Program-made: the position numbers and the translations under genes
Shown: positions 1 to 64,000 of the stretch, in pieces
How positions within the stretch are numbered: position 1 is the stretch's first letter
Layout of the letters: each line of letters opens with the position of its first letter
From: a virus
Reading direction: 5' to 3' (one strand)
Virus record (IMG/VR): IMGVR_UViG_3300045988_097913
DNA: 64,000 bases
The notes under the pieces: generated by a model
Database searches by the model: none
The model's input: the letters and a program-made list of their open reading frames with translations, nothing else
What the model was told of the DNA's origin: nothing

Positions 1-1679
1 CCATCTGTTACGATAAATGTATCATCAGAAAAACTGCCCTCAATAAGGAACGGGTCTAGTTCTAGTTTCTCTGCATCTGTGAAATATGAGTCAAAAGAAT
101 ACTGGGCTACAATCTTATCTCTTTCTTTTTGAATTGCTTCAATTTCTTTCGTTAGAGCATCAATAGAATAAATAGTTTCAGTTCCGCTTGGTGTTATCTC
201 GTGATTTTTTACTTCTTTTGCTACGCCTTTACCATTTGCTATAAGTGTTGCATTTGATGCAACGTTATAGTCTGCGTTGATTGGATTCTCTTCACTTGAA
301 GTTAAAACAAAATCTTCTTTTCTGGCAGAGTATAATTTCCCACCTGTTTTAAGAATATTTAAGTTAGCTTCACAAGCTTGAGAATAATTTTTCCAGTACG
401 CATATCTTGTTACAGTATGAGTATCGTCTGTCGTGTAGGTCGCAACTTGGTAGTAATCTACTATGGTATACCCATTCTTTTTTGCTTCACCGTAAGTAAC
501 ATATCCCTGCTTTTCTATGAGAAGTGGTGTCCATTTGGCGTAAACGAGAAGTTTGTCAACTTCTGAATACTCTGTATACAAAGACATATTTTGTTGTGCT
601 GTATCATAATATGTCTGCATTTGGTTTAGAGCTGCTTGTTGGGTTAGGAGTAAAAGATTAAATCTCTTCTGTAAAGAAGTCCAACTACCATAAGAAGTCT
701 CACTCTTATCATAGATTGCTTCTTTACTTGCCTTTTCCCAATCAAGAACCTTCCTCTTTAAATCATTATTCGTAATCCATTCATTATAGTTTTCATAATA
801 ATTGGTTGCGTTTTCATCAAGAACACCAGTGTAATAATCAAGACAGAAAAGTTTCTTTGTACCATTTGGATTGACCTTAGCAATAGTTAAATTTTCTGCA
901 CCGGAAACATTGATAACTGTATAAATATCATCGGATAGTTCGCTTACAGTTGCGTTTTTTACAAGGTTATCAAAACTTAAAACGATATTTGTGTTTTTAA
1001 TAACTTCCGTTGTATCATAAGCGTTAATGGTATAGTTTTCGTTATCAAATACAAATAAAGCCTCGTAAGATTGGGAAACTTCGTTCGTTAGAAACCCGTA
1101 CAGTCCTTTATCTGTTTGGCTAAAAGAACGAGATTTAGATTTAAGAGAATCGCTTACATATCCAATAGACCACTGTGGGGCAATCGCAACTAATTGATGC
1201 AACAATGATTTTTCTGGTTGTTGCTCTCTATAAAAAAAGTAATTACTAGTAATTACTTTTGTGTTGTCTACATTCCCGTCATCGTTATCAGTTTTATTAT
1301 TTTCTATATATGTATCTTTTACGGTTGTTACAAACGTAAGATTAATTCCTTTGTTATTTAACAAATATTCTGCCGAATATGCAGTAATAGTTTTATTTGG
1401 AACTTTATCTTCAAAAGATTCTTCGTCGTTTACAATAGTAAAATAACCAAACCCATCAATATGCAAAAGCTTGCTTTTTTTAACTTTATCATAAAATGGG
1501 TTTTTCTTGCTGTCTATTTTTTTATAAATTTTAAAGCTGGCTTCTGAACAAGACCCCCATTTAGGAGAAATTACTAATTCAGAAATATTTGATAGAATAT
1601 TAGTTACTTTTTTATTTGGTCTACATAATTCTATAAGAGGATATTCATACCTCTTATTTAAATCAAAAGTAAAATTAAT
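1..1679 (-). CDS. Tail-associated (Tal-like) minor structural protein; N-terminus present, 3' end runs off the window
   Basis: Uninterrupted minus-strand frame from ~1690 to position 1. Absent from the ORF track because it has no canonical start and no stop in the window. Follows TMP and Dit in the canonical order. SD AGGGGGGAG lies 5 nt before an ATT codon at 1679. Confidence 0.6.
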   Translation of the reverse strand, partial: MNFTFDLNKRYEYPLIELCRPNKKVTNILSNISELVISPKWGSCSEASFKIYKKIDSKKNPFYDKVKKSKLLHIDGFGYFTIVNDEESFEDKVPNKTITAYSAEYLLNNKGINLTFVTTVKDTYIENNKTDNDDGNVDNTKVITSNYFFYREQQPEKSLLHQLVAIAPQWSIGYVSDSLKSKSRSFSQTDKGLYGFLTNEVSQSYEALFVFDNENYTINAYDTTEVIKNTNIVLSFDNLVKNATVSELSDDIYTVINVSGAENLTIAKVNPNGTKKLFCLDYYTGVLDENATNYYENYNEWITNNDLKRKVLDWEKASKEAIYDKSETSYGSWTSLQKRFNLLLLTQQAALNQMQTYYDTAQQNMSLYTEYSEVDKLLVYAKWTPLLIEKQGYVTYGEAKKNGYTIVDYYQVATYTTDDTHTVTRYAYWKNYSQACEANLNILKTGGKLYSARKEDFVLTSSEENPINADYNVASNATLIANGKGVAKEVKNHEITPSGTETIYSIDALTKEIEAIQKERDKIVAQYSFDSYFTDAEKLELDPFLIEGSFSDDTFIVTD

Positions 1680-2604
1680 AGTAACTCCCCCCTAATCGTT
1701 TAGCGCTTTGATAAATAATATACATATAATCGGCAACGCCGTAAACGGAAATTGTATTCATACCGCGAGGAATTTTTAAGAATTTCTTATTAAATTTTGT
1801 AAATATTTCTTCATTTGGGTTTCCATTTAATGTCATAATACAGCTATCGTTATCAAGGTATACAACATCGTTTGCCAATAATCCAGTAAAATTTGTTGTT
1901 ACATTATAGTCTAATGATTTTGAAATATATGTTACTGGTAGATTGTTCATTTTACAATATGATACGCATTGATTATATGTTGAATTATTTAACAAAATAG
2001 TATTGTCAATAGAGACCATGTATTTCCCTTCGCTATAATGTTTTACATTAATGCTAAAATTTCCATTATTAGCCATGTGGAATTTTAGTATAGGTTTCAT
2101 AAGTTCATAGTCGTCTGAGTAGTTTTCAAAAATAATTTTATCTGTTTTTGTTACATCTGGATTTAAAATGTATTTCTGGATTCTCTCAAATTCATGAGCG
2201 TATGGAGCATCACATTCAACAGTAGCAGAAACGCCACGATAACCATCTGCATAAATAAGGTCTTCATTTAAATGAATAATACAGTTGTAATAAAACCTAT
2301 CAAAATTATCTGCACAAATTTGTAGTTGCTCATAACCAACAGGAGCGGTTAACCAATTTTTTAGGTCTGTCAATTCATAAATGTCAACTGCTTGGTCGTA
2401 AACTATTTCAATATCAAATTGTAGTACATCGTTATATTCTGTATCAAGATATTGTTTTGTTGGTTTTCTTCTGATTGATGCTGTAACCAAACTCTTGTCG
2501 CAACCAGAAGGTCTATTGGTATAAGAGTTGTCAATAAACACCAAAGAAACATTGCGCAACTCGCTTTGAACGCCGTTGAAAATAAAAGGGTATCCCATCG
2601 GCAT
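1675..2604 (-). CDS. Distal tail protein (Dit)-like
   Basis: 309-aa ORF immediately downstream of the tape measure gene. SD GGAAGGTGA before the ATG. The call is positional. Confidence 0.5.
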   Translation of the reverse strand: MPMGYPFIFNGVQSELRNVSLVFIDNSYTNRPSGCDKSLVTASIRRKPTKQYLDTEYNDVLQFDIEIVYDQAVDIYELTDLKNWLTAPVGYEQLQICADNFDRFYYNCIIHLNEDLIYADGYRGVSATVECDAPYAHEFERIQKYILNPDVTKTDKIIFENYSDDYELMKPILKFHMANNGNFSINVKHYSEGKYMVSIDNTILLNNSTYNQCVSYCKMNNLPVTYISKSLDYNVTTNFTGLLANDVVYLDNDSCIMTLNGNPNEEIFTKFNKKFLKIPRGMNTISVYGVADYMYIIYQSAKRLGGSYY

Positions 2605-2676
2605 TAATAATCACCTTCCTTATAAAATAACGCCGACTTGTTAAGCACGCTTAATAGTATCGGCAATTTAACAAAA

Positions 2677-5600
2677 TTATATTGTTGCTGCTTTTATGTT
2701 TTTATAACCACCAAGTCTAGTTTGGTTATTAATTGTTCTAAGGACTTTGTTTACAATATTATCTGCCTCTTTCTTCAAGGAGTTTACAGTAGAAGCATCT
2801 GCATCACCCTGAATGTTAATCGGCATAGAGATATTGATAGAAGAGTTATCGGAGCTAGAATATGTTCTGGTGTTCACTCTTGTGGATTTAACAGCAGTAT
2901 CCACAGCGCTACCGAATGGACTACCTGTAAATCTATTGCTACTAGAGGATGGTGTTGCATTGTTTGCCCATGTAGGAACAACTGCTTCACCAACTTTTAG
3001 AATAGATACAGTTTCGTCATTACCAAGCCCCAGCATTTTATCAAGCATTGGGTTCTGCTTCTTAACGTAATCAGAACCAGAGTGGTGCTTACCAAATATT
3101 GCCTTACCAATACGATATAAGCCATACCCGGGAATCATCATCTTGGTAAAATTAAGCAGTGTACCACCTAGTTTTTGACCAAAATTCTTGTCTCTGTTTT
3201 TCCATAATGCTATCGTATCTTTCCAATAAGTACCTACTGAGCCAATTGCGTTAGCACCGCCAATAACAACAACTCCCGCAGTACCAAGAGTACCTAGTAA
3301 TCCAGCACCGCCAGCAGCAGTAGCAGCTGCGCCGCCAGCGGCGGCTCCGGTTGCACCAGCAGTTCCTCCAATACCAAGTAAACTACCGATTCCTTTTCCA
3401 AGAGATGTAACGATACCACCTATACCGGATAAGAGTTTGCTTCCTCCTTGTATAACCATGCTTACAACTTGGCTTGCAACATTACCTAAATTAGATATAA
3501 TCCCGCTACCAATGTTCCCAAGAGAGCCAAGTGAATTTATACCATACTGAGTTAATCGCTGAATAAATCCAACGCCACTATTAAATACGGTGTTTATTCC
3601 ATTTAAGACAACAGAACTAATTCCTTTTGCTCCATTTGCAAATTTTTGGATTATGCCTCCACCAGACGATGCCATATCATTTATGACCTTACTAAAGGTT
3701 TTGCCTGTATTTGCAAATGATTTTTCGGTTGCTTTGCCAATATCTTTTAGGCTCTTATAAGCTTTCTTAATATCCCCTGTTACATCAGAATCTATCCCAG
3801 AACCAAATAGTTTATTGTATCCTGTGAGCAATTTTGTTACAGTATCGCTACCGGTATTAATTAGTGCTTTGCTAATTAAATTTTTAACTAGGTCACTACT
3901 AAGAATTTTAATAAATGTATTGAAACCATTTTCGATATTTCCTAGAGTAGTCTCAAATTGTTTCTGAGCATCTTGCAAAGTTTGTTTTTGCGCTTCTATA
4001 GCTTTCTTTTCTGCTTCTATTGTCTTTTCATATTCTGATTTTTCTTTATCAAGAGCATCAATTTTTATATCGTAGTCGTTATCCTTTTGCCAATCAGAAA
4101 GGTCTTTTTCTTTTTGTGCTCTTTCATCAAGAAGTTTTAAACGCTTGGCTTGTGCTTCTGCTGAGTCGTCATATTGCAGTTCCATCAATTGAGCATCAAT
4201 ATCCGCAATAGATTTATTCTTTTCGGCAAGTTCATCAGCGTTATCCATCTCTTCTTTTTGAAGTTTTAGGAGTTCTTTTTGCTGGTCAATTTTGTCTTCA
4301 AAAGCATCTTTTTGGTCATCGAGTTCATCAGAAATCTTATCAAGGTTATCAATCTGAGCATCATATCTGTCAGAAATCTTACCTAACATATCAAACAGGA
4401 AATCACCTGCTTTTTCAAGCAAGTCGATTGCCGTATCAATCATATCTTCGATTTCATCTTGTAATGCTTTGATATTCTTAGAAGCGTCATCATATAGGTC
4501 TTGTTGGGCATCATCAAGTGTACCAGTAGACTTTAGTAAGGCGTTTATAACAGCTTCCACCTGTTTTTCTACTGATTCTCCGCTAATATCACCAAGGTTT
4601 AACGCTTCTGCCATAGCAGCTCTGTAATCTGCGTCATTGGTGATTTTGTCAATAAACTTCTGATAATCAGCTTTTGCTGCATTCAGTGCTTCGTCAGAAC
4701 TCCAAGCGCCATAAATACCATTTTTATATTTTTCTATAACAGCCTTAGCAGAACTTAAATCTTCTTTAGCTAGATTCTTTAGAAGTTTTTGGTACGATTC
4801 TTGAATCGTACCAGCTTGTTTTTGCCATAGCGTTGTTAGCTCTTGAATTTGTTTTTCAACTGGCATATTGCTTATATCAAGATTAAACGCATCAGCTAGA
4901 ACTTTTCTGGCTTTTGGGTCGTTTATAACTTCATTTAAGATTTTGTCATATCTGTCTTGGAACTCTTTGACGACAGTTGGGTCATCCCAGTTAGCATTCT
5001 CAGAATACAGCTGTACAATACTCTTTAGGTTTTGAACTTTTTCTTTGATTGCACTTTCAAATTCTTTTGCAGCTTTATCAGCGGCAGATGTACCAGAAGA
5101 GCCAGATTTCCCGGAAGACTTGCTTTTTGGAGGTGTATAAGTTAGTCCAGCTTTTTGTAATTTGGTTAAAGCATCTAATTGCTCTTGTAAATCGTCCTTG
5201 GTCTCTTGCGCTTGCTTTCCTTGTTGCTCAAGATAATATTTTGTTTTTTGCTGTCCACGATATGTGTCCAAATCCGTCGCAGAGACCTTTTCTCCTGCGT
5301 CTATTCTTTTTTGGATAAGCTTACCAAGAGCAATCATTTCTTGCTCTATTGCTTTTATTCTTTTTTTTGTTTCATCAATCACAGACTGCGTTTGTGTTAT
5401 TTGTTGTTTTTTTGTTTCAATAGCTGTATTAAAATAACCATTCGATAAATCTTGAAGAGAATCAATATTTATTCTAATATGCCCATTTTCTACAGTAAGC
5501 GCACTAACAAGAGACGGTTCTTGCTCAATTAGTTTCTGAACTGTGGCGACACTAAGTTCGCCCTTTTCTTTCATTTCGCTATATGCCGCATTTAGAATCT

Positions 5601-7138
5601 CTTGTTTCTCTGTGACATTTGCAACGGTAGAAATATAATCCTTCATTGCCTCGTCTTGAGTAACGAGAGCATTTGTTGCCTCGGTAGTCCAGTCTGCAAC
5701 CTGTTTGGAAGTTAATTCAAATATTGCTTGATTAACTTGCCCATACATTTGCTGGAACTTCGTAAGGAGTTCTTGCGTTAAATTGTCAATGTTTAAATCA
5801 TTGACATCAATATTCATAGCTTGCGCCCAAGCTGCTTTTATAGAATCATCAGAATTTAGAATTTGTTGTGCAAATTTATTTGCATACGCTTCTGCCGTCT
5901 TTTGCCCGGCTTCGTCACCAGCTTGGACAGCTTCTTGTAACTTATCAGAAATACCAGAAGTGTCAATCAAATTTTTGACTTTAATTGTTTCAAAATTAGA
6001 CGGGTCAAGCGCTAGGTTAACCGTGTCAAGTTGCTCTTGAAGCATCTTATACACGTCAGAACTTGTATCCCCAAGATTTTGTAAAGTTTGCATATCTTGA
6101 AGAATTGTTAATTTCTGATTTTGTAAAGCAAGTGTTTGAGCGTCCATCTGAGAATTAAGTTGTTGTAACCTAGTCGCATAATTCTCATCTGTTTTATCGA
6201 GATTTTGTTTTTCTTTGTTTAGCTGGGCAATATTCGCAAGGAGCTGATTGACGCTTGCCGATTCTGCGTCATAAAGTCTTGGTGCGATACCCACAAAAGA
6301 AGACTGATATTCTTCAACAGACTTATTATCGCCATATCTTGATTTAATTTCTCCCTGAGTTTTTTCTTTTGATACGGCTTTATTCGCCTCATTAACATCA
6401 TTTTGCGTTTTCTGAATTTCTTTTAGGACATCAAGTTGTTCTTGAAGGTTCTCTTTTTGTTGCTCATCTGCTAATGTTAAAGTACCTTTAGAGTTGATTT
6501 CTGAGATTTGTTTGTTAATTTCAGTTATTTTATTATTTGTCTCATCAAGGTTCTGTTGGCTCTCTTGCAAGGCTTCATTTGCTTTTTTGACTTGTGCATC
6601 TGGTTGAGCATCTTTCCAAGCGTTCCATGCAACTTTCGCAACAGCTCCAATGGCGGTAATGGCTGCTACTACACCCCATATTGGTACTGCAACAGAACCT
6701 ATTGTAAATAATGTTGTATTTAGCGCCCCAATCGCACTTGTGGCAGTTATCGCAAGACTTGGAAGTTGCCCAATTAAATTGGATGTCTCCCATATATTTT
6801 TAAATATATTGCCTGCAAAAGCTGTTGCTAAAGCAACACCGAGAGCTTTAATTAGTGGACTTAAAACTGGAATTTTATTTAGTAGAATATTTAGAATTTC
6901 TACGACTTTGGACAAACCATCGTATGCTAATGCAAGGGTTCTATCAAGGTTAGAATCCTGTGCAAATTGTTGAACACTTGCGGTTAATCTATTTTGTGCA
7001 GCTTCAAGAGATTCGTTGTAGACCGTCATCTTTTCAGCAGCAACACCGTTTGCATTTTCTGCAACACTAGTCGCTTCTAGGACACGGTTATAGTCCTCCA
7101 TAGCAGCAATAAAGACGTTGCGCTGTCTTGTGCCCGCC
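2677..7138 (-). CDS. Tape measure protein, exon 4 (C-terminal ~1487 codons)
   Basis: Long coiled-coil ORF with Gly-rich and TM-like segments. The frame stays open upstream of the tracked ATG (..DWAGTRQRNVFIAAMEDY). It joins exon 3 in frame to give ..QLAYVV-AGTRQRNVF. Confidence 0.85.
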
Positions 7139-8425
7139 CAATCTGTTACTTTTGTGACCTATTATTAAAATAGGCGAGAACGGTTCTCCTTAAAAGTGTC
7201 TTTACACTTGACCGCTCTTCTATAAGTTTCCTTATAGTTCAGACTATATTTTCATCCTTATACAACAAAACACATCCCAACAATAAGAGATGTGTTTGAT
7301 ATAAGGAGCATTCCTCCTTAGTCGTTACGATGCAATATTTTTAATAAGGTCTTTGTAATTATATTTGATAACTTCGTTATCTAATTCAATGTAACCTCTG
7401 TCACAATAGAAATAGATTACTTTACACCCATCGTTAAATTTAACAAGAGCAAAATCTTTTAGGCGTTCTAGTATATCATTTTCCGGTAGTTTATCCTTGT
7501 CTAGCACGAAAATGATTTGATAGAAGCCGTTGTCTCTGATAGTATCAATTCTATTTTTTTCTTTAGTATTAAATTGTTCTTGCGTCATTTTGCCAAGAAC
7601 AACATCGAGATTATGTCCAGAGCCATTTATCTCAATATCTAATTTATCAGATTCAACGTAAATATCAAAAAGATATTTTCCAATCCTATGATTTATAACT
7701 CCATTATATAAGTCTGCTAAATACTTCTGGCAGTAACTATATAATCCATTATCACCTTGCATAGACTCCATTTGTTTTTTAGCAAATTCATCTACTTTCA
7801 TAGGGTTATCCTCGCCATATCTTTCGATAAGTGTTTTGATTCTTTTGCTATTTATTTCTTTGTTCAAAATTGGATTTTCACATCCGTATCTTTGAATATT
7901 TGTTGCTCTTGCTTTATCTCTAATATCCTGTGATTGCATTGGGTTGTCTATGTTATACCGCTCCTTAAATGTATCTTTTGCTTTAAGATGACGGCAATGC
8001 ACACAAGCGTCCGTTCTGGGTTTTCCTAAAGATTTATCTAACGATACGTTTCTTGTATAACAAGAATATGTAATGTTATATTCCTCTCCACAATAATCAC
8101 ATTTTACAGAGACTTTTACCGTACTTTTTGGTGTTAAATCCTCAACAGGGACTTGTATTTCATCAAACATTTTTACATTATATCCGAGTGATTTATAATG
8201 AGACATAGAATGGTTGTTTACTTTTACTTTAACGAATTTCGTCAAAAGCATATAATACCACCTCCTATTACTTATTATAATCAATATTTTATATTTGTCA
8301 AGACCTAAAACAAAAATATTGTTATCTCGGTATTCCCTTATTTATACAAACTTAGGGTTCACCGATATAGGAATGTTGTAGTGTTATAAACACCTACGAA
8401 TTACTTCGTATTGTGGCTACTTAAA
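7139..8425 (-). mobile_element. Group I intron (TMP intron 3) carrying a homing endonuclease ORF
   Basis: Exon UGUGGU pairs with internal guide GCCACA, placing U.G at the 5' splice site. P4-P5-like UAUCGGUGAACCCU..AGGGAAUACCGAGAUA. S-like GAAAAUAUAGUCUG at 7240-7257. Ends ..AUUG. Removal restores the TMP frame. Confidence 0.8.
7325..8251 (-). CDS. Intron-encoded homing endonuclease, RYG-x2-NP repeat type with a C-terminal PD-(D/E)XK/Vsr-like module (tentative)
   Basis: SD AGGAGGTGG 6 nt before ATG at 8251 (MLLTKFVKV). Contains CDYCG, tandem (E/K)RYGxxNP repeats, DIEINGSGHN and KMTQEQF. Paralog of 8925-9926. Confidence 0.7.
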   Translation of the reverse strand: MLLTKFVKVKVNNHSMSHYKSLGYNVKMFDEIQVPVEDLTPKSTVKVSVKCDYCGEEYNITYSCYTRNVSLDKSLGKPRTDACVHCRHLKAKDTFKERYNIDNPMQSQDIRDKARATNIQRYGCENPILNKEINSKRIKTLIERYGEDNPMKVDEFAKKQMESMQGDNGLYSYCQKYLADLYNGVINHRIGKYLFDIYVESDKLDIEINGSGHNLDVVLGKMTQEQFNTKEKNRIDTIRDNGFYQIIFVLDKDKLPENDILERLKDFALVKFNDGCKVIYFYCDRGYIELDNEVIKYNYKDLIKNIAS

Positions 8426-8889
8426 ACCACATAAGCCAACTGGTTCTGTTCAAGAGTGCTCATGTTATTCCATTTTGCACCGATTTCATCAAGAACCGTG
8501 CCAATTTCACGCATTTTACCGTTTGTATCAACTAGGGTAATTCCATATTTGGATAGAACTTTATCTGCGTCATTGATTGTGTGGGTTATACCTTGCTCAT
8601 CAACGAGGTCATCCAAATCTACTTTTGCCGTGATTTTTGATATACGCGAGATGATACTCTGCCAAGCAGACCCGATAACTTCTGGTGCTTGTCGAGTCTT
8701 TTCCTCAGAAATAGTAATTAGACCAATTAGTTTATCAAGCCCTACCCCTGCTTGTCCAGCAGAACTAGCAACTTTCTGTAATGCCGTAGAGATTTCGCCT
8801 GTGCTGGCAGCGTAGGAAAGGTCTACTTGCACAAGTTTGTCTACGATTTTGCTTGTATCATCTACAGCTACATTATAGGATTTTGTAAT
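8426..8889 (-). CDS. Tape measure protein, exon 3 (conserved TMP core)
   Basis: ITKSYNVAVDDTSKIVDKLVQVDLSYAASTGEISTALQKVASSAGQAGVGLDKL.. is the conserved tape-measure core pattern. In frame with exons 2 and 4 after splicing. Confidence 0.8.
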
Positions 8890-10361
8890 CTTTGTATTGA
8901 CGGCAGTTCGTTACTCTGTCGTTGTTATTTATAGAATTTTTCTCCTGTGTCAATATTTATTCCATAATAGACACAATTTGATTCTTTTAGCTTTGTAAAT
9001 GCTTCATTCTTAATTTTATATAAATAATTATCATTTGGAAGTTTGTCTGTCTTTGAAATTATTTCAAATTCTTTATAACCATTATCAAGGAAGACCTTTC
9101 TTCTCAACTCTTCGTGTTCATCAAATCCTTCTTGCGTCATTTTGTTGTATGTTACACGAATATTATGCCCAGAACCAGAATACTCGATATAAATATGTTC
9201 GTCTTCAAACAAAATATCCGCCAAATATCCGAACATTGGAGCATTTATTTCACCGCCATATAACTTCCATAAATAAATTTGTTCAGAAGAAGTCATTGCT
9301 CCATTAATGCCATATCTTTCATCTCTTGTTTTTAAGGCACGATTTCTAATTTCTTCATTTTGCATTGGATATTCAGTCCCATATCTTTCAAGAGTTGTTG
9401 CTTTTGCCTTTTGCATAATTTCTTCTTTCAATAACGGATTCTCAACGCCATATTTTTCTAAACAAGTATTTTTAATCTTATTCTTTATTTGTTCCGAGTG
9501 CATTGGATGATTACAACCATATTTTTTCTGCATTGTTTCAAGCGTTTTCTTGTGTACTTCGTCTGACTGTAATCCACATACGCTTCCATATTTTTCAAGA
9601 TTTGTTGCAACCACTTTTTCTCGCACAAAATCTAATTGAGAGACATATTCTTTTCCATATTTAAACATAACAGATTCTTTTCTCTTCTGATTGATACAAC
9701 CTTGGTTACTGCAACAATCTTTTGGATAATTTTTTCTGTGGGTTGCGTAAGAATAATATGCGACAGTGTAATTTGCTCCACAATAATCACATACTACATT
9801 AACGCTACATCTTGCCCATCTTGATACATCAGAAATATTTACTTGAATATACTCATTTATTTTAGCGTCATATCCCAATCTTTTGTATCTTTTGACATTA
9901 GAACCAGTACATAAAATTGATACCATTTTAGAAACTAATATACAAAACACCACCTTAGATATACATAACTCTATAAATAACACTCGCACTTTTATGCGAG
10001 AATAGACTATATCTTCATCTTCATAAAGAAGAGTTTCCCATTTCGATTTAAAGGGATTTCACCTACGCTTAACGATTTGCGCCCTACTTCTATTGCATCT
10101 TTTGAATGCCACGGAATAGTCGTTGAACCTTATCCTTAAATATTGTATCATAAATTATTTTGATAGTAAAGAGTTTTAATAAATATTTAAGAATCTTGGC
10201 TGCGGATTATCCAATCTTTAACTATTTTACTATACTGAGGTAATTATTCTCACCGCCATCTATATTTCTATGATGGTTTAGTTGTTAAAGCTCTAAGGAG
10301 TTTCCCGTCAATTAAAGAAATAAATTATTGTATATATCACTATATACCCTGCCTAAAATCA
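8890..10361 (-). mobile_element. Group I intron (TMP intron 2) carrying a homing endonuclease ORF
   Basis: Minus strand shows P AAUUGACGGGAAAC, Q AAUCCGCAGCC, R GGUUCAACGACUAUU and S GAAGAUAUAGUCU (about 10004-10020). Guide GGCAG pairs with exon CUGCU (U.G). The only in-frame 3' site preceded by G is AAG|AUU at 8890/8889. Confidence 0.8.
8925..9926 (-). CDS. Intron-encoded homing endonuclease, paralog of 7325-8251
   Basis: Contains CDYCG, five or more (K/R)YGxxxP repeats, IEYSGSGHN, KMTQEGF and DKLPND. SD AAGGTGGTG sits 6 nt before an ATA codon at 9941; the first ATG is at 9926. Confidence 0.7.
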   Translation of the reverse strand: MVSILCTGSNVKRYKRLGYDAKINEYIQVNISDVSRWARCSVNVVCDYCGANYTVAYYSYATHRKNYPKDCCSNQGCINQKRKESVMFKYGKEYVSQLDFVREKVVATNLEKYGSVCGLQSDEVHKKTLETMQKKYGCNHPMHSEQIKNKIKNTCLEKYGVENPLLKEEIMQKAKATTLERYGTEYPMQNEEIRNRALKTRDERYGINGAMTSSEQIYLWKLYGGEINAPMFGYLADILFEDEHIYIEYSGSGHNIRVTYNKMTQEGFDEHEELRRKVFLDNGYKEFEIISKTDKLPNDNYLYKIKNEAFTKLKESNCVYYGINIDTGEKFYK

Positions 10362-10470
10362 AGCAGTGAGTTGGTCAGTCGCCTCGCTTGCGTCTAATTG
10401 ACCAACAACAGCCAACGTAGTTGACTGCTTTAGCATCTCCATTGCTTCTTGAGCATTATAACCCTGTCTT
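10362..10470 (-). CDS. Tape measure protein, exon 2 (36-codon mini-exon)
   Basis: Not in the ORF track. Minus strand reads RQGYNAQEAMEMLKQSTTLAVVGQLDASEATDQLTA, part of the TMP core, flanked by stops and by intron cores on both sides. Confidence 0.8.
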
Positions 10471-10828
10471 CAATTTGTTACTCTTAATAATCGCCACTTA
10501 TCAAAAGATTCCATATAGGATTTTCTATGTATTTCTACATAAGTTCTGACTATATCTTTACCATAAAGGTATCTCCCGTTTCAGAGCACTCGCCCTTACA
10601 ATTAGTCGATGAACCTTACTCTTAAATATTATATCATATCTATTAAAATATTTCAATAGCTTTATTATAAATATTTAAGAATCTTGGCTGCTGATTATCC
10701 AATCTTCGATTATTTTACCATGCCTGAATGATTAGTTCAGCCATTATTATATCACTATAATAACTTGGTTATCAAAGCTCTAAGGACTTTCCAGCAATTA
10801 GAGAGATTTTACTTGACCTAGACATTTA
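10471..10828 (-). mobile_element. ORF-less group I intron (TMP intron 1)
   Basis: P AAUUGCUGGAAAG, Q AAUCAGCAGCC, R GGUUCAUCGACUAAU, S AAGAUAUAGUCA. Exon UUGGCU pairs with guide GGUCAA (U.G at the splice site). Ends ..AAAUUG. 358 nt. Confidence 0.85.
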
Positions 10829-12396
10829 AGCCAAGCATCTGCACCCTCTGCAACTGTGGTCGTAGTAGTGCCAAGTTGCTTTGCCAATTTAGTATAACTA
10901 TCAGCCAACGCCACAGTATCTTCATAGCTACCCATTGTAACCATACGAACCTGTGTCATGGCTTCGTTCATATCATAAATTGCAGATGTAAATTCGCTAG
11001 TGATTTTGTTGATGGCTTCCATAGCCACCCGATACTTAATAAAATTTTCTACACTAGATTGAACGGAGTCAGAAAGAGACTTTTGCCCTTCTTTATGTGT
11101 TTCTAAGGTTACATTTGCTTGTCTGAGCGCATCTGTAACTTGTTCCGTCTGGTTTTCTTGATTTTTTTGAACGACAACAAACTGAGCCGTTCCGCTTGTG
11201 CTAGCTTGTACCTCAACTCCGTATTGTTTTAGTGTAGAGACAAGACCGCTCATTGCAGTTTGAGTATCTTTGTATGCTTGAGTATCTTGTTTTCCTTGTG
11301 ATTCAAGAGTTTGCAAAGTCTGATATTGCTTTACATACTCCTTAATGGTACTCAGAAGTTTCTGGTCTTTGGCTTTTGCATTTGTAGCATCAAGAGATGT
11401 GCCAACATTTTTTACAGCCTTTTCAACCTTATCAATATTTTCTTTTGCCTGAACGGCGCTTGTTGCTGTTTTGTCAAAAGTTAATTTACCAGTTGTTTGG
11501 TCAATAACAAGACCATATTGTTTCATTTCAAAAACAATATTTTGAAGCTGTTTTTCTAGCTCTTGATAATACGCAGAACCTTTTTGACCGCTTGTTTCTG
11601 CCTGAGTTATTTTAGCCTGAACAGACTGATATTGATTCAACAAACTAATACTATTTGTTAGATTAGTATTATCCTTTTCCGCAACGGCTTGATTTTGTAG
11701 ATTTTGTTTATAGACATTTCTTTTGGCAATAAGCTCTTGTTCTGCATTGGCAATATTTTGTTTAGCTACCGTGTTTTGTGTGCTTAACTGTTTCTCTAAT
11801 TCTTGCCGCTCTGTGGCGAGTTGTGTCTTCAACGAGGTGTAATATTGGACATTAACAGAATTACCTTGCTGTTTAGCATCCATTATCTTCGTCTCATACT
11901 GGTATCTCTTCTCAAGATTTTGTATAATTTCTTTTTCAATTTGACTTTGTTCTTTTGTTTGTTCTGCACCAGAATAAGTGGACGAAGATGTTCTTAGTTG
12001 CTCATATTGCTTTCTTATATTTATTACTTCTTGAAGACTGCCAGCGGCCTTTATACTTTCTGCTTCTGCAACGTCTATCGCATCTTTTATGCTTTGTTTT
12101 AATGTTATTACTGTTCCATTTGCATCTTTGAAAGACGAAGTAATATTAGACCCAGCCCGTTTGACACTTCCTCCGAGGCTTTCAACTAATTTTGCTACTT
12201 CATTTATATCGTCTTTTTTGAAGTTCTTCGGGAAAGAAAAGCCTTTACCCATTGCTTCGCTTACTTGCGACGATATTTTTTCTGCAACCTCTTTTAGCTC
12301 TTCTTCTAAATATTTTGCACTGTCTGTTACATTTTTAGTATCAAACTCAGGCGTAATTAGAAAGCTAAAAATATCGCTTTGAGATTTATTTGCCAT
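10829..12396 (-). CDS. Tape measure protein, exon 1
   Basis: SD AAGGAGGTGGG before the ATG. Coiled-coil N-terminal region ending ..LAKQLGTTTTTVAEGADAWL, then the tracked ORF reads into the intron. Confidence 0.85.
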
Positions 12397-12408
12397 TTAC
12401 CCACCTCC

Positions 12409-13029
12409 TTATTTCTTATGCCTCTTTGTGTCTCTGCTAACAGAAAGACCGCCAGCAACGCGATGTTTGATAGTGGTATCTTTGAAGTATTTCTTCATAT
12501 AAGCCGCAATCTCTTGTCTCGCCCTACCAGTAAGAAGATTAGAAAGTTCATCGTTGACACCCTCACCAATGCCATTGGTTAAAGCATGACCATAAGGAGA
12601 ATACCACTCACCATTCATTATGTAGTCGTACAACCCTTCTGTAAATTTCTTATTGTCAAAACCGTTGTGAGCGTCAAATTGTGGAGTTTGACCGGGACTA
12701 TATGGACGAATGACACGTTTGAGCTTGTCCCAATCGCAGTAAATTCTAATTTGATTTGGTGTACCATGTTTATCAATGATAGTATAACTAATAGTCGCTA
12801 GAAAGCCGCCTTGTTCTGCTAATCTTTCATAATAAGGAGATTCAGAAGTATCATCGTAAAAATACTTTTTTATATATTCCTTAATTTTTTTGACTCCTTC
12901 TTGAGCAATCGTCATTAGGATATTCTTAGCAGCTCTTTCATAATCATCAGCAAAATTATCATTAATTTTATCAATTTTATTCCAAATTGCTACTTGGAGC
13001 TTTCTGTTATCAACTGACGGCTTCGCCAT
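12409..13029 (-). CDS. Hypothetical protein upstream of TMP
   Basis: ORF with SD GGAAGGTG 6 nt before ATG at 13029. Confidence 0.5.
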   Translation of the reverse strand: MAKPSVDNRKLQVAIWNKIDKINDNFADDYERAAKNILMTIAQEGVKKIKEYIKKYFYDDTSESPYYERLAEQGGFLATISYTIIDKHGTPNQIRIYCDWDKLKRVIRPYSPGQTPQFDAHNGFDNKKFTEGLYDYIMNGEWYSPYGHALTNGIGEGVNDELSNLLTGRARQEIAAYMKKYFKDTTIKHRVAGGLSVSRDTKRHKK

Positions 13030-13678
13030 TTGCATCACCTTCCGGCTTAGAATATTTCTCCTTTAATTTCTTATCTGCTTCTTCCATAGCAGACTTACGC
13101 ATACCGTCCATTAGTTCCTTAACGGCAGGGTTGGAATATGCCATTACATCTTCTATGAAGTCTTTATTCTTCTTGGTACTTAGCTTCTTAAATACCTTAT
13201 CAAGAGCATCAATCTTGTCCTGAGTAATATTATTATCAATAGCACCCTTAATGATATTCATGGTGTTAATTTCATTGATACCAGAAGCCTTTTCAAAAGA
13301 GTCCATAAATTTAACACAGTCATTACCAATTGCTAGTTTTAAATAACGGTCAAACTCAGTTTCAACCATAATGTCGTAATATTCGGGAGACTTATCTTCT
13401 TTTGCAACTTCAATATCGGTATATTTAAGAAGAATGTCAAACAAGACGTGCATATCATAACGCATAAATACGAGTTCAATATCTAGTTTATTGTTTAGAA
13501 TCTCAGCAATTTCTTCTGAGAAGATTTCATTAATCTTGTGGATATAAGCGTACTTATTACCAATAGAAATATAATTAGTAATATTAATATTCTCAAAGAG
13601 CCAACTGTCAAGAGCCTCTTTGTCAATTAACTTGTTTTGAAGCTGCTTTAGTTTATCAATAACAGTCTTTAGTGTCAT
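13010..13678 (-). CDS. Hypothetical acidic protein, positional candidate tail assembly chaperone
   Basis: 222-aa acidic ORF two genes upstream of TMP. Confidence 0.4.
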   Translation of the reverse strand: MTLKTVIDKLKQLQNKLIDKEALDSWLFENINITNYISIGNKYAYIHKINEIFSEEIAEILNNKLDIELVFMRYDMHVLFDILLKYTDIEVAKEDKSPEYYDIMVETEFDRYLKLAIGNDCVKFMDSFEKASGINEINTMNIIKGAIDNNITQDKIDALDKVFKKLSTKKNKDFIEDVMAYSNPAVKELMDGMRKSAMEEADKKLKEKYSKPEGDANGEAVS

Positions 13679-13698
13679 AATTTCAACTCCTTTAATCC

Positions 13699-14745
13699 TT
13701 AAATATCGCTCAAACTACCAGTTTTGATATCTTGTTTAATACCATTTTCATCAAAATAATCACCGAGAGAATCTGCAACGTCTAAATCACAATAAGTGGA
13801 TGTGAGGTCTCCTGACCAGCCTACAAGCGCAACAACAACATCATTAGGTAGTTTTGCTTCCTTCATCATAGTAACATATCTATGTCTACAGCAGTGACTA
13901 TAGAAATCAACCCCCATAAAACTTGAGATAGTTCTACAAATACTATCTGCCGTTGAAATAGTTGCCTGACGATAAGTACCGTCATCGTTCTTTACGATGA
14001 ATAACCATTCGCTTTCAATGTTATTTTCTTTACGATATTTCATCCAAAGGTCATAGTACGGCTTAAACTGTTTAATAAATGTAAACTTGTTAAGTAATTT
14101 ACCTTGTTTACCACGACCCTTAGTACGAATTTGTTCTGGTGTCTTATACATACAGCCATAAACAATATCTTTATCAGTAAACCAATCTGCCTTAAATTGG
14201 ACTAATTCTGCCTTTCTTGCGCCGCAGTTCACAGCAAGAGCAAGATAGCAAGCCGCCTGATACCGTTTAGCGGCAACCAATTTATCAAGACAATCTTGAA
14301 TCTGCTCTTCGCTCATAACAGTTTTTTCACGAACCAACTGCTTTACAGGAGTTTCCAGCTTAACAACAATATTTCTAAAATCAGGAAACTCATCATCAAG
14401 AACATTTTCAATATAATCTGACATAGAAGATAGAGATGATTTAATAGTAGAGATTCTATTACTAGACCATCCCATTTCTGTAATTGCATAATTAAAGAAA
14501 CTAACAAGTTGCCGCTTCTTCAAATCCACAAAGAACGTGTCTTTATTATGCAAATAATTCCAACAGAAGAACAGACGAATCATTTGTTCATATTGATAAA
14601 TCGTCTGTGGAGAACGCCCGCCAGTAGTTTTATATGCAAGATAATCTTTCAACAGGTTCTTATTATCTTCGTTAACTTTTGTCCAAATTTCTTCTGTGTA
14701 AATTCTATTATATACAGTTTTTCTTCCCAATTTCGTCACTTCCAA
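13699..14745 (-). CDS. Tyrosine recombinase (phage integrase family)
   Basis: GARKAEL (Arg), HCCRHRY (H-x-x-R) and LVGWSGDLTSTYCD (W/H..Y) in the usual order and spacing. Confidence 0.8.
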   Translation of the reverse strand: MEVTKLGRKTVYNRIYTEEIWTKVNEDNKNLLKDYLAYKTTGGRSPQTIYQYEQMIRLFFCWNYLHNKDTFFVDLKKRQLVSFFNYAITEMGWSSNRISTIKSSLSSMSDYIENVLDDEFPDFRNIVVKLETPVKQLVREKTVMSEEQIQDCLDKLVAAKRYQAACYLALAVNCGARKAELVQFKADWFTDKDIVYGCMYKTPEQIRTKGRGKQGKLLNKFTFIKQFKPYYDLWMKYRKENNIESEWLFIVKNDDGTYRQATISTADSICRTISSFMGVDFYSHCCRHRYVTMMKEAKLPNDVVVALVGWSGDLTSTYCDLDVADSLGDYFDENGIKQDIKTGSLSDI

Positions 14746-15259
14746 TCTTATCTAATAACTTTGCTACATCATAGCTATAATATTTTTTCTTTAATTTTTT
14801 ATCTATTTGAACAGCACCATACGCAATACAGTCCTGAATATTTATTGAAACCTTAGTTGATTCTTTTTTAAATTTATTGAAATCTTTGATACTCAAGAAA
14901 TAAGTTCCATCATTTCTAAAGTCTAACACAAAACCACATATACAATTACAATACTTATTATACTCAGTAAGAGCTTGAATTTGATGCCAATGGATTTCTC
15001 GTTTAGTAGGATTTTCTTTCGTTGGTTTCTCACGTTCGAAAGAAAAGCTCTTCTTGTCTGTTGATTTTAGTTCCAGACAATACATACAAGGAGTTTTGAA
15101 CAAGATAAAGTCAAACAGAGATTTCATAGAAAATCTTGTTGACCTACTATCTTGTCCAAAACCACTTGCGCTATCATGCAGTCTAATTACTGCCACATCT
15201 TTAGGAATACTCTCTTTGAACTTCTGTTCAAAAATCTTTCCAACATTCGTCAATATCAA
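14708..15259 (-). CDS. RecU-like Holliday junction resolvase (PD-(D/E)XK)
   Basis: FDFILFKTPCMYCLELKSTDKKSFSF (D..E-x-K core) and IHWHQIQAL resemble RecU motifs. Confidence 0.6.
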   Translation of the reverse strand: MILTNVGKIFEQKFKESIPKDVAVIRLHDSASGFGQDSRSTRFSMKSLFDFILFKTPCMYCLELKSTDKKSFSFEREKPTKENPTKREIHWHQIQALTEYNKYCNCICGFVLDFRNDGTYFLSIKDFNKFKKESTKVSINIQDCIAYGAVQIDKKLKKKYYSYDVAKLLDKIGSDEIGKKNCI

Positions 15260-15650
15260 TCACCGGCTTCTCACCATTTTCAGTAAAGAAGTATTCATTA
15301 CGATTACTCTTAACAACATTATTCAACATTAAATCCCAGTATGGAATCTCATGTGGAATAATGGTTCTTGACAGGTAATAGTTAATTGTGCTATACTTTT
15401 CAAGACGATACATGGGGTCAGGCAGATTAAAACAATATTGTTCATAAACAATAATAAAGCGTAGCATGATATTCTTGTTAAATTGTAGATATTCTACAAG
15501 GGTATCGTCTGCGAATGTTAGCGTGAAACTATTTTCTTGATTATCAACACAATGATACAACGATTTTACATTAATCATTGTAGAATCAAATACACCAATT
15601 AGCCGCTCGTGTGTAACATCTTTAATATAAAGTTTGAAACATTTCTCCAT
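15228..15650 (-). CDS. Hypothetical protein
   Basis: ORF. Start moved to ATG 15650, which follows GATTGAAAGGGAT. Confidence 0.5.
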   Translation of the reverse strand: MEKCFKLYIKDVTHERLIGVFDSTMINVKSLYHCVDNQENSFTLTFADDTLVEYLQFNKNIMLRFIIVYEQYCFNLPDPMYRLEKYSTINYYLSRTIIPHEIPYWDLMLNNVVKSNRNEYFFTENGEKPVIDIDECWKDF

Positions 15651-15772
15651 GTTTTTATCCCTTTCAATCCAAAAGTCTGTAAACAACCACAACCCACCCT
15701 TAAAATCCCCGTGTTTACAGCACTTTATTTAGCAATAAAATTTCACTTTCATGAACATACATCTAAAATAGA

Positions 15773-15817
15773 AAATGAGTTAAAAATCCATAAATATACA
15801 GATAAATAACTCATTTT
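15773..15817 (-). terminator. Hairpin terminator candidate
   Basis: 11-bp perfect arms AAAATGAGTTA/TAACTCATTTT, followed by a U-rich run on the minus strand. Confidence 0.45.
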
Positions 15818-15832
15818 CAAACGTTCTATAAT

Positions 15833-16267
15833 TTAAAGCTTAATTTCATGTTTTGAATTTTCAGTACCAGTCTTCTTCTGGGTAGGGGTACGATTAGAAG
15901 TTTTAGACTTCATTTCATTTAGTTCTGATACATATTTATTAATTTCTTTCATTTCATTGCACGGAACAACAAAATATCTAAAATCGTCCGGGGTACGAGT
16001 TACCCCATCATGACAGTCAAACTTGCCAAGTTCTAGGTCATAACCAATAATATCAACAAAGATATCAGAGTTAGCAAGTTTACCTCTTAGTAAAGTCTTC
16101 ATTTTTTCTCCTTCGATAATTACTGGTTGCAAGTTTCCATTGTTCATTATACTTTTGCGAAAGCAATCCTCAGAACAATAGGAGTTTTTATATGAGCCAA
16201 CAGAAACACAAGCCAGACAAACATAATATGAGCGTCCACAGTATGCACAAATTCTATTATGTTTCAT
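15833..16267 (-). CDS. Zinc-ribbon protein, function unknown
   Basis: N-terminal CAYCG..CLAC..C..C cysteine cluster. Confidence 0.5.
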   Translation of the reverse strand: MKHNRICAYCGRSYYVCLACVSVGSYKNSYCSEDCFRKSIMNNGNLQPVIIEGEKMKTLLRGKLANSDIFVDIIGYDLELGKFDCHDGVTRTPDDFRYFVVPCNEMKEINKYVSELNEMKSKTSNRTPTQKKTGTENSKHEIKL

Positions 16268-16281
16268 TTCTTACACCTGAT

Positions 16282-16611
16282 TTATTTGTTGAATGCGTCT
16301 CCGACCTTGCCCTTTTGGTTATCAAGTTCTTCAACAGCGCCCTCAATTAAGGCGTCAATAATAACGCTGTCTTTAATGCCAACATTATTAAGCATATCCT
16401 TTACCCACTGTTTCTTAGTTTCTTTAGGAATTTGACTTGTGGACGCCATCTTTTCAGCTGCATTTACAAAATATTTTACAACATGATATAGACCAATCTG
16501 CTTTAGCCAAGGGGTAACAGCGGGGATGACAGACTTGCATAGATATGCAAAACAACCGGCAATAATAATACGAACTAAATTAACAATAATAGGAGTTAGA
16601 ATTTCCATCAT
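16282..16611 (-). CDS. Small membrane protein, holin-like (tentative)
   Basis: One N-terminal TM segment followed by a charged soluble tail. Confidence 0.35.
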   Translation of the reverse strand: MMEILTPIIVNLVRIIIAGCFAYLCKSVIPAVTPWLKQIGLYHVVKYFVNAAEKMASTSQIPKETKKQWVKDMLNNVGIKDSVIIDALIEGAVEELDNQKGKVGDAFNK

Positions 16612-16638
16612 AATAATACATCCCTTTCTATACGTTAT

Positions 16639-18225
16639 TTACTGTATTGCTACTGTGTCGTGATGACCATCACCGTATGTAACTTTAAGTGTATTTTCAC
16701 CAGACAATTCAATTTTTGTGATATAAGTAGCAACTATTTGTTGACCATTAGAATCACGATTCGCTCTTTCTGCCATTGTATCGCTTCCGGTAATAATGGC
16801 AGTGTATTGAGCATTGTGTATTTCGCTTCCGGCATCGGATATTGATTTGTAACACTCTACAGAACTTCCCCTTGTATCTTCCGTAGTGTTGTCAACTTCT
16901 TCTGAATCAACAAGAATCCATGTTCTCTTAATAAAACCACGAGATTCAGACGCAAACGCTCTAATTGTGGTAGAAGCGTAGGAAGATTCAATCTTCACAA
17001 ATACATCAGCGTAGGTTGCATTGATTGTATCATCAACTGCAATCTGAACAAAGTCTGTTGATAGATTATTTCTAGCAAGCCACTTTACTTCAACGCCAGA
17101 CCTAGCACCTGTGCCATTAGTTCTCATTGCGATTCTGCAAATACCAAAACCACCACCAAGATATCCCTGAGAAATATATAGTGTTGTTGACCAGTCTTTA
17201 TAATTCTCAGAAGTTAAATCAATTCTTGCAATACGATGGTATGGATAATTATTCTGGTTTCCAACTTTTGCATTACATGAATAAAAACCAACGTCTGCTT
17301 TTGAATCGTCTGAACCATCATATTTATAATTTAACACAACATCTGTACCGCCAGATACAGTTCTTTCTTGTGACAATTTTGAAGCCGCTGTTGCTGTACT
17401 CGCATTTCCAATAAAACCGTTTCTGTTAATTAAGAAATGCTTGTCCTCTAGGTCAATACTTAGCTCATGAGAACCGGTTTTGCTATACATAACTACACCA
17501 TTATCATGACCGCCATCAAAATGGATTTTATTTTCTTGATATAGCATAACAGCTGTATCAGAAACGCCCAGATTATTATTCAACATAATGCAATCAGAAG
17601 CGGAAAGTGTTAATGTATTTTCTTCTGGGCTAAATATAGATACAAAACCATTATTACCACCTTCAAATTTAAGCATAGAGAACTTACCAGAGGTTGAATC
17701 TGGATTAGCTAATGTTAAACCGGTCTTGTCAATCCTAGCGACACCATTTATATCGTCGCCATCAACAACATTCCAAGAAAAAAGACCGCCATTTTCAACT
17801 GTAAAATCTTGGTATGGAGTTCCGTTCATATAACCAGAGCTAATGGCACTTGTCATCTCAGGGGCTCCGTTTTTTGTACTGTAAATTGTAAGTCCGCCAT
17901 AAGGGGAACCAGAACCATCTTCGTTTACAAGTTCGACAGATACATTATTGTGCTTATTTTCTAAAGATATATAGCTTGGATTTGCAACGAAATAGGTAGA
18001 GCCATTCGTGCTGAACTGTATATTTTTATCACTATAAATATCTAGGTTATTATTTGAGTTTTGACTAAATTTAGATACATTTGAATTTTTTTTGAGATAC
18101 AATGAGCTATCGTCTAATGTTGCATCACCTGTTAGAGTACCGCCAGATAAAGAAAGATACTCTTTTTGTGCATCAATTTTTCGGAGGTATAGAGAATCGG
18201 CAAGTTGAACATATATTTTTGCCAA
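16639..18225 (-). CDS. Tail fibre / receptor-binding protein
   Basis: 528 aa, Ser/Thr/Asn/Gly-rich beta-type sequence. May begin at ATG 18262 if the A8 tract is miscounted (see findings). Confidence 0.6.
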   Translation of the reverse strand: MAKIYVQLADSLYLRKIDAQKEYLSLSGGTLTGDATLDDSSLYLKKNSNVSKFSQNSNNNLDIYSDKNIQFSTNGSTYFVANPSYISLENKHNNVSVELVNEDGSGSPYGGLTIYSTKNGAPEMTSAISSGYMNGTPYQDFTVENGGLFSWNVVDGDDINGVARIDKTGLTLANPDSTSGKFSMLKFEGGNNGFVSIFSPEENTLTLSASDCIMLNNNLGVSDTAVMLYQENKIHFDGGHDNGVVMYSKTGSHELSIDLEDKHFLINRNGFIGNASTATAASKLSQERTVSGGTDVVLNYKYDGSDDSKADVGFYSCNAKVGNQNNYPYHRIARIDLTSENYKDWSTTLYISQGYLGGGFGICRIAMRTNGTGARSGVEVKWLARNNLSTDFVQIAVDDTINATYADVFVKIESSYASTTIRAFASESRGFIKRTWILVDSEEVDNTTEDTRGSSVECYKSISDAGSEIHNAQYTAIITGSDTMAERANRDSNGQQIVATYITKIELSGENTLKVTYGDGHHDTVAIQ

Positions 18226-18324
18226 ACCTACGTTTATTTTTTTTACTTAAATCGTAAGCCATGTAATCCCCCTTTCTATAATATTGCTTATATTTTATTG
18301 TTTATATATGTTTGTTTTTATGCC

Positions 18325-18789
18325 TTATAGTCCACGCATCCAGTTCTCGATAATGGTACTACGGTACTCATGCGCCCGCAGACCCGGATGGTCGTTATAG
18401 AGGGCAAGTTTAAAGGCGTCGTTGCGCAACTGCTTTGCCGTAGGGCTGACATTCGTGCGTCCCCGCAGCCGGATGCCGCAAGTCCATATCTTGTTTATAC
18501 CGTTCGGGTTGATGCCTTCCCATGTGCAGTTCACAAACCGGATGTTTTTGCATCCCTCTAGCACCATGTTCGCGCCCTTCCAAAAAATCACGTTCCGAAC
18601 TTCCAGATTTTCAACGTTGTTGACGATAATCTCAAAGTACTTGTACTTTTTATTTCCACCGTCAACAACACAATTATCACGGCTTAGGGCTCTTATTAAA
18701 GCTTCCGTATCATCTGTTTCGCCATCGCCAATAGCACCAAATTGTTGAGGGTAAATAATAGGAGTATTATCCCCCCCCATTATCTTCAA
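18325..18789 (-). CDS. Pectate-lyase-like beta-helix fragment (depolymerase N-terminal motif)
   Basis: QQFGAIGDGETDDTEALIRAL matches the FGAxGDGxTDDTxAIQ motif. Short, and its 3' half is GC-rich. Confidence 0.5.
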   Translation of the reverse strand: MKIMGGDNTPIIYPQQFGAIGDGETDDTEALIRALSRDNCVVDGGNKKYKYFEIIVNNVENLEVRNVIFWKGANMVLEGCKNIRFVNCTWEGINPNGINKIWTCGIRLRGRTNVSPTAKQLRNDAFKLALYNDHPGLRAHEYRSTIIENWMRGL

Positions 18790-18916
18790 TATCTTTTATT
18801 TTATTCTGTATTTCTTCAATGTTCGTACTATTTTCTGATATTCCTTGTTCAAAATGTGCTAGATGAGCTTGATTTAAAATCTGACCATTTTTAATATTTA
18901 ATTTTTTATAAGGCAA
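18767..18916 (-). CDS. N-terminal fragment probably belonging to 18325-18789 (frame broken at a G8 run)
   Basis: SD GAGGTG 6 nt before TTG at 18916. Ends ..DIEDNGGG inside the homopolymer. Confidence 0.4.
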   Translation of the reverse strand: MPYKKLNIKNGQILNQAHLAHFEQGISENSTNIEEIQNKIKDIEDNGGG

Positions 18917-18944
18917 ATAGTTCACCTCGCATTTCAATAATAAT

Positions 18945-18978
18945 AAAAAATGTAGGTAACGCAAATACGTTACCTACA
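18945..18978 (-). terminator. Rho-independent terminator after the major tail gene
   Basis: 11-bp perfect stem TGTAGGTAACG/CGTTACCTACA, followed by U6 on the minus strand. Confidence 0.7.
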
Positions 18979-18993
18979 TTTAATCGCAAAGAA

Positions 18994-19848
18994 TTACTCC
19001 TCGTCAGTATCAATAATAATAGAATACAGGTCGTCAGATTCACAACCAGCAACAAACTCCATAGAGATATTGTGTACTGCGGGGTCACCGTCAGCAGACA
19101 AATCCCATGTCCAGTTGCCATCAATCTGAGCCATACCATGAACGATACAAGGATACAGGCTGCCGTCGCAAATATCTGCAACTAGACCATAGGCAGTTAC
19201 TAGTGCGGTATCAGGCATTGTATTGGTCTTGATGTTAATACGCTGTGCCACTGCCTTAGACTTAATAGTATAAGCCATGGATAGCTTAGTACAGCCAAGG
19301 GTCTGAACCATTGTAGTTACATCGGTTTCATCAAGAGTAATCTTAGCCTTTTTAATCTCGCTAGATGTAACTTCTGGGGTATAGCTAAACTTCCCAGAAG
19401 AAGTGGTGTCGTCCTCTGTTAGAACCTTTACATAGTCACCATCTTTTTGAGTACCATAAATAGTACCGATATACCGAGTTGCGCCAGTCTTTTTTACAGC
19501 GGGCAAAGTCAAATCATACACGGTAGTGCCTTCCTTTAGGTCAATCTGAACATACTTAGTATAAGTAGTTTCACCCATAACAACGTCAGTACCATTCTGT
19601 GCTGCAAGCACATCAGTATTCCAAGTTGCATTTTCAATATTAAAGGTGGCGTGCTTTGAGTGCCCAAAGCCACGACCGATATAGGAGTTACCCTTGCCGC
19701 CACTAGGGTACACCATCTCTTGTGTATTCTCAATACTAGAAGTCTTGCAATGCTTTAAATATCCGATAATGCTCTCATCAGATGGCTTCTGCATTAGAAT
19801 CTCATACACCTGTTGAATAACAAAGTTCTTAGGTGTTCCTTTTGCCAT
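18994..19848 (-). CDS. Major tail protein (putative)
   Basis: 284 aa, the last gene of the neck/tail block, followed by a strong terminator. Confidence 0.5.
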   Translation of the reverse strand: MAKGTPKNFVIQQVYEILMQKPSDESIIGYLKHCKTSSIENTQEMVYPSGGKGNSYIGRGFGHSKHATFNIENATWNTDVLAAQNGTDVVMGETTYTKYVQIDLKEGTTVYDLTLPAVKKTGATRYIGTIYGTQKDGDYVKVLTEDDTTSSGKFSYTPEVTSSEIKKAKITLDETDVTTMVQTLGCTKLSMAYTIKSKAVAQRINIKTNTMPDTALVTAYGLVADICDGSLYPCIVHGMAQIDGNWTWDLSADGDPAVHNISMEFVAGCESDDLYSIIIDTDEE

Positions 19849-19869
19849 AACTATTTCCTCCTTAAATAA

Positions 19870-20754
19870 TTAACTTTCATTATTTATAATAGAAGACCAA
19901 TGAATTTTATTTATATCAATCGGGGTTTTCTTTGTGTCAATACACCCGGAGTGTAAAGCATCCATTGTATTTCTATAATTGTCAGCTTGAATATATCTGA
20001 AATACGAATCATAAATCACATATATAGGTTTGCTGAAAAGTTCTTCGTATGAAAATATTTTAAAAGTTACGAGACAAGATAATATACATTGAAAATCTTC
20101 TTGTTCTTTATCTCTACTTTTATTTTTTCTTGCCTCGTATTCTCTTTCTTCGTAGTTTCTCTGTAAGATTACTTTTTTTGCTTTTTTGGTAGCACCTTTA
20201 AGAAATTCATATTTAGGATGAATCCAATTTATATCTCTTAAATATTCTACCAATATATGATAAGTCTGTTCGTTAAATTTAACAGAATCAGACTCTATAT
20301 ATAACTTATCATTTTCACATTTAACGCTCAAAAGGAATATTTGTGTGTTTTCTCCAATGGTTCTACCTAATACAATCCACTTACCGTCCAAATTTAGAAA
20401 GTAATTAAGCGCATTAGACATATCATTATTGATAACAATACACTCTTCGTCATTTTCTGAGACAAGTTCACCATCTCTAATAAAAACATTGTTTGATGTA
20501 CTATCTGATAGGCATTCTTGAATAAAAAAATCATATTCAGACTTAATATCTTCGTACCATATTTTATTTTCAACCCATAAAATATCAGCAATATCTTTCG
20601 ACTGTGTGATAATGAGAGTCAGATTTTTCATATATTCACTATAAACATCTTTTTCCCCAACGTCGCTAAATAATTTATTAACTTTTGGGTGTTCTACATA
20701 TACGTTTTCTGCTAATTTTAGCGGTCTCCCGCTATACAACTGTAAAGCGTTCAA
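19870..20754 (-). CDS. Hypothetical virion-module protein
   Basis: ORF translationally coupled to the upstream gene (ATGA overlap). Confidence 0.5.
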   Translation of the reverse strand: MNALQLYSGRPLKLAENVYVEHPKVNKLFSDVGEKDVYSEYMKNLTLIITQSKDIADILWVENKIWYEDIKSEYDFFIQECLSDSTSNNVFIRDGELVSENDEECIVINNDMSNALNYFLNLDGKWIVLGRTIGENTQIFLLSVKCENDKLYIESDSVKFNEQTYHILVEYLRDINWIHPKYEFLKGATKKAKKVILQRNYEEREYEARKNKSRDKEQEDFQCILSCLVTFKIFSYEELFSKPIYVIYDSYFRYIQADNYRNTMDALHSGCIDTKKTPIDINKIHWSSIINNES

Positions 20755-21365
20755 TTTTTTAGAATAAATTTAGGTAGTAGATTTGTAGAACCACCATCAC
20801 AACCAATTGTGCTGTTTAGTGTTAGTTGATATTGAAGCTGCAAACCATTAAAATAACCATTATAATAACGACGTTGAAATCCTATCAGGCTCATACGTCC
20901 GGGAGAAAAGTCTTCCAACCTTTTGTCATTAATGATTGCATCAATTTCATGCACGATATCGTAAAGACGATAAGCTATCGGATAGTCGGGATTATCAGAC
21001 AGAATAACACTTTGTTCATCGTGAACTACCACATCAACACACACAATAACTTTTTTATACTGCGCAACTTCTGTGGTGTAACCACCATTAAGTGTTACAG
21101 TTAAATATGTTTTTTGGTCTAATTTTGCGTCAGGAATATGCTCTAATGGATAAATATGAACGTCTGTGCATTTATCTAGGTCTTGCCCCATATAAACAAG
21201 ATTATTTACACCACCAATTCTCTCTATTTCTTCTTCGAAAGAAGTATCAAGATACGGTGATTTATTCCTTTTATAACAGGTTAAAAGCCTAACTAAACGC
21301 TCACTTCTTAGAAGTCTGTTATAAATAACTGCAAATACAATAGGACTAAGTTCTTCGTAATACAA
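20751..21365 (-). CDS. Hypothetical neck/tail-completion candidate
   Basis: ORF position only. Confidence 0.4.
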   Translation of the reverse strand: MYYEELSPIVFAVIYNRLLRSERLVRLLTCYKRNKSPYLDTSFEEEIERIGGVNNLVYMGQDLDKCTDVHIYPLEHIPDAKLDQKTYLTVTLNGGYTTEVAQYKKVIVCVDVVVHDEQSVILSDNPDYPIAYRLYDIVHEIDAIINDKRLEDFSPGRMSLIGFQRRYYNGYFNGLQLQYQLTLNSTIGCDGGSTNLLPKFILKN

Positions 21366-22367
21366 TTAAATAACACCTCCTAATTTAATCTCAAATGTTT
21401 TTACTAGCATACCATCTTGATAACAATCAACAATAAGGGGATTGTTGCTTTTATGATAGTTTTTAATTTTAAAGCTATTATTGGTAAATGTGAATGAATA
21501 ATAATCTTCTGAAACTGTTTTATCTTTGTTACATTTAAACGTATAGTTGTTCTCATCGAAAACAAACGTTTTAGAGCCATTCAAAAGAATAGTAAATTCT
21601 TCTGGCTCTTTTAGCTCTTTATCATCATTAGCCAAATCGTTCTTCGGATTGTCTGCCACATTGTAATTTTCAAAGTCTGCATAGAATTTTAACAAGCCCG
21701 GATTATCTTGAAATGTGTTCATATTTAAGAAATTGACAAATTGTCTAATCTTATATGTTACACCATTTAACATAAAACGAGTATTAATTCTATACTGGCT
21801 TGTCCAATCATTATACTGGCAAACAACTTCAATTTTGTCTTTGGCTACATCAATAACTTCTGATGTAGAAATCTGGTCTTCAACAATTTTGTATTCGATA
21901 TAGCATGGTTCACAATGAATTGTTTTTTCGTCCTCTGCTAGAGTATTAATCGTATTATTACAACGTCTAACATAAACACTGGATGAACTCTTGCGAATAT
22001 TATCACGCGAATATATAATCCAGATATTATCGTCGAAGAAATACCTTTGTCCTAGCTTTGGTCTATAATCCAAATCTTTATAAATTAATTTCTTATAGTC
22101 ATCGTTTACACGCTGACCGGTTTTAGCATCAACGAGTGATGTAATACGGATATCTATTTTATTAAATAGTTCTTCTCTTTTTTCTTCATTAGTTATAATT
22201 GTCTCAAGACCATCTGAGCCAAACTCTTTCTCTTCCCATACATCGTCCCACCAAGTAGACGCATTCTCAAAGACTTTATCAACCGTGTCTTGAAGTTGGT
22301 TTCTCCATCTTTGAGCAGGGTGTTTATTAACATTCATAAAAGTATCATAGTATGACATATATATCAC
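21366..22367 (-). CDS. Hypothetical virion-module protein
   Basis: ORF. Confidence 0.5.
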   Translation of the reverse strand: MIYMSYYDTFMNVNKHPAQRWRNQLQDTVDKVFENASTWWDDVWEEKEFGSDGLETIITNEEKREELFNKIDIRITSLVDAKTGQRVNDDYKKLIYKDLDYRPKLGQRYFFDDNIWIIYSRDNIRKSSSSVYVRRCNNTINTLAEDEKTIHCEPCYIEYKIVEDQISTSEVIDVAKDKIEVVCQYNDWTSQYRINTRFMLNGVTYKIRQFVNFLNMNTFQDNPGLLKFYADFENYNVADNPKNDLANDDKELKEPEEFTILLNGSKTFVFDENNYTFKCNKDKTVSEDYYSFTFTNNSFKIKNYHKSNNPLIVDCYQDGMLVKTFEIKLGGVI

Positions 22368-22666
22368 CTAGCCTTTTTGACCAGAGAGATACAATGGAAC
22401 ACTAGTCGTTTAACCTCTGAATGTTCAATGGGTACTTGCGAACCCTCAAGAATACTAACAACAGAAAGGAAATTTACAATACCGAACATATTGTATAACC
22501 CGTTAAATTCTCTTGTTAATCTCTTAATGTAAGCAGTATACCCAGAATAATCATTTATAGCTTCACAATCCTCAAAAATTCCAAGAATTGCAAATAATTT
22601 ATTAATTACAGATTGTTTATACTCTTGAATTTCTTTGTCAGAAAAATTAATCCCATTAAAGTCCAT
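22364..22666 (-). CDS. Hypothetical protein
   Basis: ORF. Start moved to ATG 22666, which follows GGTGGGAAACT. Confidence 0.5.
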   Translation of the reverse strand: MDFNGINFSDKEIQEYKQSVINKLFAILGIFEDCEAINDYSGYTAYIKRLTREFNGLYNMFGIVNFLSVVSILEGSQVPIEHSEVKRLVFHCISLVKKAR

Positions 22667-23207
22667 AGTTTCCCACCGCCCACTCAGCAAATGGGGTATT
22701 CTTTAAACCATAGTTTATAATTTTCTGATTTGTCTTTTCTCTCCATCTATCTGCATAATTTGCTTTCTCTTTCAAATTATTAGAAGCGGATTCACGCTTA
22801 AAGTCAGTATCTTGCAAACCACCAAGTTGAGTAGTGTCAGAAATTATAAAATCAAGCCAACATTGAACCATTAAATCTGAAAGAATAGTCTTTTCTGTTA
22901 ATGTCAATGTGTCGTTAAATTCATATTCTCCTAATTCATTTTGATGATATTGTTCAATATCTTTCTGACAATTTATAAAAAGCGGAATAGCTCTTAATAG
23001 AAAATACATAAGCAAATCATCTGCTGCTTCTGGATTATCATTAAATAGTCGTTTCAACTCGTAATCCTGTAATGAAATCAGAAATAATTTATAAATCTCG
23101 TTAAAATTTGTACCAGAAGGTTGTGTTTGCTCTGGTGGAGCGTCTGGTTCTTCAACAGGCTTATCTTCTATTTCATCATCAAACAGATTAATATTGTTCA
23201 ATCCCAT
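22656..23207 (-). CDS. Hypothetical head-tail connector candidate
   Basis: ORF position only. Confidence 0.4.
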   Translation of the reverse strand: MGLNNINLFDDEIEDKPVEEPDAPPEQTQPSGTNFNEIYKLFLISLQDYELKRLFNDNPEAADDLLMYFLLRAIPLFINCQKDIEQYHQNELGEYEFNDTLTLTEKTILSDLMVQCWLDFIISDTTQLGGLQDTDFKRESASNNLKEKANYADRWREKTNQKIINYGLKNTPFAEWAVGNYGL

Positions 23208-23233
23208 TCACCGCCTTTCTTATTTAAAATAAT

Positions 23234-23863
23234 TTAAGCAAGTGAGCGAATAGACTCTGCACGCTTACTAATATCTACGGAACACAGCTTATTAATCAAA
23301 TTAACCTTGTTATAGTCTACGTTCTTGCCATCAACAATCTGATGAGCAACACGATTTGCTACTAGGCTTTTCTGATAATCACTTGCGTTCTCAATTAAGG
23401 TTTTTACCTTGTCATCGGAATAACTGCAAATATTTTCAATATCCTTATACTTAATAATATTGTTATAAGCATAAGTCATACCGAGAAAATAAACAGCACT
23501 TGCATCCTCAATTTCAAAGTATCCTTCTTCCGCAAACTTGTGATTTATATTCACAATTTGAATCAAGTCACGATATAACACACGATTTTCGTCACCGTAC
23601 TTATTAAAAGTAACAAAGCGTCTATCCCCATAAGCAAGATTAAGAGTCCCATTAAACAGACTGCGAATACGAATGCTCTTTCCGTCCTCTGGTTCTGTAT
23701 AATCTTCTTCGGATGGGTTATCCTCGTGTGCAACTGCAACAGATTCATTTTGAGCAGAGGAAGTAGAAAAACCGCGTAGTGTAGCAAGAATCTGACCAAG
23801 CGTACCCTGCATTTCTGACATACCTTTTTCAAGGTTTTCAATTCTCTGTGTATTGGTTGCCAT
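23234..23863 (-). CDS. Hypothetical protein
   Basis: ORF with GATTGAAAGGGGT SD context. Confidence 0.5.
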   Translation of the reverse strand: MATNTQRIENLEKGMSEMQGTLGQILATLRGFSTSSAQNESVAVAHEDNPSEEDYTEPEDGKSIRIRSLFNGTLNLAYGDRRFVTFNKYGDENRVLYRDLIQIVNINHKFAEEGYFEIEDASAVYFLGMTYAYNNIIKYKDIENICSYSDDKVKTLIENASDYQKSLVANRVAHQIVDGKNVDYNKVNLINKLCSVDISKRAESIRSLA

Positions 23864-23898
23864 TTTATACCCCTTTCAATCCTTATGAATAATATATA

Positions 23899-23920
23899 CC
23901 CTACTCCCAAAAGAGTAGGG
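23899..23920 (-). terminator. Hairpin after the capsid gene
   Basis: 8-bp stem CCCTACTC/GAGTAGGG. The U tract is weak. Confidence 0.4.
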
Positions 23921-23945
23921 TAATTATTCAAAATTTAACAATCAA

Positions 23946-25037
23946 TTAGCTGACGGTGATGACACCAGCAATAGCGTTGGTAATGACACCGATACCCCAG
24001 CTCTTGTTAATGGTAGTATTGGTTGTTAGGTCTGCGTCTGCATTGCTATCAACAGTGTTAGAGGTAGTAGCACCCTCTAGGCACAGCTTAACAGGCTTCT
24101 GAGCAGAGGGGCTAATGACATAAATCTTATCATCAGGCAGAGCCAGCTTGTACTGGTCAGCAGCGGCATAATCGGCATACTGAGGCATAACCATTACATC
24201 AGTACCATAAATGTTGGAGATATAGCCAACACGAACGTAATCGGAATCAACCATCATACGCAGATTAGCAGACTGAGGAAGTAGGTCATGAACAGCACTC
24301 ATAGTACCCATCAGAATAGCGGGAGCACGGTTATAAGCAGAAACAGTCTGAATCAGCTTGATAACGCTCTTGTCAGCTAGACCAGCAACGTGTAGAGCCT
24401 CTGCGCCATTGTCCTTAACATCATCCATGGCGGTAGCAAATGCTAGAGCAATTTCCTTGGTTAGTTCTGCTTCCATAGACAGAACAGCCTTCATCAGGAA
24501 ACGAGCCATAGATTCCTTGCCACACAGAGCCTTGTACTTATTGGAAGAAACAGAAATATTGTGGTTGAAGGGGATGATGGAACGCTGACCAATATCTTCA
24601 CGCTGGAACTCAGTATTACGCTGATTCCGACCAGCCTTGGAGACAATAAACAGGTCGTTAGACTCAACATCAAACTTAAAGCTATCACCAATAGCGCCAT
24701 TACGCATTTCGGTGTAGACACTGGTAGTACGGTCTACAAAATCAGGTAGAACCATATCAATGGCTGCATCAATAACGGCCATGTATGCCCACTGGAAGGT
24801 GGGATTCTTAGCCATCATCTCAATGGAGGCAAAAGAATTATTGAAATCCAGACCAGATAGCTTCTTAACTTCTGCCATCAGTAGGTCATTAATCTTCTTC
24901 TCCTTCTCGGCAAAAGAGATAGAGGTGTCAACAGGGCCGTCGTACTGACCACGCTGCTTTGCATAGTCATTAAAATAATCCTTAATCTTTACTTCGGCAG
25001 TCATATCGCCGGAGAAAGCTAGAGTCTTCTCATTCAT
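23946..25037 (-). CDS. Major capsid protein (putative)
   Basis: 363 aa, downstream of portal and scaffold genes, followed by a hairpin. Confidence 0.55.
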   Translation of the reverse strand: MNEKTLAFSGDMTAEVKIKDYFNDYAKQRGQYDGPVDTSISFAEKEKKINDLLMAEVKKLSGLDFNNSFASIEMMAKNPTFQWAYMAVIDAAIDMVLPDFVDRTTSVYTEMRNGAIGDSFKFDVESNDLFIVSKAGRNQRNTEFQREDIGQRSIIPFNHNISVSSNKYKALCGKESMARFLMKAVLSMEAELTKEIALAFATAMDDVKDNGAEALHVAGLADKSVIKLIQTVSAYNRAPAILMGTMSAVHDLLPQSANLRMMVDSDYVRVGYISNIYGTDVMVMPQYADYAAADQYKLALPDDKIYVISPSAQKPVKLCLEGATTSNTVDSNADADLTTNTTINKSWGIGVITNAIAGVITVS

Positions 25038-25066
25038 AGTATTATTCTCCTTTTCTTAAAATATCA

Positions 25067-25612
25067 TCAAGCTACACAGACAACAAACTTGTAAGCGGTA
25101 ACTGCCTTCTTAACTAGGTTGCCATCGCCAATGTGAGCGGTAGTAGCACCCAGTGCCTTTAGATACATACCAGCAGCGGGAGCGGTAGCCTCAGCCTGTG
25201 CTTTTAGGGTGAACTTAGTAGCATCAGGAATTAGGAACTTTGCAGTAGCCATTGCAGTTGCATTAGCTGTGCTAGGAACAATAGTAAGAACATCGTCTTC
25301 AATTAGCTTGAAAGCATCAATAGGATGACCCTTGATATTTACGAAGTCGCGGATATTGTTATCAATACCCTTTAGCTCAGTGCCATCGGGTAGAGTAGTA
25401 ATAACGACTTCGGGGCTAGATGCCATCCATAGATTCTTTGCGTCTGCGGCAGGCTTGCCAGCCTTCCAAACAATCTTGCTATCAGCATCGGTAGAATACT
25501 CACTTAGAGCAAAAACTGCACCGTTGGGTACATCCTCTTCGCATACGACAGTACGGTTCCAGTTATCAACATTTAGAGCCGCATAGCCGTTCTTAATTAG
25601 AACATCATACAT
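25067..25612 (-). CDS. Hypothetical head protein (decoration candidate)
   Basis: Ala/Thr-rich 181-aa ORF between the scaffold and capsid genes. Confidence 0.4.
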   Translation of the reverse strand: MYDVLIKNGYAALNVDNWNRTVVCEEDVPNGAVFALSEYSTDADSKIVWKAGKPAADAKNLWMASSPEVVITTLPDGTELKGIDNNIRDFVNIKGHPIDAFKLIEDDVLTIVPSTANATAMATAKFLIPDATKFTLKAQAEATAPAAGMYLKALGATTAHIGDGNLVKKAVTAYKFVVCVA

Positions 25613-25642
25613 AGTAAAATTTCCTCCTAAAATTAATAATTT

Positions 25643-27307
25643 TTAATTGTCCCAAATGGAACCAGTAGATTTCTTCTTCTCTCCATAAGGTAGACCAATC
25701 TTGTGAATGTTGCCAGAGGGAGCACTAACTCGGTCAAACTCTGCGGCTTTTACCATGTTACTCCATGCGGCTACACTATCATATTCGCTAAATTTAGCGA
25801 TATAAGCATTACGTTCATCCTCAGACATTTCAACACCCTTTTCAGAGATTTCGTCTAGGACTTCACACATCTTAACCATATTAGCTTCTTGCTTTTCTTT
25901 TTCTTCTGCTGCAAACTTAAAAGCCTTTAATTCATCATAATCAGACATGGCCTCAAATTTAGCCATATATGCTTCGTTATCCTTTTTCAACTTTTCATTT
26001 TCAGCGGTTAGATTAGAAATTTCAGACATAGCTTCTTCAAGAGACATATTTTCCTTATTGTCATCATCGTCCTTGTCAGACTCATCATGACGCTCATCGG
26101 AATCATCATCTTTATCGTCTTCATCGTCAGCCATTTTCTTGTCACTGCCCATTTCAGTTTCGCAAGATTCTGTGATGGTTTCGGTTTCGCAAGCCTCTTC
26201 AACCTTTTCCTCGGTCTTTTCTTCGGTTGCTTCTGCCTCTTCGACCTTTGCTTCCTCTTCCTTTTCAGGTTCAGTAGCTTCGGCTTCTGTTACTTTCTTC
26301 TCTTCTTCCACGTTTTCACCCTCGTCCTGTTTATAATCTTCTGCAAAATATTGGTTAAATTCCTCTTCTGAGAAACCAAATTCTGCAAAATTTTCAGTAT
26401 CTAAACCAAGTTCATGATAATGTTTCAACAGGTGAGATTTAACATCTCCCTTAACAATGCCTTGCTGTGCCGCTCTTGAGAATGCAGCTTGCAGACCATC
26501 TTTATGAACAACAAGTTTGCCATCACGAATAACGTGATGAGGATACTTGAATTTAGTAATCTCATAATCATTATCAGAAAAATCACCAATCAAATATGCT
26601 TCTTTTAGCAAGGACTTTGCATTAGACGCTTCTGTAATTGGTTTGAATAGCTTCTGACCGGGATTAGACCACTCGCCACTTGTAGCGGCTTCTTTAGAAT
26701 TATCAATAGAAATTTTGTCAGCAAAATTTTCTTTAATATAATTTTCTTTATCCTCAGAGAATTTCATAAGCTGAACATTGCTTCCTTTACAAGCCTCTGC
26801 AACTTGGTCTGACAAAATAGTAATAGCTTGATATTTCCAGCTATAAACATCTGGCTTATCAAATAGGCCATTATCTTGATAATCAGTAGTGGTCATTTCA
26901 ACAGATACTTTCTTTCTGTCATTAGAACTATGAATAATATCAACAATATTTTTGGAATAGTTTTTCCAAATAAGAGCTTTAATAGTCAAGAAATTCTTGT
27001 CTCGCTCTTCATCATATTCAAAGGTGACAGGATTGTTTTCAGAGTAAACAAACCCAACCGGGATTTCTGCCTTAGAGTGAGTACCAATACCGTCATCATT
27101 CCAATCAGTAAACTCAACTACAACAGGAACATTATAAATAGTATTAGCAGTCATTTTAAGAGAATCGAAAGAAATTGGCTGAGTGTGACTATTCTCTTTT
27201 TCTGCAAATGCACGAATCTTAGTGATAGCAAATCTATCATCATCTTCAATAACATTTACGTCGTCAATACCAAATGTGAAATATAAACTTTTATTCTCCA
27301 ATCTCAT
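25643..27307 (-). CDS. Scaffold / prohead-protease-like protein with a long acidic tract
   Basis: SD TTGAAAGGGGGTGAC before ATG 27307. Has a central E/D/K low-complexity region and a coiled-coil C-terminus. Confidence 0.45.
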   Translation of the reverse strand: MRLENKSLYFTFGIDDVNVIEDDDRFAITKIRAFAEKENSHTQPISFDSLKMTANTIYNVPVVVEFTDWNDDGIGTHSKAEIPVGFVYSENNPVTFEYDEERDKNFLTIKALIWKNYSKNIVDIIHSSNDRKKVSVEMTTTDYQDNGLFDKPDVYSWKYQAITILSDQVAEACKGSNVQLMKFSEDKENYIKENFADKISIDNSKEAATSGEWSNPGQKLFKPITEASNAKSLLKEAYLIGDFSDNDYEITKFKYPHHVIRDGKLVVHKDGLQAAFSRAAQQGIVKGDVKSHLLKHYHELGLDTENFAEFGFSEEEFNQYFAEDYKQDEGENVEEEKKVTEAEATEPEKEEEAKVEEAEATEEKTEEKVEEACETETITESCETEMGSDKKMADDEDDKDDDSDERHDESDKDDDDNKENMSLEEAMSEISNLTAENEKLKKDNEAYMAKFEAMSDYDELKAFKFAAEEKEKQEANMVKMCEVLDEISEKGVEMSEDERNAYIAKFSEYDSVAAWSNMVKAAEFDRVSAPSGNIHKIGLPYGEKKKSTGSIWDN

Positions 27308-27343
27308 GTCACCCCCTTTCAATGTCAAATTTAACATATATTA

Positions 27344-27604
27344 TTACTCCATTAGACCAGCCTTAATCAGGTCGTCCACTAGAGAATTGTAAGCGCTCTT
27401 TAGAGTAGCAATTGTAACATTACCATCTAGCTTATCGTGGTGCGCAATCTTAGGCGCATCAATTACATTAGTGACGTTCTGCACATTGGTAGTAGAACCG
27501 CCACATTCATCAATAGCGTCAGAAATAGCCTGACCGACATTTAAAGACTGAGTTAGACCATTAGAGCTATTTAGAGCCTTAATCACTTCTTTAGATAGTG
27601 CCAA
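27344..27604 (-). CDS. Hypothetical protein
   Basis: ORF. Confidence 0.5.
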   Translation of the reverse strand: MALSKEVIKALNSSNGLTQSLNVGQAISDAIDECGGSTTNVQNVTNVIDAPKIAHHDKLDGNVTIATLKSAYNSLVDDLIKAGLME

Positions 27605-27618
27605 TTATATCACCTCGT

Positions 27619-29295
27619 TTACTCGTTAAATTCCTGTTTGAGTTCATTAGAACCCCTAGCCCAACTTGCTTCCGTAGACTCAGAATCACTCTCAGGTTTT
27701 GGTGGTCTACCAACGCTACCTTTAGTAAGAGGATTCTCTGGTGGTTTTGTTGTTGTGCCAGTACCAGTTCTAGTTTGCACAGGGGGAGCCAGATATTGAT
27801 TTAGAGGAATAATCATTCCTTTTACATCAAAACAACTCTTAGAAATTTGTAGATGCCTTGTGTACTCGAAAATATTCATATCGTTGCAACGAGCAGCGAG
27901 TTGCATATCTACGAATCCTATCTTAGAAAAATCATTGAATAGTGCTTTACGTTCTGCCTTTTGGTCTGGAACATTTTCGTCATGGAAACGAATTTTAAAC
28001 TTATATTTAGTGGTTCGTTGATTGATGAAAAACTCCATGAAATTAGCAAACATTGGATAAAGCGCTTCAATGGTGTTATTATCAATTGCGGATGCAAGTT
28101 TAGACTGGTGGCTATTCAGCTTTTCAGTACCAAATAGAGCTTCACTAGAAGCAATACTTTGCTTAACAACAGAACTTGCATAATCAACGTCTGAATTAGT
28201 GTTTGAAGTGCTAAAGTCTACTGCCTTAACATCATCAATAGGCAATACAGCCAAACCAATCTGACTATTCAATCCTTTACGAGCAACACCTAAAAATTTA
28301 CCAATCATCTCAGGGGTCATATTAATAGAGTTAGCAACTTGACCACTTTTCTGTTCCTTGTTAAATCCAAGGATACCAACCAAAATTTTAGAAGCATCAA
28401 TAAAGTATTTATCCTGTTGCAGACCTCTAACAACTGGTTGAAAACTTGCGTTTCCAAGAATACCCGAATAATAAGGTAAAATAGTTGCTAGTTCAGGGTC
28501 TAATTTAAAGCACCAGAACCCGTTCTCAGGAGACGTTTGTTGCCAATGCCCAAACCCAGTGTTTCTTGATTGTAAGCGTCTTGCAGGGTCGTATGGTTTA
28601 GCAAAATTCTTCTGGATACGATTTAACATACGCTTAAAGATTGGCGGATACATATCTATATCAACACCATCCATATTAATAAACCAGTTCATATCGAAAT
28701 CAAATAGGTATCCATAATCAAAACGACCTGTAATTTTACAAAACTGTTTAGGCAGCTCTTGAATAGTATATCTATCTCCCTCATCACGAAGGACTCCGAA
28801 CATTACACCTTGCCTAAAACACTGACGCAAAGCAGTTGCAAATTCTGCTCGATAATCGAATCTATTGCAAAAATCATCTACAATAGCCAAGTCTTTCTTA
28901 AATTCTTTAGACTTTAGTTCAGATTCTTTTGTAACATTGATTGGGTCGAAAGTAAGGTTAAATGCGGCTAGGTTTGGAAGATATTGTGTCATCCGCTTAA
29001 AAGACATATTTGTAATTTCAAGCGTCTGGGCATAATTAGAAAGGATTTCTTCTGAATCTTTTGCGTTTTTTAGAGCGTTTTCAATTTCTGTAACAGTTGT
29101 GTCTACTTGTGTTAAATTAATATCCTTTAACCGTCTATTAACAGCGTCGGGTGTATTATAATCGGCGCTTCTATAACTACGGTTGTAAGAATCAGAAAAA
29201 TTCATGAAATAATCATACGCATTTAGAACATCATTAACCTGTTTCTCAGACAACGTTTCTTGTTCAGTTTTCTTTTTTCTTGGCAAACATCTCAC
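27619..29295 (-). CDS. Portal protein (putative)
   Basis: 558 aa, directly downstream of terL. Confidence 0.6.
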   Translation of the reverse strand: MRCLPRKKKTEQETLSEKQVNDVLNAYDYFMNFSDSYNRSYRSADYNTPDAVNRRLKDINLTQVDTTVTEIENALKNAKDSEEILSNYAQTLEITNMSFKRMTQYLPNLAAFNLTFDPINVTKESELKSKEFKKDLAIVDDFCNRFDYRAEFATALRQCFRQGVMFGVLRDEGDRYTIQELPKQFCKITGRFDYGYLFDFDMNWFINMDGVDIDMYPPIFKRMLNRIQKNFAKPYDPARRLQSRNTGFGHWQQTSPENGFWCFKLDPELATILPYYSGILGNASFQPVVRGLQQDKYFIDASKILVGILGFNKEQKSGQVANSINMTPEMIGKFLGVARKGLNSQIGLAVLPIDDVKAVDFSTSNTNSDVDYASSVVKQSIASSEALFGTEKLNSHQSKLASAIDNNTIEALYPMFANFMEFFINQRTTKYKFKIRFHDENVPDQKAERKALFNDFSKIGFVDMQLAARCNDMNIFEYTRHLQISKSCFDVKGMIIPLNQYLAPPVQTRTGTGTTTKPPENPLTKGSVGRPPKPESDSESTEASWARGSNELKQEFNE

Positions 29296-29316
29296 CTCGC
29301 TTTCTATAAAAATAAT

Positions 29317-29848
29317 TTAACCAAAGAACGTCCAATCTAATAGACTGTTAGTTTCTTGTTTGTTAATATACTGGTCTTCTAGTAACTTGGCGTACCAAAG
29401 ACCATAAGCCAAAGACATAACACGGTCTTTACGATTCCCAGCTTTTTCCTTTAGGTTAATATAGCCCTGAGTAACCACCTGTTCCAAACTAATTGCCTCA
29501 TCAACAAGCCGATTAGTTTGTACATAAGGATTCATAAGACGTTTCTTTAAATCCTCGTCTTCAATCTTATAATACTGATAGTTCTTCATCATATAATCAA
29601 GACCCTCTTGACTATCAACAAGTAGATTAACTCGCCCATCAGTAATCAAATCACGCATATTACTGAACATAGCAGACTTCAACTGGATTGGAGTTTTAAC
29701 AGAATAAATTACAGGAACCGCATTTCTATCAATAGTGCGATTAACCATTTTAATATCTTCTGGGTTAACCACTGTCCACGCTGGGTAAGTAACGCCACGA
29801 TTTTCATCATAGGTTTCTGTAGTGGCATAGTCAAAAATAGAAATACCT
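29317..29848 (-). CDS. terL: Terminase large subunit, exon 2
   Basis: The frame is open upstream of the tracked start (GISIFDYATTETYDENRGVTYPAWTVVNPED). Joins exon 1 to give ILDTQGV-GISIFDY. Confidence 0.8.
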
Positions 29849-30109
29849 CATTTATTATCTTTAGAGCTTTTTATCTCTAAATTCTAATACTTATTATTCG
29901 CATTAGTTTAGCATATCTTTTCATCCTAAATTTAAATAGGAGTTGCGGACTCTTGGAGATGTTATATTCTATAAATAGTTTCAATCTCTATGCGTTGTGT
30001 GTGTTATATATATTATTATATAACTTCCACTCTGATTGGCATTCCAGCCTTCCAGTTTTCTTCCGCAATACTTAATTATATATTACTATATAATTGGCGC
30101 AAGCATTTC
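29849..30109 (-). mobile_element. ORF-less group I intron in terL
   Basis: Exon GGCGU pairs with guide GCGCC (U.G). P-like AUUGCGGAAG and S-like AAGAUAUGCUAA. Ends ..AAAUG. 261 nt. Exon lengths sum to 1776 nt (592 codons). Confidence 0.8.
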
Positions 30110-31353
30110 ACGCCTTGTGTATCAAGTATCATGTAATCGCATTCAAACTCATAAAATAATTGTTTCATTCTCTTAGTTTGAGCGATTGAGTTTAGACCGT
30201 GCATACTATCTGCGTATGGCACAATAATTGTATATCTTCCACTATCAGGAATTAACCTAATAATAAAAAATGCAGTATTGTCGTTCTTGCTAGATTCAAT
30301 AACAGCAACGTCCATACATAGTAACCTAATTTCATTAGGTAGTTTTTCTTGATAGTAAGGATATTTTTCTCTACAATCTTTATACTGAATATACTCTTCA
30401 TCAGACATACAGCAGAATGCCTTAGAGTTAGTTCTAACTCTATCCATCATTTTATATGTGAAATAAGAATTACCAGTGCCACGTTCAGGTATACAGTTAT
30501 ATTCTGCTTGCAAAATATTTATATTTTCGAGGTTGGACTTGAAAGTGTCTTCAACCTTCTTTTTACTTATAAACCCATTTTTAACACCAAGAACATAACT
30601 AACAACTGTTGCACAATAATCTCTATTACCGTCCGTCATCCAGTCTATATAATCCTCAAATGTTTTATAAGACCATTCATCAGCTCGTCTGATAGAAGAT
30701 AGATAAACTTTCCTTAATTCTTCTTTTTTATATTCTTCTGCTCGTTCTTCTCTTGTTAAATCAAGATACCTTGGTTTTCTTGGGTCGGAAAGCATTGGGT
30801 CAAAAACACGAGTAATTACTTCTTTTTCTGTACGAACAAATTCATCAACAATAAGTATGTTTGCGCGTAACCCCAATGCATTTTCACTGTACGTCGCAGT
30901 AAAAATTGTAGAACCATTTTTGAACGGAACTTGACATTCATTAACGCCAATCTTAATCTCATCAACTTTGATTTCCTGTTCTAGGTTCTTACTCATTCGC
31001 ATATACTCGTAAATCTTCTTAACGAATTGTTTACTCTGTGATTTAACAGGACAAACAACAAGAATTTTGAGACCGGGATAAAGAATCGCCATTTGGCAAC
31101 AGAAATCTAACGTCAGAGAAGATTTCGCTATGCCTCTGCTTCCTATAAATATATAGTTTGCTGTATTATTCATTTCCCAAATTAAAACTTTTTGAAAATC
31201 ATACAATGGCAAACCTAGATATTCAGTAATAAATCTTTGAGGATTTGCTCTCCAATATCCAACCCATGCTTCAAAATTTTCATTGTATTGCTCTTGAAGT
31301 GTAGCACGTTTTTTCTTTAGTCTTCGGATTGTGATTTTGTCTGACTCTGACAT
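30110..31353 (-). CDS. terL: Terminase large subunit, exon 1
   Basis: Walker A GSRGIAKS, Walker B ILIVDEF, nuclease motif LLCMDVA. Confidence 0.85.
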
Positions 31354-32372
31354 TCTTCATCACTCTCCGTTCCAAGAAGTTGAGCCTTACCCTTTTCAAT
31401 TATATCAATACTCCAAGGTTCAAACTCCTTTTCAAATTTTTCAACATATTTATTATTTTTACCCAAAGCCCTTGCAGTACAACCAGCAAATGCATCAAAT
31501 AACAAATTAACATTATCTACATCTGCCAATTCAGGGTCAGCTTTTTTAACAGGTCTGAATGTTTCAATATCTTCAATACGCTGACCAACAACCTTAGAAT
31601 TTTGCACAGCTCTATTTTGTTTTTCAAGTAAGCCACCATTATTCATAAGTGAAGTTAGAGCGTTTAGTTTCTTTGTAACATCTTCACCATGTTCACGAGC
31701 TTTATTAATATCAAGAGTTTGATAACAAATCTGTCTAACAATAATATCAATATCTTTGGTGTCAATTTGACCCAGTTTAGACTCCCAATCCATATATTCA
31801 TTTTGAAGATATGCTAGGTCATCATTATCAAATCTTCCCCAAACACTTTGTAGGTATGCTGTACTAAATTCAATGTCTTCGTAATTGTCGTCGTCACCAA
31901 GTTCACCAGTAACTTTCTTAGGACGTTTAATCTTTGTATAGACATCGTAGTTACTAAGACCTTCGATATTGTTTTCACCCTGAGAATCGTCAAAGCTCGA
32001 ACCCCAACCATTTTTATCTGCGAATGCAAGATTCTTTAGATAAATTGGTAATAGGTTTTCTTCTCCACTTAACACAGAGTTTTCATTCTGAGATTCTTTC
32101 ATAGCCGCCAAATATGCTTGGTGAATGTACGGAATATCAATTTTTCTACAAGTAAAATAAATAGCGAGGTTTGTATTGCCATTGTATTTTACCAAGTATT
32201 CTTTATAAATAGACTTGACACAATCCTTACAATATGGTATCTTATTAAAGAACTTATGATATTCATCTTTTGTGGCATTGAAATTATTTTGAACTCCACA
32301 GCCACAACTAATGCAAATCAGTTTCTTTTTCGTCTCTTCTCCGATTTGTTTCCCCTTTTTAGCAATAGCCAT
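31317..32372 (-). CDS. Hypothetical Zn-ribbon protein, positional candidate small terminase
   Basis: Upstream of and overlapping terL. Contains CISCGCG..CKDC. Confidence 0.3.
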   Translation of the reverse strand: MAIAKKGKQIGEETKKKLICISCGCGVQNNFNATKDEYHKFFNKIPYCKDCVKSIYKEYLVKYNGNTNLAIYFTCRKIDIPYIHQAYLAAMKESQNENSVLSGEENLLPIYLKNLAFADKNGWGSSFDDSQGENNIEGLSNYDVYTKIKRPKKVTGELGDDDNYEDIEFSTAYLQSVWGRFDNDDLAYLQNEYMDWESKLGQIDTKDIDIIVRQICYQTLDINKAREHGEDVTKKLNALTSLMNNGGLLEKQNRAVQNSKVVGQRIEDIETFRPVKKADPELADVDNVNLLFDAFAGCTARALGKNNKYVEKFEKEFEPWSIDIIEKGKAQLLGTESDEECQSQTKSQSED

Positions 32373-32384
32373 GTAACCACCACC

Positions 32385-33560
32385 TTAATCCAAACGGATA
32401 ATATTTATAGATTCATAGGGATTATCAGGAGTGACAATATACATAGTCTGGGAAGGGTGGGAAGTAATACGCAAAGACTTGGCATAATTATCTGTACCAC
32501 AAAGAGAACCATTCATAAAAACCATAGTCCCATCAACCTCTTTAGATTCTACATGGTGTTTATGCGCAATAAACATCGCATCATAGAACTTGTGGGTTAA
32601 AAGCGTCATATTCTGAACTATATCATGAATGCTATCTTTGTCTCCATGAGAGCCTAGATAATTCCAGTTATAAATACTAAATGTTAAAATATCATTATCA
32701 AATTCGTTCTCATTAATATGAATATTATGTACATAGCGCAGAGCGGCCTTTAGATACCAATCAACAAGAAGAGAAAAATTTTCATTTTGCAAGCTATCAT
32801 ATTTATTAGCCATACAACGAGAATGATTATCAATAACAGAATAATATTCAATATTACAATGTTGAGAAAGCCCATTTAGAAACTCTGCCAAAGCATTAGA
32901 AACTTCCATTACTTGTTCAATAACATTCTTACGATTCTCAATCCGAATAGTATTATGAATATACCCAGAAATAGCATCGTTTAAATTAATAACATACAGA
33001 GTACCAATCTTTTCAGAATAAATCTTCTTAACAACTGCGTCAAAAAGTTTGGTCATGCGCTCATGGAAGATTTCAGGATTGTATTTATTAAGATAATTAT
33101 CAGTTACCATACCATAATGGAAATCAGATAGGCACAAAATAGCACTCTTCTCAGTTGATGAAAAGTTACTTTTATTATCATTAAATTCCAAATGGTTCTT
33201 GATAACATAATCGGATATGTCCTGTTTGAGCATATCAAAACGAGCAATCTTATTAACGTCACGGTTAAGTGCTGCTCTATAATCACGCATCTTGACAGTT
33301 TCTAATTTTACATCTAGTTCTTTGTCCATTAATTTATCCATTTGTTCAGACGGGTCTTTGTTTTTTTGATAATCCATTCCGTCAATGAACGCCATATAAT
33401 ATTTACGATAAGCGCTTTCGTCTTTTCTAACACCAGTAGCTTCGAACATAAGGTCACAAATCTTAGTCCAGCTAATACCATAGATATCTTTATTCATGGC
33501 TAAACGCAAACCATATTCCTTATCGGTTTCGTCTTTATGTTTCAGTAGACTATCTTCCAT
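32385..33560 (-). CDS. Metallophosphoesterase (calcineurin-like)
   Basis: LCLSDFHYG, NLNDAISG, GSHGDKD and FIAHKHH motifs. SD AAAGGAG before ATG 33560. Confidence 0.6.
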   Translation of the reverse strand: MEDSLLKHKDETDKEYGLRLAMNKDIYGISWTKICDLMFEATGVRKDESAYRKYYMAFIDGMDYQKNKDPSEQMDKLMDKELDVKLETVKMRDYRAALNRDVNKIARFDMLKQDISDYVIKNHLEFNDNKSNFSSTEKSAILCLSDFHYGMVTDNYLNKYNPEIFHERMTKLFDAVVKKIYSEKIGTLYVINLNDAISGYIHNTIRIENRKNVIEQVMEVSNALAEFLNGLSQHCNIEYYSVIDNHSRCMANKYDSLQNENFSLLVDWYLKAALRYVHNIHINENEFDNDILTFSIYNWNYLGSHGDKDSIHDIVQNMTLLTHKFYDAMFIAHKHHVESKEVDGTMVFMNGSLCGTDNYAKSLRITSHPSQTMYIVTPDNPYESINIIRLD

Positions 33561-33770
33561 GTTATCTCCTTTCACTCCGAATAATTCCTTTAATTTCTCG
33601 ATGACTTTATTGCCATCGTTACTACCCTCAAGTATATCTACTCAAGGATAGTTGCCATAGCAATAAACATTTAAAATCAAAGATACTGTATAATACCATA
33701 GTATTATCCCAATACCTTCAATATTTATCGTCGCTGTTTAACGACCTCTAGTCCCTTCGCCCAGCATCAT

Positions 33771-34100
33771 TTAACGGGAGGTTTTTGGTTTTGTGTTTGC
33801 AATTTTCCAAACAATCTTTTCCTTCCAATGTGTCTGATTCTGCTTATAAATATCATTTATAAACTCGTCCACATCTGCAATCTCATTTTCATCTTTTAGT
33901 TTCTGTGCCATTGCCATTGCGGTTGATAAGTCATACTCATGGTGAGCAAGTTCTTGGTTCGCAAATTCTTTAAATTTAGAGAACGCAGAAGAATCTTCCA
34001 TGTGGGCCATCATTTTTTGATAATGTTCTGCCATTTCAAGTTCTTCCATAGAATACTTGATTAATTTCTGAATAATAAATTTCGATTCATTTACAGTCAT
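33771..34100 (-). CDS. Hypothetical protein
   Basis: ORF. SD GGTGA before ATG 34100. Confidence 0.5.
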   Translation of the reverse strand: MTVNESKFIIQKLIKYSMEELEMAEHYQKMMAHMEDSSAFSKFKEFANQELAHHEYDLSTAMAMAQKLKDENEIADVDEFINDIYKQNQTHWKEKIVWKIANTKPKTSR

Positions 34101-34151
34101 AATAATCACCGTATAAATTAAATTAAAATAATTCATACAATGTTATAAAAT

Positions 34152-34185
34152 AAAACAAGACCAGTTATACAACTGGTCTTGTTTT
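34152..34185. terminator. Bidirectional rho-independent terminator
   Basis: 15-bp perfect stem AAAACAAGACCAGTT/AACTGGTCTTGTTTT with T-runs on both sides. Confidence 0.7.
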
Positions 34186-34193
34186 CTATGCGT

Positions 34194-35198
34194 TTATTGA
34201 ATGTATTTTTTGTGACTTGTTTTTACATTATTCTGGTCAACCTTTGCATAAATCATAGTTGTTGCAACATTTGAATGACCAAGAAGCCTCTGAATCTCTG
34301 TAACATCCATACCGCGCTGCAATGCCATTGTTGCCGTAGTATGACGAATTAAGTGTGGGTATACTCTTCTCTGAATACCAGACTTCTCACCAAGCTCACG
34401 AACAATCTTTTCAATGCCAGCTTTAGTGAGGCGATTATGAGGACTACGTTCCGAAATAAATAAAGCATCGTTATTATCAAGGCGAGAGTTTAGATAATTA
34501 TTGAGAGCAATAGCAGAATGTGCAGACAAATAAGAAACTCTATGTTTGCTACCCTTACCAAAAAGTTGTACTTCGCCTTTAGCAAAATCAACTTCTTGTT
34601 TATCAAGTTTTATAAGTTCGTCAACACGACAACCTGTACTATAAAAAACTTCAATAATAGCTTTATCTCTTTTTGTCACACACGCTTCACGCAACTGTTC
34701 AAGTTCATAATCTGACAATGGTACTCTCTGTCTGCGTTCATACTTAATAGGCTTTACAACCAGCATAATATTCTTCTCAATATATCCTTCACCAGATGAC
34801 CAAGAAAAGAAGCTATGAAGGGCGCTACGAATACTATCAAGGGTACGATTAGAGACACCATGCTCTTTTTGATATGTATATAAATATGCGCGAACGTCGT
34901 TAGCCGTAATTTCTCTCAACGGTTTATTAAGTATCTTAAAGAAATGATTTAACCGTAGCATATAAAGACTCAGCGTTTTATCACTAGAGCCTTCAATTTT
35001 TTTACACACAAAAAACGCTTCGTAACATTCCGGCAGATAACCTTTATAAGGAATCATATTCTCACCGGCTGGCTCTACTTTATAATGTCTTAATACCTCG
35101 GATAACTCTCCGCGAATCATATTGGCATTATCAACCGACAGTTTGTTCGCTACACAAGACAAAAACTGGTCTACCAAAATCGTTGCATAATCTTCCAT
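34194..35198 (-). CDS. Tyrosine recombinase, XerC/XerD-like
   Basis: STGCRVDEL, HLIRHTTAT and LLGHSNVATTMIYAKV motifs. Confidence 0.85.
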   Translation of the reverse strand: MEDYATILVDQFLSCVANKLSVDNANMIRGELSEVLRHYKVEPAGENMIPYKGYLPECYEAFFVCKKIEGSSDKTLSLYMLRLNHFFKILNKPLREITANDVRAYLYTYQKEHGVSNRTLDSIRSALHSFFSWSSGEGYIEKNIMLVVKPIKYERRQRVPLSDYELEQLREACVTKRDKAIIEVFYSTGCRVDELIKLDKQEVDFAKGEVQLFGKGSKHRVSYLSAHSAIALNNYLNSRLDNNDALFISERSPHNRLTKAGIEKIVRELGEKSGIQRRVYPHLIRHTTATMALQRGMDVTEIQRLLGHSNVATTMIYAKVDQNNVKTSHKKYIQ

Positions 35199-35210
35199 AT
35201 ATTTTTCTCC

Positions 35211-35259
35211 TTTATTTACTTTGTGTCTTTATTATAGCACAAAGTAAATAAAGTGCCAA
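35211..35259 (-). promoter_or_regulatory. Promoter TTGGCA-17-TATAAT overlapped by a 15-bp perfect inverted repeat
   Basis: -35 at 35254-35259 and -10 at 35231-35236 (minus strand). Inverted-repeat arms at 35211-35225 and 35238-35252. Confidence 0.55.
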
Positions 35260-35306
35260 TATGCGTAAAGCAAAAATATCAAAAAATTAATCAACTAAAG
35301 CTTCCT

Positions 35307-37598
35307 TTAGCTATCCAAATTTATTTCACGGTCTTCTCCAACGCCAGCCCTTATACATTTAATTTTTCGATTATCGTAATCAACAAATACCAAATCAAAC
35401 GAGCAATCAGCTTTATAGCTCTGATTATTGCCGCAATCAAGAGTGGCAATAATCGGGATACCGCTGTCAACAAGCGTATAATCGGCGTGGCTATGACCAG
35501 CCAACATAAATTCCACCCGTCCTGTAGCATCAACGAAGTTATAGTTTTTTCCGTTCACGCTAATTTCGCTTCGCCGGTTATATGCAGAAGAAATTTGCAG
35601 TAAAAGCCTCGTTAAAGGCTGCACGTCATCCGGCACAGCGCCGGTCGGAATTGTCCGGTAGGAATAGATGTGCACAGCGATTGCTACATGGTCAAATCGC
35701 TCTTTCGTTAGATTTTCAGCAAACCATGCTGCCTGCTCGTATCCGTAATTGTTATCGTAGGTAAGCGCCTGATTCTCTATGCCGGTATCAAAGCAGTAAA
35801 AATGAGTGTTTACTCCCTTGAAATCGTAGTAGGCACGTCCTGTATCTCTGTACCACAAATTACGGATAGCCACCCGGCTTAAACGTGTTGTATATCTTTC
35901 GCTATTAGCATCTTTTTTGCCTTGATAGTTCGTGTCATGGTTCCCAACCAACATATAGAGGTTATCGAACATTGACCGACGGATGCCGTCAATATAGCCC
36001 ATCTTATAGCAAGCCATTTCTGGGACATCGTTATTGCCAAGCCAATCTCCACCGCACAAAACGAAGCTTGTTGGTGTGCTGTTATAGTATTTTTGGATTT
36101 GCGAAACGTACTCTTCCATCATAGGTTCACTACCAATGTCAGTATGCGCAGTAAAGAGATGTGGGTCTGTAAACCATAAGAACGCCTCGCATCGATTGAC
36201 TGTCACAACATTATTTATTTCATCTCCGTTAAACAGTGAAGAATATCTTTTGCAGACTGTGTAAAAATCTTTTGCACCTGTGTGATAAGAAGCGTTGAAA
36301 TCCTCTCTTTGAAATTCATCAGATAGCAGATAACTGTCTTTTTTATCGTTATAGTCGCTTGTAGCATAACTTTCGAGAATTTTACCGCCATATCGATTAT
36401 AATAAACCCAATACAAAACAACAAAATTATCCGGTCTAGCGTTAAGTGTATTTTGAACCTCAAAGGACATACTATCCAAATTAAACCCAAATCGTTTTTC
36501 ACCGCCATTAAGGTTTATGCTAAATGTTTTACTGTCTGCATCCCACAATGCATAAGTGCTACCAATTTTAGCAGCAATATCCTCGAACGTATACGTTATC
36601 CGGCTTTTATTTTTAAAGTTTGCGATATATAACACATTATCGCCTGTCAAAGCAAATCCGTTAGCGTCCATACGTTCTATTTTTGTACTGTTTGTAAGTA
36701 TTACATCAAAATCGTGCGCACTTAAAAAGCGCACTGTATTTGATAGCGGATTGACAAGTTCCGCATAGTGTGCTGCGCAATCTTCAAAAATTTTACCGCC
36801 ATATTGATTATAATAAACCCAGTATAGAGATAAGAAACTGGCTGAACGTTTATTAACAATTGACGCTGTTTGTACTTTTCCAGTCAAAAGGTCAACCCCG
36901 AATTGCTGTTCGCTTCCTAAAGTCAAAGTAAATGTTTTTGTATTCTCATTCCACGTTGTGACATCGGGAAGTTCAGACGCAATATCAGAGAAGTTATATT
37001 CGATTCTACGTTGATTTGAAAGGTTTGAAAGATAAAAACCGGAAGAACCAGCAATGGTAAATCCATTGTTGGTTGCGTTTGGTAATTTCGAATCCTTAAA
37101 TATAACAACGGCATCAAAGTTGTTAGTATTAACTATATCTTCCTTTATCTGACCAATTTCGTCTCCTGTAATTTTTGCATCAGCTGCCTTGCCAGACTTA
37201 GTTAAGCTACTATCAACAACTTCTGTCTCGGTAGAAGTTCCATCATTCTTAGTAACTTTTAGTTTGCCTTCTTCAAAATCGGCATTATTCACAGCAGTAT
37301 TTGCCTTAGTAGAGATATCGCCAAAATCAGTTGTCTTGCCAGAAAAATACCATGCGGTTCCATTCCAAGCATAGTTGCCCTCACCGTTAGTACCATCACC
37401 ATCTGTTACATAATAAAAATCACCAATATTATTATTAGAAGTAGGTAGAGCGCTATATGTGGTAGTTCCTTTAAAATTTAAGCCGCTAACAATATCAGAT
37501 TTATTAGCTTTCTTATTATCTAGTTCTTGAATAGACTGCCTTGCTTTAATATCTTCAAGTTGAATATTATTTATGGTTCTAATTTCATTATATGCCAT
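35307..37598 (-). CDS. Tail-fibre-like protein fused to a C-terminal metallophosphoesterase domain
   Basis: Fibre-type N-terminus (IRTINNIQLEDIKARQSIQEL..GDFYYVTDGDG). Two ~110-aa internal repeats. C-terminal WFTDPHL, GGDWLGNND, GNHD and AGHSHAD motifs. Confidence 0.6.
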   Translation of the reverse strand: MAYNEIRTINNIQLEDIKARQSIQELDNKKANKSDIVSGLNFKGTTTYSALPTSNNNIGDFYYVTDGDGTNGEGNYAWNGTAWYFSGKTTDFGDISTKANTAVNNADFEEGKLKVTKNDGTSTETEVVDSSLTKSGKAADAKITGDEIGQIKEDIVNTNNFDAVVIFKDSKLPNATNNGFTIAGSSGFYLSNLSNQRRIEYNFSDIASELPDVTTWNENTKTFTLTLGSEQQFGVDLLTGKVQTASIVNKRSASFLSLYWVYYNQYGGKIFEDCAAHYAELVNPLSNTVRFLSAHDFDVILTNSTKIERMDANGFALTGDNVLYIANFKNKSRITYTFEDIAAKIGSTYALWDADSKTFSINLNGGEKRFGFNLDSMSFEVQNTLNARPDNFVVLYWVYYNRYGGKILESYATSDYNDKKDSYLLSDEFQREDFNASYHTGAKDFYTVCKRYSSLFNGDEINNVVTVNRCEAFLWFTDPHLFTAHTDIGSEPMMEEYVSQIQKYYNSTPTSFVLCGGDWLGNNDVPEMACYKMGYIDGIRRSMFDNLYMLVGNHDTNYQGKKDANSERYTTRLSRVAIRNLWYRDTGRAYYDFKGVNTHFYCFDTGIENQALTYDNNYGYEQAAWFAENLTKERFDHVAIAVHIYSYRTIPTGAVPDDVQPLTRLLLQISSAYNRRSEISVNGKNYNFVDATGRVEFMLAGHSHADYTLVDSGIPIIATLDCGNNQSYKADCSFDLVFVDYDNRKIKCIRAGVGEDREINLDS

Positions 37599-37617
37599 CT
37601 GATTACCTCCTATTTGC

Positions 37618-38274
37618 TTACACAGTCTTAATTGTTAAATTACCATTTGTGGCGTCAAACGAAGCTTTCATTGACATATCTTTAACAATAGTAATATAAT
37701 TATTAATCTCAGTTCTCAAGGCTTCCATGTCTTCTAGCCACTTATCAAGAATGTTTGCGTATCTATTAAGAGAAGACGATGTTACATCAAGAGTATTGAG
37801 GACTGGTAGTGCTTTTGACAAAGTATTAAAACTATAAGAGAATTTATTATTATCTCCAATAGAATAAAACCTTACGGCAAAAGCAACTTCTGCCGACTTA
37901 AAAGTAACTTCGTGGCTTATTGTCCATCCGAAAATAATTTTCCCCGGAACGCTTGTAATATCAATATCTGTAATAACATCTACACCAATAGGGCTATTAG
38001 ACTGAACCTCAGAAGTGTCCGCATACTGTACAACAATTGTATGCTTAGACAAATCTTCTGCATCAAAATATCTGTCAATTTCAAAATAAATTGTTTCTGC
38101 ATTTGCATCGTTTTTTACAGCAAGAAAAGTAAATTCATCTGGAATTGTAATTTTTCTTGAATCAGAATCAATAATAAATCTTGGCTCATCAGATGGAATC
38201 TGTGTCAGTTTTGTAATAGTTCCATCTTGAAGCTGTTTTAATTTATCCATATATTCACTTGCAGATGTCCTCAT
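37618..38274 (-). CDS. Hypothetical fibre-cluster protein
   Basis: ORF. Confidence 0.5.
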   Translation of the reverse strand: MRTSASEYMDKLKQLQDGTITKLTQIPSDEPRFIIDSDSRKITIPDEFTFLAVKNDANAETIYFEIDRYFDAEDLSKHTIVVQYADTSEVQSNSPIGVDVITDIDITSVPGKIIFGWTISHEVTFKSAEVAFAVRFYSIGDNNKFSYSFNTLSKALPVLNTLDVTSSSLNRYANILDKWLEDMEALRTEINNYITIVKDMSMKASFDATNGNLTIKTV

Positions 38275-38759
38275 TTTAAATTACACCTTTCTATATCATT
38301 TAAAACATTTATATTTATATTACTTAATTCAACAAACTTATTGTAAACACTAAGCATCTTTTCGTAAGTTGCACTAGAAATTTTATTAAACTTCTCAACC
38401 ATATAAATAGAAGCTTTAAAGTTGTACTGTTCGTTTATAATTTTGACATTAACTTTATCAGAAATAAATGTTTTCCCATTTTCTAAATTAATCCCAAAAA
38501 TCTGAACACTGCAATTTCCGTTTTTTAATTTAACAGGATAATATTCAACTTTATAACTATAAGACAATCTCTTTGTGGAATTTATTTGTTTTAATTCGAG
38601 TATTTCAAGCTGTGTGCTTTGCTGAATTACAATAAATAAACTATAACTATAAAATTGTTTTGAAATATAAAAAACAATTTCGTCAAGACCAACAGGGTTT
38701 GTATCCTGTCTTACGCTCGTATCACTACCGTCATAACTAATTTCTAACATAGCACACAT
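38271..38759 (-). CDS. Hypothetical fibre-cluster protein
   Basis: ORF. Confidence 0.5.
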   Translation of the reverse strand: MCAMLEISYDGSDTSVRQDTNPVGLDEIVFYISKQFYSYSLFIVIQQSTQLEILELKQINSTKRLSYSYKVEYYPVKLKNGNCSVQIFGINLENGKTFISDKVNVKIINEQYNFKASIYMVEKFNKISSATYEKMLSVYNKFVELSNININVLNDIERCNLK

Positions 38760-38774
38760 CCTTTCTTTTTATTA

Positions 38775-38972
38775 TTATGCCAAAACAGTATTAATAGAAA
38801 ACTCTTCTGTGTGACCATCGCCATAAGTCAATACAATCTTACCATTAGAAATCTGTTTAATACTAAAAATAGCCTTAGACAAGATTTCTGTTTTAAATTC
38901 TTGTAACTCTTTTCGTGTAGAGGCATCTTCCAATGGAATATCATTAATCGTTCGAATAACTTTTTCTTCCAT
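38775..38972 (-). CDS. 65-aa protein built from fibre N- and C-terminal motifs
   Basis: VIRTINDIPLEDASTRKELQEF resembles the N-terminus of 35307-37598. KIVLTYGDGHTEEF resembles the C-terminus of 16639-18225 (LKVTYGDGHHDTV). Confidence 0.5.
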   Translation of the reverse strand: MEEKVIRTINDIPLEDASTRKELQEFKTEILSKAIFSIKQISNGKIVLTYGDGHTEEFSINTVLA

Positions 38973-38975
38973 ATC

Positions 38976-39446
38976 TTACTCCTTCTTCTCAGGTGGGACA
39001 GTAGGCAAGTCCATAATCTTTTCTCTAACAGATGGTATCATGCCATTTCCGTGTAATGCCGTATAGCTCTCAAACATATGTTGAAAACTTTCCAAATCAT
39101 TAACAGAAATCCACCCCTTTACTTCATAGCAGTTATGGTATGTCCTTAACATAGCATCCCGAAGCATATCTCTGTCTGCTTGCGAGTTCTGCCTCTGTTG
39201 TTCCTTTAAGGATTTTACATCGTCAAACAAAGAATTTATTTTGGCATTTTGAGAAGAAATAATTTCATACTGCTCATCGTTTTGTTTAGAAATTTTTTCG
39301 ATTGCCTCTTTGAGTTCTTTTCGTTCTTGTCTGTTGTCTTTTAATGTTTCATCCTTCTTATCATAGTGCCTTTTTACAAAGAACAAAAGGATTCCAGATA
39401 CACCAAAAGTAGAGCAGATATTAATGATAATTTGTAGTATACCCAT
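38976..39446 (-). CDS. Membrane-anchored coiled-coil protein
   Basis: N-terminal TM segment followed by a charged helical region. Confidence 0.5.
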   Translation of the reverse strand: MGILQIIINICSTFGVSGILLFFVKRHYDKKDETLKDNRQERKELKEAIEKISKQNDEQYEIISSQNAKINSLFDDVKSLKEQQRQNSQADRDMLRDAMLRTYHNCYEVKGWISVNDLESFQHMFESYTALHGNGMIPSVREKIMDLPTVPPEKKE

Positions 39447-39574
39447 TTATATTCAACTACTTTCTATAATATTTTAACCCCTTTTATCCCTCGTTGCTCA
39501 GTCAATCTTTATTTTTTATGTGTCAGAGCCGTCACACATCATTTAGTCTATATTATTTTACAGATAAGACAAGA

Positions 39575-39799
39575 CTAATGTTTATCATCTTCAAGTATAC
39601 ATTTCAAAAGACAAATAATGGTTTTCTCATTTTCGTTTATTTCATTTAATAGAGAAACAATTTTTTTATTTTCCGAGATATTATCAAGATTTAACTTATA
39701 AGACTTCCCAGAATAATTCAATAACAATGAAGCAATAATCGTATCTGCGACACCAAGGGCATCTAGTCCACCTAATTCTGCATTAGTATTAAGAATCAT
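39575..39799 (-). CDS. Hypothetical protein
   Basis: ORF. Confidence 0.5.
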   Translation of the reverse strand: MILNTNAELGGLDALGVADTIIASLLLNYSGKSYKLNLDNISENKKIVSLLNEINENEKTIICLLKCILEDDKH

Positions 39800-40062
39800 T
39801 TGACGCCACCACCCAGCAGTTTAATTATTTCAATATTTTGTTCTTCTATAATCTTTAATTCAGACAATAATTTTTCAAGCAACATATTCGTTTGTTCGTC
39901 AAGTTTATTTTCAATATGTTGGTTTTGCTTGATTAGCTCTGTATTTAACTGAGATGATGTCGCACCTTTAGTCGCTTGATAAACATTTATAAATTGACTA
40001 ATGTTTGCAGCTCCTGATATTAAATCAGAATTTGCTATTGTTGCTAAATCATTTATAATCAT
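39796..40062 (-). CDS. Hypothetical protein
   Basis: ORF, ATGA-coupled. Confidence 0.5.
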   Translation of the reverse strand: MIINDLATIANSDLISGAANISQFINVYQATKGATSSQLNTELIKQNQHIENKLDEQTNMLLEKLLSELKIIEEQNIEIIKLLGGGVK

Positions 40063-40102
40063 ACGACCACCTCACAAAAATAGTCGTACAATTATTTTTA
40101 TG

Positions 40103-41359
40103 TCATTTAAAAATTACTATCCACGATGAACGAGCTTCTAATCTTTTTAGATTTATAATTTTAGGCGTTTTAAAACCTTTCGGCATATAAGAAAAATCGG
40201 ATTTATTACCATCTATATCCATAAGTATTGCATATCCAGTAGAAAGCCTTCCTTTTATAAAATATTCTTTACCAAAATATCTCACCTTATCAAACTTTCT
40301 GAACCCCTGAATTTTACACGTTGGAATGCGCTGCTCAGAACGAACTCCCTTAGTCTGTTGAAAATCCCCATCTGAAACACATTTCTTTTTGTATAAATTG
40401 CATCTTACGCTAAATTTATTTCCATGTGTTGCAATAACACAAGCGTCATAAAAATGCTCTTTATCTACTCCAAGTTTTAGACGATTTGCCTTTGTTATAT
40501 AACCAAAAGTTTCAATTGCTTCCGGGTAGATTCTAAATAATTGTTTACGAATACTATTCATCTGTGTAGCATATTTTAGATTCCCTTTGACCTTACCTTC
40601 TAATTTAAGACTAATTTTACCACTATGCAACGCCTTATGGCAAGTATGACAAAGTGTAATCAAATTACTTTCTTCGTCTGAACCATGTTTGCTGCGAAAC
40701 ACAATATGATGAACTTCCAGTTTACTGTCTTTATGTTTACCTTTGCAATACTGACAAGTATAATTATCTCGATTTAAAACCATAGCCTTGGTATTTTCAA
40801 ACCCATAATTTGTTCCTTTTTGGTATCCCCAATGTCTTACATTTTCATCTACAAGGCTTGGATTTTTCATAAGGTAAGTATCAAATGTTCCTGTTTCAAA
40901 GACTATAGTAGTTATAGGGAGAATAGATTTGATATATTCTATTTCTTTAACGTGGCTATGGAGTTTACTTACCATCGTGGGACTAAATCTATCCTTCTTA
41001 ATTGAATTTTTGCGATTTAGCCATCTTGCTTTTCTATAACGAGTTTTTCTGCTACGTCTATTTCTGCGGTATTTGGCCCTTTGAGTCATTTTGTCAGTAA
41101 TGTCATTTCTAACAACTACTTCCGACATATAAACTATTTCGCCATCATCGGTAGAAACGGCAGTTCCTATTGCGCCACTTCCTGTATCAACCCCAAGAGT
41201 TAAATCTTGTGTGCAATTAGGAGTCTCGTATAGAAGTTTAATTGTGAATGGACAACGCTTAACTACTTTAGCCTTACCATCTTTTAGAAGATGTTTGACT
41301 TTACCGTGCCTAGTAGTTGGCATAAGCGGTTGTCCATCAATATTCAATACATATACCAT
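40103..41359 (-). CDS. iscB: IscB RNA-guided nuclease (PLMP-RuvC-bridge helix-HNH-RuvC)
   Basis: MVYVLNIDGQPLMPTTRHGKVKHLLKDGKAKVVKRCPFTIKL (PLMP). LGVDTGSGAIG (RuvC-I). RAKYRRNRRSRKTRYRKARW (bridge helix). IVFETG (RuvC-II). CQYCKGK..HHIVFRSKHGSDEESNLITLCHTCHKALH (HNH). HFYDAC (RuvC-III). Confidence 0.9.
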   Translation of the reverse strand: MVYVLNIDGQPLMPTTRHGKVKHLLKDGKAKVVKRCPFTIKLLYETPNCTQDLTLGVDTGSGAIGTAVSTDDGEIVYMSEVVVRNDITDKMTQRAKYRRNRRSRKTRYRKARWLNRKNSIKKDRFSPTMVSKLHSHVKEIEYIKSILPITTIVFETGTFDTYLMKNPSLVDENVRHWGYQKGTNYGFENTKAMVLNRDNYTCQYCKGKHKDSKLEVHHIVFRSKHGSDEESNLITLCHTCHKALHSGKISLKLEGKVKGNLKYATQMNSIRKQLFRIYPEAIETFGYITKANRLKLGVDKEHFYDACVIATHGNKFSVRCNLYKKKCVSDGDFQQTKGVRSEQRIPTCKIQGFRKFDKVRYFGKEYFIKGRLSTGYAILMDIDGNKSDFSYMPKGFKTPKIINLKRLEARSSWIVIFK

Positions 41360-41804
41360 ACTAGACACCCATTTCGTAAAAATAACTCCATTACTTATGT
41401 AATGGTTATGCGTATTGCTATACTATTACCACATAGCTTTTCCGACCTCAACTCGACAATGATATAAAGGCTTTAGCGTATATATCACAAGGCTACTATT
41501 ACTCCAACCTAACTTAAACATATACGACAGAGCGACGGTCTGTTGCGTCAACCGAGGGTGTCATAACCTAAATATCGTAGTTATCATTTCTGGTAACTAA
41601 GTCTGGTAGGCTATTTAATGGAAACTACAAACTCTTATAGTTTGTAGATACCTACAATCATAGAACACAAAGAGCCTATAGCGTCCCACAATTGTACGAC
41701 TACAATTATAAATAATAAAGACCAGACAGGCAAGCCAAAGAACCTGTATCTCCTAACAACGGGTGATAGCAGCTTAGTATCTCTATCCTCTGGTCTTTAA
41801 TTAA
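41360..41804 (-). ncRNA. Candidate IscB omega-RNA region (extent and 5' end undefined)
   Basis: 445 nt without an ORF directly 5' of iscB. Visibly structured: perfect hairpins at 41388-41405 and 41625-41647, and a 10-bp long-range stem between 41717-41726 and 41789-41798. Confidence 0.55.
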
Positions 41805-42410
41805 TTAAAACTTAAACACATTTATAAATTTCTCTCCATATTTGGAAAGCATAATATAACACATAATATAAGCAGAGCAAATAGAAGCAGAAACAAATTG
41901 CATATTAAAAAACACTAGAATACAAGATAAGAAAATTAACACACAAGTTCCCTTAATATAGCGTCTTTTAAACTCAATATCTCTGCTTCCTCTACTAGGA
42001 GAGTTTTCGCTTGGCTTTGGAATAATATAAAACATATCAACAGATGCCAGAAATGTAATAATAACTCCAATCATTACAAATATACTGTTTACGGATAATA
42101 AAATAGCCATCATGCTTCCAACAAATGAGATAATGTTCGTTACCAACCAACAAGAAGCAAATGTCTTACAGTGTTCACCACCGCAAACAGAACGTAGAAA
42201 ACAATAGGTAATCTGAAATGCAAGAAAATACTTGACATATCCAAAAATAAGCGATATAATAAGCCCAGTTCCAAATTCAAACAAAAAACTTAAAATAGCA
42301 AACATACCGTATTGTGTCTCTTCAATTCCATCATCATCTTCATGAAAATAATTTGCTATCTTTAAACCAATTTTATAAGATAAATCTTCAATATATTTAA
42401 AAATATCCAT
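41805..42410 (-). CDS. agrB: AgrB-like autoinducer-processing membrane protease
   Basis: 201 aa, polytopic. LRSVCGGEHCKTFASC matches the AgrB R-x3-GG-x-H..C catalytic region. Confidence 0.8.
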   Translation of the reverse strand: MDIFKYIEDLSYKIGLKIANYFHEDDDGIEETQYGMFAILSFLFEFGTGLIISLIFGYVKYFLAFQITYCFLRSVCGGEHCKTFASCWLVTNIISFVGSMMAILLSVNSIFVMIGVIITFLASVDMFYIIPKPSENSPSRGSRDIEFKRRYIKGTCVLIFLSCILVFFNMQFVSASICSAYIMCYIMLSKYGEKFINVFKF

Positions 42411-42431
42411 AATAAGAATATTCCTTATTTA

Positions 42432-42467
42432 CAAAAAAATAGGGAGCCAGCCAACAAGCCGACTCCC
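42432..42467 (-). terminator. Intra-operon terminator/attenuator between agrD and agrB
   Basis: GC-rich hairpin GGGAGUCGGCUUGUUGGCUGGCUCCC, followed by U7 on the minus strand. Confidence 0.55.
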
Positions 42468-42506
42468 TTATATTATTCTATAATGTCTATAATAATATAA
42501 GTCGGA

Positions 42507-42638
42507 TTAGTTCTCCTTCTTATTTTTGCTAATAATCTTTTCCATTAGAGACTTAGGCATCTTAGGCTGATAGTGACCAAAGAAAGTAAAAGATGCACAA
42601 CTAGCTCCTTTTGCAATAGCCTTTACAAAGTTTTTCAT
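42507..42638 (-). CDS. agrD: AgrD-like cyclic autoinducer peptide precursor (43 aa, absent from ORF track)
   Basis: SD GAAGGA, then MKNFVKAIAKGASCASFTFFGHYQPKMPKSLMEKIISKNKKEN. The YQPKMPKSL tail matches the clostridial AgrD recognition motif. Confidence 0.75.
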   Translation of the reverse strand: MKNFVKAIAKGASCASFTFFGHYQPKMPKSLMEKIISKNKKEN

Positions 42639-43107
42639 ATCTATCCTTCTTTATCCTTATAAAATTATATAATATAATCTGCAAGAGCAAAATAGAAAAA
42701 TTCAATATAAACTCTTGCAAAATACCATTATTGTAAAACAAAATATCATTCTTGAAAATAATTCCAAATATTGTTGATGTTATAATCGAGAATACTCCCA
42801 TTATAAATACGCAAACTAATACTTGTCTCAGTGCAACATTCTCTTTGAAGATAATAAGAAATATTATCTTAATTACAACAGGAAGTACAAAATATGTAAT
42901 AACAATATTCAATATAAGAAATATAATTTTGCCATACCAAAAATATGGTATATATTGAAACAAAAATGTTATTGTACCAAATATAAATAATTTTAAAATC
43001 TTATACCTACCAATTTTTATATCAGAGCCTCTGATAATTCCACATAACAATATAATTGTATACGCTTCAATCGGATTATAAATTAACAAACTTATATGAA
43101 TATTCAT
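42601..43107 (-). CDS. Polytopic membrane protein (5-6 TM), first gene of the agr-like operon
   Basis: 168-aa hydrophobic ORF. Its 3' end overlaps agrD by 38 nt in another frame. Confidence 0.5.
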   Translation of the reverse strand: MNIHISLLIYNPIEAYTIILLCGIIRGSDIKIGRYKILKLFIFGTITFLFQYIPYFWYGKIIFLILNIVITYFVLPVVIKIIFLIIFKENVALRQVLVCVFIMGVFSIITSTIFGIIFKNDILFYNNGILQEFILNFSILLLQIILYNFIRIKKDRYEKLCKGYCKRS

Positions 43108-43155
43108 AACAATCTCCCCTTATACTATTTTATGGAATTATTCGCTTCCATTGTT

Positions 43156-43184
43156 AATATAGCACAATATATAGAAATTGTCAA
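43156..43184 (-). promoter_or_regulatory. Promoter TTGACA-17-TATATT for the membrane-ORF/agrD/agrB unit
   Basis: -35 at 43179-43184 and -10 at 43156-43161 (minus strand). Confidence 0.45.
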
Positions 43185-43186
43185 GA

Positions 43187-43261
43187 CTTCTTTCTAAATT
43201 TGCAACATTTTCTTCTGATATATCAATTTTATCAGAAATATCAACTAAAGCATTAGAGAAT
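43187..43261. repeat. 75-bp perfect direct repeat, copy 1
   Basis: Identical to 43609-43683. Confidence 0.9.
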
Positions 43262-43534
43262 ATCTAGTACAAAGTCAACCCAACACGAGTCCCCGTCATA
43301 CCATTTTTTCTCACCTGTTTTTTTATTTACAGCAATTATACATATATTTTCATAGTCAGGATAAACTCGATAAGAAATCCCATCAGCATCAATAAAAAGC
43401 TTATCATTAGAAATCTTATATTTCAGGTTATACGCTTCGCACAAATCTTTTATATAGGATGCACACTTATCAGAAGATAAACAGTTTCGTTCAACCCATC
43501 TTTTGCTTCGATTGCTGTTCGGATTTCTTTTCAT
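43253..43534 (-). CDS. Hypothetical protein bracketed by the 75-bp repeats
   Basis: 93-aa ORF. Its stop codon lies inside repeat copy 1. Confidence 0.5.
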   Translation of the reverse strand: MKRNPNSNRSKRWVERNCLSSDKCASYIKDLCEAYNLKYKISNDKLFIDADGISYRVYPDYENICIIAVNKKTGEKKWYDGDSCWVDFVLDIL

Positions 43535-43883
43535 AGTCCATCCTTTCTAAAATCTTCTCCTTAAATTCCCTATTTCCTTTTATTTCCTTCAATATAATTC
43601 TTTGTGTGCTTCTTTCTAAATTTGCAACATTTTCTTCTGATATATCAATTTTATCAGAAATATCAACTAAAGCATTAGAGAATGCGTTTAACTTAGAATT
43701 AATATAAAGCAACATAAATATAATTGCTAAAGACAACAATCCAAAGAAAATAATCATTAAAATATCTGAATTGTCAAACATAATTTGTTTCTTTGTCGCA
43801 TATACAATAGAATAATAAATGGTAATAAACATAGTTACAGACACAACGATAGCGACAGAAAAATTTCTTACAATATTTTTCAT
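43491..43883 (-). CDS. Two-TM membrane protein
   Basis: 130-aa ORF. Repeat copy 2 encodes ..SNALVDISDKIDISEENVANLERS.. Confidence 0.5.
   Translation of the reverse strand: MKNIVRNFSVAIVVSVTMFITIYYSIVYATKKQIMFDNSDILMIIFFGLLSLAIIFMLLYINSKLNAFSNALVDISDKIDISEENVANLERSTQRIILKEIKGNREFKEKILERMDYEKKSEQQSKQKMG
43609..43683. repeat. 75-bp perfect direct repeat, copy 2
   Basis: Identical to 43187-43261. Confidence 0.9.
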
Positions 43884-43895
43884 ATAATTTACCCT

Positions 43896-44081
43896 TTACT
43901 TGCGATTGCGAGTCCACTGTTCAAGATATATAGATAGCTCGGGAACTTTTTCAAATACCCAGCAAGTCTTATTCTCTCTGATGTGTACAAACGAAGTAAT
44001 AGGCTCAAATCCATTTCTTTCCAGATATTCTTTAAGGTTGGGAGAATAGCAAGAGAAATATTTTTCCTTTTCATACTTCAT
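43896..44081 (-). CDS. Small hypothetical protein
   Basis: 61-aa ORF with SD GAAGGTGA. Preferred over the overlapping alternative frame at 43889-44074. Confidence 0.45.
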   Translation of the reverse strand: MKYEKEKYFSCYSPNLKEYLERNGFEPITSFVHIRENKTCWVFEKVPELSIYLEQWTRNRK

Positions 44082-44288
44082 ACTACATCACCTTCTTTAC
44101 AAATATAAAGGTGATTATTCTTCGCATTTTTACCAAATGTCATAATGTTTTCCTTTCATGCACATACGGGTGCACACCTATAAGTTAAATTTCAAATTAT
44201 GTCTATAACAATATATTATAGACACTTTACTAAGTATAACAATTTATACCTACTAAAGAGTCTATAATTTCTAAAATTTAACTTAAAA

Positions 44289-44825
44289 TTACTTCTTTTG
44301 TTCTACCCATTTGGACTTGCCAAATAAGCCTTTCTTTTCAACCAGAATAGTATCTTCTGCCTCTTTTGGTTTTAATACAGCGAGTGATTTTGAATCATCC
44401 TCCGATACATCAGAAGAATCTACATCAATTGGCGTATCTAAATCATTGATAGAAGTTGTACTAGTTGCTGGTGTATTTTCTACTTTAGCATAGATTTCAT
44501 CTAGCTTAGTTTTTGTATCTTGTGCAAATTCACCAAATGTTGTCGTTAAATTATCACTTGTCGTTTGCAATGTTGCTATATTAGCAGCAATTGTATTTAA
44601 ACTAGTTTGAGCGGCAGTAGCTTTTGCTTCAAAATCAGCAAGCGCCTGTGTTTGTGACTGAATTAGTTGCTGGACAAGATTTTCAATTTCTTCCAGTTTC
44701 TTATCAGAAGAACCGCTTCCTGAATTTATAATACAGTAAGGGGATTTGGCACAAATAAGCCGCATATTACAGCAACAACATCTTGACATCGTACCGCAGG
44801 GGGCAATACCGTTATTTAATACCAT
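44289..44825 (-). CDS. Cys-rich N-terminus / coiled-coil protein
   Basis: MVLNNGIAPCGTMSRCCCCNMRLICAKSPYC followed by a helical region. Confidence 0.5.
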   Translation of the reverse strand: MVLNNGIAPCGTMSRCCCCNMRLICAKSPYCIINSGSGSSDKKLEEIENLVQQLIQSQTQALADFEAKATAAQTSLNTIAANIATLQTTSDNLTTTFGEFAQDTKTKLDEIYAKVENTPATSTTSINDLDTPIDVDSSDVSEDDSKSLAVLKPKEAEDTILVEKKGLFGKSKWVEQKK

Positions 44826-44848
44826 TCCTTTCACTCCTTATTATATTA

Positions 44849-45217
44849 TTAAGTAAGCCAACCCTCAATATAATAATCAGTAGGAGCTAGAGGACTTAGA
44901 ACGCGGACAATTTTCTTTACATCGTCATACATACAGTACATTAATCTCTGGCTCTGAGAGTATCCAATAGCCTGAGAAGCAAGGACTGCATTACCAAGAC
45001 GGTCAACAAGGTGATACTTGTTTACCTCATTATTATCTGTCAGTAAAAGAGATTTGTTGTCATTAAATTCAAAACCAATCTTAATGAGCAAGGCAAAATA
45101 ATAATAGCGTCTTGGATAGGGCAAACTTTCTATGGTATATATAGGATTTGCCTTTAATACGTCCACACCAGCACCAGAGCTATCAAGTGATGTAACGGTC
45201 ACGATAGGCCATCTCAT
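44849..45217 (-). CDS. Hypothetical protein
   Basis: ORF. SD GGTGA before ATG 45217. Confidence 0.5.
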   Translation of the reverse strand: MRWPIVTVTSLDSSGAGVDVLKANPIYTIESLPYPRRYYYFALLIKIGFEFNDNKSLLLTDNNEVNKYHLVDRLGNAVLASQAIGYSQSQRLMYCMYDDVKKIVRVLSPLAPTDYYIEGWLT

Positions 45218-45262
45218 AATAATCACCTATTTATTAGGACTATCAATTATGTTACAATGTTA

Positions 45263-45562
45263 TTACGCATTTTTAGCCGCACGTTGTTCTTTAACACGTT
45301 TGCGGTATTCTTCAATTTTATCAGAAACAACAGCTTGTGCAATATCAGCCGCCTCGTCAATGTCACAACCGACATCTTTACCAAACAGCCAATCACAAGC
45401 TTTATCCACACCAATATTAGCATATCCCAAAATCTTATCTTCAAACAAACTTGCATAAGTAGCAATACTTGTACCACCAGCAAGATTGTAAATAAGATAA
45501 CGGTATAAATTTATAACATCACGGTCAGCCATCTGTTTAAAAAGTTCTTTATCAGAAATCAT
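45263..45562 (-). CDS. Hypothetical protein
   Basis: ORF. SD GAGGTG before ATG 45562. Confidence 0.5.
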   Translation of the reverse strand: MISDKELFKQMADRDVINLYRYLIYNLAGGTSIATYASLFEDKILGYANIGVDKACDWLFGKDVGCDIDEAADIAQAVVSDKIEEYRKRVKEQRAAKNA

Positions 45563-45572
45563 AGCAAACACC

Positions 45573-46106
45573 TCACTTATTCTTCTCTAACTCTTCAATA
45601 CGCTTACGAACAACTTCATCATTCATCAATGCTTGTATTCTTTGCATATTCTGAGCTTCTTGCTGTTTCGCTTGGTCTCTGACGCCACGGAAAGATGCTA
45701 ACAACCTCTCAAAAGCTACACGACCATCTTGTGTCTGCATAACTTGGGGACGTACTAGCGCTTCCATAGTTGCCTGAATCTTTTTGTCGCATTCAGCCAT
45801 GCACTGTTTAAATTCAGGATTTTCTAATATACTCGCCTGAACTACATTAGAACACTGATTAAACTCTGTAATAAAGTCATTATAAGGGTCAGACTGTTCC
45901 GGTTGTTGTGGTTGCTGCACTTGAGGCATCATATTTGGGTCGTAACCAGTTCTACGAACCTGTTGTACATACTCCCACTGTTCTGGTGACATATTTCTTT
46001 GATATTGATTCTGATATTGATTTTGTGTTCCTCCCACATCTACTGGCATAACATTCTGTGGAGAACGCATACCTCCAATAAGAGGACTTGGATTTGTGAA
46101 GTTCAT
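45573..46106 (-). CDS. Gln/Pro-rich hypothetical protein
   Basis: ORF with a QNQYQNQYQ..QVQQPQQPEQ low-complexity region. Confidence 0.5.
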   Translation of the reverse strand: MNFTNPSPLIGGMRSPQNVMPVDVGGTQNQYQNQYQRNMSPEQWEYVQQVRRTGYDPNMMPQVQQPQQPEQSDPYNDFITEFNQCSNVVQASILENPEFKQCMAECDKKIQATMEALVRPQVMQTQDGRVAFERLLASFRGVRDQAKQQEAQNMQRIQALMNDEVVRKRIEELEKNK

Positions 46107-46200
46107 AAATCTTCACCCGCTTGTAAAAAAATAAGTAAAAATGTATATAATGTTATTCTGTGGAATACTTGTCCCACAATAAAGATTAATTAGAACTTAA

Positions 46201-46795
46201 TCAGAAAGTAAGTCCACCGTTGCAACCACAACCAGTATTAGTGTAAGCAGGGCCATTTGCATAAGCAGTGCCGCTTACAAAATAAGGATTGCAGTAATTC
46301 GCTGCACAAGCAGTAGTTGTAAACTGATAGGTAGGAACAGATACAATTGCCTGAGAAGTGTTAGTGTAAGGGTCAGCAAGGTCAGAAGGAGAAAGATAAT
46401 GCTTTGCCTTGATGAAATCGCAAGTAGCAGAATCAACATAAGCCTTCATAAACTTATCCATCCACTGCATCTTTTCATCAACACAAGCAAACTGCTTGTC
46501 ATTCATCTTCTGCTGCCATTCACTATTTAGTGCAGCGATTTCAAAGTTCTTAGCGATAGAAACTTCATCGCTTGCAACACGCTGGCTTAGTTCACACAGA
46601 GCACTATTTGTATTCATTAGATTCTGATACATAATATTGGTATCAGCTAGCTGATTCTGATAGAACTCTTTTTCGGTAACATAACAGGTATTGTTATTAC
46701 CGCCGCCAAATAGACCACCTAGTAGTCCACCACCGTTGGGAGAACCACCGTTACCACCATTAGCACCACCTAGAACACCAGCTAGAGCAGTACCA
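46201..46795 (-). CDS. Gly-rich / C-terminal Cys-rich protein, exon 2 (junction uncertain, 46795-46806)
   Basis: TALAGVLGGANGGNGGSPNGGGLLGG.. continues the Gly-rich sequence of the 19-codon exon 1. An intron S element lies 11 nt upstream of the tracked ATG. Confidence 0.55.
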
Positions 46796-47627
46796 CCGAG
46801 GACAGTCATTATAATTAATCGACTATATCTTACCGCAAAAGCGGTAGCACCTTTTCGAGATATGTACCAATAATATCCCTACTCCCCTATTAAGGAGATA
46901 GTCTGTACAGGTTTAATTTATACAAATTTCCAATGATATCCATAAGCTGTTTTCCTCCACTTCCTGCCTCTTGCAACATCACGAATATGATTTGACATAT
47001 TAGAATACTTAGAAAGTCTTCCAGTTGTCTTGCAAACCCATTCAGCAGCTTTATAGGAGGATTCAAAAATAGCATTTGTTTCTACGCAAAGTATCTTCTT
47101 TTTTTCGTACTTCTCTTCTGTAAATTCTTCGCTTTCATGCCATAAACCATTATCTACGGCATGACGCATATTCTCAAACGGAAGAACCCACTCAAGATTT
47201 TTACAATTATTGTTTGTCTTATCTCCATCAATATGGTTTACTTGTAGTTCTTCAATTTTGTAGTTTTTAAGTCTTTCTGGTATTTCGCACCAACATTCTG
47301 CAATGACACGATGTTTCAGAATATGTTTTTGTTTACCGTTTTCATAAATTATACCATTATAATACCCATTTGGCATTTTATTGAATGGAACTTCCTTTTT
47401 AGACTTTACGTTACGAAGAACTCCTTCTTTGTTTACTTCATATAGAAACTTTAAACTTGGAACTTTTCTAAAATCTTTCATCGTATAAATTCCTTCCCAC
47501 GGGATTTTGTCCCAATTCCCCCGTTGACATAATTAGTATTTTTTACTTATGAGTTTAATAAAAACTCAGCTAACTATACCTGTTTGGTAAAACATAAGAT
47601 GCTATTCGGGTTATATGATGTTAGCCC
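46796..47627 (-). mobile_element. Group I intron with an HNH endonuclease ORF (boundaries +/-15 nt)
   Basis: R CUGUACAGACUAUCUCC (46894-46910) and S GGUAAGAUAUAGUCG (46820-46834) on the minus strand. Exon AUU(G)U|GGG pairs with CCCGAAU. The ORF lies between the P4-P6 region and R. Confidence 0.7.
46918..47481 (-). CDS. HNH homing endonuclease (NUMOD4-like N-terminus plus HNH)
   Basis: FLYEVNKEGVLRN.. N-terminus. HRVIAECW..VNHIDGDKTNNNCKNLEWV..ENMRHA HNH core. Confidence 0.8.
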   Translation of the reverse strand: MKDFRKVPSLKFLYEVNKEGVLRNVKSKKEVPFNKMPNGYYNGIIYENGKQKHILKHRVIAECWCEIPERLKNYKIEELQVNHIDGDKTNNNCKNLEWVLPFENMRHAVDNGLWHESEEFTEEKYEKKKILCVETNAIFESSYKAAEWVCKTTGRLSKYSNMSNHIRDVARGRKWRKTAYGYHWKFV

Positions 47628-47683
47628 ACAATTCCTAATGCAGTAGTCCCAGTAGAAGCAACCTTTTTGCCATCAATTTCCAT
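47628..47683 (-). CDS. Gly-rich protein, exon 1
   Basis: SD GGGTGA 4 nt before ATG 47683. Reads MEIDGKKVASTGTTALGIV, then a stop two codons into the intron. Confidence 0.5.
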
Positions 47684-47817
47684 AAAATCACCCGTAAGAT
47701 ATATATCTTAGAAGATGTAGATTATGTTTAATATTTATATAAAATGCGGGAACGCAATATAGGCGTTAATTACAACCTTTCGGAAAACCGCTATTTGTTT
47801 AAATATATTGTTTTAAA

Positions 47818-48342
47818 TTATTCAATATTAAAATTCTTTGTGCTATCATCATAAGAAAAATTATTAATAACTAAATTTCCATCTTTAAATACAGCACTTG
47901 TAGATGGAGTATTTAGAACTTCTTCAAGCATTTCTCTAAATTCTTCTTCCGTTGCAGCACCCAGCTTGCTGTCTACATATTCAATAGAAGCATAGTCGTC
48001 CAAGTCTACTTCCGCAGACGGATAGTGATATTTTCCGAATACACCAGCGACTTTTACATCAGTAGCGTTTTCTACTTGAAATTTAACGTGATAGCATCCA
48101 GCTATATGGACAAAATAATTTCCAGCAGAAGTAATATTTGGAGAAGTTTTCATTGTCTCTTCATTTAAAACTTGCAGTTGAAAATATTCGCCAGAACGAG
48201 GATTGATTTGCCCATATACAGTAATTGTGCAATCTTTATCAATTTGGAGGCTTAGTGAAGAACTTAGCCCACAATATAGAGATTCACCGTGATAACTATT
48301 AGCAATATCATCAAAGTGAAAAATCTCGACTTTTTCAGACAT
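47818..48342 (-). CDS. Hypothetical protein
   Basis: ORF. Confidence 0.5.
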   Translation of the reverse strand: MSEKVEIFHFDDIANSYHGESLYCGLSSSLSLQIDKDCTITVYGQINPRSGEYFQLQVLNEETMKTSPNITSAGNYFVHIAGCYHVKFQVENATDVKVAGVFGKYHYPSAEVDLDDYASIEYVDSKLGAATEEEFREMLEEVLNTPSTSAVFKDGNLVINNFSYDDSTKNFNIE

Positions 48343-48371
48343 TCTTTAGCCTCCTTCTATAATTTTAATAA

Positions 48372-48665
48372 TTAAAACCAAAATACATCCGCAAAAGACC
48401 GTAGTACATCATTAAGATGAATTGGCTTGTCAATCGTAGTATGATAAGAACCGTACTTCTTTACAAACTCATCAACTAGCTTGCAATACTCGTCGTACTT
48501 TTTAAACACTTCGTCGTGAGCTTTCTGAACCTTATCGGCATCAGCCTTGCGTTCAGCTTTCTTCTTAGCTTCTTCATCATTTTTTTGAGCCAAAGCTTTT
48601 TCAGCCTTTTCTAGTTCTTCTTGTGATTCAAATAGCTTGTGACATACATCAGAATAAAAACGCAT
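48372..48665 (-). CDS. Lys/Glu-rich hypothetical protein
   Basis: ORF. Confidence 0.5.
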   Translation of the reverse strand: MRFYSDVCHKLFESQEELEKAEKALAQKNDEEAKKKAERKADADKVQKAHDEVFKKYDEYCKLVDEFVKKYGSYHTTIDKPIHLNDVLRSFADVFWF

Positions 48666-48698
48666 AACAGAAAATCCTCTTTTTCTTTATTTAAATTT

Positions 48699-48722
48699 AA
48701 CAGAGAATCCTATTTCTCTGTT
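48699..48722 (-). terminator. Hairpin directly 3' of the tRNA-like element
   Basis: 9-bp stem AACAGAGAA/TTCTCTGTT. The trailing tract is A/U mixed. Confidence 0.35.
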
Positions 48723-48724
48723 AT

Positions 48725-48800
48725 TGGTTCCGGGTCGTAGAATCCAACTACGCCGTCACAGTTTATGAGACTGGTTAGTACAGCAGCACTATCACCCGGT
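48725..48800 (-). tRNA. tRNA-like cloverleaf, anticodon CAU, encoded CCA, non-canonical D/T loops
   Basis: Exactly 76 nt. Acceptor ACCGGGU/ACCCGGA (6 bp plus an A.A 1:72 mismatch). D stem UAGU/ACUA. Anticodon stem 4 bp with loop CUCAUAA. T stem CGUAG/CUACG. 3' ACCA. It lacks U8, A14, G18G19 and C56. Confidence 0.5.
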
Positions 48801-48944
48801 TTATATAAGGTATACTTTAATCGGTATACCAGCGATATCAATATAAAGCTCCACGCTTCTGTTTCTAGGCGGTGGATTACCCGCTTATAACGCTTCGCAC
48901 TTAATATTGGTGGCGAAACACCAGTATAACAATCTTTGGTTAAA

Positions 48945-49214
48945 TCACTTTACGGCTTCCTTGAGAGCCTTGGAGGGCTTAAAGGAAACCTTCTTGTGAG
49001 CAGGGACAGTCATCATCTCGCCGGTCTGTAGATTACGAGCGGTACGCTCTGCAACATCAGTTAGAGAAACAGTAACATCCATAATCTTGAAGGACTCTCC
49101 ATCCTTTAGTGCTTCTAGCAGAACAGGCTCAGCAGCAGCTAGAAAAGCCTTAATATCCTTCTGAGTGTACTCAGTCTTGTCAGCAATCATCTTAATAATA
49201 GCAGTAGAAGTCAT
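48945..49214 (-). CDS. HU/IHF-family DNA-binding protein
   Basis: RTARNLQTGEMMTVPAHKKVSFKPSKALKEAV beta-arm signature. 89 aa. Confidence 0.8.
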   Translation of the reverse strand: MTSTAIIKMIADKTEYTQKDIKAFLAAAEPVLLEALKDGESFKIMDVTVSLTDVAERTARNLQTGEMMTVPAHKKVSFKPSKALKEAVK

Positions 49215-49281
49215 AATAAAAATTCCCTTTCATTCCTTATAGCACATAGCTGTTTATATAATATAATTTAAGAATATAGTT

Positions 49282-49758
49282 TTAAGCTATATTCTTTTTT
49301 GACTCAATTAGATTTTTCTTCTCAGCCTTTTCATTAACAGCGGCTTGTAGTTCTGCAACGTGCTTTGCGCATTCGCAATCACTGTCCTGAGAATGAGTGG
49401 CGTGTAGATACTCAAGAGCATTCTGAGGTTTGATACCAGCGTTTTGTAGCGCCATCAGTTGACCAGCCACAAAGCTCATCGACTTAATGCCTTTGTTAAA
49501 TTCTTCTGCATCAAATTCAGAATCAATAACATTCTCTAGGTTAAATCCAATAACAGGGTCTACAATATCGCCAATGTCATCATCATCGTCATCATCGCAA
49601 CACTGACAACCATCGCAATCATTAATATCTTCATCGTCGAAACAACCTTCATCAGCCAGCTTATAGAATAGCTGAACTAGTTGTTCCTTTGTCATATCTT
49701 CCACAGAAATTGTTTCAGTCTTTTCAATATCTTGAGTATTTTTAGTAGTATTATTCAA
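49282..49758 (-). CDS. Highly acidic Asp/Cys-rich protein
   Basis: CFDDEDINDCDGCQCCDDDDDDDIGDIVD. TTG start after GATTGAAAGGGAT. Confidence 0.5.
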   Translation of the reverse strand: MNNTTKNTQDIEKTETISVEDMTKEQLVQLFYKLADEGCFDDEDINDCDGCQCCDDDDDDDIGDIVDPVIGFNLENVIDSEFDAEEFNKGIKSMSFVAGQLMALQNAGIKPQNALEYLHATHSQDSDCECAKHVAELQAAVNEKAEKKNLIESKKNIA

Positions 49759-49805
49759 ATACTTATCCCTTTCAATCCCTTGGGCGAGAGTTTATCCTCG
49801 CTTGC

Positions 49806-50429
49806 TCAAAGCACCTTATCTGCAATACCGCATTTAACAGCTTCATCTGGGTAAAAGAAAACATCTCGTTTGTGCTTAACCCAGTCATCTAGCTGCTCAT
49901 CTGGAATATGAGTATATTTCTTAATAATATCGAACATTTGCTTTTGGCACTTCTTTAGGTTTTCCATAGATTCTTCTAGGTCTTTTACTTTACCGCCCAT
50001 CATCGTAGAAATATCGTGCAGCATAAATTGTGCATGACGATAAGAGTAACGATTTGAACCAGTAATAAAAATAATGAAACCCATACTAGCAGCAGTACCG
50101 ATAGCGGTTGTGTTGATAGTGTAACCCATGTCTTTCATCTGTTCAATCAGAGAAACTAGAATGAGACCATCCCATACAGAGCCACCCGGAGTATTTAGAA
50201 GAATATCAATAGGTTTTGGATTCTTCTCTGTACCCTCTTCTATATCCAAGTCCATAAGTGTATATAGATAATAGATGGCTTCCGTAACGGATTCATTCAT
50301 AATTTCTTGATTAATCAGAATCTTACGCTGATAAATTGCTAGATTTTTCTTGATGGAGTTATTGCCAGATAGTAGAATCTGCTGCTCTACCATTTCTCCA
50401 TCATTACGAATTGGAGTTTTATAATTCAT
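49806..50429 (-). CDS. clpP: ClpP-family serine protease
   Basis: LNTPGGSVWDG and GTAASMGFIIF (Ser), FMLHD (His). 207 aa. Confidence 0.8.
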   Translation of the reverse strand: MNYKTPIRNDGEMVEQQILLSGNNSIKKNLAIYQRKILINQEIMNESVTEAIYYLYTLMDLDIEEGTEKNPKPIDILLNTPGGSVWDGLILVSLIEQMKDMGYTINTTAIGTAASMGFIIFITGSNRYSYRHAQFMLHDISTMMGGKVKDLEESMENLKKCQKQMFDIIKKYTHIPDEQLDDWVKHKRDVFFYPDEAVKCGIADKVL

Positions 50430-50450
50430 TCTACAATTCCTCCAATCGTA

Positions 50451-50627
50451 TTAGTATTCCTTTTTGCGATTTAGAAATGCAAGAATCTTACGGTCTTCCA
50501 CTACATAATAGTCTTTTTGTGAACTATGCTTCTTACGGTTAGTGACGGTATAATTACGCTCACTACCCTCTTTGATTAGACCAACCTTGCGTAGCGCTTC
50601 CATATCAGAGCGAGAAATCTTAATCAT
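50451..50627 (-). CDS. Small basic protein (58 aa, below ORF-track cutoff)
   Basis: SD AAAAGGAAAATA before the ATG. Reads MIKISRSDMEALRKVGLIKEG.. Confidence 0.4.
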   Translation of the reverse strand: MIKISRSDMEALRKVGLIKEGSERNYTVTNRKKHSSQKDYYVVEDRKILAFLNRKKEY

Positions 50628-50680
50628 TATTTTCCTTTTAATTCACTTGGGCGGTTGTTTAATTCCGCTTGCTCATAAAT

Positions 50681-50710
50681 AAAAAAACAGACCAGCGAAA
50701 TACTGGTCTG
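50681..50710 (-). terminator. Rho-independent terminator
   Basis: 8-bp stem CAGACCAG/CTGGTCTG, followed by U7 on the minus strand. Confidence 0.7.
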
Positions 50711-50805
50711 CGAATAGGAACTTTCTATGTTTCCCTATTCATTTAGAGAAAATGTGCAAGAAGTCTGAAAAGTGGCTTCATTCCTATGTTTTTTGAAAAT
50801 TCTTG

Positions 50806-51555
50806 TTATGACGTTTTGGAATCTCTGTATTTTTTGCTTGCAATTCTATAGCTTTCAAGCAAATGCTGTTTAGCGCACTTTTCACAATAATCAACATTAA
50901 AAGATGTTACGGGAACAAGTCTTCCGCAATCTTTGCAAATAGAAAATTTCCCTTCACCGATATAATTCCAATAATAATTCATTATATTATGCTTATCACG
51001 AATCACAATAACAGGCTCAGAAGTATACTGAATATTTAGAGCGGGATAAACAATCTCGGTCTTATTCTCTCCCTTGAAGTTCGTATACTTGACATATCCA
51101 AGTTCTTTCAACTCGTGATATGCTGGATAAAGACTATTCGGATAAATTCTCTTTACGCAAAGTCTGTTGATGTCTTTTGCTTCTGCTTCAAACTCATTCT
51201 CGCCAGAAGCCTTACGGATATACAACATAGCGAACAAAACTTTTCTTGCGGTCTTATTCTTTAGCTGTTTAATAATATCCATTTCTTCTTTGTAAAAATA
51301 TACTGGCTCATTATCCATAAGTTCAAAAGAATCAAACCCAGACATAATATCCCTTAAAGATTTTTCCTTGAACTTGTCGGTAAAACAACCATCTAATTTA
51401 AAGAGAATCGTTTTAATCTTTTCTTGCGTCTCTTCTCTGTTAAGACCATTTGTTTTATAGAACCTAGCGAGAAGAATACCATCTGTCATAATATCCGTTG
51501 AGAATTTTTGCTTCTCGTCTATCTCGGCAGCTCTTTCGTATTCATTAAAAATCAT
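50806..51555 (-). CDS. Hypothetical protein with a C-terminal zinc ribbon
   Basis: CKDCG..CEKC. Coupled to the RNA polymerase gene (ATGA). Confidence 0.5.
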   Translation of the reverse strand: MIFNEYERAAEIDEKQKFSTDIMTDGILLARFYKTNGLNREETQEKIKTILFKLDGCFTDKFKEKSLRDIMSGFDSFELMDNEPVYFYKEEMDIIKQLKNKTARKVLFAMLYIRKASGENEFEAEAKDINRLCVKRIYPNSLYPAYHELKELGYVKYTNFKGENKTEIVYPALNIQYTSEPVIVIRDKHNIMNYYWNYIGEGKFSICKDCGRLVPVTSFNVDYCEKCAKQHLLESYRIASKKYRDSKTS

Positions 51556-52703
51556 TTAGCTACCTCCTGTAAAACAAACTTCTTACCAAAAAACTCTTGA
51601 CCATCTTCGGACTCCACAATCTTATAATAGTGGTCTGAATTATTTTTGACATTATTTAGAACAACATCTGAGTATAGTTCCCAAAGAAGAGATTTATCGG
51701 CAGACTTGCATTGTTCATAATAAACATAAATAATATAATCAACAAGTTCTTCTTCGTTGGATAGAATATTTATAAGTTCGTTCTTGTAATAATCAAAGAA
51801 ACCGTCAAAGAAAGATTCTCTGTCAGAACCGAGAGTATTAGTATCCTCAATACCCCAATCACGGTCATGACCAATCTTCTTTAGAAGAATAGGATAATTA
51901 TGCTGGAACTTATGAATGACATCTTGAATTTGCTTGCAGATATTCTTCTTAAATTCTCTGTCTTTGTTAGACATTAGGCAAGAATAGTCAAAATACTTAC
52001 TAGATTTATTCTCTTTAAATTCATAATCTTCTACATATCTAGCCAAATTATTCATCGTGCAGTTAGAGTTAAACAGAGGTATATACTTGTAATAATTACG
52101 CAGGAATTGCTTTTCTTCTACTGTTTTATCTTGTTTTTGCTTTAGGTCTTTTAGTTTACAACCAAAATTTTTACGGCAAAGGTCTCCTTGTTTTTTCTTA
52201 TAATGCTTGAGTCTTGCCATTTCTTTTGGATAAACATAACCAAAAAAGTAGGTTTTCTTGTCACAGCAAATACTGTTGTTAAATTTGATTTCTTCGTTTT
52301 GTTTTTGAATCTCTTGTTTCTGTTCATCAGTCATATCATCAGTAATTTGGATATATTTTTGGCGATGTGACCAATATTTATTTGGTGGAGTATAAACTGC
52401 TCCTTTAGCGTGGTCGATAGCTTGACCCTGATAAAAACGAAGCATCCTAATACGTTTTTCAATTTCAGTATACTCTTTAGAATCTTTTGGAAACGAATCT
52501 TTCATTGCATAAAGATTGCTTGCAAGATTCGTAATGCCTCCAATAGGACTGTCGAAACTCTTTACATCAAAAGAACCTAAATTATCAAAATTGATTTTTT
52601 GAGCCTTCACTTTCTGTTTTTCATAGGTGATAATTGGTAAATCTGGATTGATTGCGTTTACCAAATATTCATTATCAGAAGTAAGGCTGATATCGCCGTC
52701 AAA
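51552..52703 (-). CDS. YonO/RdRp-like single-subunit RNA polymerase, exon 2
   Basis: The frame is open upstream of the tracked start: FDGDISLTSDNEYLVNAINPD.. Confidence 0.7.
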   Translation of the reverse strand, partial: FDGDISLTSDNEYLVNAINPDLPIITYEKQKVKAQKINFDNLGSFDVKSFDSPIGGITNLASNLYAMKDSFPKDSKEYTEIEKRIRMLRFYQGQAIDHAKGAVYTPPNKYWSHRQKYIQITDDMTDEQKQEIQKQNEEIKFNNSICCDKKTYFFGYVYPKEMARLKHYKKKQGDLCRKNFGCKLKDLKQKQDKTVEEKQFLRNYYKYIPLFNSNCTMNNLARYVEDYEFKENKSSKYFDYSCLMSNKDREFKKNICKQIQDVIHKFQHNYPILLKKIGHDRDWGIEDTNTLGSDRESFFDGFFDYYKNELINILSNEEELVDYIIYVYYEQCKSADKSLLWELYSDVVLNNVKNNSDHYYKIVESEDGQEFFGKKFVLQEVAK

Positions 52704-53626
52704 CCTTTATACCGTAGCTTTCGCTATACTTTAACAAGCTTTATCTCAAGCTTCGGAGTAGACTATCTCTTCATCCTTTAAGGATGTGTGGCACTACGAA
52801 ATAATGAATTTCACATTAAATCTCTTATCGTATAAATACGAACCTTAGTCGTTACACCTTGCACTCTAAATGCCTTGGCACGGTATTTTCGTATAGTAAT
52901 TTATATAAAAATCAGATATATTTGAAATAGCACCCACAATACGGCTTGCCAGACCTTGCTCTAGTTGCAATTGCGCTTCTAGCATTTGCTAAACTCCCCT
53001 TTGAGATTCCAGAGTCTATCAAATATTGCGCTGCATCAGTTACATATTTAAATCTGATTTCTTTTTGTCCAATAATTATCATGACGGGTCTAGCCATCCC
53101 ATTATCAAGCCCACAATGTTTTGTTTTCTCCTTGAGTTCTGGATGCTCTTTATAGGTTTTCCTCAGAACGTCTCCGTTTTGATAATTTGGATTAGAACTT
53201 CCCGGCATACTTCTATACCCGTCTGCCGCAATATTGCATATACACTGTTCAATATTTTTATAGAATTTGACAAGGAGTGCTTCTTTTTCTAAAGACTCTT
53301 GTTCTGTTAAGTTATTTATCAAGATGAATGGATAAACTTCGTGATTCAACAAGTAATTATTAAATAAGCTATTTCTTCTTGTTCTGTCACATTCAGAATA
53401 TCTCTTTCCCTTCCCTTGACCAATGTATATCATTTCTCCACTGTCTATATCTTGCCATCCATAAACATAATATTCACTCACGCTCTCACCTCCAATCCTT
53501 TTAATAATATAAAACTTAATTACTACTTAGATTTTTACCGTTAGCCTAATTAAATTAGACACCCTAGATTTCTAGGTTCACCACATTCTATAAATGTATT
53601 ACTACATTCTCGGACAATCAGACTTT
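52704..53626 (-). mobile_element. Group I intron with a GIY-YIG endonuclease ORF
   Basis: Exon CGGAU pairs with guide GUCCG (U.G). S-like GAAGAGAUAGUCUAC at 52758-52776. Ends ..AAAGG. Exons sum to 2823 nt (941 codons). Confidence 0.8.
52912..53481 (-). CDS. GIY-YIG homing endonuclease
   Basis: YVYGW..EMIYIGQGKGKRYSE..R..N..E module. Confidence 0.8.
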   Translation of the reverse strand: MSEYYVYGWQDIDSGEMIYIGQGKGKRYSECDRTRRNSLFNNYLLNHEVYPFILINNLTEQESLEKEALLVKFYKNIEQCICNIAADGYRSMPGSSNPNYQNGDVLRKTYKEHPELKEKTKHCGLDNGMARPVMIIIGQKEIRFKYVTDAAQYLIDSGISKGSLANARSAIATRARSGKPYCGCYFKYI

Positions 53627-55297
53627 ATCCGCATCAGATTGACTAATAATTGTCAAATCCCAAATACTATATACGTTTCCCCACTCCAAATACCCAAACC
53701 AATCCTTACATTTATCATCAGAATAAACATTAAGTAACTGATTCTCAGCAGGGGCAACTAGAGGACTACGTTGAGTGCTTACAACCTTTGCTCCTTTATC
53801 TACCCAGCGTTTTGAATACATACATTTTGGAGGTAGTAATCCGTGTACCTCCATGCCAAATGCGTGTTCACACATAGCATACAAATCTGGAATCAAAAAA
53901 TCATAAGAACCCTCAACATAAACTTTACCAATTTTTGCTTGGTCTATCTTTTTACGAACTAGACGCATTACTTTACTTTTAGCATAACTATCATTTAATA
54001 TATCCGTATTATATAATAGACATTTAGCGATTGGAGACTCAAGGCTGTTCTCTATCTGCTCTAGTGTATCTCTGTCATGACATCCAACCATCATAAAAGA
54101 AGCATAAAGTGGGTCGCATGACATTACTTTCTGAAGCCAATCAATGGTAGGATTTGCTAGGCTCTTAATTGACTCTTCTGTAAAATCGTTGCTCTGAATA
54201 TATTGGTAATTTAGGGTGCTAAGTTGGTTTGATACTTTCTTAGATACTCTTGCTACACCAAACACATGACCATAACGCTTAAAGTAACTTTGATAGACTT
54301 GAAAATTAGGGTAACATTTATGAAGTTTGAACATTGATGAACCAGCTATAACGTCAATTTCATCAATATTATATGTTACCCCATAAATGTCTGTAATCGT
54401 ATCTTTATGTGCTATTTCATGAGCAAAACGTCTAAAATCAAAAATTGAGCAGAGACCTTTAAACCACGCAGCTCTCACAATAAAACTAGATGGTAAATAG
54501 TCAAGTTCTAAGTCTTGTTGCCATCTCTTAGCCATTTCAGGACAAACCATACCAGCGCCGTCGAAAGCATTCATTGTAAAATCAATTTTTTCGGTTCTGA
54601 TATCGTCTTCGCCTTTTTCATTTTTGAAAATCCAATCAACAATTTGGTCTTTCAAAGGATATTCATAATCGTCAATAACGCAAATTCTTGGTGTCTTAAC
54701 AACTCTGGTGGCAGAAGTGGACAACGCAAGATAAGCTCCGAATTTAGCGAGGTTAATCTTGCCTATGCTTTTTGCATCAAGACCACAAAGCATAATATTG
54801 AGTAACTGGTCATAAATTTCTGCATTTACAAAGTTGGCAGAGTTCTTTCTTAACTGACCAGCCCCAGCACATAAACGCTTATACTTTGTTATATACTCTG
54901 TCTCATTCACTTTAAATTTAACAGAGAATCCAGTCTTGCATAGCTGTTTATAATCCTTCTGCGTTGTGTCAGTTCTAACTGTCACAAGGTCTGGAACAAA
55001 TAGCAGTTCATTGATTTCGTTCTGAATCTTTGTAATTTCTCTTGCGTTCCTCTTAGAACTCTTGTCTTGCTTTAAAATATTACGCCTATCATAAAGAGTT
55101 TGAACCTTTTCTTTATCAAAAGGTTTATCCTTAATCTGACGAATAAATCTTAGTAGTTGATTATCACCAAGAGCAACCACCCAACCAGCATTCTTCGCTG
55201 TTTTAAAATCGGTTTCGACACAACCATTTTTTGCAATTTGTTCGTAAATATCAGACGTGTTTAATTTCAGAGTATAGAATAGGTCAATTTTTGACAA
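53627..55297 (-). CDS. YonO/RdRp-like single-subunit RNA polymerase, exon 1
   Basis: VVSTQRSPLVAPAENQLLNV (RNP-x-LHPGD-like motif) lies ~40 aa before ..SQSDAD at the exon end. Confidence 0.7.
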
Positions 55298-55299
55298 AC

Positions 55300-55491
55300 T
55301 TACACCTTACCCTTTCTTGATTTATAATTAACGCAGTCTTCATATTCCGTAATACGATGTCCGTCATACCAACACGAAAAAATAGACTCTCTATGTTTGA
55401 TACCATAAGCATCAAAATATTCATCTAAAATCTTACTGGCTTCTGTTGGGAAATACTTACAAGCAGCATCGCATCTATGACACTTACTCAT
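55300..55491 (-). CDS. Small Cys-rich protein
   Basis: 63-aa ORF with SD AAAGGAGG. Confidence 0.5.
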   Translation of the reverse strand: MSKCHRCDAACKYFPTEASKILDEYFDAYGIKHRESIFSCWYDGHRITEYEDCVNYKSRKGKV

Positions 55492-55514
55492 TCGCAGACC
55501 TCCTTTCTTTTAAT

Positions 55515-55543
55515 TATTTTATCAAATTTAACAGGAAAAGTCA
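55515..55543 (-). promoter_or_regulatory. Leftward promoter TTGACT-17-TAAAAT
   Basis: -35 at 55538-55543 and -10 at 55515-55520 (minus strand). Confidence 0.55.
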
Positions 55544-55556
55544 AGGCTTTATTAAA

Positions 55557-55575
55557 ACTGTAATATTTTTGTAAC
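55557..55575. promoter_or_regulatory. 19-bp GGTTACAAAA-N3-TTACA site, copy 1 (leftward orientation)
   Basis: Minus strand reads GGTTACAAAAATATTACAG, 13 bp upstream of the leftward -35. Confidence 0.5.
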
Positions 55576-55585
55576 CAATTATAGT

Positions 55586-55614
55586 CTTGCAATTTAACAA
55601 GAATTATGATATAA
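55586..55614 (+). promoter_or_regulatory. Rightward promoter-like TTGCAA-17-TATAAT
   Basis: Good consensus match, but it points into the AT tract. Confidence 0.35.
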
Positions 55615-55664
55615 TACTCTGAAGTTGGCGGCTTCATCCTCAAATCGACGGAACTTAATCCAGA

Positions 55665-55948
55665 GATTAATAATGAAAATAATATAAATATATTATTATT
55701 AGTATATATATTATATAATTAATAATAATAATATATATAAATTATTATATTATATATAATTATTAATATTAATATAAAATAATTATTATAATATTTATTA
55801 TTTATATTATTATATATTATAAATAATAATATATAATAATAACTATATAATGTATATTTATATTTAATTATTTATATTATATTTATAAATATAATATTTA
55901 TTTAATATATATATATATATATATATATTATAATATAATAATATATAA
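55665..55948. repeat. 284-bp tract with 4 G/C only (98.6% A+T), includes (TA)n runs
   Basis: Counted by eye. G/C occur only at 55674, 55701, 55842 and 55851. Confidence 0.85.
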
Positions 55949-55979
55949 CAGATAGTTCATCTTAACAGAAATGTGTAAA

Positions 55980-55998
55980 GGTTACAAAATTATTACAA
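55980..55998. promoter_or_regulatory. 19-bp site, copy 2
   Basis: GGTTACAAAATTATTACAA, 14 bp upstream of the -35. Confidence 0.5.
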
Positions 55999-56012
55999 TC
56001 ACATAAAACCTA

Positions 56013-56041
56013 TTGACAAATATTTTTCTTGAGTATAATAT
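56013..56041 (+). promoter_or_regulatory. Rightward promoter TTGACA-17-TAATAT
   Basis: -35 at 56013-56018. A TATAAT is also present at a 15-bp spacing. Confidence 0.55.
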
Positions 56042-56078
56042 TACATAGAACAACAGATGATGGGTAAATATATGCAAT

Positions 56079-56097
56079 GGTTACAAAACTGTTACAA
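56079..56097. promoter_or_regulatory. 19-bp site, copy 3
   Basis: GGTTACAAAACTGTTACAA, 14 bp upstream of the -35. Confidence 0.5.
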
Positions 56098-56111
56098 GTG
56101 TAATTTGCATA

Positions 56112-56140
56112 TTGACAAAATCATTCTGTTTTGATATAAT
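56112..56140 (+). promoter_or_regulatory. Rightward promoter TTGACA-17-TATAAT (perfect consensus)
   Basis: -35 at 56112-56117 and -10 at 56135-56140. Confidence 0.65.
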
Positions 56141-56222
56141 ACTTGTAGAAGGTCAGAAAGGAAGTCGGGAGCCTAACTGATTTTCTTCGAGTATTTATTT
56201 CTTGTTAAATTGAAAGGAGCTG

Positions 56223-56441
56223 GTGCTATTGTCGTTTGATAGTCGTTTGTTTTACTCAGTAGAATTTTCAGACAAGGGCCGTGAACTGAATGAAGATATT
56301 TCTCAGGAAGCGTATCGGCTAAGTAAAATTCTAAGTGAGCTTCCAAAGGGTAAGAGTAAGCAACTTGCATTTGAAAAGCTCAAAGAATGTACTATGTGGG
56401 CGAATGTTGCACTAGCTCAACAAGAATTAAAAGAAGATTAA
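56223..56441 (+). CDS. Small early protein
   Basis: SD GAAAGGAG before a GTG start. 72 aa. Confidence 0.5.
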   Translation: MLLSFDSRLFYSVEFSDKGRELNEDISQEAYRLSKILSELPKGKSKQLAFEKLKECTMWANVALAQQELKED

Positions 56442-56472
56442 TTATCTGTTAAATTTTAGAAAGGCTGGTTGC

Positions 56473-59400
56473 ATGAATGTAATTAAGCGTGATGGTCGTG
56501 AAGACAAGTTCCAAAAAGGAAAGATAACGCTTGCAATTCAAAAAGCAAGCGACGAGGTAGAAAAAAGCGGTGGGGAAGCGATGCCGCAGATTGCAATTCA
56601 GACAATCGCCACAGAAGTATATAATAATTTTAAAGCACAAGATTGCGCCGTATCTGTCGAAAATATTCAAGATGCAATTGAGTCACTTCTGATGCAACGC
56701 GGTTATTATGATGTCGCAAAAACGTATATTCGTTATCGTTATGAGCGCCAGCTTGCTAGAAACGGTAATACGACTGATGGCAAAATTCTGTCTATTGTTG
56801 ATGGCGTAAATGAAGATGTAATTCAAGAAAACAGTAACAAGAATCCTAAAATTGCAGCTACGCAACGTGATTATATTGCTGGTGAAGTAAGCCGTGATAT
56901 TGTAAATCGTCTGATTCTTCCAAAAGACATTCGTGAAGCACATGAGCAAGGCTTGATTCATTTTCATGACTCTGACTATGCGATTCAACGGATGCATAAC
57001 TGTTTTAAGGGTAACACACGTCTTGTAACGGATGATGGTGTAAAAGAATTTAGAGATTTCAATGACGGTGAAACTGTTAAGGTTATTGGCTCTGATGGCG
57101 AATGGCATATTGCTACCGTAAAAAAGTACGGAAAACAAAAAATGCAAGATGTCATGATTCAGTCTGGTCGTTCAATTAAGCACGTCCTCTGTACCGCCAA
57201 TCACAGATGGTTATTGAATGACGGAAGTGTAACGACGAATTTAAAAGAAGGAATGGTTCTTACATCGCTACCTGAATTGTCTAAATATGAAATGAAGTCA
57301 AAAGAAGACTACCAAGCATGGGCTATTGGTTTTGCGATTGGAGATGGTGTCGATAAGAAATCTGGCTATACAACAGTTCGCTTATGCGGAGAAAAATCAG
57401 TATATGTAGATTACTTTGTAAAGGCTGGTTACACTGTCACATATCCAGAATCTTACCGTGGAGATGCCTACGCTTTGTGTAAGAACGCTTTTAAGCAAGA
57501 CTTTTTAAATGCTAAAGCATGGCGCTTCCTAGATGGAAAAAGAAAGCAATTTCTTTTTGATGGTTTTTATGCGGCAGACGGAGCCGTTGAAACCAATAGA
57601 GTCTCTACTGTTGATGACCGAGTTGCAGAAATGATTCGTGATATTTCCTCTATCGCAGGATTTTATATTGCAAGCGAATCCGAAACTATCCATGATACAA
57701 ACTTCAAGAAAAATGCTAGACTAATTAACTTCCGGTTCAGAAAATACCAAAATGCAAACAATTTATGGAGCGTAAAGAAAATTACGCCTTATCGTCCAGA
57801 TATTGAATATGATGCTTGGTGTGTTGAAGAGCCAGAAACACATTCCTTTACTCTTGACGGTGGTGTTGTAACTGGAAACTGTTGCCTAATTAATCTGGAA
57901 GATATGCTCCAAAATGGTACTGTGATTAACGGTACTCTAATTGAGAAGCCTCATAGTTTTGCAACTGCTTGCAATATTGCGACTCAGGTGATGGCACAAG
58001 TAGCAAGCAATCAATATGGTGGACAGAGCGAATCGTTAGCACATCTCGTTCCATTTATTGATGTTAGCAGAAAGAAAATCAGAAAGCAAGTGATGGAAGA
58101 AGTTGCTCTGTTAAATTCAAATGCTACGGATGAACAGATTAATGAGATTACAGAAGGTCGTCTAAAAGAAGAAATTAAACGTGGAGTTCAGACAATTCAG
58201 TATCAAATTAATACTTTGATGACGACTAATGGGCAGACACCATTTGTATCTATTTTCCTTTATTTAAATGAAGTAAAGGATGGTAGAGAAAAAGACGACT
58301 TCGCAATGCTCATCGAAGAGGTTCTAAAGCAAAGAATTGAGGGAACCAAAAATGAACAGGGTGTATGGATTACTCCTGCATTCCCAAAGATTCTTTATGT
58401 ACTAGAAGAAGATAATATCCATGAGGGAGATAAGTATTATTATCTAACAGAGCTTGCCGCTAAATGTACAGCAAAGCGTATGGTTCCAGATTATATTTCA
58501 GAAAAGAAAATGCTGGAATATAAGGGTGATTGCTTCCCCTGTATGGGGTGTCGCTCGTTCCTAACTCCTGACCGCACGACAGAGAATTTAGCGAATGCTA
58601 ATAACTGGGTTAAGGGAAAGAAGTATTACGGACGTTTTAATCAAGGCGTTGTTACTATTAATCTTGCAGATGTCGGTTTAAGTGCAAACAAAGATTTTAA
58701 TAAATTCTGGAAGATTTTTGACGAACGTCTTGAGTTGTGTCACAGGGCGCTACAGATTCGCCATAATAGACTTCTTGGTACTCTATCAGATGTATCTCCA
58801 ATTCACTGGCAACATGGAGGTCTTGCTCGTCTAAAGAAAGGAGAGAAGATTGATAAGCTCCTGTATGACGGTTATTCAACCATTAGTCTAGGATATGCTG
58901 GTCTCTACGAATGCGTTATTGCTATGACTGGCAAGAGTCATACAAGTGATGGGGCAAAACCGTTCGCACTTGAAATCATGCAACACATGAATGATAAGTG
59001 TAATGAATGGAAAGCCTCTGAAAACATTGATTATAGTTTGTATGGCTCCCCAATCGAATCCACTACATACAAGTTTGCCAAGTGCCTAAAGAGGCGTTTC
59101 GGTGTTATTCCGGGTATTACAGATAGAAATTATATTACAAACTCTTATCATGTTGTTGTAACCGAAAAGATTGATGCCTTTACAAAACTGAAATTTGAAA
59201 GCGAATTTCAGAAACTATCTCCGGGTGGTGCCATAAGTTATATAGAAATACCTAACTTGAATAATAATGTCGAGGCTGTTCTCTCTGTAATCAAGTTTAT
59301 TTATGACAACATTATGTATGCAGAACTAAATACCAAATGTGATTACTGTCAGGTCTGTGGTTATGACGGAGAAATCCAAATCGTAAAAGATGATGATGGT

Positions 59401-59553
59401 AAGCTAGTTTGGGAATGTCCAAATTGTAAAAATCGTGATAAATCAAAAATGAACATCGTGCGTAGAACTTGTGGTTATCTTGGTACTAATGACTGGAATC
59501 AAGGTCGCACACAAGAGATTAAAGAGCGAGTTGTTCATCTAGGAGTCCAGTAA
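56473..59553 (+). CDS. nrdD: Anaerobic ribonucleoside-triphosphate reductase NrdD (contains an intein)
   Basis: N-terminal ATP-cone. C-terminal Zn ribbon CDYCQVCG..CPNCKN. Glycyl-radical motif RRTCGYLG. Confidence 0.9.
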   Translation: MNVIKRDGREDKFQKGKITLAIQKASDEVEKSGGEAMPQIAIQTIATEVYNNFKAQDCAVSVENIQDAIESLLMQRGYYDVAKTYIRYRYERQLARNGNTTDGKILSIVDGVNEDVIQENSNKNPKIAATQRDYIAGEVSRDIVNRLILPKDIREAHEQGLIHFHDSDYAIQRMHNCFKGNTRLVTDDGVKEFRDFNDGETVKVIGSDGEWHIATVKKYGKQKMQDVMIQSGRSIKHVLCTANHRWLLNDGSVTTNLKEGMVLTSLPELSKYEMKSKEDYQAWAIGFAIGDGVDKKSGYTTVRLCGEKSVYVDYFVKAGYTVTYPESYRGDAYALCKNAFKQDFLNAKAWRFLDGKRKQFLFDGFYAADGAVETNRVSTVDDRVAEMIRDISSIAGFYIASESETIHDTNFKKNARLINFRFRKYQNANNLWSVKKITPYRPDIEYDAWCVEEPETHSFTLDGGVVTGNCCLINLEDMLQNGTVINGTLIEKPHSFATACNIATQVMAQVASNQYGGQSESLAHLVPFIDVSRKKIRKQVMEEVALLNSNATDEQINEITEGRLKEEIKRGVQTIQYQINTLMTTNGQTPFVSIFLYLNEVKDGREKDDFAMLIEEVLKQRIEGTKNEQGVWITPAFPKILYVLEEDNIHEGDKYYYLTELAAKCTAKRMVPDYISEKKMLEYKGDCFPCMGCRSFLTPDRTTENLANANNWVKGKKYYGRFNQGVVTINLADVGLSANKDFNKFWKIFDERLELCHRALQIRHNRLLGTLSDVSPIHWQHGGLARLKKGEKIDKLLYDGYSTISLGYAGLYECVIAMTGKSHTSDGAKPFALEIMQHMNDKCNEWKASENIDYSLYGSPIESTTYKFAKCLKRRFGVIPGITDRNYITNSYHVVVTEKIDAFTKLKFESEFQKLSPGGAISYIEIPNLNNNVEAVLSVIKFIYDNIMYAELNTKCDYCQVCGYDGEIQIVKDDDGKLVWECPNCKNRDKSKMNIVRRTCGYLGTNDWNQGRTQEIKERVVHLGVQ
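57001..57879 (+). mobile_element. Intein with a LAGLIDADG homing endonuclease domain (293 aa)
   Basis: Starts CFKGNTRLVTDDG and ends THSFTLDGGVVTGN|C. LAGLIDADG motifs WAIGFAIGDGV and FLFDGFYAADGAV. Excision yields ..RMHN-CCLINLEDML. Confidence 0.85.
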
Positions 59554-60056
59554 TGAATTATGCTAAGATAACAAAATACGACATTGCAAATGGAGAGGGA
59601 GTAAGGGTTGTTCTATGGGTGAGTGGTTGTGACCATTGTTGTGATGAATGTCAAAATCCTGAAACTTGGGACATCAATTACGGGAGCAAGTTTACTAATG
59701 ACACAGTAAATGAGATTCTTAATTCTCTAAATCATGATTATATTTCTGGTCTTACTCTTAGTGGTGGAGACCCACTAAAGAAAGAGAATATTCCAGAACT
59801 CACACGCCTTGTCAAATTAGTAAAAGAAAAGTTCCCTCAAAAAGATATTTGGTGTTGGACTGGATATGAGTATGAGGAAGTAATGAATAGAAGTGATACT
59901 CAAGAGATTGTTAAATATATTGATGTCTTAGTAGATGGGGAATATATTAAATCTCAGCATGATATTACTCTAAAATGGCGTGGGAGTAGAAATCAAAGAG
60001 TAATTGATTTAAAAGAGACACTAAGAGACGGTTTAGTTAAGTTATATTGTGAATAA
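59553..60056 (+). CDS. nrdG: Anaerobic RNR activating enzyme NrdG (radical SAM)
   Basis: GCDHCCDECQNPETW cluster motif. Coupled to nrdD (TAATG). Confidence 0.85.
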   Translation: MNYAKITKYDIANGEGVRVVLWVSGCDHCCDECQNPETWDINYGSKFTNDTVNEILNSLNHDYISGLTLSGGDPLKKENIPELTRLVKLVKEKFPQKDIWCWTGYEYEEVMNRSDTQEIVKYIDVLVDGEYIKSQHDITLKWRGSRNQRVIDLKETLRDGLVKLYCE

Positions 60057-60101
60057 TTAATTTCAAGTAAGGGATTGGGTGGGTTGGCATTATGGTGATT
60101 T

Positions 60102-60359
60102 ATGAAAATTAGTAGTATGAGTGATTTTCAGGATAAGTGCCGTGTAGAATATATTCTTTGGAATCATAAATTTGGTGATACAAAGATTGCATTTAACGAT
60201 ACTTTTGTTGTGTGGTCTTGTAAGACTCTCCAAAACTGGAAGTGTATCGTTGGTAATAAGGTAGACAATACTCTCGCAGAATACACATTTAACGGAGATA
60301 AAGGTGAGCTATACGAGGATGTTTATAAGAAACTAAGTAATCGTTGTATTACGGAGTAA
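60102..60359 (+). CDS. Hypothetical protein
   Basis: ORF. Confidence 0.5.
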   Translation: MKISSMSDFQDKCRVEYILWNHKFGDTKIAFNDTFVVWSCKTLQNWKCIVGNKVDNTLAEYTFNGDKGELYEDVYKKLSNRCITE

Positions 60360-60452
60360 AGAATAATATGGCTTACAAAGCACTTGGAATATAGACCATG
60401 AGATTAGTCATAAATCAATCATAGATTACTATTGTCGTTATGGAGATTAAAT

Positions 60453-61076
60453 ATGAAGACACTTTATCTTGATGTTGAATTTAATACGGATGAGCATTAT
60501 GATTGGAGTCTTGTTCCTGCTGGAACAAAATGTTCATACGAAAAGTTTGAGTGGCATGGTTGCGAAGAGACTTATACTACTGGCAAACTAAAAGATGACA
60601 TCTCTTGGATTGTTGATGAGTACAAGAAAGTTATTGAGCGGTTTATTGACAATGTGACAGGTGCAGAGGCGAATATTGTTCAAGATGTACTTAATGACGT
60701 TTTAAATAAAAATTGGAATGAAAGTTTTGATGTAAGAAATTATGATGGTCATGGGGATATTCATGTTAAATTTTACATCGACAATCACCTTGAAAAACAG
60801 CCTTTTACTCTTTATGTAACACCCGAACAAAAAAGTGTTCTGAACGCTATGCTTTACAAAGTAGATGATTTTAAGAATAAAAAAGATGAAGAAATTAAAG
60901 ATGGTGTAACTGATATTATCGTATCTCTTTGTAAGAGATATCTTTATGATGAATATGAGTATGATAAACAAGACTTATTAGACGCTCTTGATGAGTTAAC
61001 AGACGGAAGTTTTGACGGGGCTGCTTACGACACCATCAAAGAATTTATTGAGTATTATTTTAACGGACATATTTAA
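60453..61076 (+). CDS. Hypothetical acidic protein
   Basis: SD GGAGA 6 nt before ATG 60453. Confidence 0.5.
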   Translation: MKTLYLDVEFNTDEHYDWSLVPAGTKCSYEKFEWHGCEETYTTGKLKDDISWIVDEYKKVIERFIDNVTGAEANIVQDVLNDVLNKNWNESFDVRNYDGHGDIHVKFYIDNHLEKQPFTLYVTPEQKSVLNAMLYKVDDFKNKKDEEIKDGVTDIIVSLCKRYLYDEYEYDKQDLLDALDELTDGSFDGAAYDTIKEFIEYYFNGHI

Positions 61077-61091
61077 TTGAGGTGAAGATAT

Positions 61092-61421
61092 GTGATTTAT
61101 ACGATAGACACAGTTCCAGAAGATACAACCGTTTATGGTTTTGCATATAAATTTTTTAATCATGATACTAATAGATTGTTTACGGCAGTTCCAACAAAGG
61201 GCATCGTAAAGAATCATAGGTTCTACTCTGACAAAGATGGTTTTGACCCAGATAATCAATTTGATGGTTCAGAACCAGATAGTACCCCTGCATATATTTT
61301 TAAGTATGCTGATACTATTCAAGAAGCCACAGTCGCATATAATGATTTGGTCTGTGATAGAATGGAATGGCTTGGTGATTTATTAAAAAAATCGAGTGAC
61401 GATTTATATTTAGAATTTTAA
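61092..61421 (+). CDS. Hypothetical protein
   Basis: SD GAGGTGA before a GTG start. Confidence 0.5.
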   Translation: MIYTIDTVPEDTTVYGFAYKFFNHDTNRLFTAVPTKGIVKNHRFYSDKDGFDPDNQFDGSEPDSTPAYIFKYADTIQEATVAYNDLVCDRMEWLGDLLKKSSDDLYLEF

Positions 61422-61431
61422 GAGGTGTAGT

Positions 61432-61809
61432 ATGATTAAAATTATTTCTTCTCGTGGTACAGGACGTAGTTATCAAATAGCGAGATACGCAATCTCTAAC
61501 AATTGCAATATTCTTGTTAATTCTTATCGTCAAATTAATCACATGAGAACTATTCTCAAAGATATTCTCTCAACTGACGGTTTTATTATTATTGATGAAT
61601 CCCAGTCTAGCACTGGATATTGTTGTTATTTTAGACGTAGATATGAGTCTGATACTAAGATTGTTAGAATTTACACCATCCATGATGCTCTACAACGCAG
61701 GGGATATGCAGAGGGAGAAAATATTGTAATTGATGACGTAGATTTTGCATTAAAGCAGATATTTAACGCTTATAATCTAAAAGGAATTACTATGGAGGTT
61801 GGGGAATAA
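61432..61809 (+). CDS. Hypothetical protein
   Basis: ORF. Confidence 0.5.
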   Translation: MIKIISSRGTGRSYQIARYAISNNCNILVNSYRQINHMRTILKDILSTDGFIIIDESQSSTGYCCYFRRRYESDTKIVRIYTIHDALQRRGYAEGENIVIDDVDFALKQIFNAYNLKGITMEVGE

Positions 61810-61810
61810 A

Positions 61811-61996
61811 ATGAGTATTATTAAAAATCCAACTTGGACAGATGAGGAACATATTGAGTTTGCCAATATTATTAAGTCAAACAATGGCTATTGCCCATGT
61901 TCTCTAATTAAGAATGAAGATACGAAGTGTATGTGTAAGGAATTTAGAGAGCAAGAAAGTGGTGAATGTCACTGTGGAAGGTTCGTCAAAAAGTGA
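61811..61996 (+). CDS. Small Cys-rich protein, ferredoxin-thioredoxin-reductase-catalytic-chain-like pattern (tentative)
   Basis: CPC..CMC..ECHCGRF spacing. Confidence 0.35.
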   Translation: MSIIKNPTWTDEEHIEFANIIKSNNGYCPCSLIKNEDTKCMCKEFREQESGECHCGRFVKK

Positions 61997-62054
61997 TATA
62001 ATTTATTCCAACAGACAACTTGATTTAAAACAAGAAAACGTAATTCATCAATAT

Positions 62055-62612
62055 ATGACCATGCTCTATGATGAGCATGGTTTTTCTGTTAAACAACCAA
62101 CAAAAGAACAAGATATCTCTGGTATTGATGTTATATTAAATAGATATAACAAAGAATATCTTGTTGATGAAAAGGCGGCTATAAAATATTTAACAAGAGA
62201 TTTGAATACGTTTAGTTTTGAATTATATAAAGCTGGGTATCGTAATAGCGTCGGATGGTTTGTTGATAAGAATAAATTGACGACATATTATAATATAATT
62301 TACCCGAAATCTTTTACTAATGATATTTATAATTTAGATAGCATAGAAGCATTTCTGTTAAACTCAAAAGAATTGCAAGAGGCAGTTTTTCCAGAGATAC
62401 AAAAACACAAAATACATTTTGATAATGTAGAAGAATTTATGTTAAATCAATCAAGTTATAAAGGACGAAGATACTTTGTTATCAATCAATATATGAAATT
62501 AGTGTATAGCGAGTGTATTAGACCAGAGAAACCAATTAATATAGTGATTAACAAGCAATATTTAAGAGACATTGCTTGTGATATATTTTATAAGGATTTT
62601 AGAAAGGAGTAA
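62055..62612 (+). CDS. PD-(D/E)XK nuclease-like protein (tentative)
   Basis: ISGIDVIL..YLVDEKAA resembles a D..(D/E)xK core. The start is uncertain. Confidence 0.4.
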   Translation: MTMLYDEHGFSVKQPTKEQDISGIDVILNRYNKEYLVDEKAAIKYLTRDLNTFSFELYKAGYRNSVGWFVDKNKLTTYYNIIYPKSFTNDIYNLDSIEAFLLNSKELQEAVFPEIQKHKIHFDNVEEFMLNQSSYKGRRYFVINQYMKLVYSECIRPEKPINIVINKQYLRDIACDIFYKDFRKE

Positions 62613-62741
62613 CCAATCCCTGTAAGCAGGGTTGTTGTAAATATGTAATAGTACAACGTAAAGGCTAGAGTTATTGCGGTACGAAAGTGCTATGGGGAGA
62701 TTTCTAGTCTGTCCACTAATCAGTTTGGTTAATGGACGGTT

Positions 62742-63815
62742 GTGGATTATTCATACGAAGATTTACAAAATTTACAAGCACAATCTGTTGATTTTAAACT
62801 ACAGCATTGTATAAATATGATAGCCAAGTTTTATCATAACGAAAATGGGAAATGCTATTTAAGTTATTCTGGTGGGAAGGATAGCACAGTATTAAAATGG
62901 ATTATTCATACGAAGGCTGCAAAATTATTTCCAGAACTTTTAAATATTCCAGTTGTCTATTTTGATACTGGCCTTGAATATCCAGAAGTAAAACAGTTTG
63001 TTAAATCTGATAACAACATTATCATTAGAAAACCAGAAATAAATTTCTTTCAGTGTATTTTAAAATACGGATATCCGATTATTTCAAAAGAAATATCTCA
63101 ATGTATCTGTGAAGCAAGAGTCTGTCCCGGTGGAGCGCAAGATATTAGAATGCACGGAGAATATATTAACCCTCATAATGGTAAAGTTCAATTTAGCCAT
63201 AAGAAATATTTGCCACTTATGGAATTGCCAATTATGTTTAGCAATAAATGTTGCAACTATTTAAAAAAGAAACCAGCTAAACAATATGAGAAAGAAACGG
63301 GCAATTATGCAATCACAGCAGAAATGGCAGAAGAGTCTATCCTTAGAGCTAGGTCTTGGATTGGAACAGGATGTAATGCTTATTCATCCAATGGTGCAAA
63401 GCGCCCGAAATCAAAGCCTATGAGTATTTTCACTGAGCAAGATATTCTAGGATTGATTTTTAATAATCATATTGAGATTCCTAGTGTATATGGTGATATA
63501 GTTCTTGATGAAAACAATAAATATCGTTGCACAGGCTGTGATAGAACCGGGTGCGTGTATTGCGGGTACGGAGCACATCTTGAAAAAGGAGAAACAAGAT
63601 TCCAAAGGCTAGCTAAAACTCATCTTAGACAATATGAATATTGCATCAATGGTGGTCAATGGATTGATAACCATAATTATGATGCTACTAAAATTGGTAC
63701 AGATTATTGGAATCCTAAGCAAATCTGGGTTCCAAATAAGGATGGTTTAGGCATGGGTAAGATGTTCGACATGGTTAATGAAGTGATGGGCAGAGACTTT
63801 ATAAGGTATTACTAA
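62742..63815 (+). CDS. PAPS-reductase-family PP-loop protein with a C-terminal Cys cluster
   Basis: SYSGGKDSTV PP-loop. CTGCDRTGCVYCGYG. Confidence 0.65.
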   Translation: MDYSYEDLQNLQAQSVDFKLQHCINMIAKFYHNENGKCYLSYSGGKDSTVLKWIIHTKAAKLFPELLNIPVVYFDTGLEYPEVKQFVKSDNNIIIRKPEINFFQCILKYGYPIISKEISQCICEARVCPGGAQDIRMHGEYINPHNGKVQFSHKKYLPLMELPIMFSNKCCNYLKKKPAKQYEKETGNYAITAEMAEESILRARSWIGTGCNAYSSNGAKRPKSKPMSIFTEQDILGLIFNNHIEIPSVYGDIVLDENNKYRCTGCDRTGCVYCGYGAHLEKGETRFQRLAKTHLRQYEYCINGGQWIDNHNYDATKIGTDYWNPKQIWVPNKDGLGMGKMFDMVNEVMGRDFIRYY

Positions 63816-63846
63816 CTCGTAATATAGTAACTCATAAGTATAATTA

Positions 63847-63884
63847 AAGACCGTAGAATTAACTACGGTCTTATTTTATGTTTT
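63847..63884 (+). terminator. Rho-independent terminator
   Basis: 10-bp stem AAGACCGTAG/CTACGGTCTT, followed by ATTTTATGTTTT. Confidence 0.7.
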
Positions 63885-64000
63885 GATAAGTGATATCATT
63901 TTGATATCATAATAATATGTCGATGATATTAAAACTTGCTAGTCGATGTTCCACAATCCCAACCACTAATGCTCTCATGTTTATATCATACTCATCTACC

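What the first reader, a model, noticed from the sequence alone, without database searches (positions are those of the whole stretch)
7139..10828. Tape measure gene split into four exons by three group I introns, including a 109-nt mini-exon
The tracked ORFs 10798-12396, 8401-8832 and 2677-7101 are pieces of one gene, together with an untracked 36-codon exon at 10362-10470 (RQGYNAQEAMEMLKQSTTLAVVGQLDASEATDQLTA).

Each intervening segment carries group I core elements. Each 5' junction forms a P1 helix with a U.G pair:
- UUGGCU / GGUCAA
- CUGCU / GGCAG
- UGUGGU / GCCACA

Each intron ends in G. The four exon lengths (1568 + 109 + 464 + 4462 nt) sum to 6603 nt, exactly 2201 codons, giving a ~2200-aa TMP. 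Its conserved core reads continuously: ..GADAWL-RQGYNAQ..DQLTA-ITKSYNVAVDD..QLAYVV-AGTRQRNVF..

All three introns cluster in the only conserved ~200-aa core of an otherwise divergent protein. Three introns in a structural tail gene is unusual.
Basis: partly seen in the sequence, partly recalled or inferred. Interest (0 to 1): 0.75.

Follow-up and report, generated by a model that had tools for sequence, protein, structure and literature searches.

The report
Three group I introns split tape-measure gene
A gut-phage tail tape-measure gene is cut into four pieces by three self-splicing group I introns, two carrying homing-endonuclease genes; the reading is sound, but it is a rich new example of a phenomenon already described in Bacillus prophages and phage Twort.

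Summary
On the minus strand, exons 12396-10829, 10470-10362, 8889-8426 and 7138-2677 join into one 6603-nt ORF. It encodes a 2200-aa protein whose PF10145 tape-measure domain reads continuously across the junctions.

Introns 1 and 2 exceed Rfam's group I gathering score (75 and 66 bits). Intron 3 is missed whole because a 308-aa ORF sits in its P6 loop. Its two halves match the model (33 and 18 bits). An ORF-less homolog matches end to end, with compensatory changes in eight helices.

Each of the three ligated junctions exists as uninterrupted DNA in natural relatives, so the boundaries are exact and the introns are presence/absence polymorphic. Introns 2 and 3 carry DUF7487 endonuclease genes.

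This is not a new kind of thing. Group I introns at three sites in tape-measure genes were described in Bacillus cereus-group prophages in 2008. Three introns in one tail gene were described in phage Twort in 1999.

What is new is the density. Relatives add four more insertion sites, making seven within about 200 codons, with swapped endonuclease cargo.

Splicing itself is inferred, not shown.

The parts
10829..12396 (-). TMP exon 1 (1568 nt; ends in phase 2, ...GADAW-CU|)
   Evidence: ORF list. Contiguous with exon 2 in the intron-less alleles L005/L006/L007 and in proteins P0062-P0065 and P0068.
10471..10828 (-). Intron 1: 358-nt ORF-less group I intron. P1 is UUGGCU/GGUCAA. P10 is UGUCU pairing with exon-2 AGACA. 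It ends in G. The exon-1 ORF runs into it and stops at 10798-10800.
   Evidence: RF00028 at 75.1 bits, E=3e-17, full model. Boundaries fixed by L005/L006, which read TGGTT(A/G)AGACAGGG uninterrupted. About 77% identical to the intron 2 core.
10362..10470 (-). TMP exon 2, 109-nt mini-exon ((L)RQGYNAQ...DQLTA)
   Evidence: Translation. Fused to exon 3 in L001-L004 and in more than 50 proteins of 191-193 aa. Fused to exon 1 in L005.
8890..10361 (-). Intron 2: 1472-nt group I intron. The ribozyme core is 10361-9983. An endonuclease ORF lies 3' of P9. UGA is the first in-frame codon. It ends ...ACAAAG.
   Evidence: RF00028 at 65.8 bits, E=1.9e-14. Exactly this segment is absent from MT835481/L001, which reads ...DQLTA|ITKSYN, and from L002-L004, L006 and L007.
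8925..9926 (-). Intron-2 ORF, 333 aa, putative homing endonuclease (DUF7487)
   Evidence: PF24308 E=1.5e-29, above the cutoff. phrog_12131 'homing endonuclease' E=2e-44. 99% identical to the ORF at the same site in L005.
8426..8889 (-). TMP exon 3 (464 nt; ITKSYN...QLAYV-GU|)
   Evidence: Contiguous with exon 4 in L006 and L008-L010 and in P0059, P0061 and P0070.
7139..8425 (-). Intron 3: 1287-nt group I intron. P1-P5 lie at 8425-~8322. A long-range 10-bp P6 (8321-8312 pairing with 7342-7333) encloses the ORF. J6/7-P7-P3'-P8-P9-P9.1-P9.2 lie at ~7332-7139. It ends ...AGAUUG.
   Evidence: No whole-intron Rfam hit. The 3' half scores 33.3 bits, E=3.9e-7, model positions 105-253. The 5' half scores 18.3 bits, E=0.0067, model positions 1-111. 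The ORF-less homolog L006:9262-9575 scores 37.8 bits, E=3.9e-8, full model. Helix table with compensatory changes. P6 coordinates verified.
7325..8251 (-). Intron-3 ORF, 308 aa, putative homing endonuclease (DUF7487). Its stop codon overlaps J6/7.
   Evidence: PF24308 E=3e-13. phrog_12131 E=6e-22. In L005 a LAGLIDADG_2 ORF replaces it within the same ribozyme.
8274..8301 (-). Consensus sigma-70-type promoter TTGACA-16-TATAAT inside the intron-3 P6 loop. It is followed by an AGGAGG ribosome-binding site and the ORF's ATG at 8251.
   Evidence: The only 12/12 match in the 4-kb scan. Sequence confirmed. Function is inferred.
2677..7138 (-). TMP exon 4 (4462 nt; (V)AGTRQRNVF... to the stop)
   Evidence: Followed by a DUF6558/Dit-like tail gene at 1675-2604.

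Best explanation
One ~2200-aa tail tape-measure gene of an uncultivated, low-GC (35%) human-gut siphovirus-type phage is interrupted by three group I introns. All three lie inside or at the edge of its only conserved domain (PF10145).

Inferred mechanism:
- The gene is transcribed as one pre-mRNA.
- An in-frame stop at or soon after each 5' splice site halts ribosomes so the ribozyme can fold.
- Each ribozyme uses its P1 helix (terminal U.G) and its terminal G to excise itself.
- The four exons are ligated into a 6603-nt ORF.

Introns 2 and 3 carry DUF7487 endonuclease genes. These presumably cut intron-less alleles during co-infection and drive homing. Intron 1 has lost its ORF, or never had one in this genome; a relative (L002) has a DUF7487 ORF at the same site.

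What is shown: the anatomy, the ribozyme homology, the exact boundaries and the presence/absence polymorphism.
What is inferred: self-splicing, endonuclease activity and promoter use.
For: - Rfam RF00028 hits above the gathering score for introns 1 and 2.
- Intron 3: split-model hits. Its ORF-less homolog gives a full-length hit at E=3.9e-8.
- Between the window copy and L006, helices P2, P2.1, P3, P6, P7, P8a, P9.1 and P9.2 are kept through changes on both strands.
- The spliced ORF has no internal stop.
- PF10145 and tape-measure PHROG profiles align continuously across the junctions.
- 122 phage records encode the 310-aa spliced core as one uninterrupted tblastn segment.
- Close relatives lack each intron precisely. 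Junction 1 is contiguous in L005, L006 and L007. Junction 2 is contiguous in L001-L004, L006 and L007. Junction 3 is contiguous in L006 and L008-L010.
- The same intron-2 endonuclease ORF (99% aa), and exon 2 through the intron-3 5' core at 94.5% nt, sit in L005, whose exon 1 is otherwise diverged.
- Endonuclease family hits.
Against: - There is no RNA evidence of splicing.
- Intron 3 falls below Rfam's gathering score even as an ORF-less homolog (37.8 vs 50 bits).
- P10 is clear only for intron 1.
- The endonucleases have no characterised relative: no PDB sequence match, only sub-threshold DUF559 similarity, and a useless single-sequence AlphaFold model (pLDDT 40).
- A related intron in L002-L004 lacks a terminal G at its apparent 3' boundary. 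Not every element in this gene family is therefore understood.
Confidence: 0.9

Rival explanations
1. The insertions are non-splicing selfish DNA (free-standing endonuclease genes or dead introns). Under this reading the tape-measure protein is made as separate polypeptides, or the gene is a pseudogene in a defective phage.
For: Gene callers in public data annotate the pieces as separate proteins, for example 193-aa and 532-aa products. Intron 3 fails the Rfam gathering score.
Against: Ribozyme cores are intact and conserved across many independent contigs. Removing them restores the frame exactly. A 36-codon fragment with no start codon or ribosome-binding site of its own cannot be a gene. 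The same arrangement recurs in dozens of contigs of 60-98 kb, which argues for viable phages.
Confidence: 0.04
2. The introns splice, but alternative splicing also occurs. Introns 1 and 3 are both phase 2, and exons 2+3 total 573 nt (191 codons). Joining exon 1 directly to exon 4 (exon skipping, as in Twort orf142) would therefore give an in-frame tape-measure protein lacking residues 524-714, that is, most of its conserved core.
For: Arithmetic and the junction translation ...GADAWLAGTRQRNVF. Introns 1 and 3 share the 3'-terminal motif AGUAACA(A/G)AUUG. Exon skipping by phage group I introns is documented (PMC11878797).
Against: Purely arithmetical; there are no RNA data. The deleted segment is the only conserved part of the protein, so such a product may be non-functional.
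Confidence: 0.1
3. The interruptions are inteins or programmed recoding sites rather than RNA introns.
For: None beyond the gene being interrupted.
Against: Each insertion has in-frame stops at or within 10 codons of its start. Each matches the group I RNA model. The embedded ORFs are not in frame with the exons.
Confidence: 0.005

Closest known systems
TMP-IVS1/IVS2/IVS3 group I introns in tape-measure genes of Bacillus cereus-group prophages (Tourasse & Kolsto 2008, PMC2504315)
   Same: Group I introns of phage type inside a tape-measure gene, at three sites. Paralogous ribozymes sit at different sites with a retargeted P1 (their IVS1/IVS2 are 80% identical; here introns 1 and 2 are ~77%). 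Different introns occupy the same or adjacent sites. Presence/absence varies among related phages.
   Different: By the strain descriptions in that paper, individual Bacillus genes carry one or two of the three sites; here one gene carries three. The lineage here has at least seven sites within ~200 codons. The host lineage is an uncultivated gut phage. The endonuclease cargo is DUF7487 or LAGLIDADG. Whether any insertion site is homologous to IVS1-3 was not tested.
Staphylococcus phage Twort orf142 (Landthaler & Shub 1999; identified as a tail tube gene in PMC11878797)
   Same: [quoted passage not shown]
   Different: A different gene (tube versus tape measure) and a different phage family. 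Twort splicing was shown experimentally; here it is inferred.
T4 td intron / I-TevI
   Same: The endonuclease ORF is looped out of P6 and closed by a long-range stem. The ORF is apparently served by its own promoter inside the intron (the T4 comparison is from my own knowledge). The window has a 12/12 promoter and AGGAGG in the intron-3 P6 loop.
   Different: The endonuclease family differs (DUF7487 versus GIY-YIG), and so does the host gene. Promoter use is untested.
EDxHD / Vsr-like homing endonucleases (I-Bth0305I, PMC3239194)
   Same: Intron-encoded phage endonucleases with N-terminal repeated helical motifs. The C-terminal D...E.(D/S)G.GH motif resembles Vsr/DUF559-type nucleases (alignment; DUF559 E=0.01-0.03).
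   Different: No significant sequence match to the 3R3P chain, either with a single sequence or with a profile. The DUF559 hits are below Pfam's cutoff. Membership is not established.

Membership tests
Group I intron (RF00028) | Match to the covariance model of the catalytic core (P3-P9) | tested here: met
   Intron 1 scores 75.1 bits and intron 2 scores 65.8 bits against a gathering score of 50.
Group I intron (RF00028), intron 3 | Match to the covariance model of the catalytic core | tested here: inconclusive
   There is no whole-intron hit. The halves score 33.3 bits (E=3.9e-7) and 18.3 bits (E=0.0067). The ORF-less homolog L006:9262-9575 scores 37.8 bits, E=3.9e-8, over the full model. All are below the gathering score of 50 but significant by E-value. 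Helices P1-P9.2 pair fully in three variants, with compensatory changes.
Group I intron | P1 helix formed by the 5' exon end and an internal guide sequence, with U.G at the splice site | tested here: met
   Read directly: UUGGCU/GGUCAA, CUGCU/GGCAG and UGUGGU/GCCACA. The last is also chosen by Rfam's alignment.
Group I intron | Terminal guanosine (omega-G) at the 3' end | tested here: met
   G at 10471, 8890 and 7139.
Group I intron | Precise removal restores a continuous host gene that matches intron-less homologs | tested here: met
Group I intron | GTP-dependent self-splicing | not testable with these tools
   This needs an in vitro transcript or RNA from infected cells.
Phage tail tape-measure protein (PF10145 PhageMin_Tail) | Pfam domain above the cutoff, very long protein, and position between the tail chaperone region and the distal tail protein | tested here: met
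   PF10145 at 98.5 bits against a cutoff of 33.2. phrog_4211 and phrog_14917 tape-measure profiles. A DUF6558/Dit-like gene lies downstream. The two upstream ORFs have no family hit.
DUF7487 (PF24308) putative homing endonuclease | Pfam match above the cutoff | tested here: met
   104 and 50.7 bits against a cutoff of 27. No paper mentions this family.
EDxHD / Vsr-like homing endonucleases | Vsr-like catalytic domain with the conserved E, D, H, D residues | tested here: inconclusive
   The motif D237...E248.(D/S)G.GH254 is conserved. DUF559 similarity is sub-threshold. There is no PDB hit. The structure model is unusable.

The most novel reading that the evidence does not exclude
The conserved core of this phage lineage's tape-measure gene is an exceptionally dense landing pad for introns. 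There are at least seven insertion sites (codons 523, 559, 587, 641, ~661, 714, 716) within ~200 codons across close relatives.

Related ribozymes appear to have moved between sites. The intron-3 lineage sits at two sites that share only the 5'-exon pentamer GUGGU, as expected for retargeting through P1 or reverse splicing.

The same ribozyme has exchanged its P6-loop cargo between a DUF7487 ORF and a LAGLIDADG ORF. DUF7487 would then be an uncharacterised homing-endonuclease family.
Probability: 0.5. Interest if true: 0.55.

Novelty: new member of a known kind. Interest (0 to 1): 0.4.

Why it matters
Annotation: public annotations call the pieces 'chromosome segregation ATPase', 'minor tail protein' and hypothetical proteins. 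Tail-length or host-range inferences for this abundant gut-phage lineage are wrong unless the gene is spliced in silico.

Biology: the lineage offers a natural series of alleles with 0-3 introns per gene at seven sites, with swapped endonuclease cargo. That is good material for studying intron homing, ectopic transposition and endonuclease-ribozyme modularity, and for characterising DUF7487.

It does not change what is known in principle about phage introns.

Tried and rejected
- Whole-intron Rfam detection of intron 3 failed at the gathering score and at E<=1. Searching the two halves separately and finding an ORF-less homolog resolved it.
- A 15-mer scan of IMG/VR for more intron-3 relatives returned 51 loci. 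Only four were real close relatives and five were partial. That was too little diversity for a statistical covariation test, so I relied on a manual three-sequence helix table.
- Assigning the endonucleases to a solved family failed. phmmer and profile searches of the PDB gave nothing significant. A single-sequence AlphaFold model had pLDDT 40 and was not searched further.
- tblastn alignments that seemed to extend exon 3 into intron 3 (aa 715-725) were checked on the DNA and are spurious extensions.
- I could not find a consistent 5'/3' splice-site pair for the site-716 intron of L002-L004.
- The P7-motif match at 37130 lies inside an ordinary ORF and was dismissed as chance.
- The Twort paper PMC22036 is not held. 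It is cited only through PMC11878797.
Full report
**What is there.**
All features lie on the minus strand. The ORF list shows three large tape-measure pieces (12396-10798, 8832-8401, 7101-2677). Two further ORFs of 354 and 319 aa lie between them.

Joining 12396-10829, 10470-10362, 8889-8426 and 7138-2677 gives 6603 nt, which is 2201 codons with only the terminal stop. The product carries one PF10145 (PhageMin_Tail) domain at aa 503-711. That domain is matched as a single stretch across junctions 1 and 2. Tape-measure PHROG profiles align continuously over aa ~480-785, across all three junctions. A Dit-like DUF6558 gene follows downstream. The gene is therefore a siphovirus-type tape-measure gene.

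**Are the intervening segments group I introns?**
Rfam RF00028 matches 10883-10525 (75.1 bits, E=3e-17) and 10370-9983 (65.8 bits, E=1.9e-14). Both cover the full model and exceed the gathering score of 50. The model ends at P9, and both introns continue beyond it. Intron 1 has a 54-nt tail to the G at 10471. Intron 2 continues through a 333-aa ORF and a 35-nt tail to the G at 8890.

Intron 3 (8425-7139) gives no hit when searched whole. Searched as halves, 7362-7220 matches model positions 105-253 (33.3 bits, E=3.9e-7).

The reason for the miss is a ~990-nt insertion carrying a 308-aa ORF. It is looped out of P6 and closed by a perfect 10-bp stem, CAAUAUUUUU (8321-8312) pairing with AAAAAUAUUG (7342-7333).

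Two relatives confirm this architecture:
- In L005 the same ribozyme ends (98-99% identical) enclose a LAGLIDADG_2 ORF instead. There P6 is closed by a different 9-bp stem, UUUUAUUAU/AUAAUAAAA.
- In L006 an ORF-less homolog (9262-9575; 74-77% identical in the two conserved blocks, 69% end to end) matches RF00028 end to end (37.8 bits, E=3.9e-8).

Comparing the window copy with L006, helices P2, P2.1, P3, P6, P7, P8a, P9.1 and P9.2 are all fully paired but differ on both strands. I count intron 3 as a group I intron. The formal caveat is that no version reaches Rfam's gathering score.

**Splice sites.**
Read directly from the sequence, each 5' exon ends in a U that pairs with a G of the guide sequence. 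Each intron ends in G.

Intron 1 has a clear 5-bp P10 (UGUCU pairing with AGACA at exon-2 positions +2 to +6). P10 is not evident for introns 2 and 3.

In-frame stops follow each 5' splice site. This is usual for phage introns, where it keeps ribosomes off the ribozyme:
- intron 1: 10 codons in
- intron 2: immediately (UGA)
- intron 3: 8 codons in

**Independent proof of the boundaries.**
The only close GenBank relative, MT835481 (a human-faecal phage, ~92% identical over exons 3-4 and intron 3), lacks exactly 10361-8890. It reads ...DQLTA|ITKSYN....

A search of 5.8 billion proteins returned more than 50 variants of a 191-193-aa product equal to exon 2 fused to exon 3. It also returned products spanning junction 1 (P0062-P0065, P0068, P0060) and junction 3 (P0059, P0061, P0070). 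All align without gaps at the junctions.

At the DNA level, each 150-nt ligated junction is contiguous in natural contigs:
- J1 in L005, L006 and L007
- J2 in L001-L004, L006 and L007
- J3 in L006 and L008-L010

In more distant phages, 122 records encode the 310-aa spliced core as one uninterrupted tblastn segment.

**Mobility.**
Intron occupancy differs among close relatives:

| Source | Sites occupied |
|---|---|
| window | A + B + C |
| L001, L024, L039 | A + C |
| L002-L004 | A + C' |
| L005 | B + C |
| L006 | D + E + F |

The intron-2 endonuclease ORF is 99% identical in amino acids between the window and L005. The DNA from exon 2 through the intron-3 5' core aligns at 94.5% between them. 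Their exon 1 sequences are otherwise strongly diverged.

Introns 1 and 2 are paralogs, ~77% identical over 211 nt. The intron-3 lineage occupies two sites (codon 714 here, ~661 in L006). The 5' exons at those sites share only GUGGU. This is what P1-guided retargeting would predict, though that is an inference.

The embedded ORFs hit PF24308 (DUF7487) above its cutoff and PHROG families annotated as homing endonucleases. Five such ORFs share an N-terminal CxxC element, repeated (K/R)YG..NP motifs and a C-terminal D...E.(D/S)G.GH motif. There is only sub-threshold DUF559 similarity and no PDB match. No paper in the library mentions DUF7487.

**Expression of the endonucleases (inferred).**
A perfect TTGACA-16-TATAAT promoter with AGGAGG lies just upstream of the intron-3 ORF, inside the P6 loop. 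Near-consensus extended -10 promoters lie in the P6 loops of intron 1 and of the related L006 intron. A weaker match (9/12) lies in the P6 loop of intron 2. Promoter-like sites as a class are not enriched in this AT-rich region (22 found against 18.2 expected). Only the 12/12 site stands out.

**Comparison with what is known.**
- Tourasse and Kolsto (2008) described group I introns at three sites in the tape-measure genes of B. cereus-group prophages. Their account includes paralogous introns with a retargeted P1 and different introns at one site (PMC2504315).
- Bastillevirinae polymerase and terminase genes carry up to three introns.

The finding is therefore a new, well-supported member of a known kind. 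Three things go beyond precedent:
- three introns in a single tape-measure gene
- a 109-nt internal exon
- seven sites within ~200 codons at the lineage level, with cargo swapping

**Open points.**
- Splicing is not demonstrated.
- Because introns 1 and 3 are both phase 2 and exons 2+3 total 573 nt, skipping both would stay in frame. Whether that occurs is unknown.
- The site-716 intron of L002-L004 has a convincing 7-bp P1 but no G at its apparent 3' boundary. I could not explain this.

Noticed in passing
window 52704-53626 (-); exons 55297-53627 and 52703-51552: A fourth probable group I intron (923 nt) with a GIY-YIG-type ORF (53481-52912). It splits a 940-aa gene (phrog_8308) whose homolog in Enterocloster phage PMBT24 is annotated as an RNA polymerase. 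The predicted junction rebuilds ...SDAD|FDGD..., that is, a DFDGD motif. From my own knowledge, this resembles the catalytic motif of YonO-like RNA polymerases. Homologs are contiguous across the junction. P7/P8/P4-P5-like elements are visible by eye.
   Followed up: partly
window 40103-41368 (-) and 41441-41655 (-): A HEARO RNA (RF02033, 75.7 bits against a gathering score of 83, E=1.9e-13) lies directly upstream of a 421-aa RRXRR + HNH protein. This is an IscB-type OMEGA element carried by the phage.
   Followed up: partly
L006:7408-7721, 7884-9190, 9262-9575; L002-L004:~6553-7926; L005:9257-10292: Relatives carry group I introns at four further sites in the same tape-measure core: after codons 587, 641, ~661 and 716. 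At site 714, L005 has a LAGLIDADG_2 ORF in place of the DUF7487 ORF, inside the same ribozyme.
   Followed up: partly
L002/L003/L004 ~6553-7926: The site-716 intron has a 7-bp P1 (CGCCGGU/GCUGGCG). Its inserted DNA ends ...AACAAA, directly before the exon sequence ACAAGACA. There is thus no terminal G that keeps the reading frame. Its 330-aa ORF hits HNH-endonuclease and D5-like regulator PHROGs. This is unexplained.
   Followed up: partly
window 13699-14745 (-): A tyrosine recombinase/integrase-family gene (PF00589 E=6.7e-11; phrog_1) sits inside the tail module. It lies just upstream of the two chaperone-position ORFs and the tape-measure gene, and it is conserved there in relatives.
   Followed up: no
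window 10775-10746 (-) and 10656-10628 (-): There are two near-consensus (11/12, with TG) promoter-like sites inside the ORF-less intron 1. The second lies in the P6 loop, in the same position as a promoter-like site in the related ORF-bearing intron of L006. It may be a relic of endonuclease expression.
   Followed up: no
window 10829|7138 (virtual junction): Introns 1 and 3 are both phase 2, and exons 2+3 total 573 nt (191 codons). Skipping both exons would give an in-frame protein reading ...GADAWLAGTRQRNVF....
   Followed up: no

Follow-up and report, generated by a model that had tools for sequence, protein, structure and literature searches.

A human-gut phage lineage carries a compact agr-type cassette in which AgrD and a small membrane protein vary together

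The window, by which we mean the whole stretch of 64,000 nucleotides analysed here, carries a phage-borne agr-type cassette whose AgrD and AgrB are confirmed as genuine by profile matches and residue alignment of the predicted proteins. On the minus strand the gene for a 168-aa membrane protein, here called TM168, is followed by agrD and then by agrB (Table 1). A sequence-only reading of this DNA had proposed the three open reading frames (ORFs); they are present on that strand at the coordinates it gave, its 43-aa sequence is exact and its 38 nt overlap between TM168 and agrD (42601..42638) is correct. The window and most relatives have all three in intact form. Our preferred reading of the whole cassette, to which we assign a probability of roughly 0.4, is that AgrB would make a threonine lactone and that TM168 would be its allele-matched, cognate and kinase-less binding protein or receptor, giving the phages pherotypes.

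Table 1. Features of the cassette and of the DNA next to it.
Feature	Position	Strand	Description
Sigma-70-like promoter (candidate)	43156..43184	-	TTGACA-17-TATATT, TG-extended -10; 11/12 consensus matches
TM168	42601..43107	-	168-aa five-helix membrane protein; family without annotated relative
Hypervariable (pherotype-like) block	42574..43050	-	From just after the conserved TM168 N-terminal motif to the AgrD core; stops before YQPKMP
agrD	42507..42638	-	43-aa precursor; TIGR04223 (NCBIfam) 25.3 bits, cut-off 19
Intrinsic terminator/attenuator hairpin (candidate)	42431..42468	-	12-bp stem with 7 G-C pairs, plus T-run; between agrD and agrB
agrB	41805..42410	-	201-aa membrane cysteine peptidase/cyclase; PF04647 90.5 bits, cut-off 23
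Skipping-rope RNA	41718-41797		80 nt
omega/HEARO RNA	41441-41655		RF02033 75.7 bits, below the gathering score of 83; E = 1.5e-14

The carrier is an uncultured human-gut phage of 65-80 kb, and genes for portal, terminase, tape measure and NrdD in the window uphold the phage location of the cassette, which has a GC content of 27%, the window as a whole having 35%. The 59 ORFs of the window gave no match to a HisKA, HATPase, receiver or LytTR domain. Specifically, the absence of any LytTR or Response_reg match among these ORFs means that no AgrA-type regulator was recognised and that the locus is not a canonical agrBDCA set. The earlier claim that neither AgrC nor AgrA accompanies the cassette, and that the membrane protein is kinase-less, thus holds for the window. 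That reading had also called for a search of the rest of the phage for cognate partners. For the other part of a related phage genome 25 of its 28 Pfam families were listed, and the HisKA/HATPase kinase core is not one of these. Close homologs of TM168 or AgrB were absent from GTDB, with one genome per species, and the host was not found this way; among 50,697 deposited phage genomes there was a single relative, unannotated. The cassette may form an agr-type peptide module that is self-contained and dispensable (moron-like) in this lineage of human-gut phages.

The identification of AgrB rests on a PF04647 match that clears the curated cut-off and covers profile positions 3-181 of 185, i.e. 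its full length. The 201-aa ORF contains LRSVCGGEHCKTFASC, and its catalytic His and Cys align with the family. Residues R73, G77, G78, H80, C87 and P131 are invariant over seven divergent cassettes, including that of the Clostridium difficile phage phiCDHM1, and R73, G78, H80 and C87 are spaced exactly as R70, G75, H77 and C84, the catalytic or essential residues of Staphylococcus aureus AgrB (PMC10196373). Furthermore, the dN/dS of agrB is about 0.16. By analogy with the chemistry of the family, AgrB would cut the AgrD follower at the H22/Y23 bond and would then join the new C-terminus to the side chain at the canonical ring position.

The small ORF, which contains YQPKMPKSLMEK and is located 96 nt upstream of agrB, scores above the TIGR04223 cut-off, as do the L001 allele (30.8 bits) and the fused tail of P0069 (23.9 bits), while most type-2 (GEPKL) tails do not score. 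It consists of a short amphipathic leader (M1 to about A12), a variable core and a charged follower that starts at Y23 (QPKMPKSLMEK...) and has a P-x-x-P / xQPK motif. An AAGGA Shine-Dalgarno sequence precedes its ATG, as had been proposed; 16 of 17 related phage loci, and more distant loci too, keep the ORF uninterrupted, which speaks against a chance ORF. The Cys/Ser core described for it is present in the window allele and only there: Cys14 and the serines are not conserved among sister alleles. Position -5 from the follower, Thr18 in the window, is occupied by Thr in about 44 of 45 relatives and by Ser in one, counting both AgrDs and fused tails; Cys never occurs there. A ring on Cys14 or a Ser, as formerly suggested, is therefore unlikely. 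AgrDs have Cys, rarely Ser, at this position; the Thr side chain is chemically equivalent to Ser, so we regard the present peptide as a variant and not as excluded from the family. In the known clostridial autoinducing peptides (AIPs) the first ring residue is found exactly five positions ahead of the xQP follower, e.g. [CPWII] and [CLWFT] (PMC12312760). Since Thr18 is conserved across the family, the predicted product is a threonine lactone, T-F-F-G-H (T18 to H22), with a short exocyclic tail. Counting against this ring, C14, S13 and S16 of the window allele offer alternative nucleophiles for larger rings. An oxygen nucleophile in place of Cys has precedent in the Ser-lactones of Staphylococcus pseudintermedius (RIPT[STGFF]), Enterococcus faecalis (GBAP) and C. 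difficile agr2 (NSA[SSWVA]) (PMC12312760), although the present family uses Thr almost exclusively.

The closest parallel to the cassette is the agr3 locus (agrC-agrB-agrD) of phiCDHM1 (Clostridium phage CDMH1, HG531805), which also combines phage-borne AgrB and AgrD without AgrA. The two AgrBs are 30% identical and have R-x3-GG-x-H-x6-C in common, the AgrD followers share an identical QPKMPKSL, and at the ring position phiCDHM1 has Ser where the window has Thr, with Cys in neither. In both cases the agr genes are lower in GC than the rest of the phage (PMC3901668). In contrast, phiCDHM1 encodes a 453-aa AgrC kinase without detectable similarity to the 168-aa, kinase-less TM168, its gene order is C-B-D instead of TM-D-B, and it is a C. 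difficile myovirus, whereas the present carriers are uncultured gut phages. A pherotype-like allelic series such as the one seen here has not been described for phiCDHM1. The sequence-only reading had regarded agrD before agrB as an unusual layout. This does not stand, as C. difficile agr1 is written agrD1B1 (PMC12312760) and the order of agr2 is given as AgrA, AgrC, AgrD, AgrB (PMC3901668).

Variation in the cassette is concentrated in a sharply bounded block that spans TM168 and the leader and core of AgrD. Across nine loci its mean pairwise nucleotide identity is 48-70%, against 85-96% in the flanks. AgrB lies outside the block and is 88-100% identical among about 17 near-identical phages; at the amino acid level TM168 is 36% and the AgrD core 45% identical where AgrB reaches 95% and neighbouring genes 93-99%. 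This is exemplified by loci L001 and L002, whose AgrBs are 97% identical, with only 39% identity in TM168 and 45% in the AgrD core. TM168 is thus an allele-matched partner of the peptide, AgrB being conserved while the block is exchanged in near-identical phages. In same-allele pairs dS is 0.067 for TM168 and 0.188 for agrB next to it; the lower value of TM168 suggests that the allele block has been exchanged between phage backbones. Discrete alleles, a bounded variable segment on peptide core and polytopic partner, and conserved flanks are also found in the agr groups of S. aureus, where the hypervariable segment comprises the 3' end of agrB, agrD and the agrC sensor (PMC12312760). The present block resembles that specificity-group polymorphism, with cross-specificity putative here. 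Unlike in S. aureus, AgrB is outside the variable block, the partner is neither a kinase nor homologous to AgrC, there is no AgrA or RNAIII, and the carrier is a phage.

Similarity of TM168 and of the AgrD core are strongly correlated between loci (Mantel r = 0.87), which is partly explained by the physical linkage of adjacent, overlapping genes. Within the window lineage the similarity of TM168 is unrelated to that of the AgrD leader (r = -0.15) and follows the exocyclic tail (r = 0.50) and the ring (r = 0.35) weakly, with seven alleles and p of about 0.04-0.08. Family-wide all parts of AgrD correlate with TM168, in partial Mantel tests that are confounded by phylogeny.

TM168 belongs to a previously undescribed family. 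Searched exhaustively with an HMMER profile, 1.84 billion representatives yielded 71 clusters, all of 36-201 aa (full-length members about 150-200 aa) and none with a kinase domain. TM168 has no match in Pfam or NCBIfam. The AlphaFold2 model (pLDDT 89.9) has five transmembrane helices, at the lower end of the five to six proposed earlier and not six, and the charge distribution predicts an N-out/C-in topology. The conserved polar residues N11, P12, E14, N47 (T47 in the window copy), Q51, E132 and N136 are located near the outer ends of TM1, TM2 and TM5; TM3, TM4 and the loops are most variable. This model found no fold match in the PDB (best E = 2.3), nor was there a sequence match; an earlier, poorer model (pLDDT 68.6) found no fold match either, and a search of BFVD returned only another member of the TM168 family. 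A dN/dS of 0.17-0.56 together with the confident structure prediction counts in favour of TM168 being a functional gene.

Three known kinds of protein were considered for TM168. A truncated or divergent AgrC sensor, a comparison which the sequence-only reading had called for, was rejected at the level of detectable homology: hhalign gave 0.13% against AgrC of phiCDHM1 and 0.38% against a narrow profile of C. difficile-clade sensors, and the HMMER search found only short stand-alone proteins, none fused to a kinase. A divergent AgrB paralogue was rejected as well (hhalign probability 0.27%). Finally, a CPBP/MroQ-like or other peptidase had no meaningful Pfam match in 55 members: PF02517 (CPBP) matched 0 of 55 at E <= 0.1, there is no conserved His, and the weak Pfam matches concern single members with E >= 0.0057, the best being Peptidase_U4/SpoIIGA (E = 0.0057).

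In every context sampled the TM168 gene shares an overlap with agrD and is located immediately upstream of agrB. No other partner of agrD is as tightly linked, and TM168 also varies together with the peptide, so the earlier description of it as an orphan does not fit. The order TM168, overlapping agrD, hairpin, agrB is kept down to 24% identity in TM168. Exceptions are a locus that keeps agrD and agrB with the TM168 gene replaced (L003), two in which the TM168 ORF is split (L004, L014) and two with deletions (L015, L018). Natural in-frame TM168::AgrD fusions also occur. Because one T, in a homopolymer run ahead of the Shine-Dalgarno sequence and ATG that belong to agrD, is all that separates the fused from the unfused state, and the junction Met is nearly always retained, the fusions are probably a frame toggle of overlapping genes; this weakens their use as Rosetta-stone proof of a shared pathway. 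Reading of the overlap revealed no canonical slippery site for programmed frameshifting between TM168 and agrD.

The expression signals suggest how such an arrangement could be transcribed. The promoter proposed in front of TM168 was recovered with its TG before the -10, and this stretch is 81-90% conserved among relatives; it is a consensus match, of a kind no more numerous in the region than in shuffles. Terminator-like sites number four in the region against 0.6 expected, and the hairpin between agrD and agrB has a folding z of -3.8. Two relatives (L034, L037) have a hairpin and T-run at the same position with unrelated stem sequences. Judging from these signals, one promoter would drive TM168 and the overlapping, independently initiated agrD, and the hairpin terminator 3' of agrD would limit read-through into agrB. 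An IscB gene (NF040563, 335 bits) lies beyond agrB. It does not abut agrB directly, as had been stated, the skipping-rope and omega/HEARO RNAs lying between them (Table 1). IscB is missing from most relatives and, judged by this distribution, is an incidental insertion.

In the preferred reading TM168 would bind the mature portion of the peptide, which is variable, in a pocket close to the outer leaflet, serving as its cognate kinase-less binding protein or receptor; by analogy with agr specificity groups or arbitrium types, such binding would give phages pherotypes. In the arbitrium (aimR-aimP) and Rap-Phr systems the gene for the receptor precedes a small propeptide gene, often with an overlap, and the pairs diversify as cassettes in related phages. 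TM168 and the overlapping agrD likewise diversify as a cassette in related phages. The receptors of those systems, however, are cytoplasmic TPR (RRNPP) proteins for imported linear peptides, whereas here a macrocycle, predicted to be cyclised by AgrB, would meet an integral membrane partner. Several observations speak against a receptor: TM168 has almost no cytoplasmic mass and no output domain or partner was identified, its conserved intramembrane Glu, Asn and Gln would suit a site of catalysis or transport just as well, homology to the AgrC sensor was not detected by HMMER or hhalign, and agrD and agrB persist in the locus lacking TM168 and in those where it is split. The stronger speculation, that TM168 represents a new class of kinase-less membrane receptors and the cassette a complete phage-phage system, an agr-type counterpart of arbitrium with discrete pherotypes and a threonine-lactone autoinducer, we consider rather improbable.

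In a second explanation, unlikely in our view, the cassette only produces a peptide for a receptor of the host. TM168 would then be a maturation factor with an MroQ-like role or an AIP exporter, removing the leader and/or moving the AgrB-cyclised intermediate across the membrane, and the peptide would activate or block an AgrC-type kinase of the host, its alleles tracking host agr pherotypes. A second membrane protease is required for making AIPs, and no exporter of them is known (PMC12312760), so that a phage bringing its own maturation factor or exporter would be independent of the host. E14, E132, N11, N136 and Q51, close to the outer leaflet, resemble an active site or a transport site; the overlap with agrD and the tolerated fusions put the C-terminus of TM168 on the side of AgrD synthesis; and the AgrD leader is unusually short, at about 12 aa. 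No receptor output was found in the phage, as judged from the 59 window ORFs and the Pfam families listed for the related phage, and phiCDHM1 and many clostridia likewise lack AgrA, or AgrC/AgrA, beside agrBD (PMC3901668, PMC12312760). MroQ, the CPBP membrane protease that removes the AgrD leader, is similar in being a second polytopic membrane protein besides AgrB, an action of TM168 on AgrD being putative, and TM168 has conserved intramembrane acidic and amide residues. TM168, however, is smaller and hypervariable and lacks a CPBP or other Pfam match and a conserved His; among 55 members no CPBP/Rce1 or other peptidase family was matched apart from the one weak Peptidase_U4 hit. Furthermore, MroQ is invariant across agr groups (PMC12312760), which implies that a leader protease does not need alleles of 36% identity. 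AgrB, which has to deal with all ring variants, is conserved, within the lineage TM168 fails to track the leader, and neither a host nor a host AgrC was found in GTDB.

Bacteriocin immunity typically involves small polytopic membrane proteins that are encoded beside a peptide and diversify together with it. TM168 fits this pattern, and a cyclic peptide acting as an antimicrobial against non-lysogens or competitors, with TM168 as allele-specific membrane immunity protein, would account for the hypervariable block, the lack of a regulator or kinase, obligatory co-expression through the overlap and the moron-like dispensability. We nevertheless judge it quite improbable, as the peptide scores as AgrD and, to our knowledge, every characterised AgrD product is a signal and none a toxin; moreover, a five-residue macrocycle is small for a membrane-active bacteriocin, and no bacteriocin ABC exporter is located nearby. 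Finally, a decaying hitch-hiker without current function in the phage, suggested by the deleted, split and replaced loci, the low GC and the insertion elements accumulating beside the cassette, is very improbable given the intact ORFs, dN/dS below 1 for TM168 and about a sixth for AgrB, invariant AgrB catalytic residues and an architecture kept between phages whose TM168s share so little identity.

Until now, phage-encoded agr genes were known essentially from one C. difficile phage. What is new here is a whole human-gut phage lineage with a compact agr module, the variable part of which is pherotype-like. Its near-identical backbones carry at least seven naturally occurring peptide/partner pairs, an allelic series suited to specificity swaps. 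The cassette bears on several aspects of AIP biology, namely export and trimming of the peptide, sensing without a histidine kinase and ring closure by AgrB on threonine. A threonine lactone, if true, would be a ring chemistry absent from the AIPs listed in the agr primer and in the clostridial AIP paper. Should the peptide carry signals between phages, or between phage and host, in the gut, viral communication would reach further than the RRNPP/arbitrium and LuxR/VqmA systems.

All three open reading frames that the sequence-only reading had assigned to an agr-type cassette are present at exactly the positions it gave, and its naming of two of them holds. The 201-aa AgrB matches PF04647 over the full profile length (90.5 bits; cut-off 23), and its catalytic residues R73, G78, H80 and C87 are invariant, with the spacing of the published R70, G75, H77 and C84. 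The 43-aa peptide is an AgrD, scoring 25.3 bits against NCBIfam TIGR04223 (curated cut-off 19). The third product is a membrane protein, here called TM168 together with its family, whose gene overlaps agrD by 38 nt. This three-gene architecture is conserved. Pfam scans of 59 window ORFs detected no histidine-kinase, receiver or LytTR domain; kinase and regulator are absent from the window, as had been noted before.

Features of the cassette and its surroundings (window coordinates unless a locus is named)
Feature	Position	Strand	Evidence or remark
Promoter-like site TTGACA-17-TATATT, TG-extended -10	43184-43156	minus	sequence match
TM168 ORF, 168 aa	42601-43107	minus	ORF present; 0 Pfam/NCBIfam matches
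Hypervariable block	~43050-42574	minus	sliding-window comparison
agrD ORF, 43 aa, MKNFVKAIAKGASCASFTFFGHYQPKMPKSLMEKIISKNKKEN	42507-42638	minus	own AAGGA Shine-Dalgarno; TIGR04223
Hairpin, 12-bp G+C-rich stem then T7	42468-42441	minus	between agrD and agrB
agrB ORF, 201 aa	41805-42410	minus	PF04647
Skipping-rope RNA, 80 nt	41718-41797	minus	RF02924, 43.1 bits (gathering score 36.7)
omega/HEARO RNA	41441-41655	minus	RF02033, 75.7 bits
IscB	40103-41368	minus	NF040563, 335 bits
Compared stretches, fused and unfused TM168	L042 1180-1400; L043 2641-2860		fused 197 aa vs unfused 167 aa + 41 aa

Genes for portal, terminase, tape measure and NrdD mark the window as phage DNA, and two tyrosine recombinases found in the same Pfam scans suggest a temperate lifestyle. 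Other products include a radical-SAM/4Fe-4S protein with the anaerobic ribonucleotide reductase NrdD (56473-59553), a ClpP-family protease, a PAPS-reductase-domain protein and two DUF7487 proteins. The cassette was also found in one deposited phage genome, MT835481 (human faeces, unannotated; ~93% DNA identity), and at 17 further IMG/VR loci from this lineage, whose contigs are mostly 60-80 kb long (range 8 to 151 kb). More distant phages, whose membrane proteins are 24-40% identical to the window TM168, retain the order membrane gene, overlapping agrD, hairpin and agrB in a syntenic neighbourhood, where an HU gene lies on the upstream side and YonJ/YonG-like genes follow on the downstream side. 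No close relatives of AgrB or TM168 were found in GTDB (one genome per species), and the family seems to be restricted to sequences from phages and metagenomes. Three small upstream genes (43253-43883 and 43896-44081, minus strand), encoding 61 aa, 130 aa (two TM helices and a coiled coil) and 93 aa, are syntenic with the cassette even in the distant loci L034, L035, L037 and L039. They are not hypervariable and have no family match at the curated cut-off.

Between the window and MT835481, AgrB is 95% identical and five neighbouring genes 93-99%, whereas TM168 shares 36% amino acid identity (60% nucleotide) and the AgrD core reads GASCASFTFFGH in the window and KSVENAFTNFAH in MT835481. Across 14 loci AgrB identity ranges from 88 to 100%, while TM168, at 36 to 100%, forms about seven discrete alleles, and every allele comes with an AgrD core of its own (Mantel r = 0.87, 14 loci). 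The hypervariable block starts just past the conserved TM168 N-terminal motif and ends directly before the YQPKMP follower, the C-terminal part of AgrD that AgrB would remove; nucleotide identity is 48-70% within it vs 85-96% outside. The polymorphism is bounded and TM168 and AgrD co-vary, resembling the agr specificity groups of S. aureus, except that in these phages AgrB lies outside the block and TM168 is the variable partner. In same-allele pairs synonymous divergence is lower in TM168 (0.067) than in the adjacent agrB (0.188), suggesting that the allele block has recently moved between phage backbones by recombination.

The alleles also bear on the peptide ring, for which the choice between Cys14 and a Ser had been left undecided. 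The sister alleles speak against either, since they lack any Cys or carry Cys/Ser at non-equivalent positions. F17-T18 is constant, and four variable residues separate it from the follower. Across about 45 family AgrDs, position -5 from the follower is Thr, with Ser once (P0065) and Cys never; examples, as ring/follower, are TFFGH/YQPK, TSFNY/YQPK, TVNCW/GEPK and SWKMY/GESK. In characterised clostridial AIPs the macrocycle consists of exactly the five residues before the xQP follower (ANST[CPWII], [CLWFT], NSA[SSWVA]; PMC12312760). On the simplest reading, AgrB would cleave AgrD between H22 and Y23 and then cyclise it on Thr18, closing an ester ring between Thr18 and His22, with Thr18 proposed from its conservation; the window allele might instead form a larger ring on C14, S13 or S16. 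As the ring residue in the agr and clostridial AIP literature examined is Cys, rarely Ser (PMC12312760), a Thr-lactone would extend the set of known rings.

In 1.84 billion representative proteins, a profile search found 71 clusters of the TM168 family, with full-length members of ~150-200 aa, the remainder shorter fragments, and no kinase fusion in any cluster. Pfam was negative on 55 members save isolated single-member matches (E 0.0057 or weaker), and the family profile matched no PDB sequence. The AlphaFold model is a confident five-helix bundle (pLDDT 89.9, pTM 0.81; 57-sequence alignment) that matched no PDB structure (best E = 2.3) and in BFVD only another uncharacterised family member. 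Kinship with AgrB was rejected (hhalign probability 0.27%), and the remote homology to AgrC sensors that the sequence-only reading had proposed to look for was not found either (0.13% against phiCDHM1 AgrC, 0.38% against an AgrC sensor-domain profile). The Lys/Arg distribution, with loops 1 and 3 and the C-terminal tail positive, indicates a probable N-out/C-in topology. Invariant or near-invariant residues are polar and sit near the outer ends of three of the helices (TM1: S6, L7, Y10, N11, P12, E14, A15; TM2: G44, N47, which is Thr in the window copy, Q51; TM5: E132, N136), and TM3, TM4 and all loops are most variable. The gene is under purifying selection and evolves faster than agrB (dN/dS 0.17-0.56 vs ~0.16). 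One member, P0053 (190 aa, 59-kb JGI contig), has a C-terminal extension, ...KETYENSGKEVHTGCIHNDEGISATDSKEIS, unlike either AgrD tail type.

About a quarter of the family members, of 174-205 aa, carry an AgrD sequence in frame at the C-terminus, exemplified by P0123, which ends ...MKNILKTIANKYTEKAFTIMGHYQPKMPKILKEKLEKNK and occurs on 12 contigs. No separate agrD is called at such loci, and one fused tail passes the AgrD model. In two loci with 98% DNA identity (L042 and L043, one fused and one unfused) the states differ by a single T in a T4/T5 run that shortly precedes the GGAG Shine-Dalgarno and ATG belonging to agrD itself; both encode the same AgrD peptide. The junction Met is kept at nearly every fusion, and the conserved 'YEK' tail of unfused TM168 is the agrD start (ATGAAAAA) in the other frame. 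Together, these observations suggest that the fusions are a frame toggle between two overlapping genes, with AgrD probably still initiating independently. The fused forms show that an AgrD appendage can be accommodated at the C-terminus of TM168, consistent with a cytoplasmic location of that end, and that the gene overlap is both old and under selection.

The hairpin between agrD and agrB has a folding z of -3.8. Hairpins with a T-run occupy the equivalent position in L034 and L037 with unrelated stem sequences, which supports a real terminator or attenuator. It would produce a high ratio of TM168/AgrD to AgrB; a high ratio of precursor to enzyme is common in peptide-precursor operons.

In some relatives parts of the cassette are missing or disrupted (around 4200-5600 in each locus). 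Deletions in L015 and L018 join an upstream gene to a 3' portion of agrB, the TM168 ORF is split in L004 and L014, and L003 has a 98-aa soluble ORF instead of TM168, with agrD and agrB retained. Given these losses and its low GC content (41805-43107, 27.2% vs 34.7% for the window), the cassette is an accessory, moron-like module.

IscB, described earlier as abutting agrB, does lie near it, but the skipping-rope and omega RNAs intervene. IscB and its omega/HEARO RNA are inserted (40103-41655) between the skipping-rope RNA and an 88-aa ORF that are adjacent in relatives; L005 shares the window sequence past the insertion point. The insertion is absent from most relatives, and IscB was rejected as part of the agr system, being incidental. 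The skipping-rope RNA, of unknown function (PMC5737381), lies 7 nt past the agrB stop and is ~95% conserved in relatives with or without IscB; the copy in L001 (6019-6098, minus strand; 41.4 bits, RF02924 gathering score 36.7) was missed by default Rfam filters. A TnpB (IS605 OrfB) gene at the IscB spot in L037 (6482-7585) suggests that the 3' side of agrB is a hotspot for IS200/605-type elements.

TM168 would contact the variable mature part of the peptide, and we tentatively prefer, at a probability of about 0.35-0.4, a role as cognate binding protein or receptor. A TM168 identity as low as 36%, where the backbone is 95% identical, is what specificity pairs typically show, and within the lineage TM168 similarity follows the exocyclic tail (r = 0.50) and ring (0.35), not the leader (-0.15), correlations that are weak with seven alleles only. 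However, a receptor has no known output domain or partner here. The conserved intramembrane Glu/Asn/Gln cluster and the tight coupling to agrD support a maturation or export factor, a somewhat less likely role that is also favoured by the fact that AIP biology still lacks an assigned exporter. An immunity protein of a toxin-immunity pair would account both for the polymorphism and for the absence of regulators; it is improbable and has no precedent among AgrD peptides.

Of the known systems, the agr3 locus in the C. difficile phage phiCDHM1 (PMC3901668) comes closest, and an agr-type peptide cassette in a phage is thus already known. Both phages have an AgrB of the same fold family and an identical follower motif, and lack AgrA. 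phiCDHM1 encodes a full AgrC kinase, whereas the window phage has the unrelated 168-aa protein; the gene order differs, and the predicted ring residue is Ser in phiCDHM1 (TT-SVWYI-NQPKMPKSL, Ser at -5 from the follower) and Thr in the window phage. D before B, noted earlier as a difference, is no rarity in itself, as C. difficile agr1, named agrD1B1, has it too (PMC12312760). In C. difficile genomes, stand-alone 219-222-aa ORFs annotated 'histidine kinase' (P0154-P0160; P0160 represents 751 sequences) correspond to the sensor half of phiCDHM1-type AgrC, being either split/pseudogenised agrC or genuine sensor-only proteins. A pherotype-like allelic series is present in the window lineage, whereas no pherotype series has been described for phiCDHM1. 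Within the literature searched, the conserved TM168 family, phage pherotypes and the predicted Thr ring position are new.
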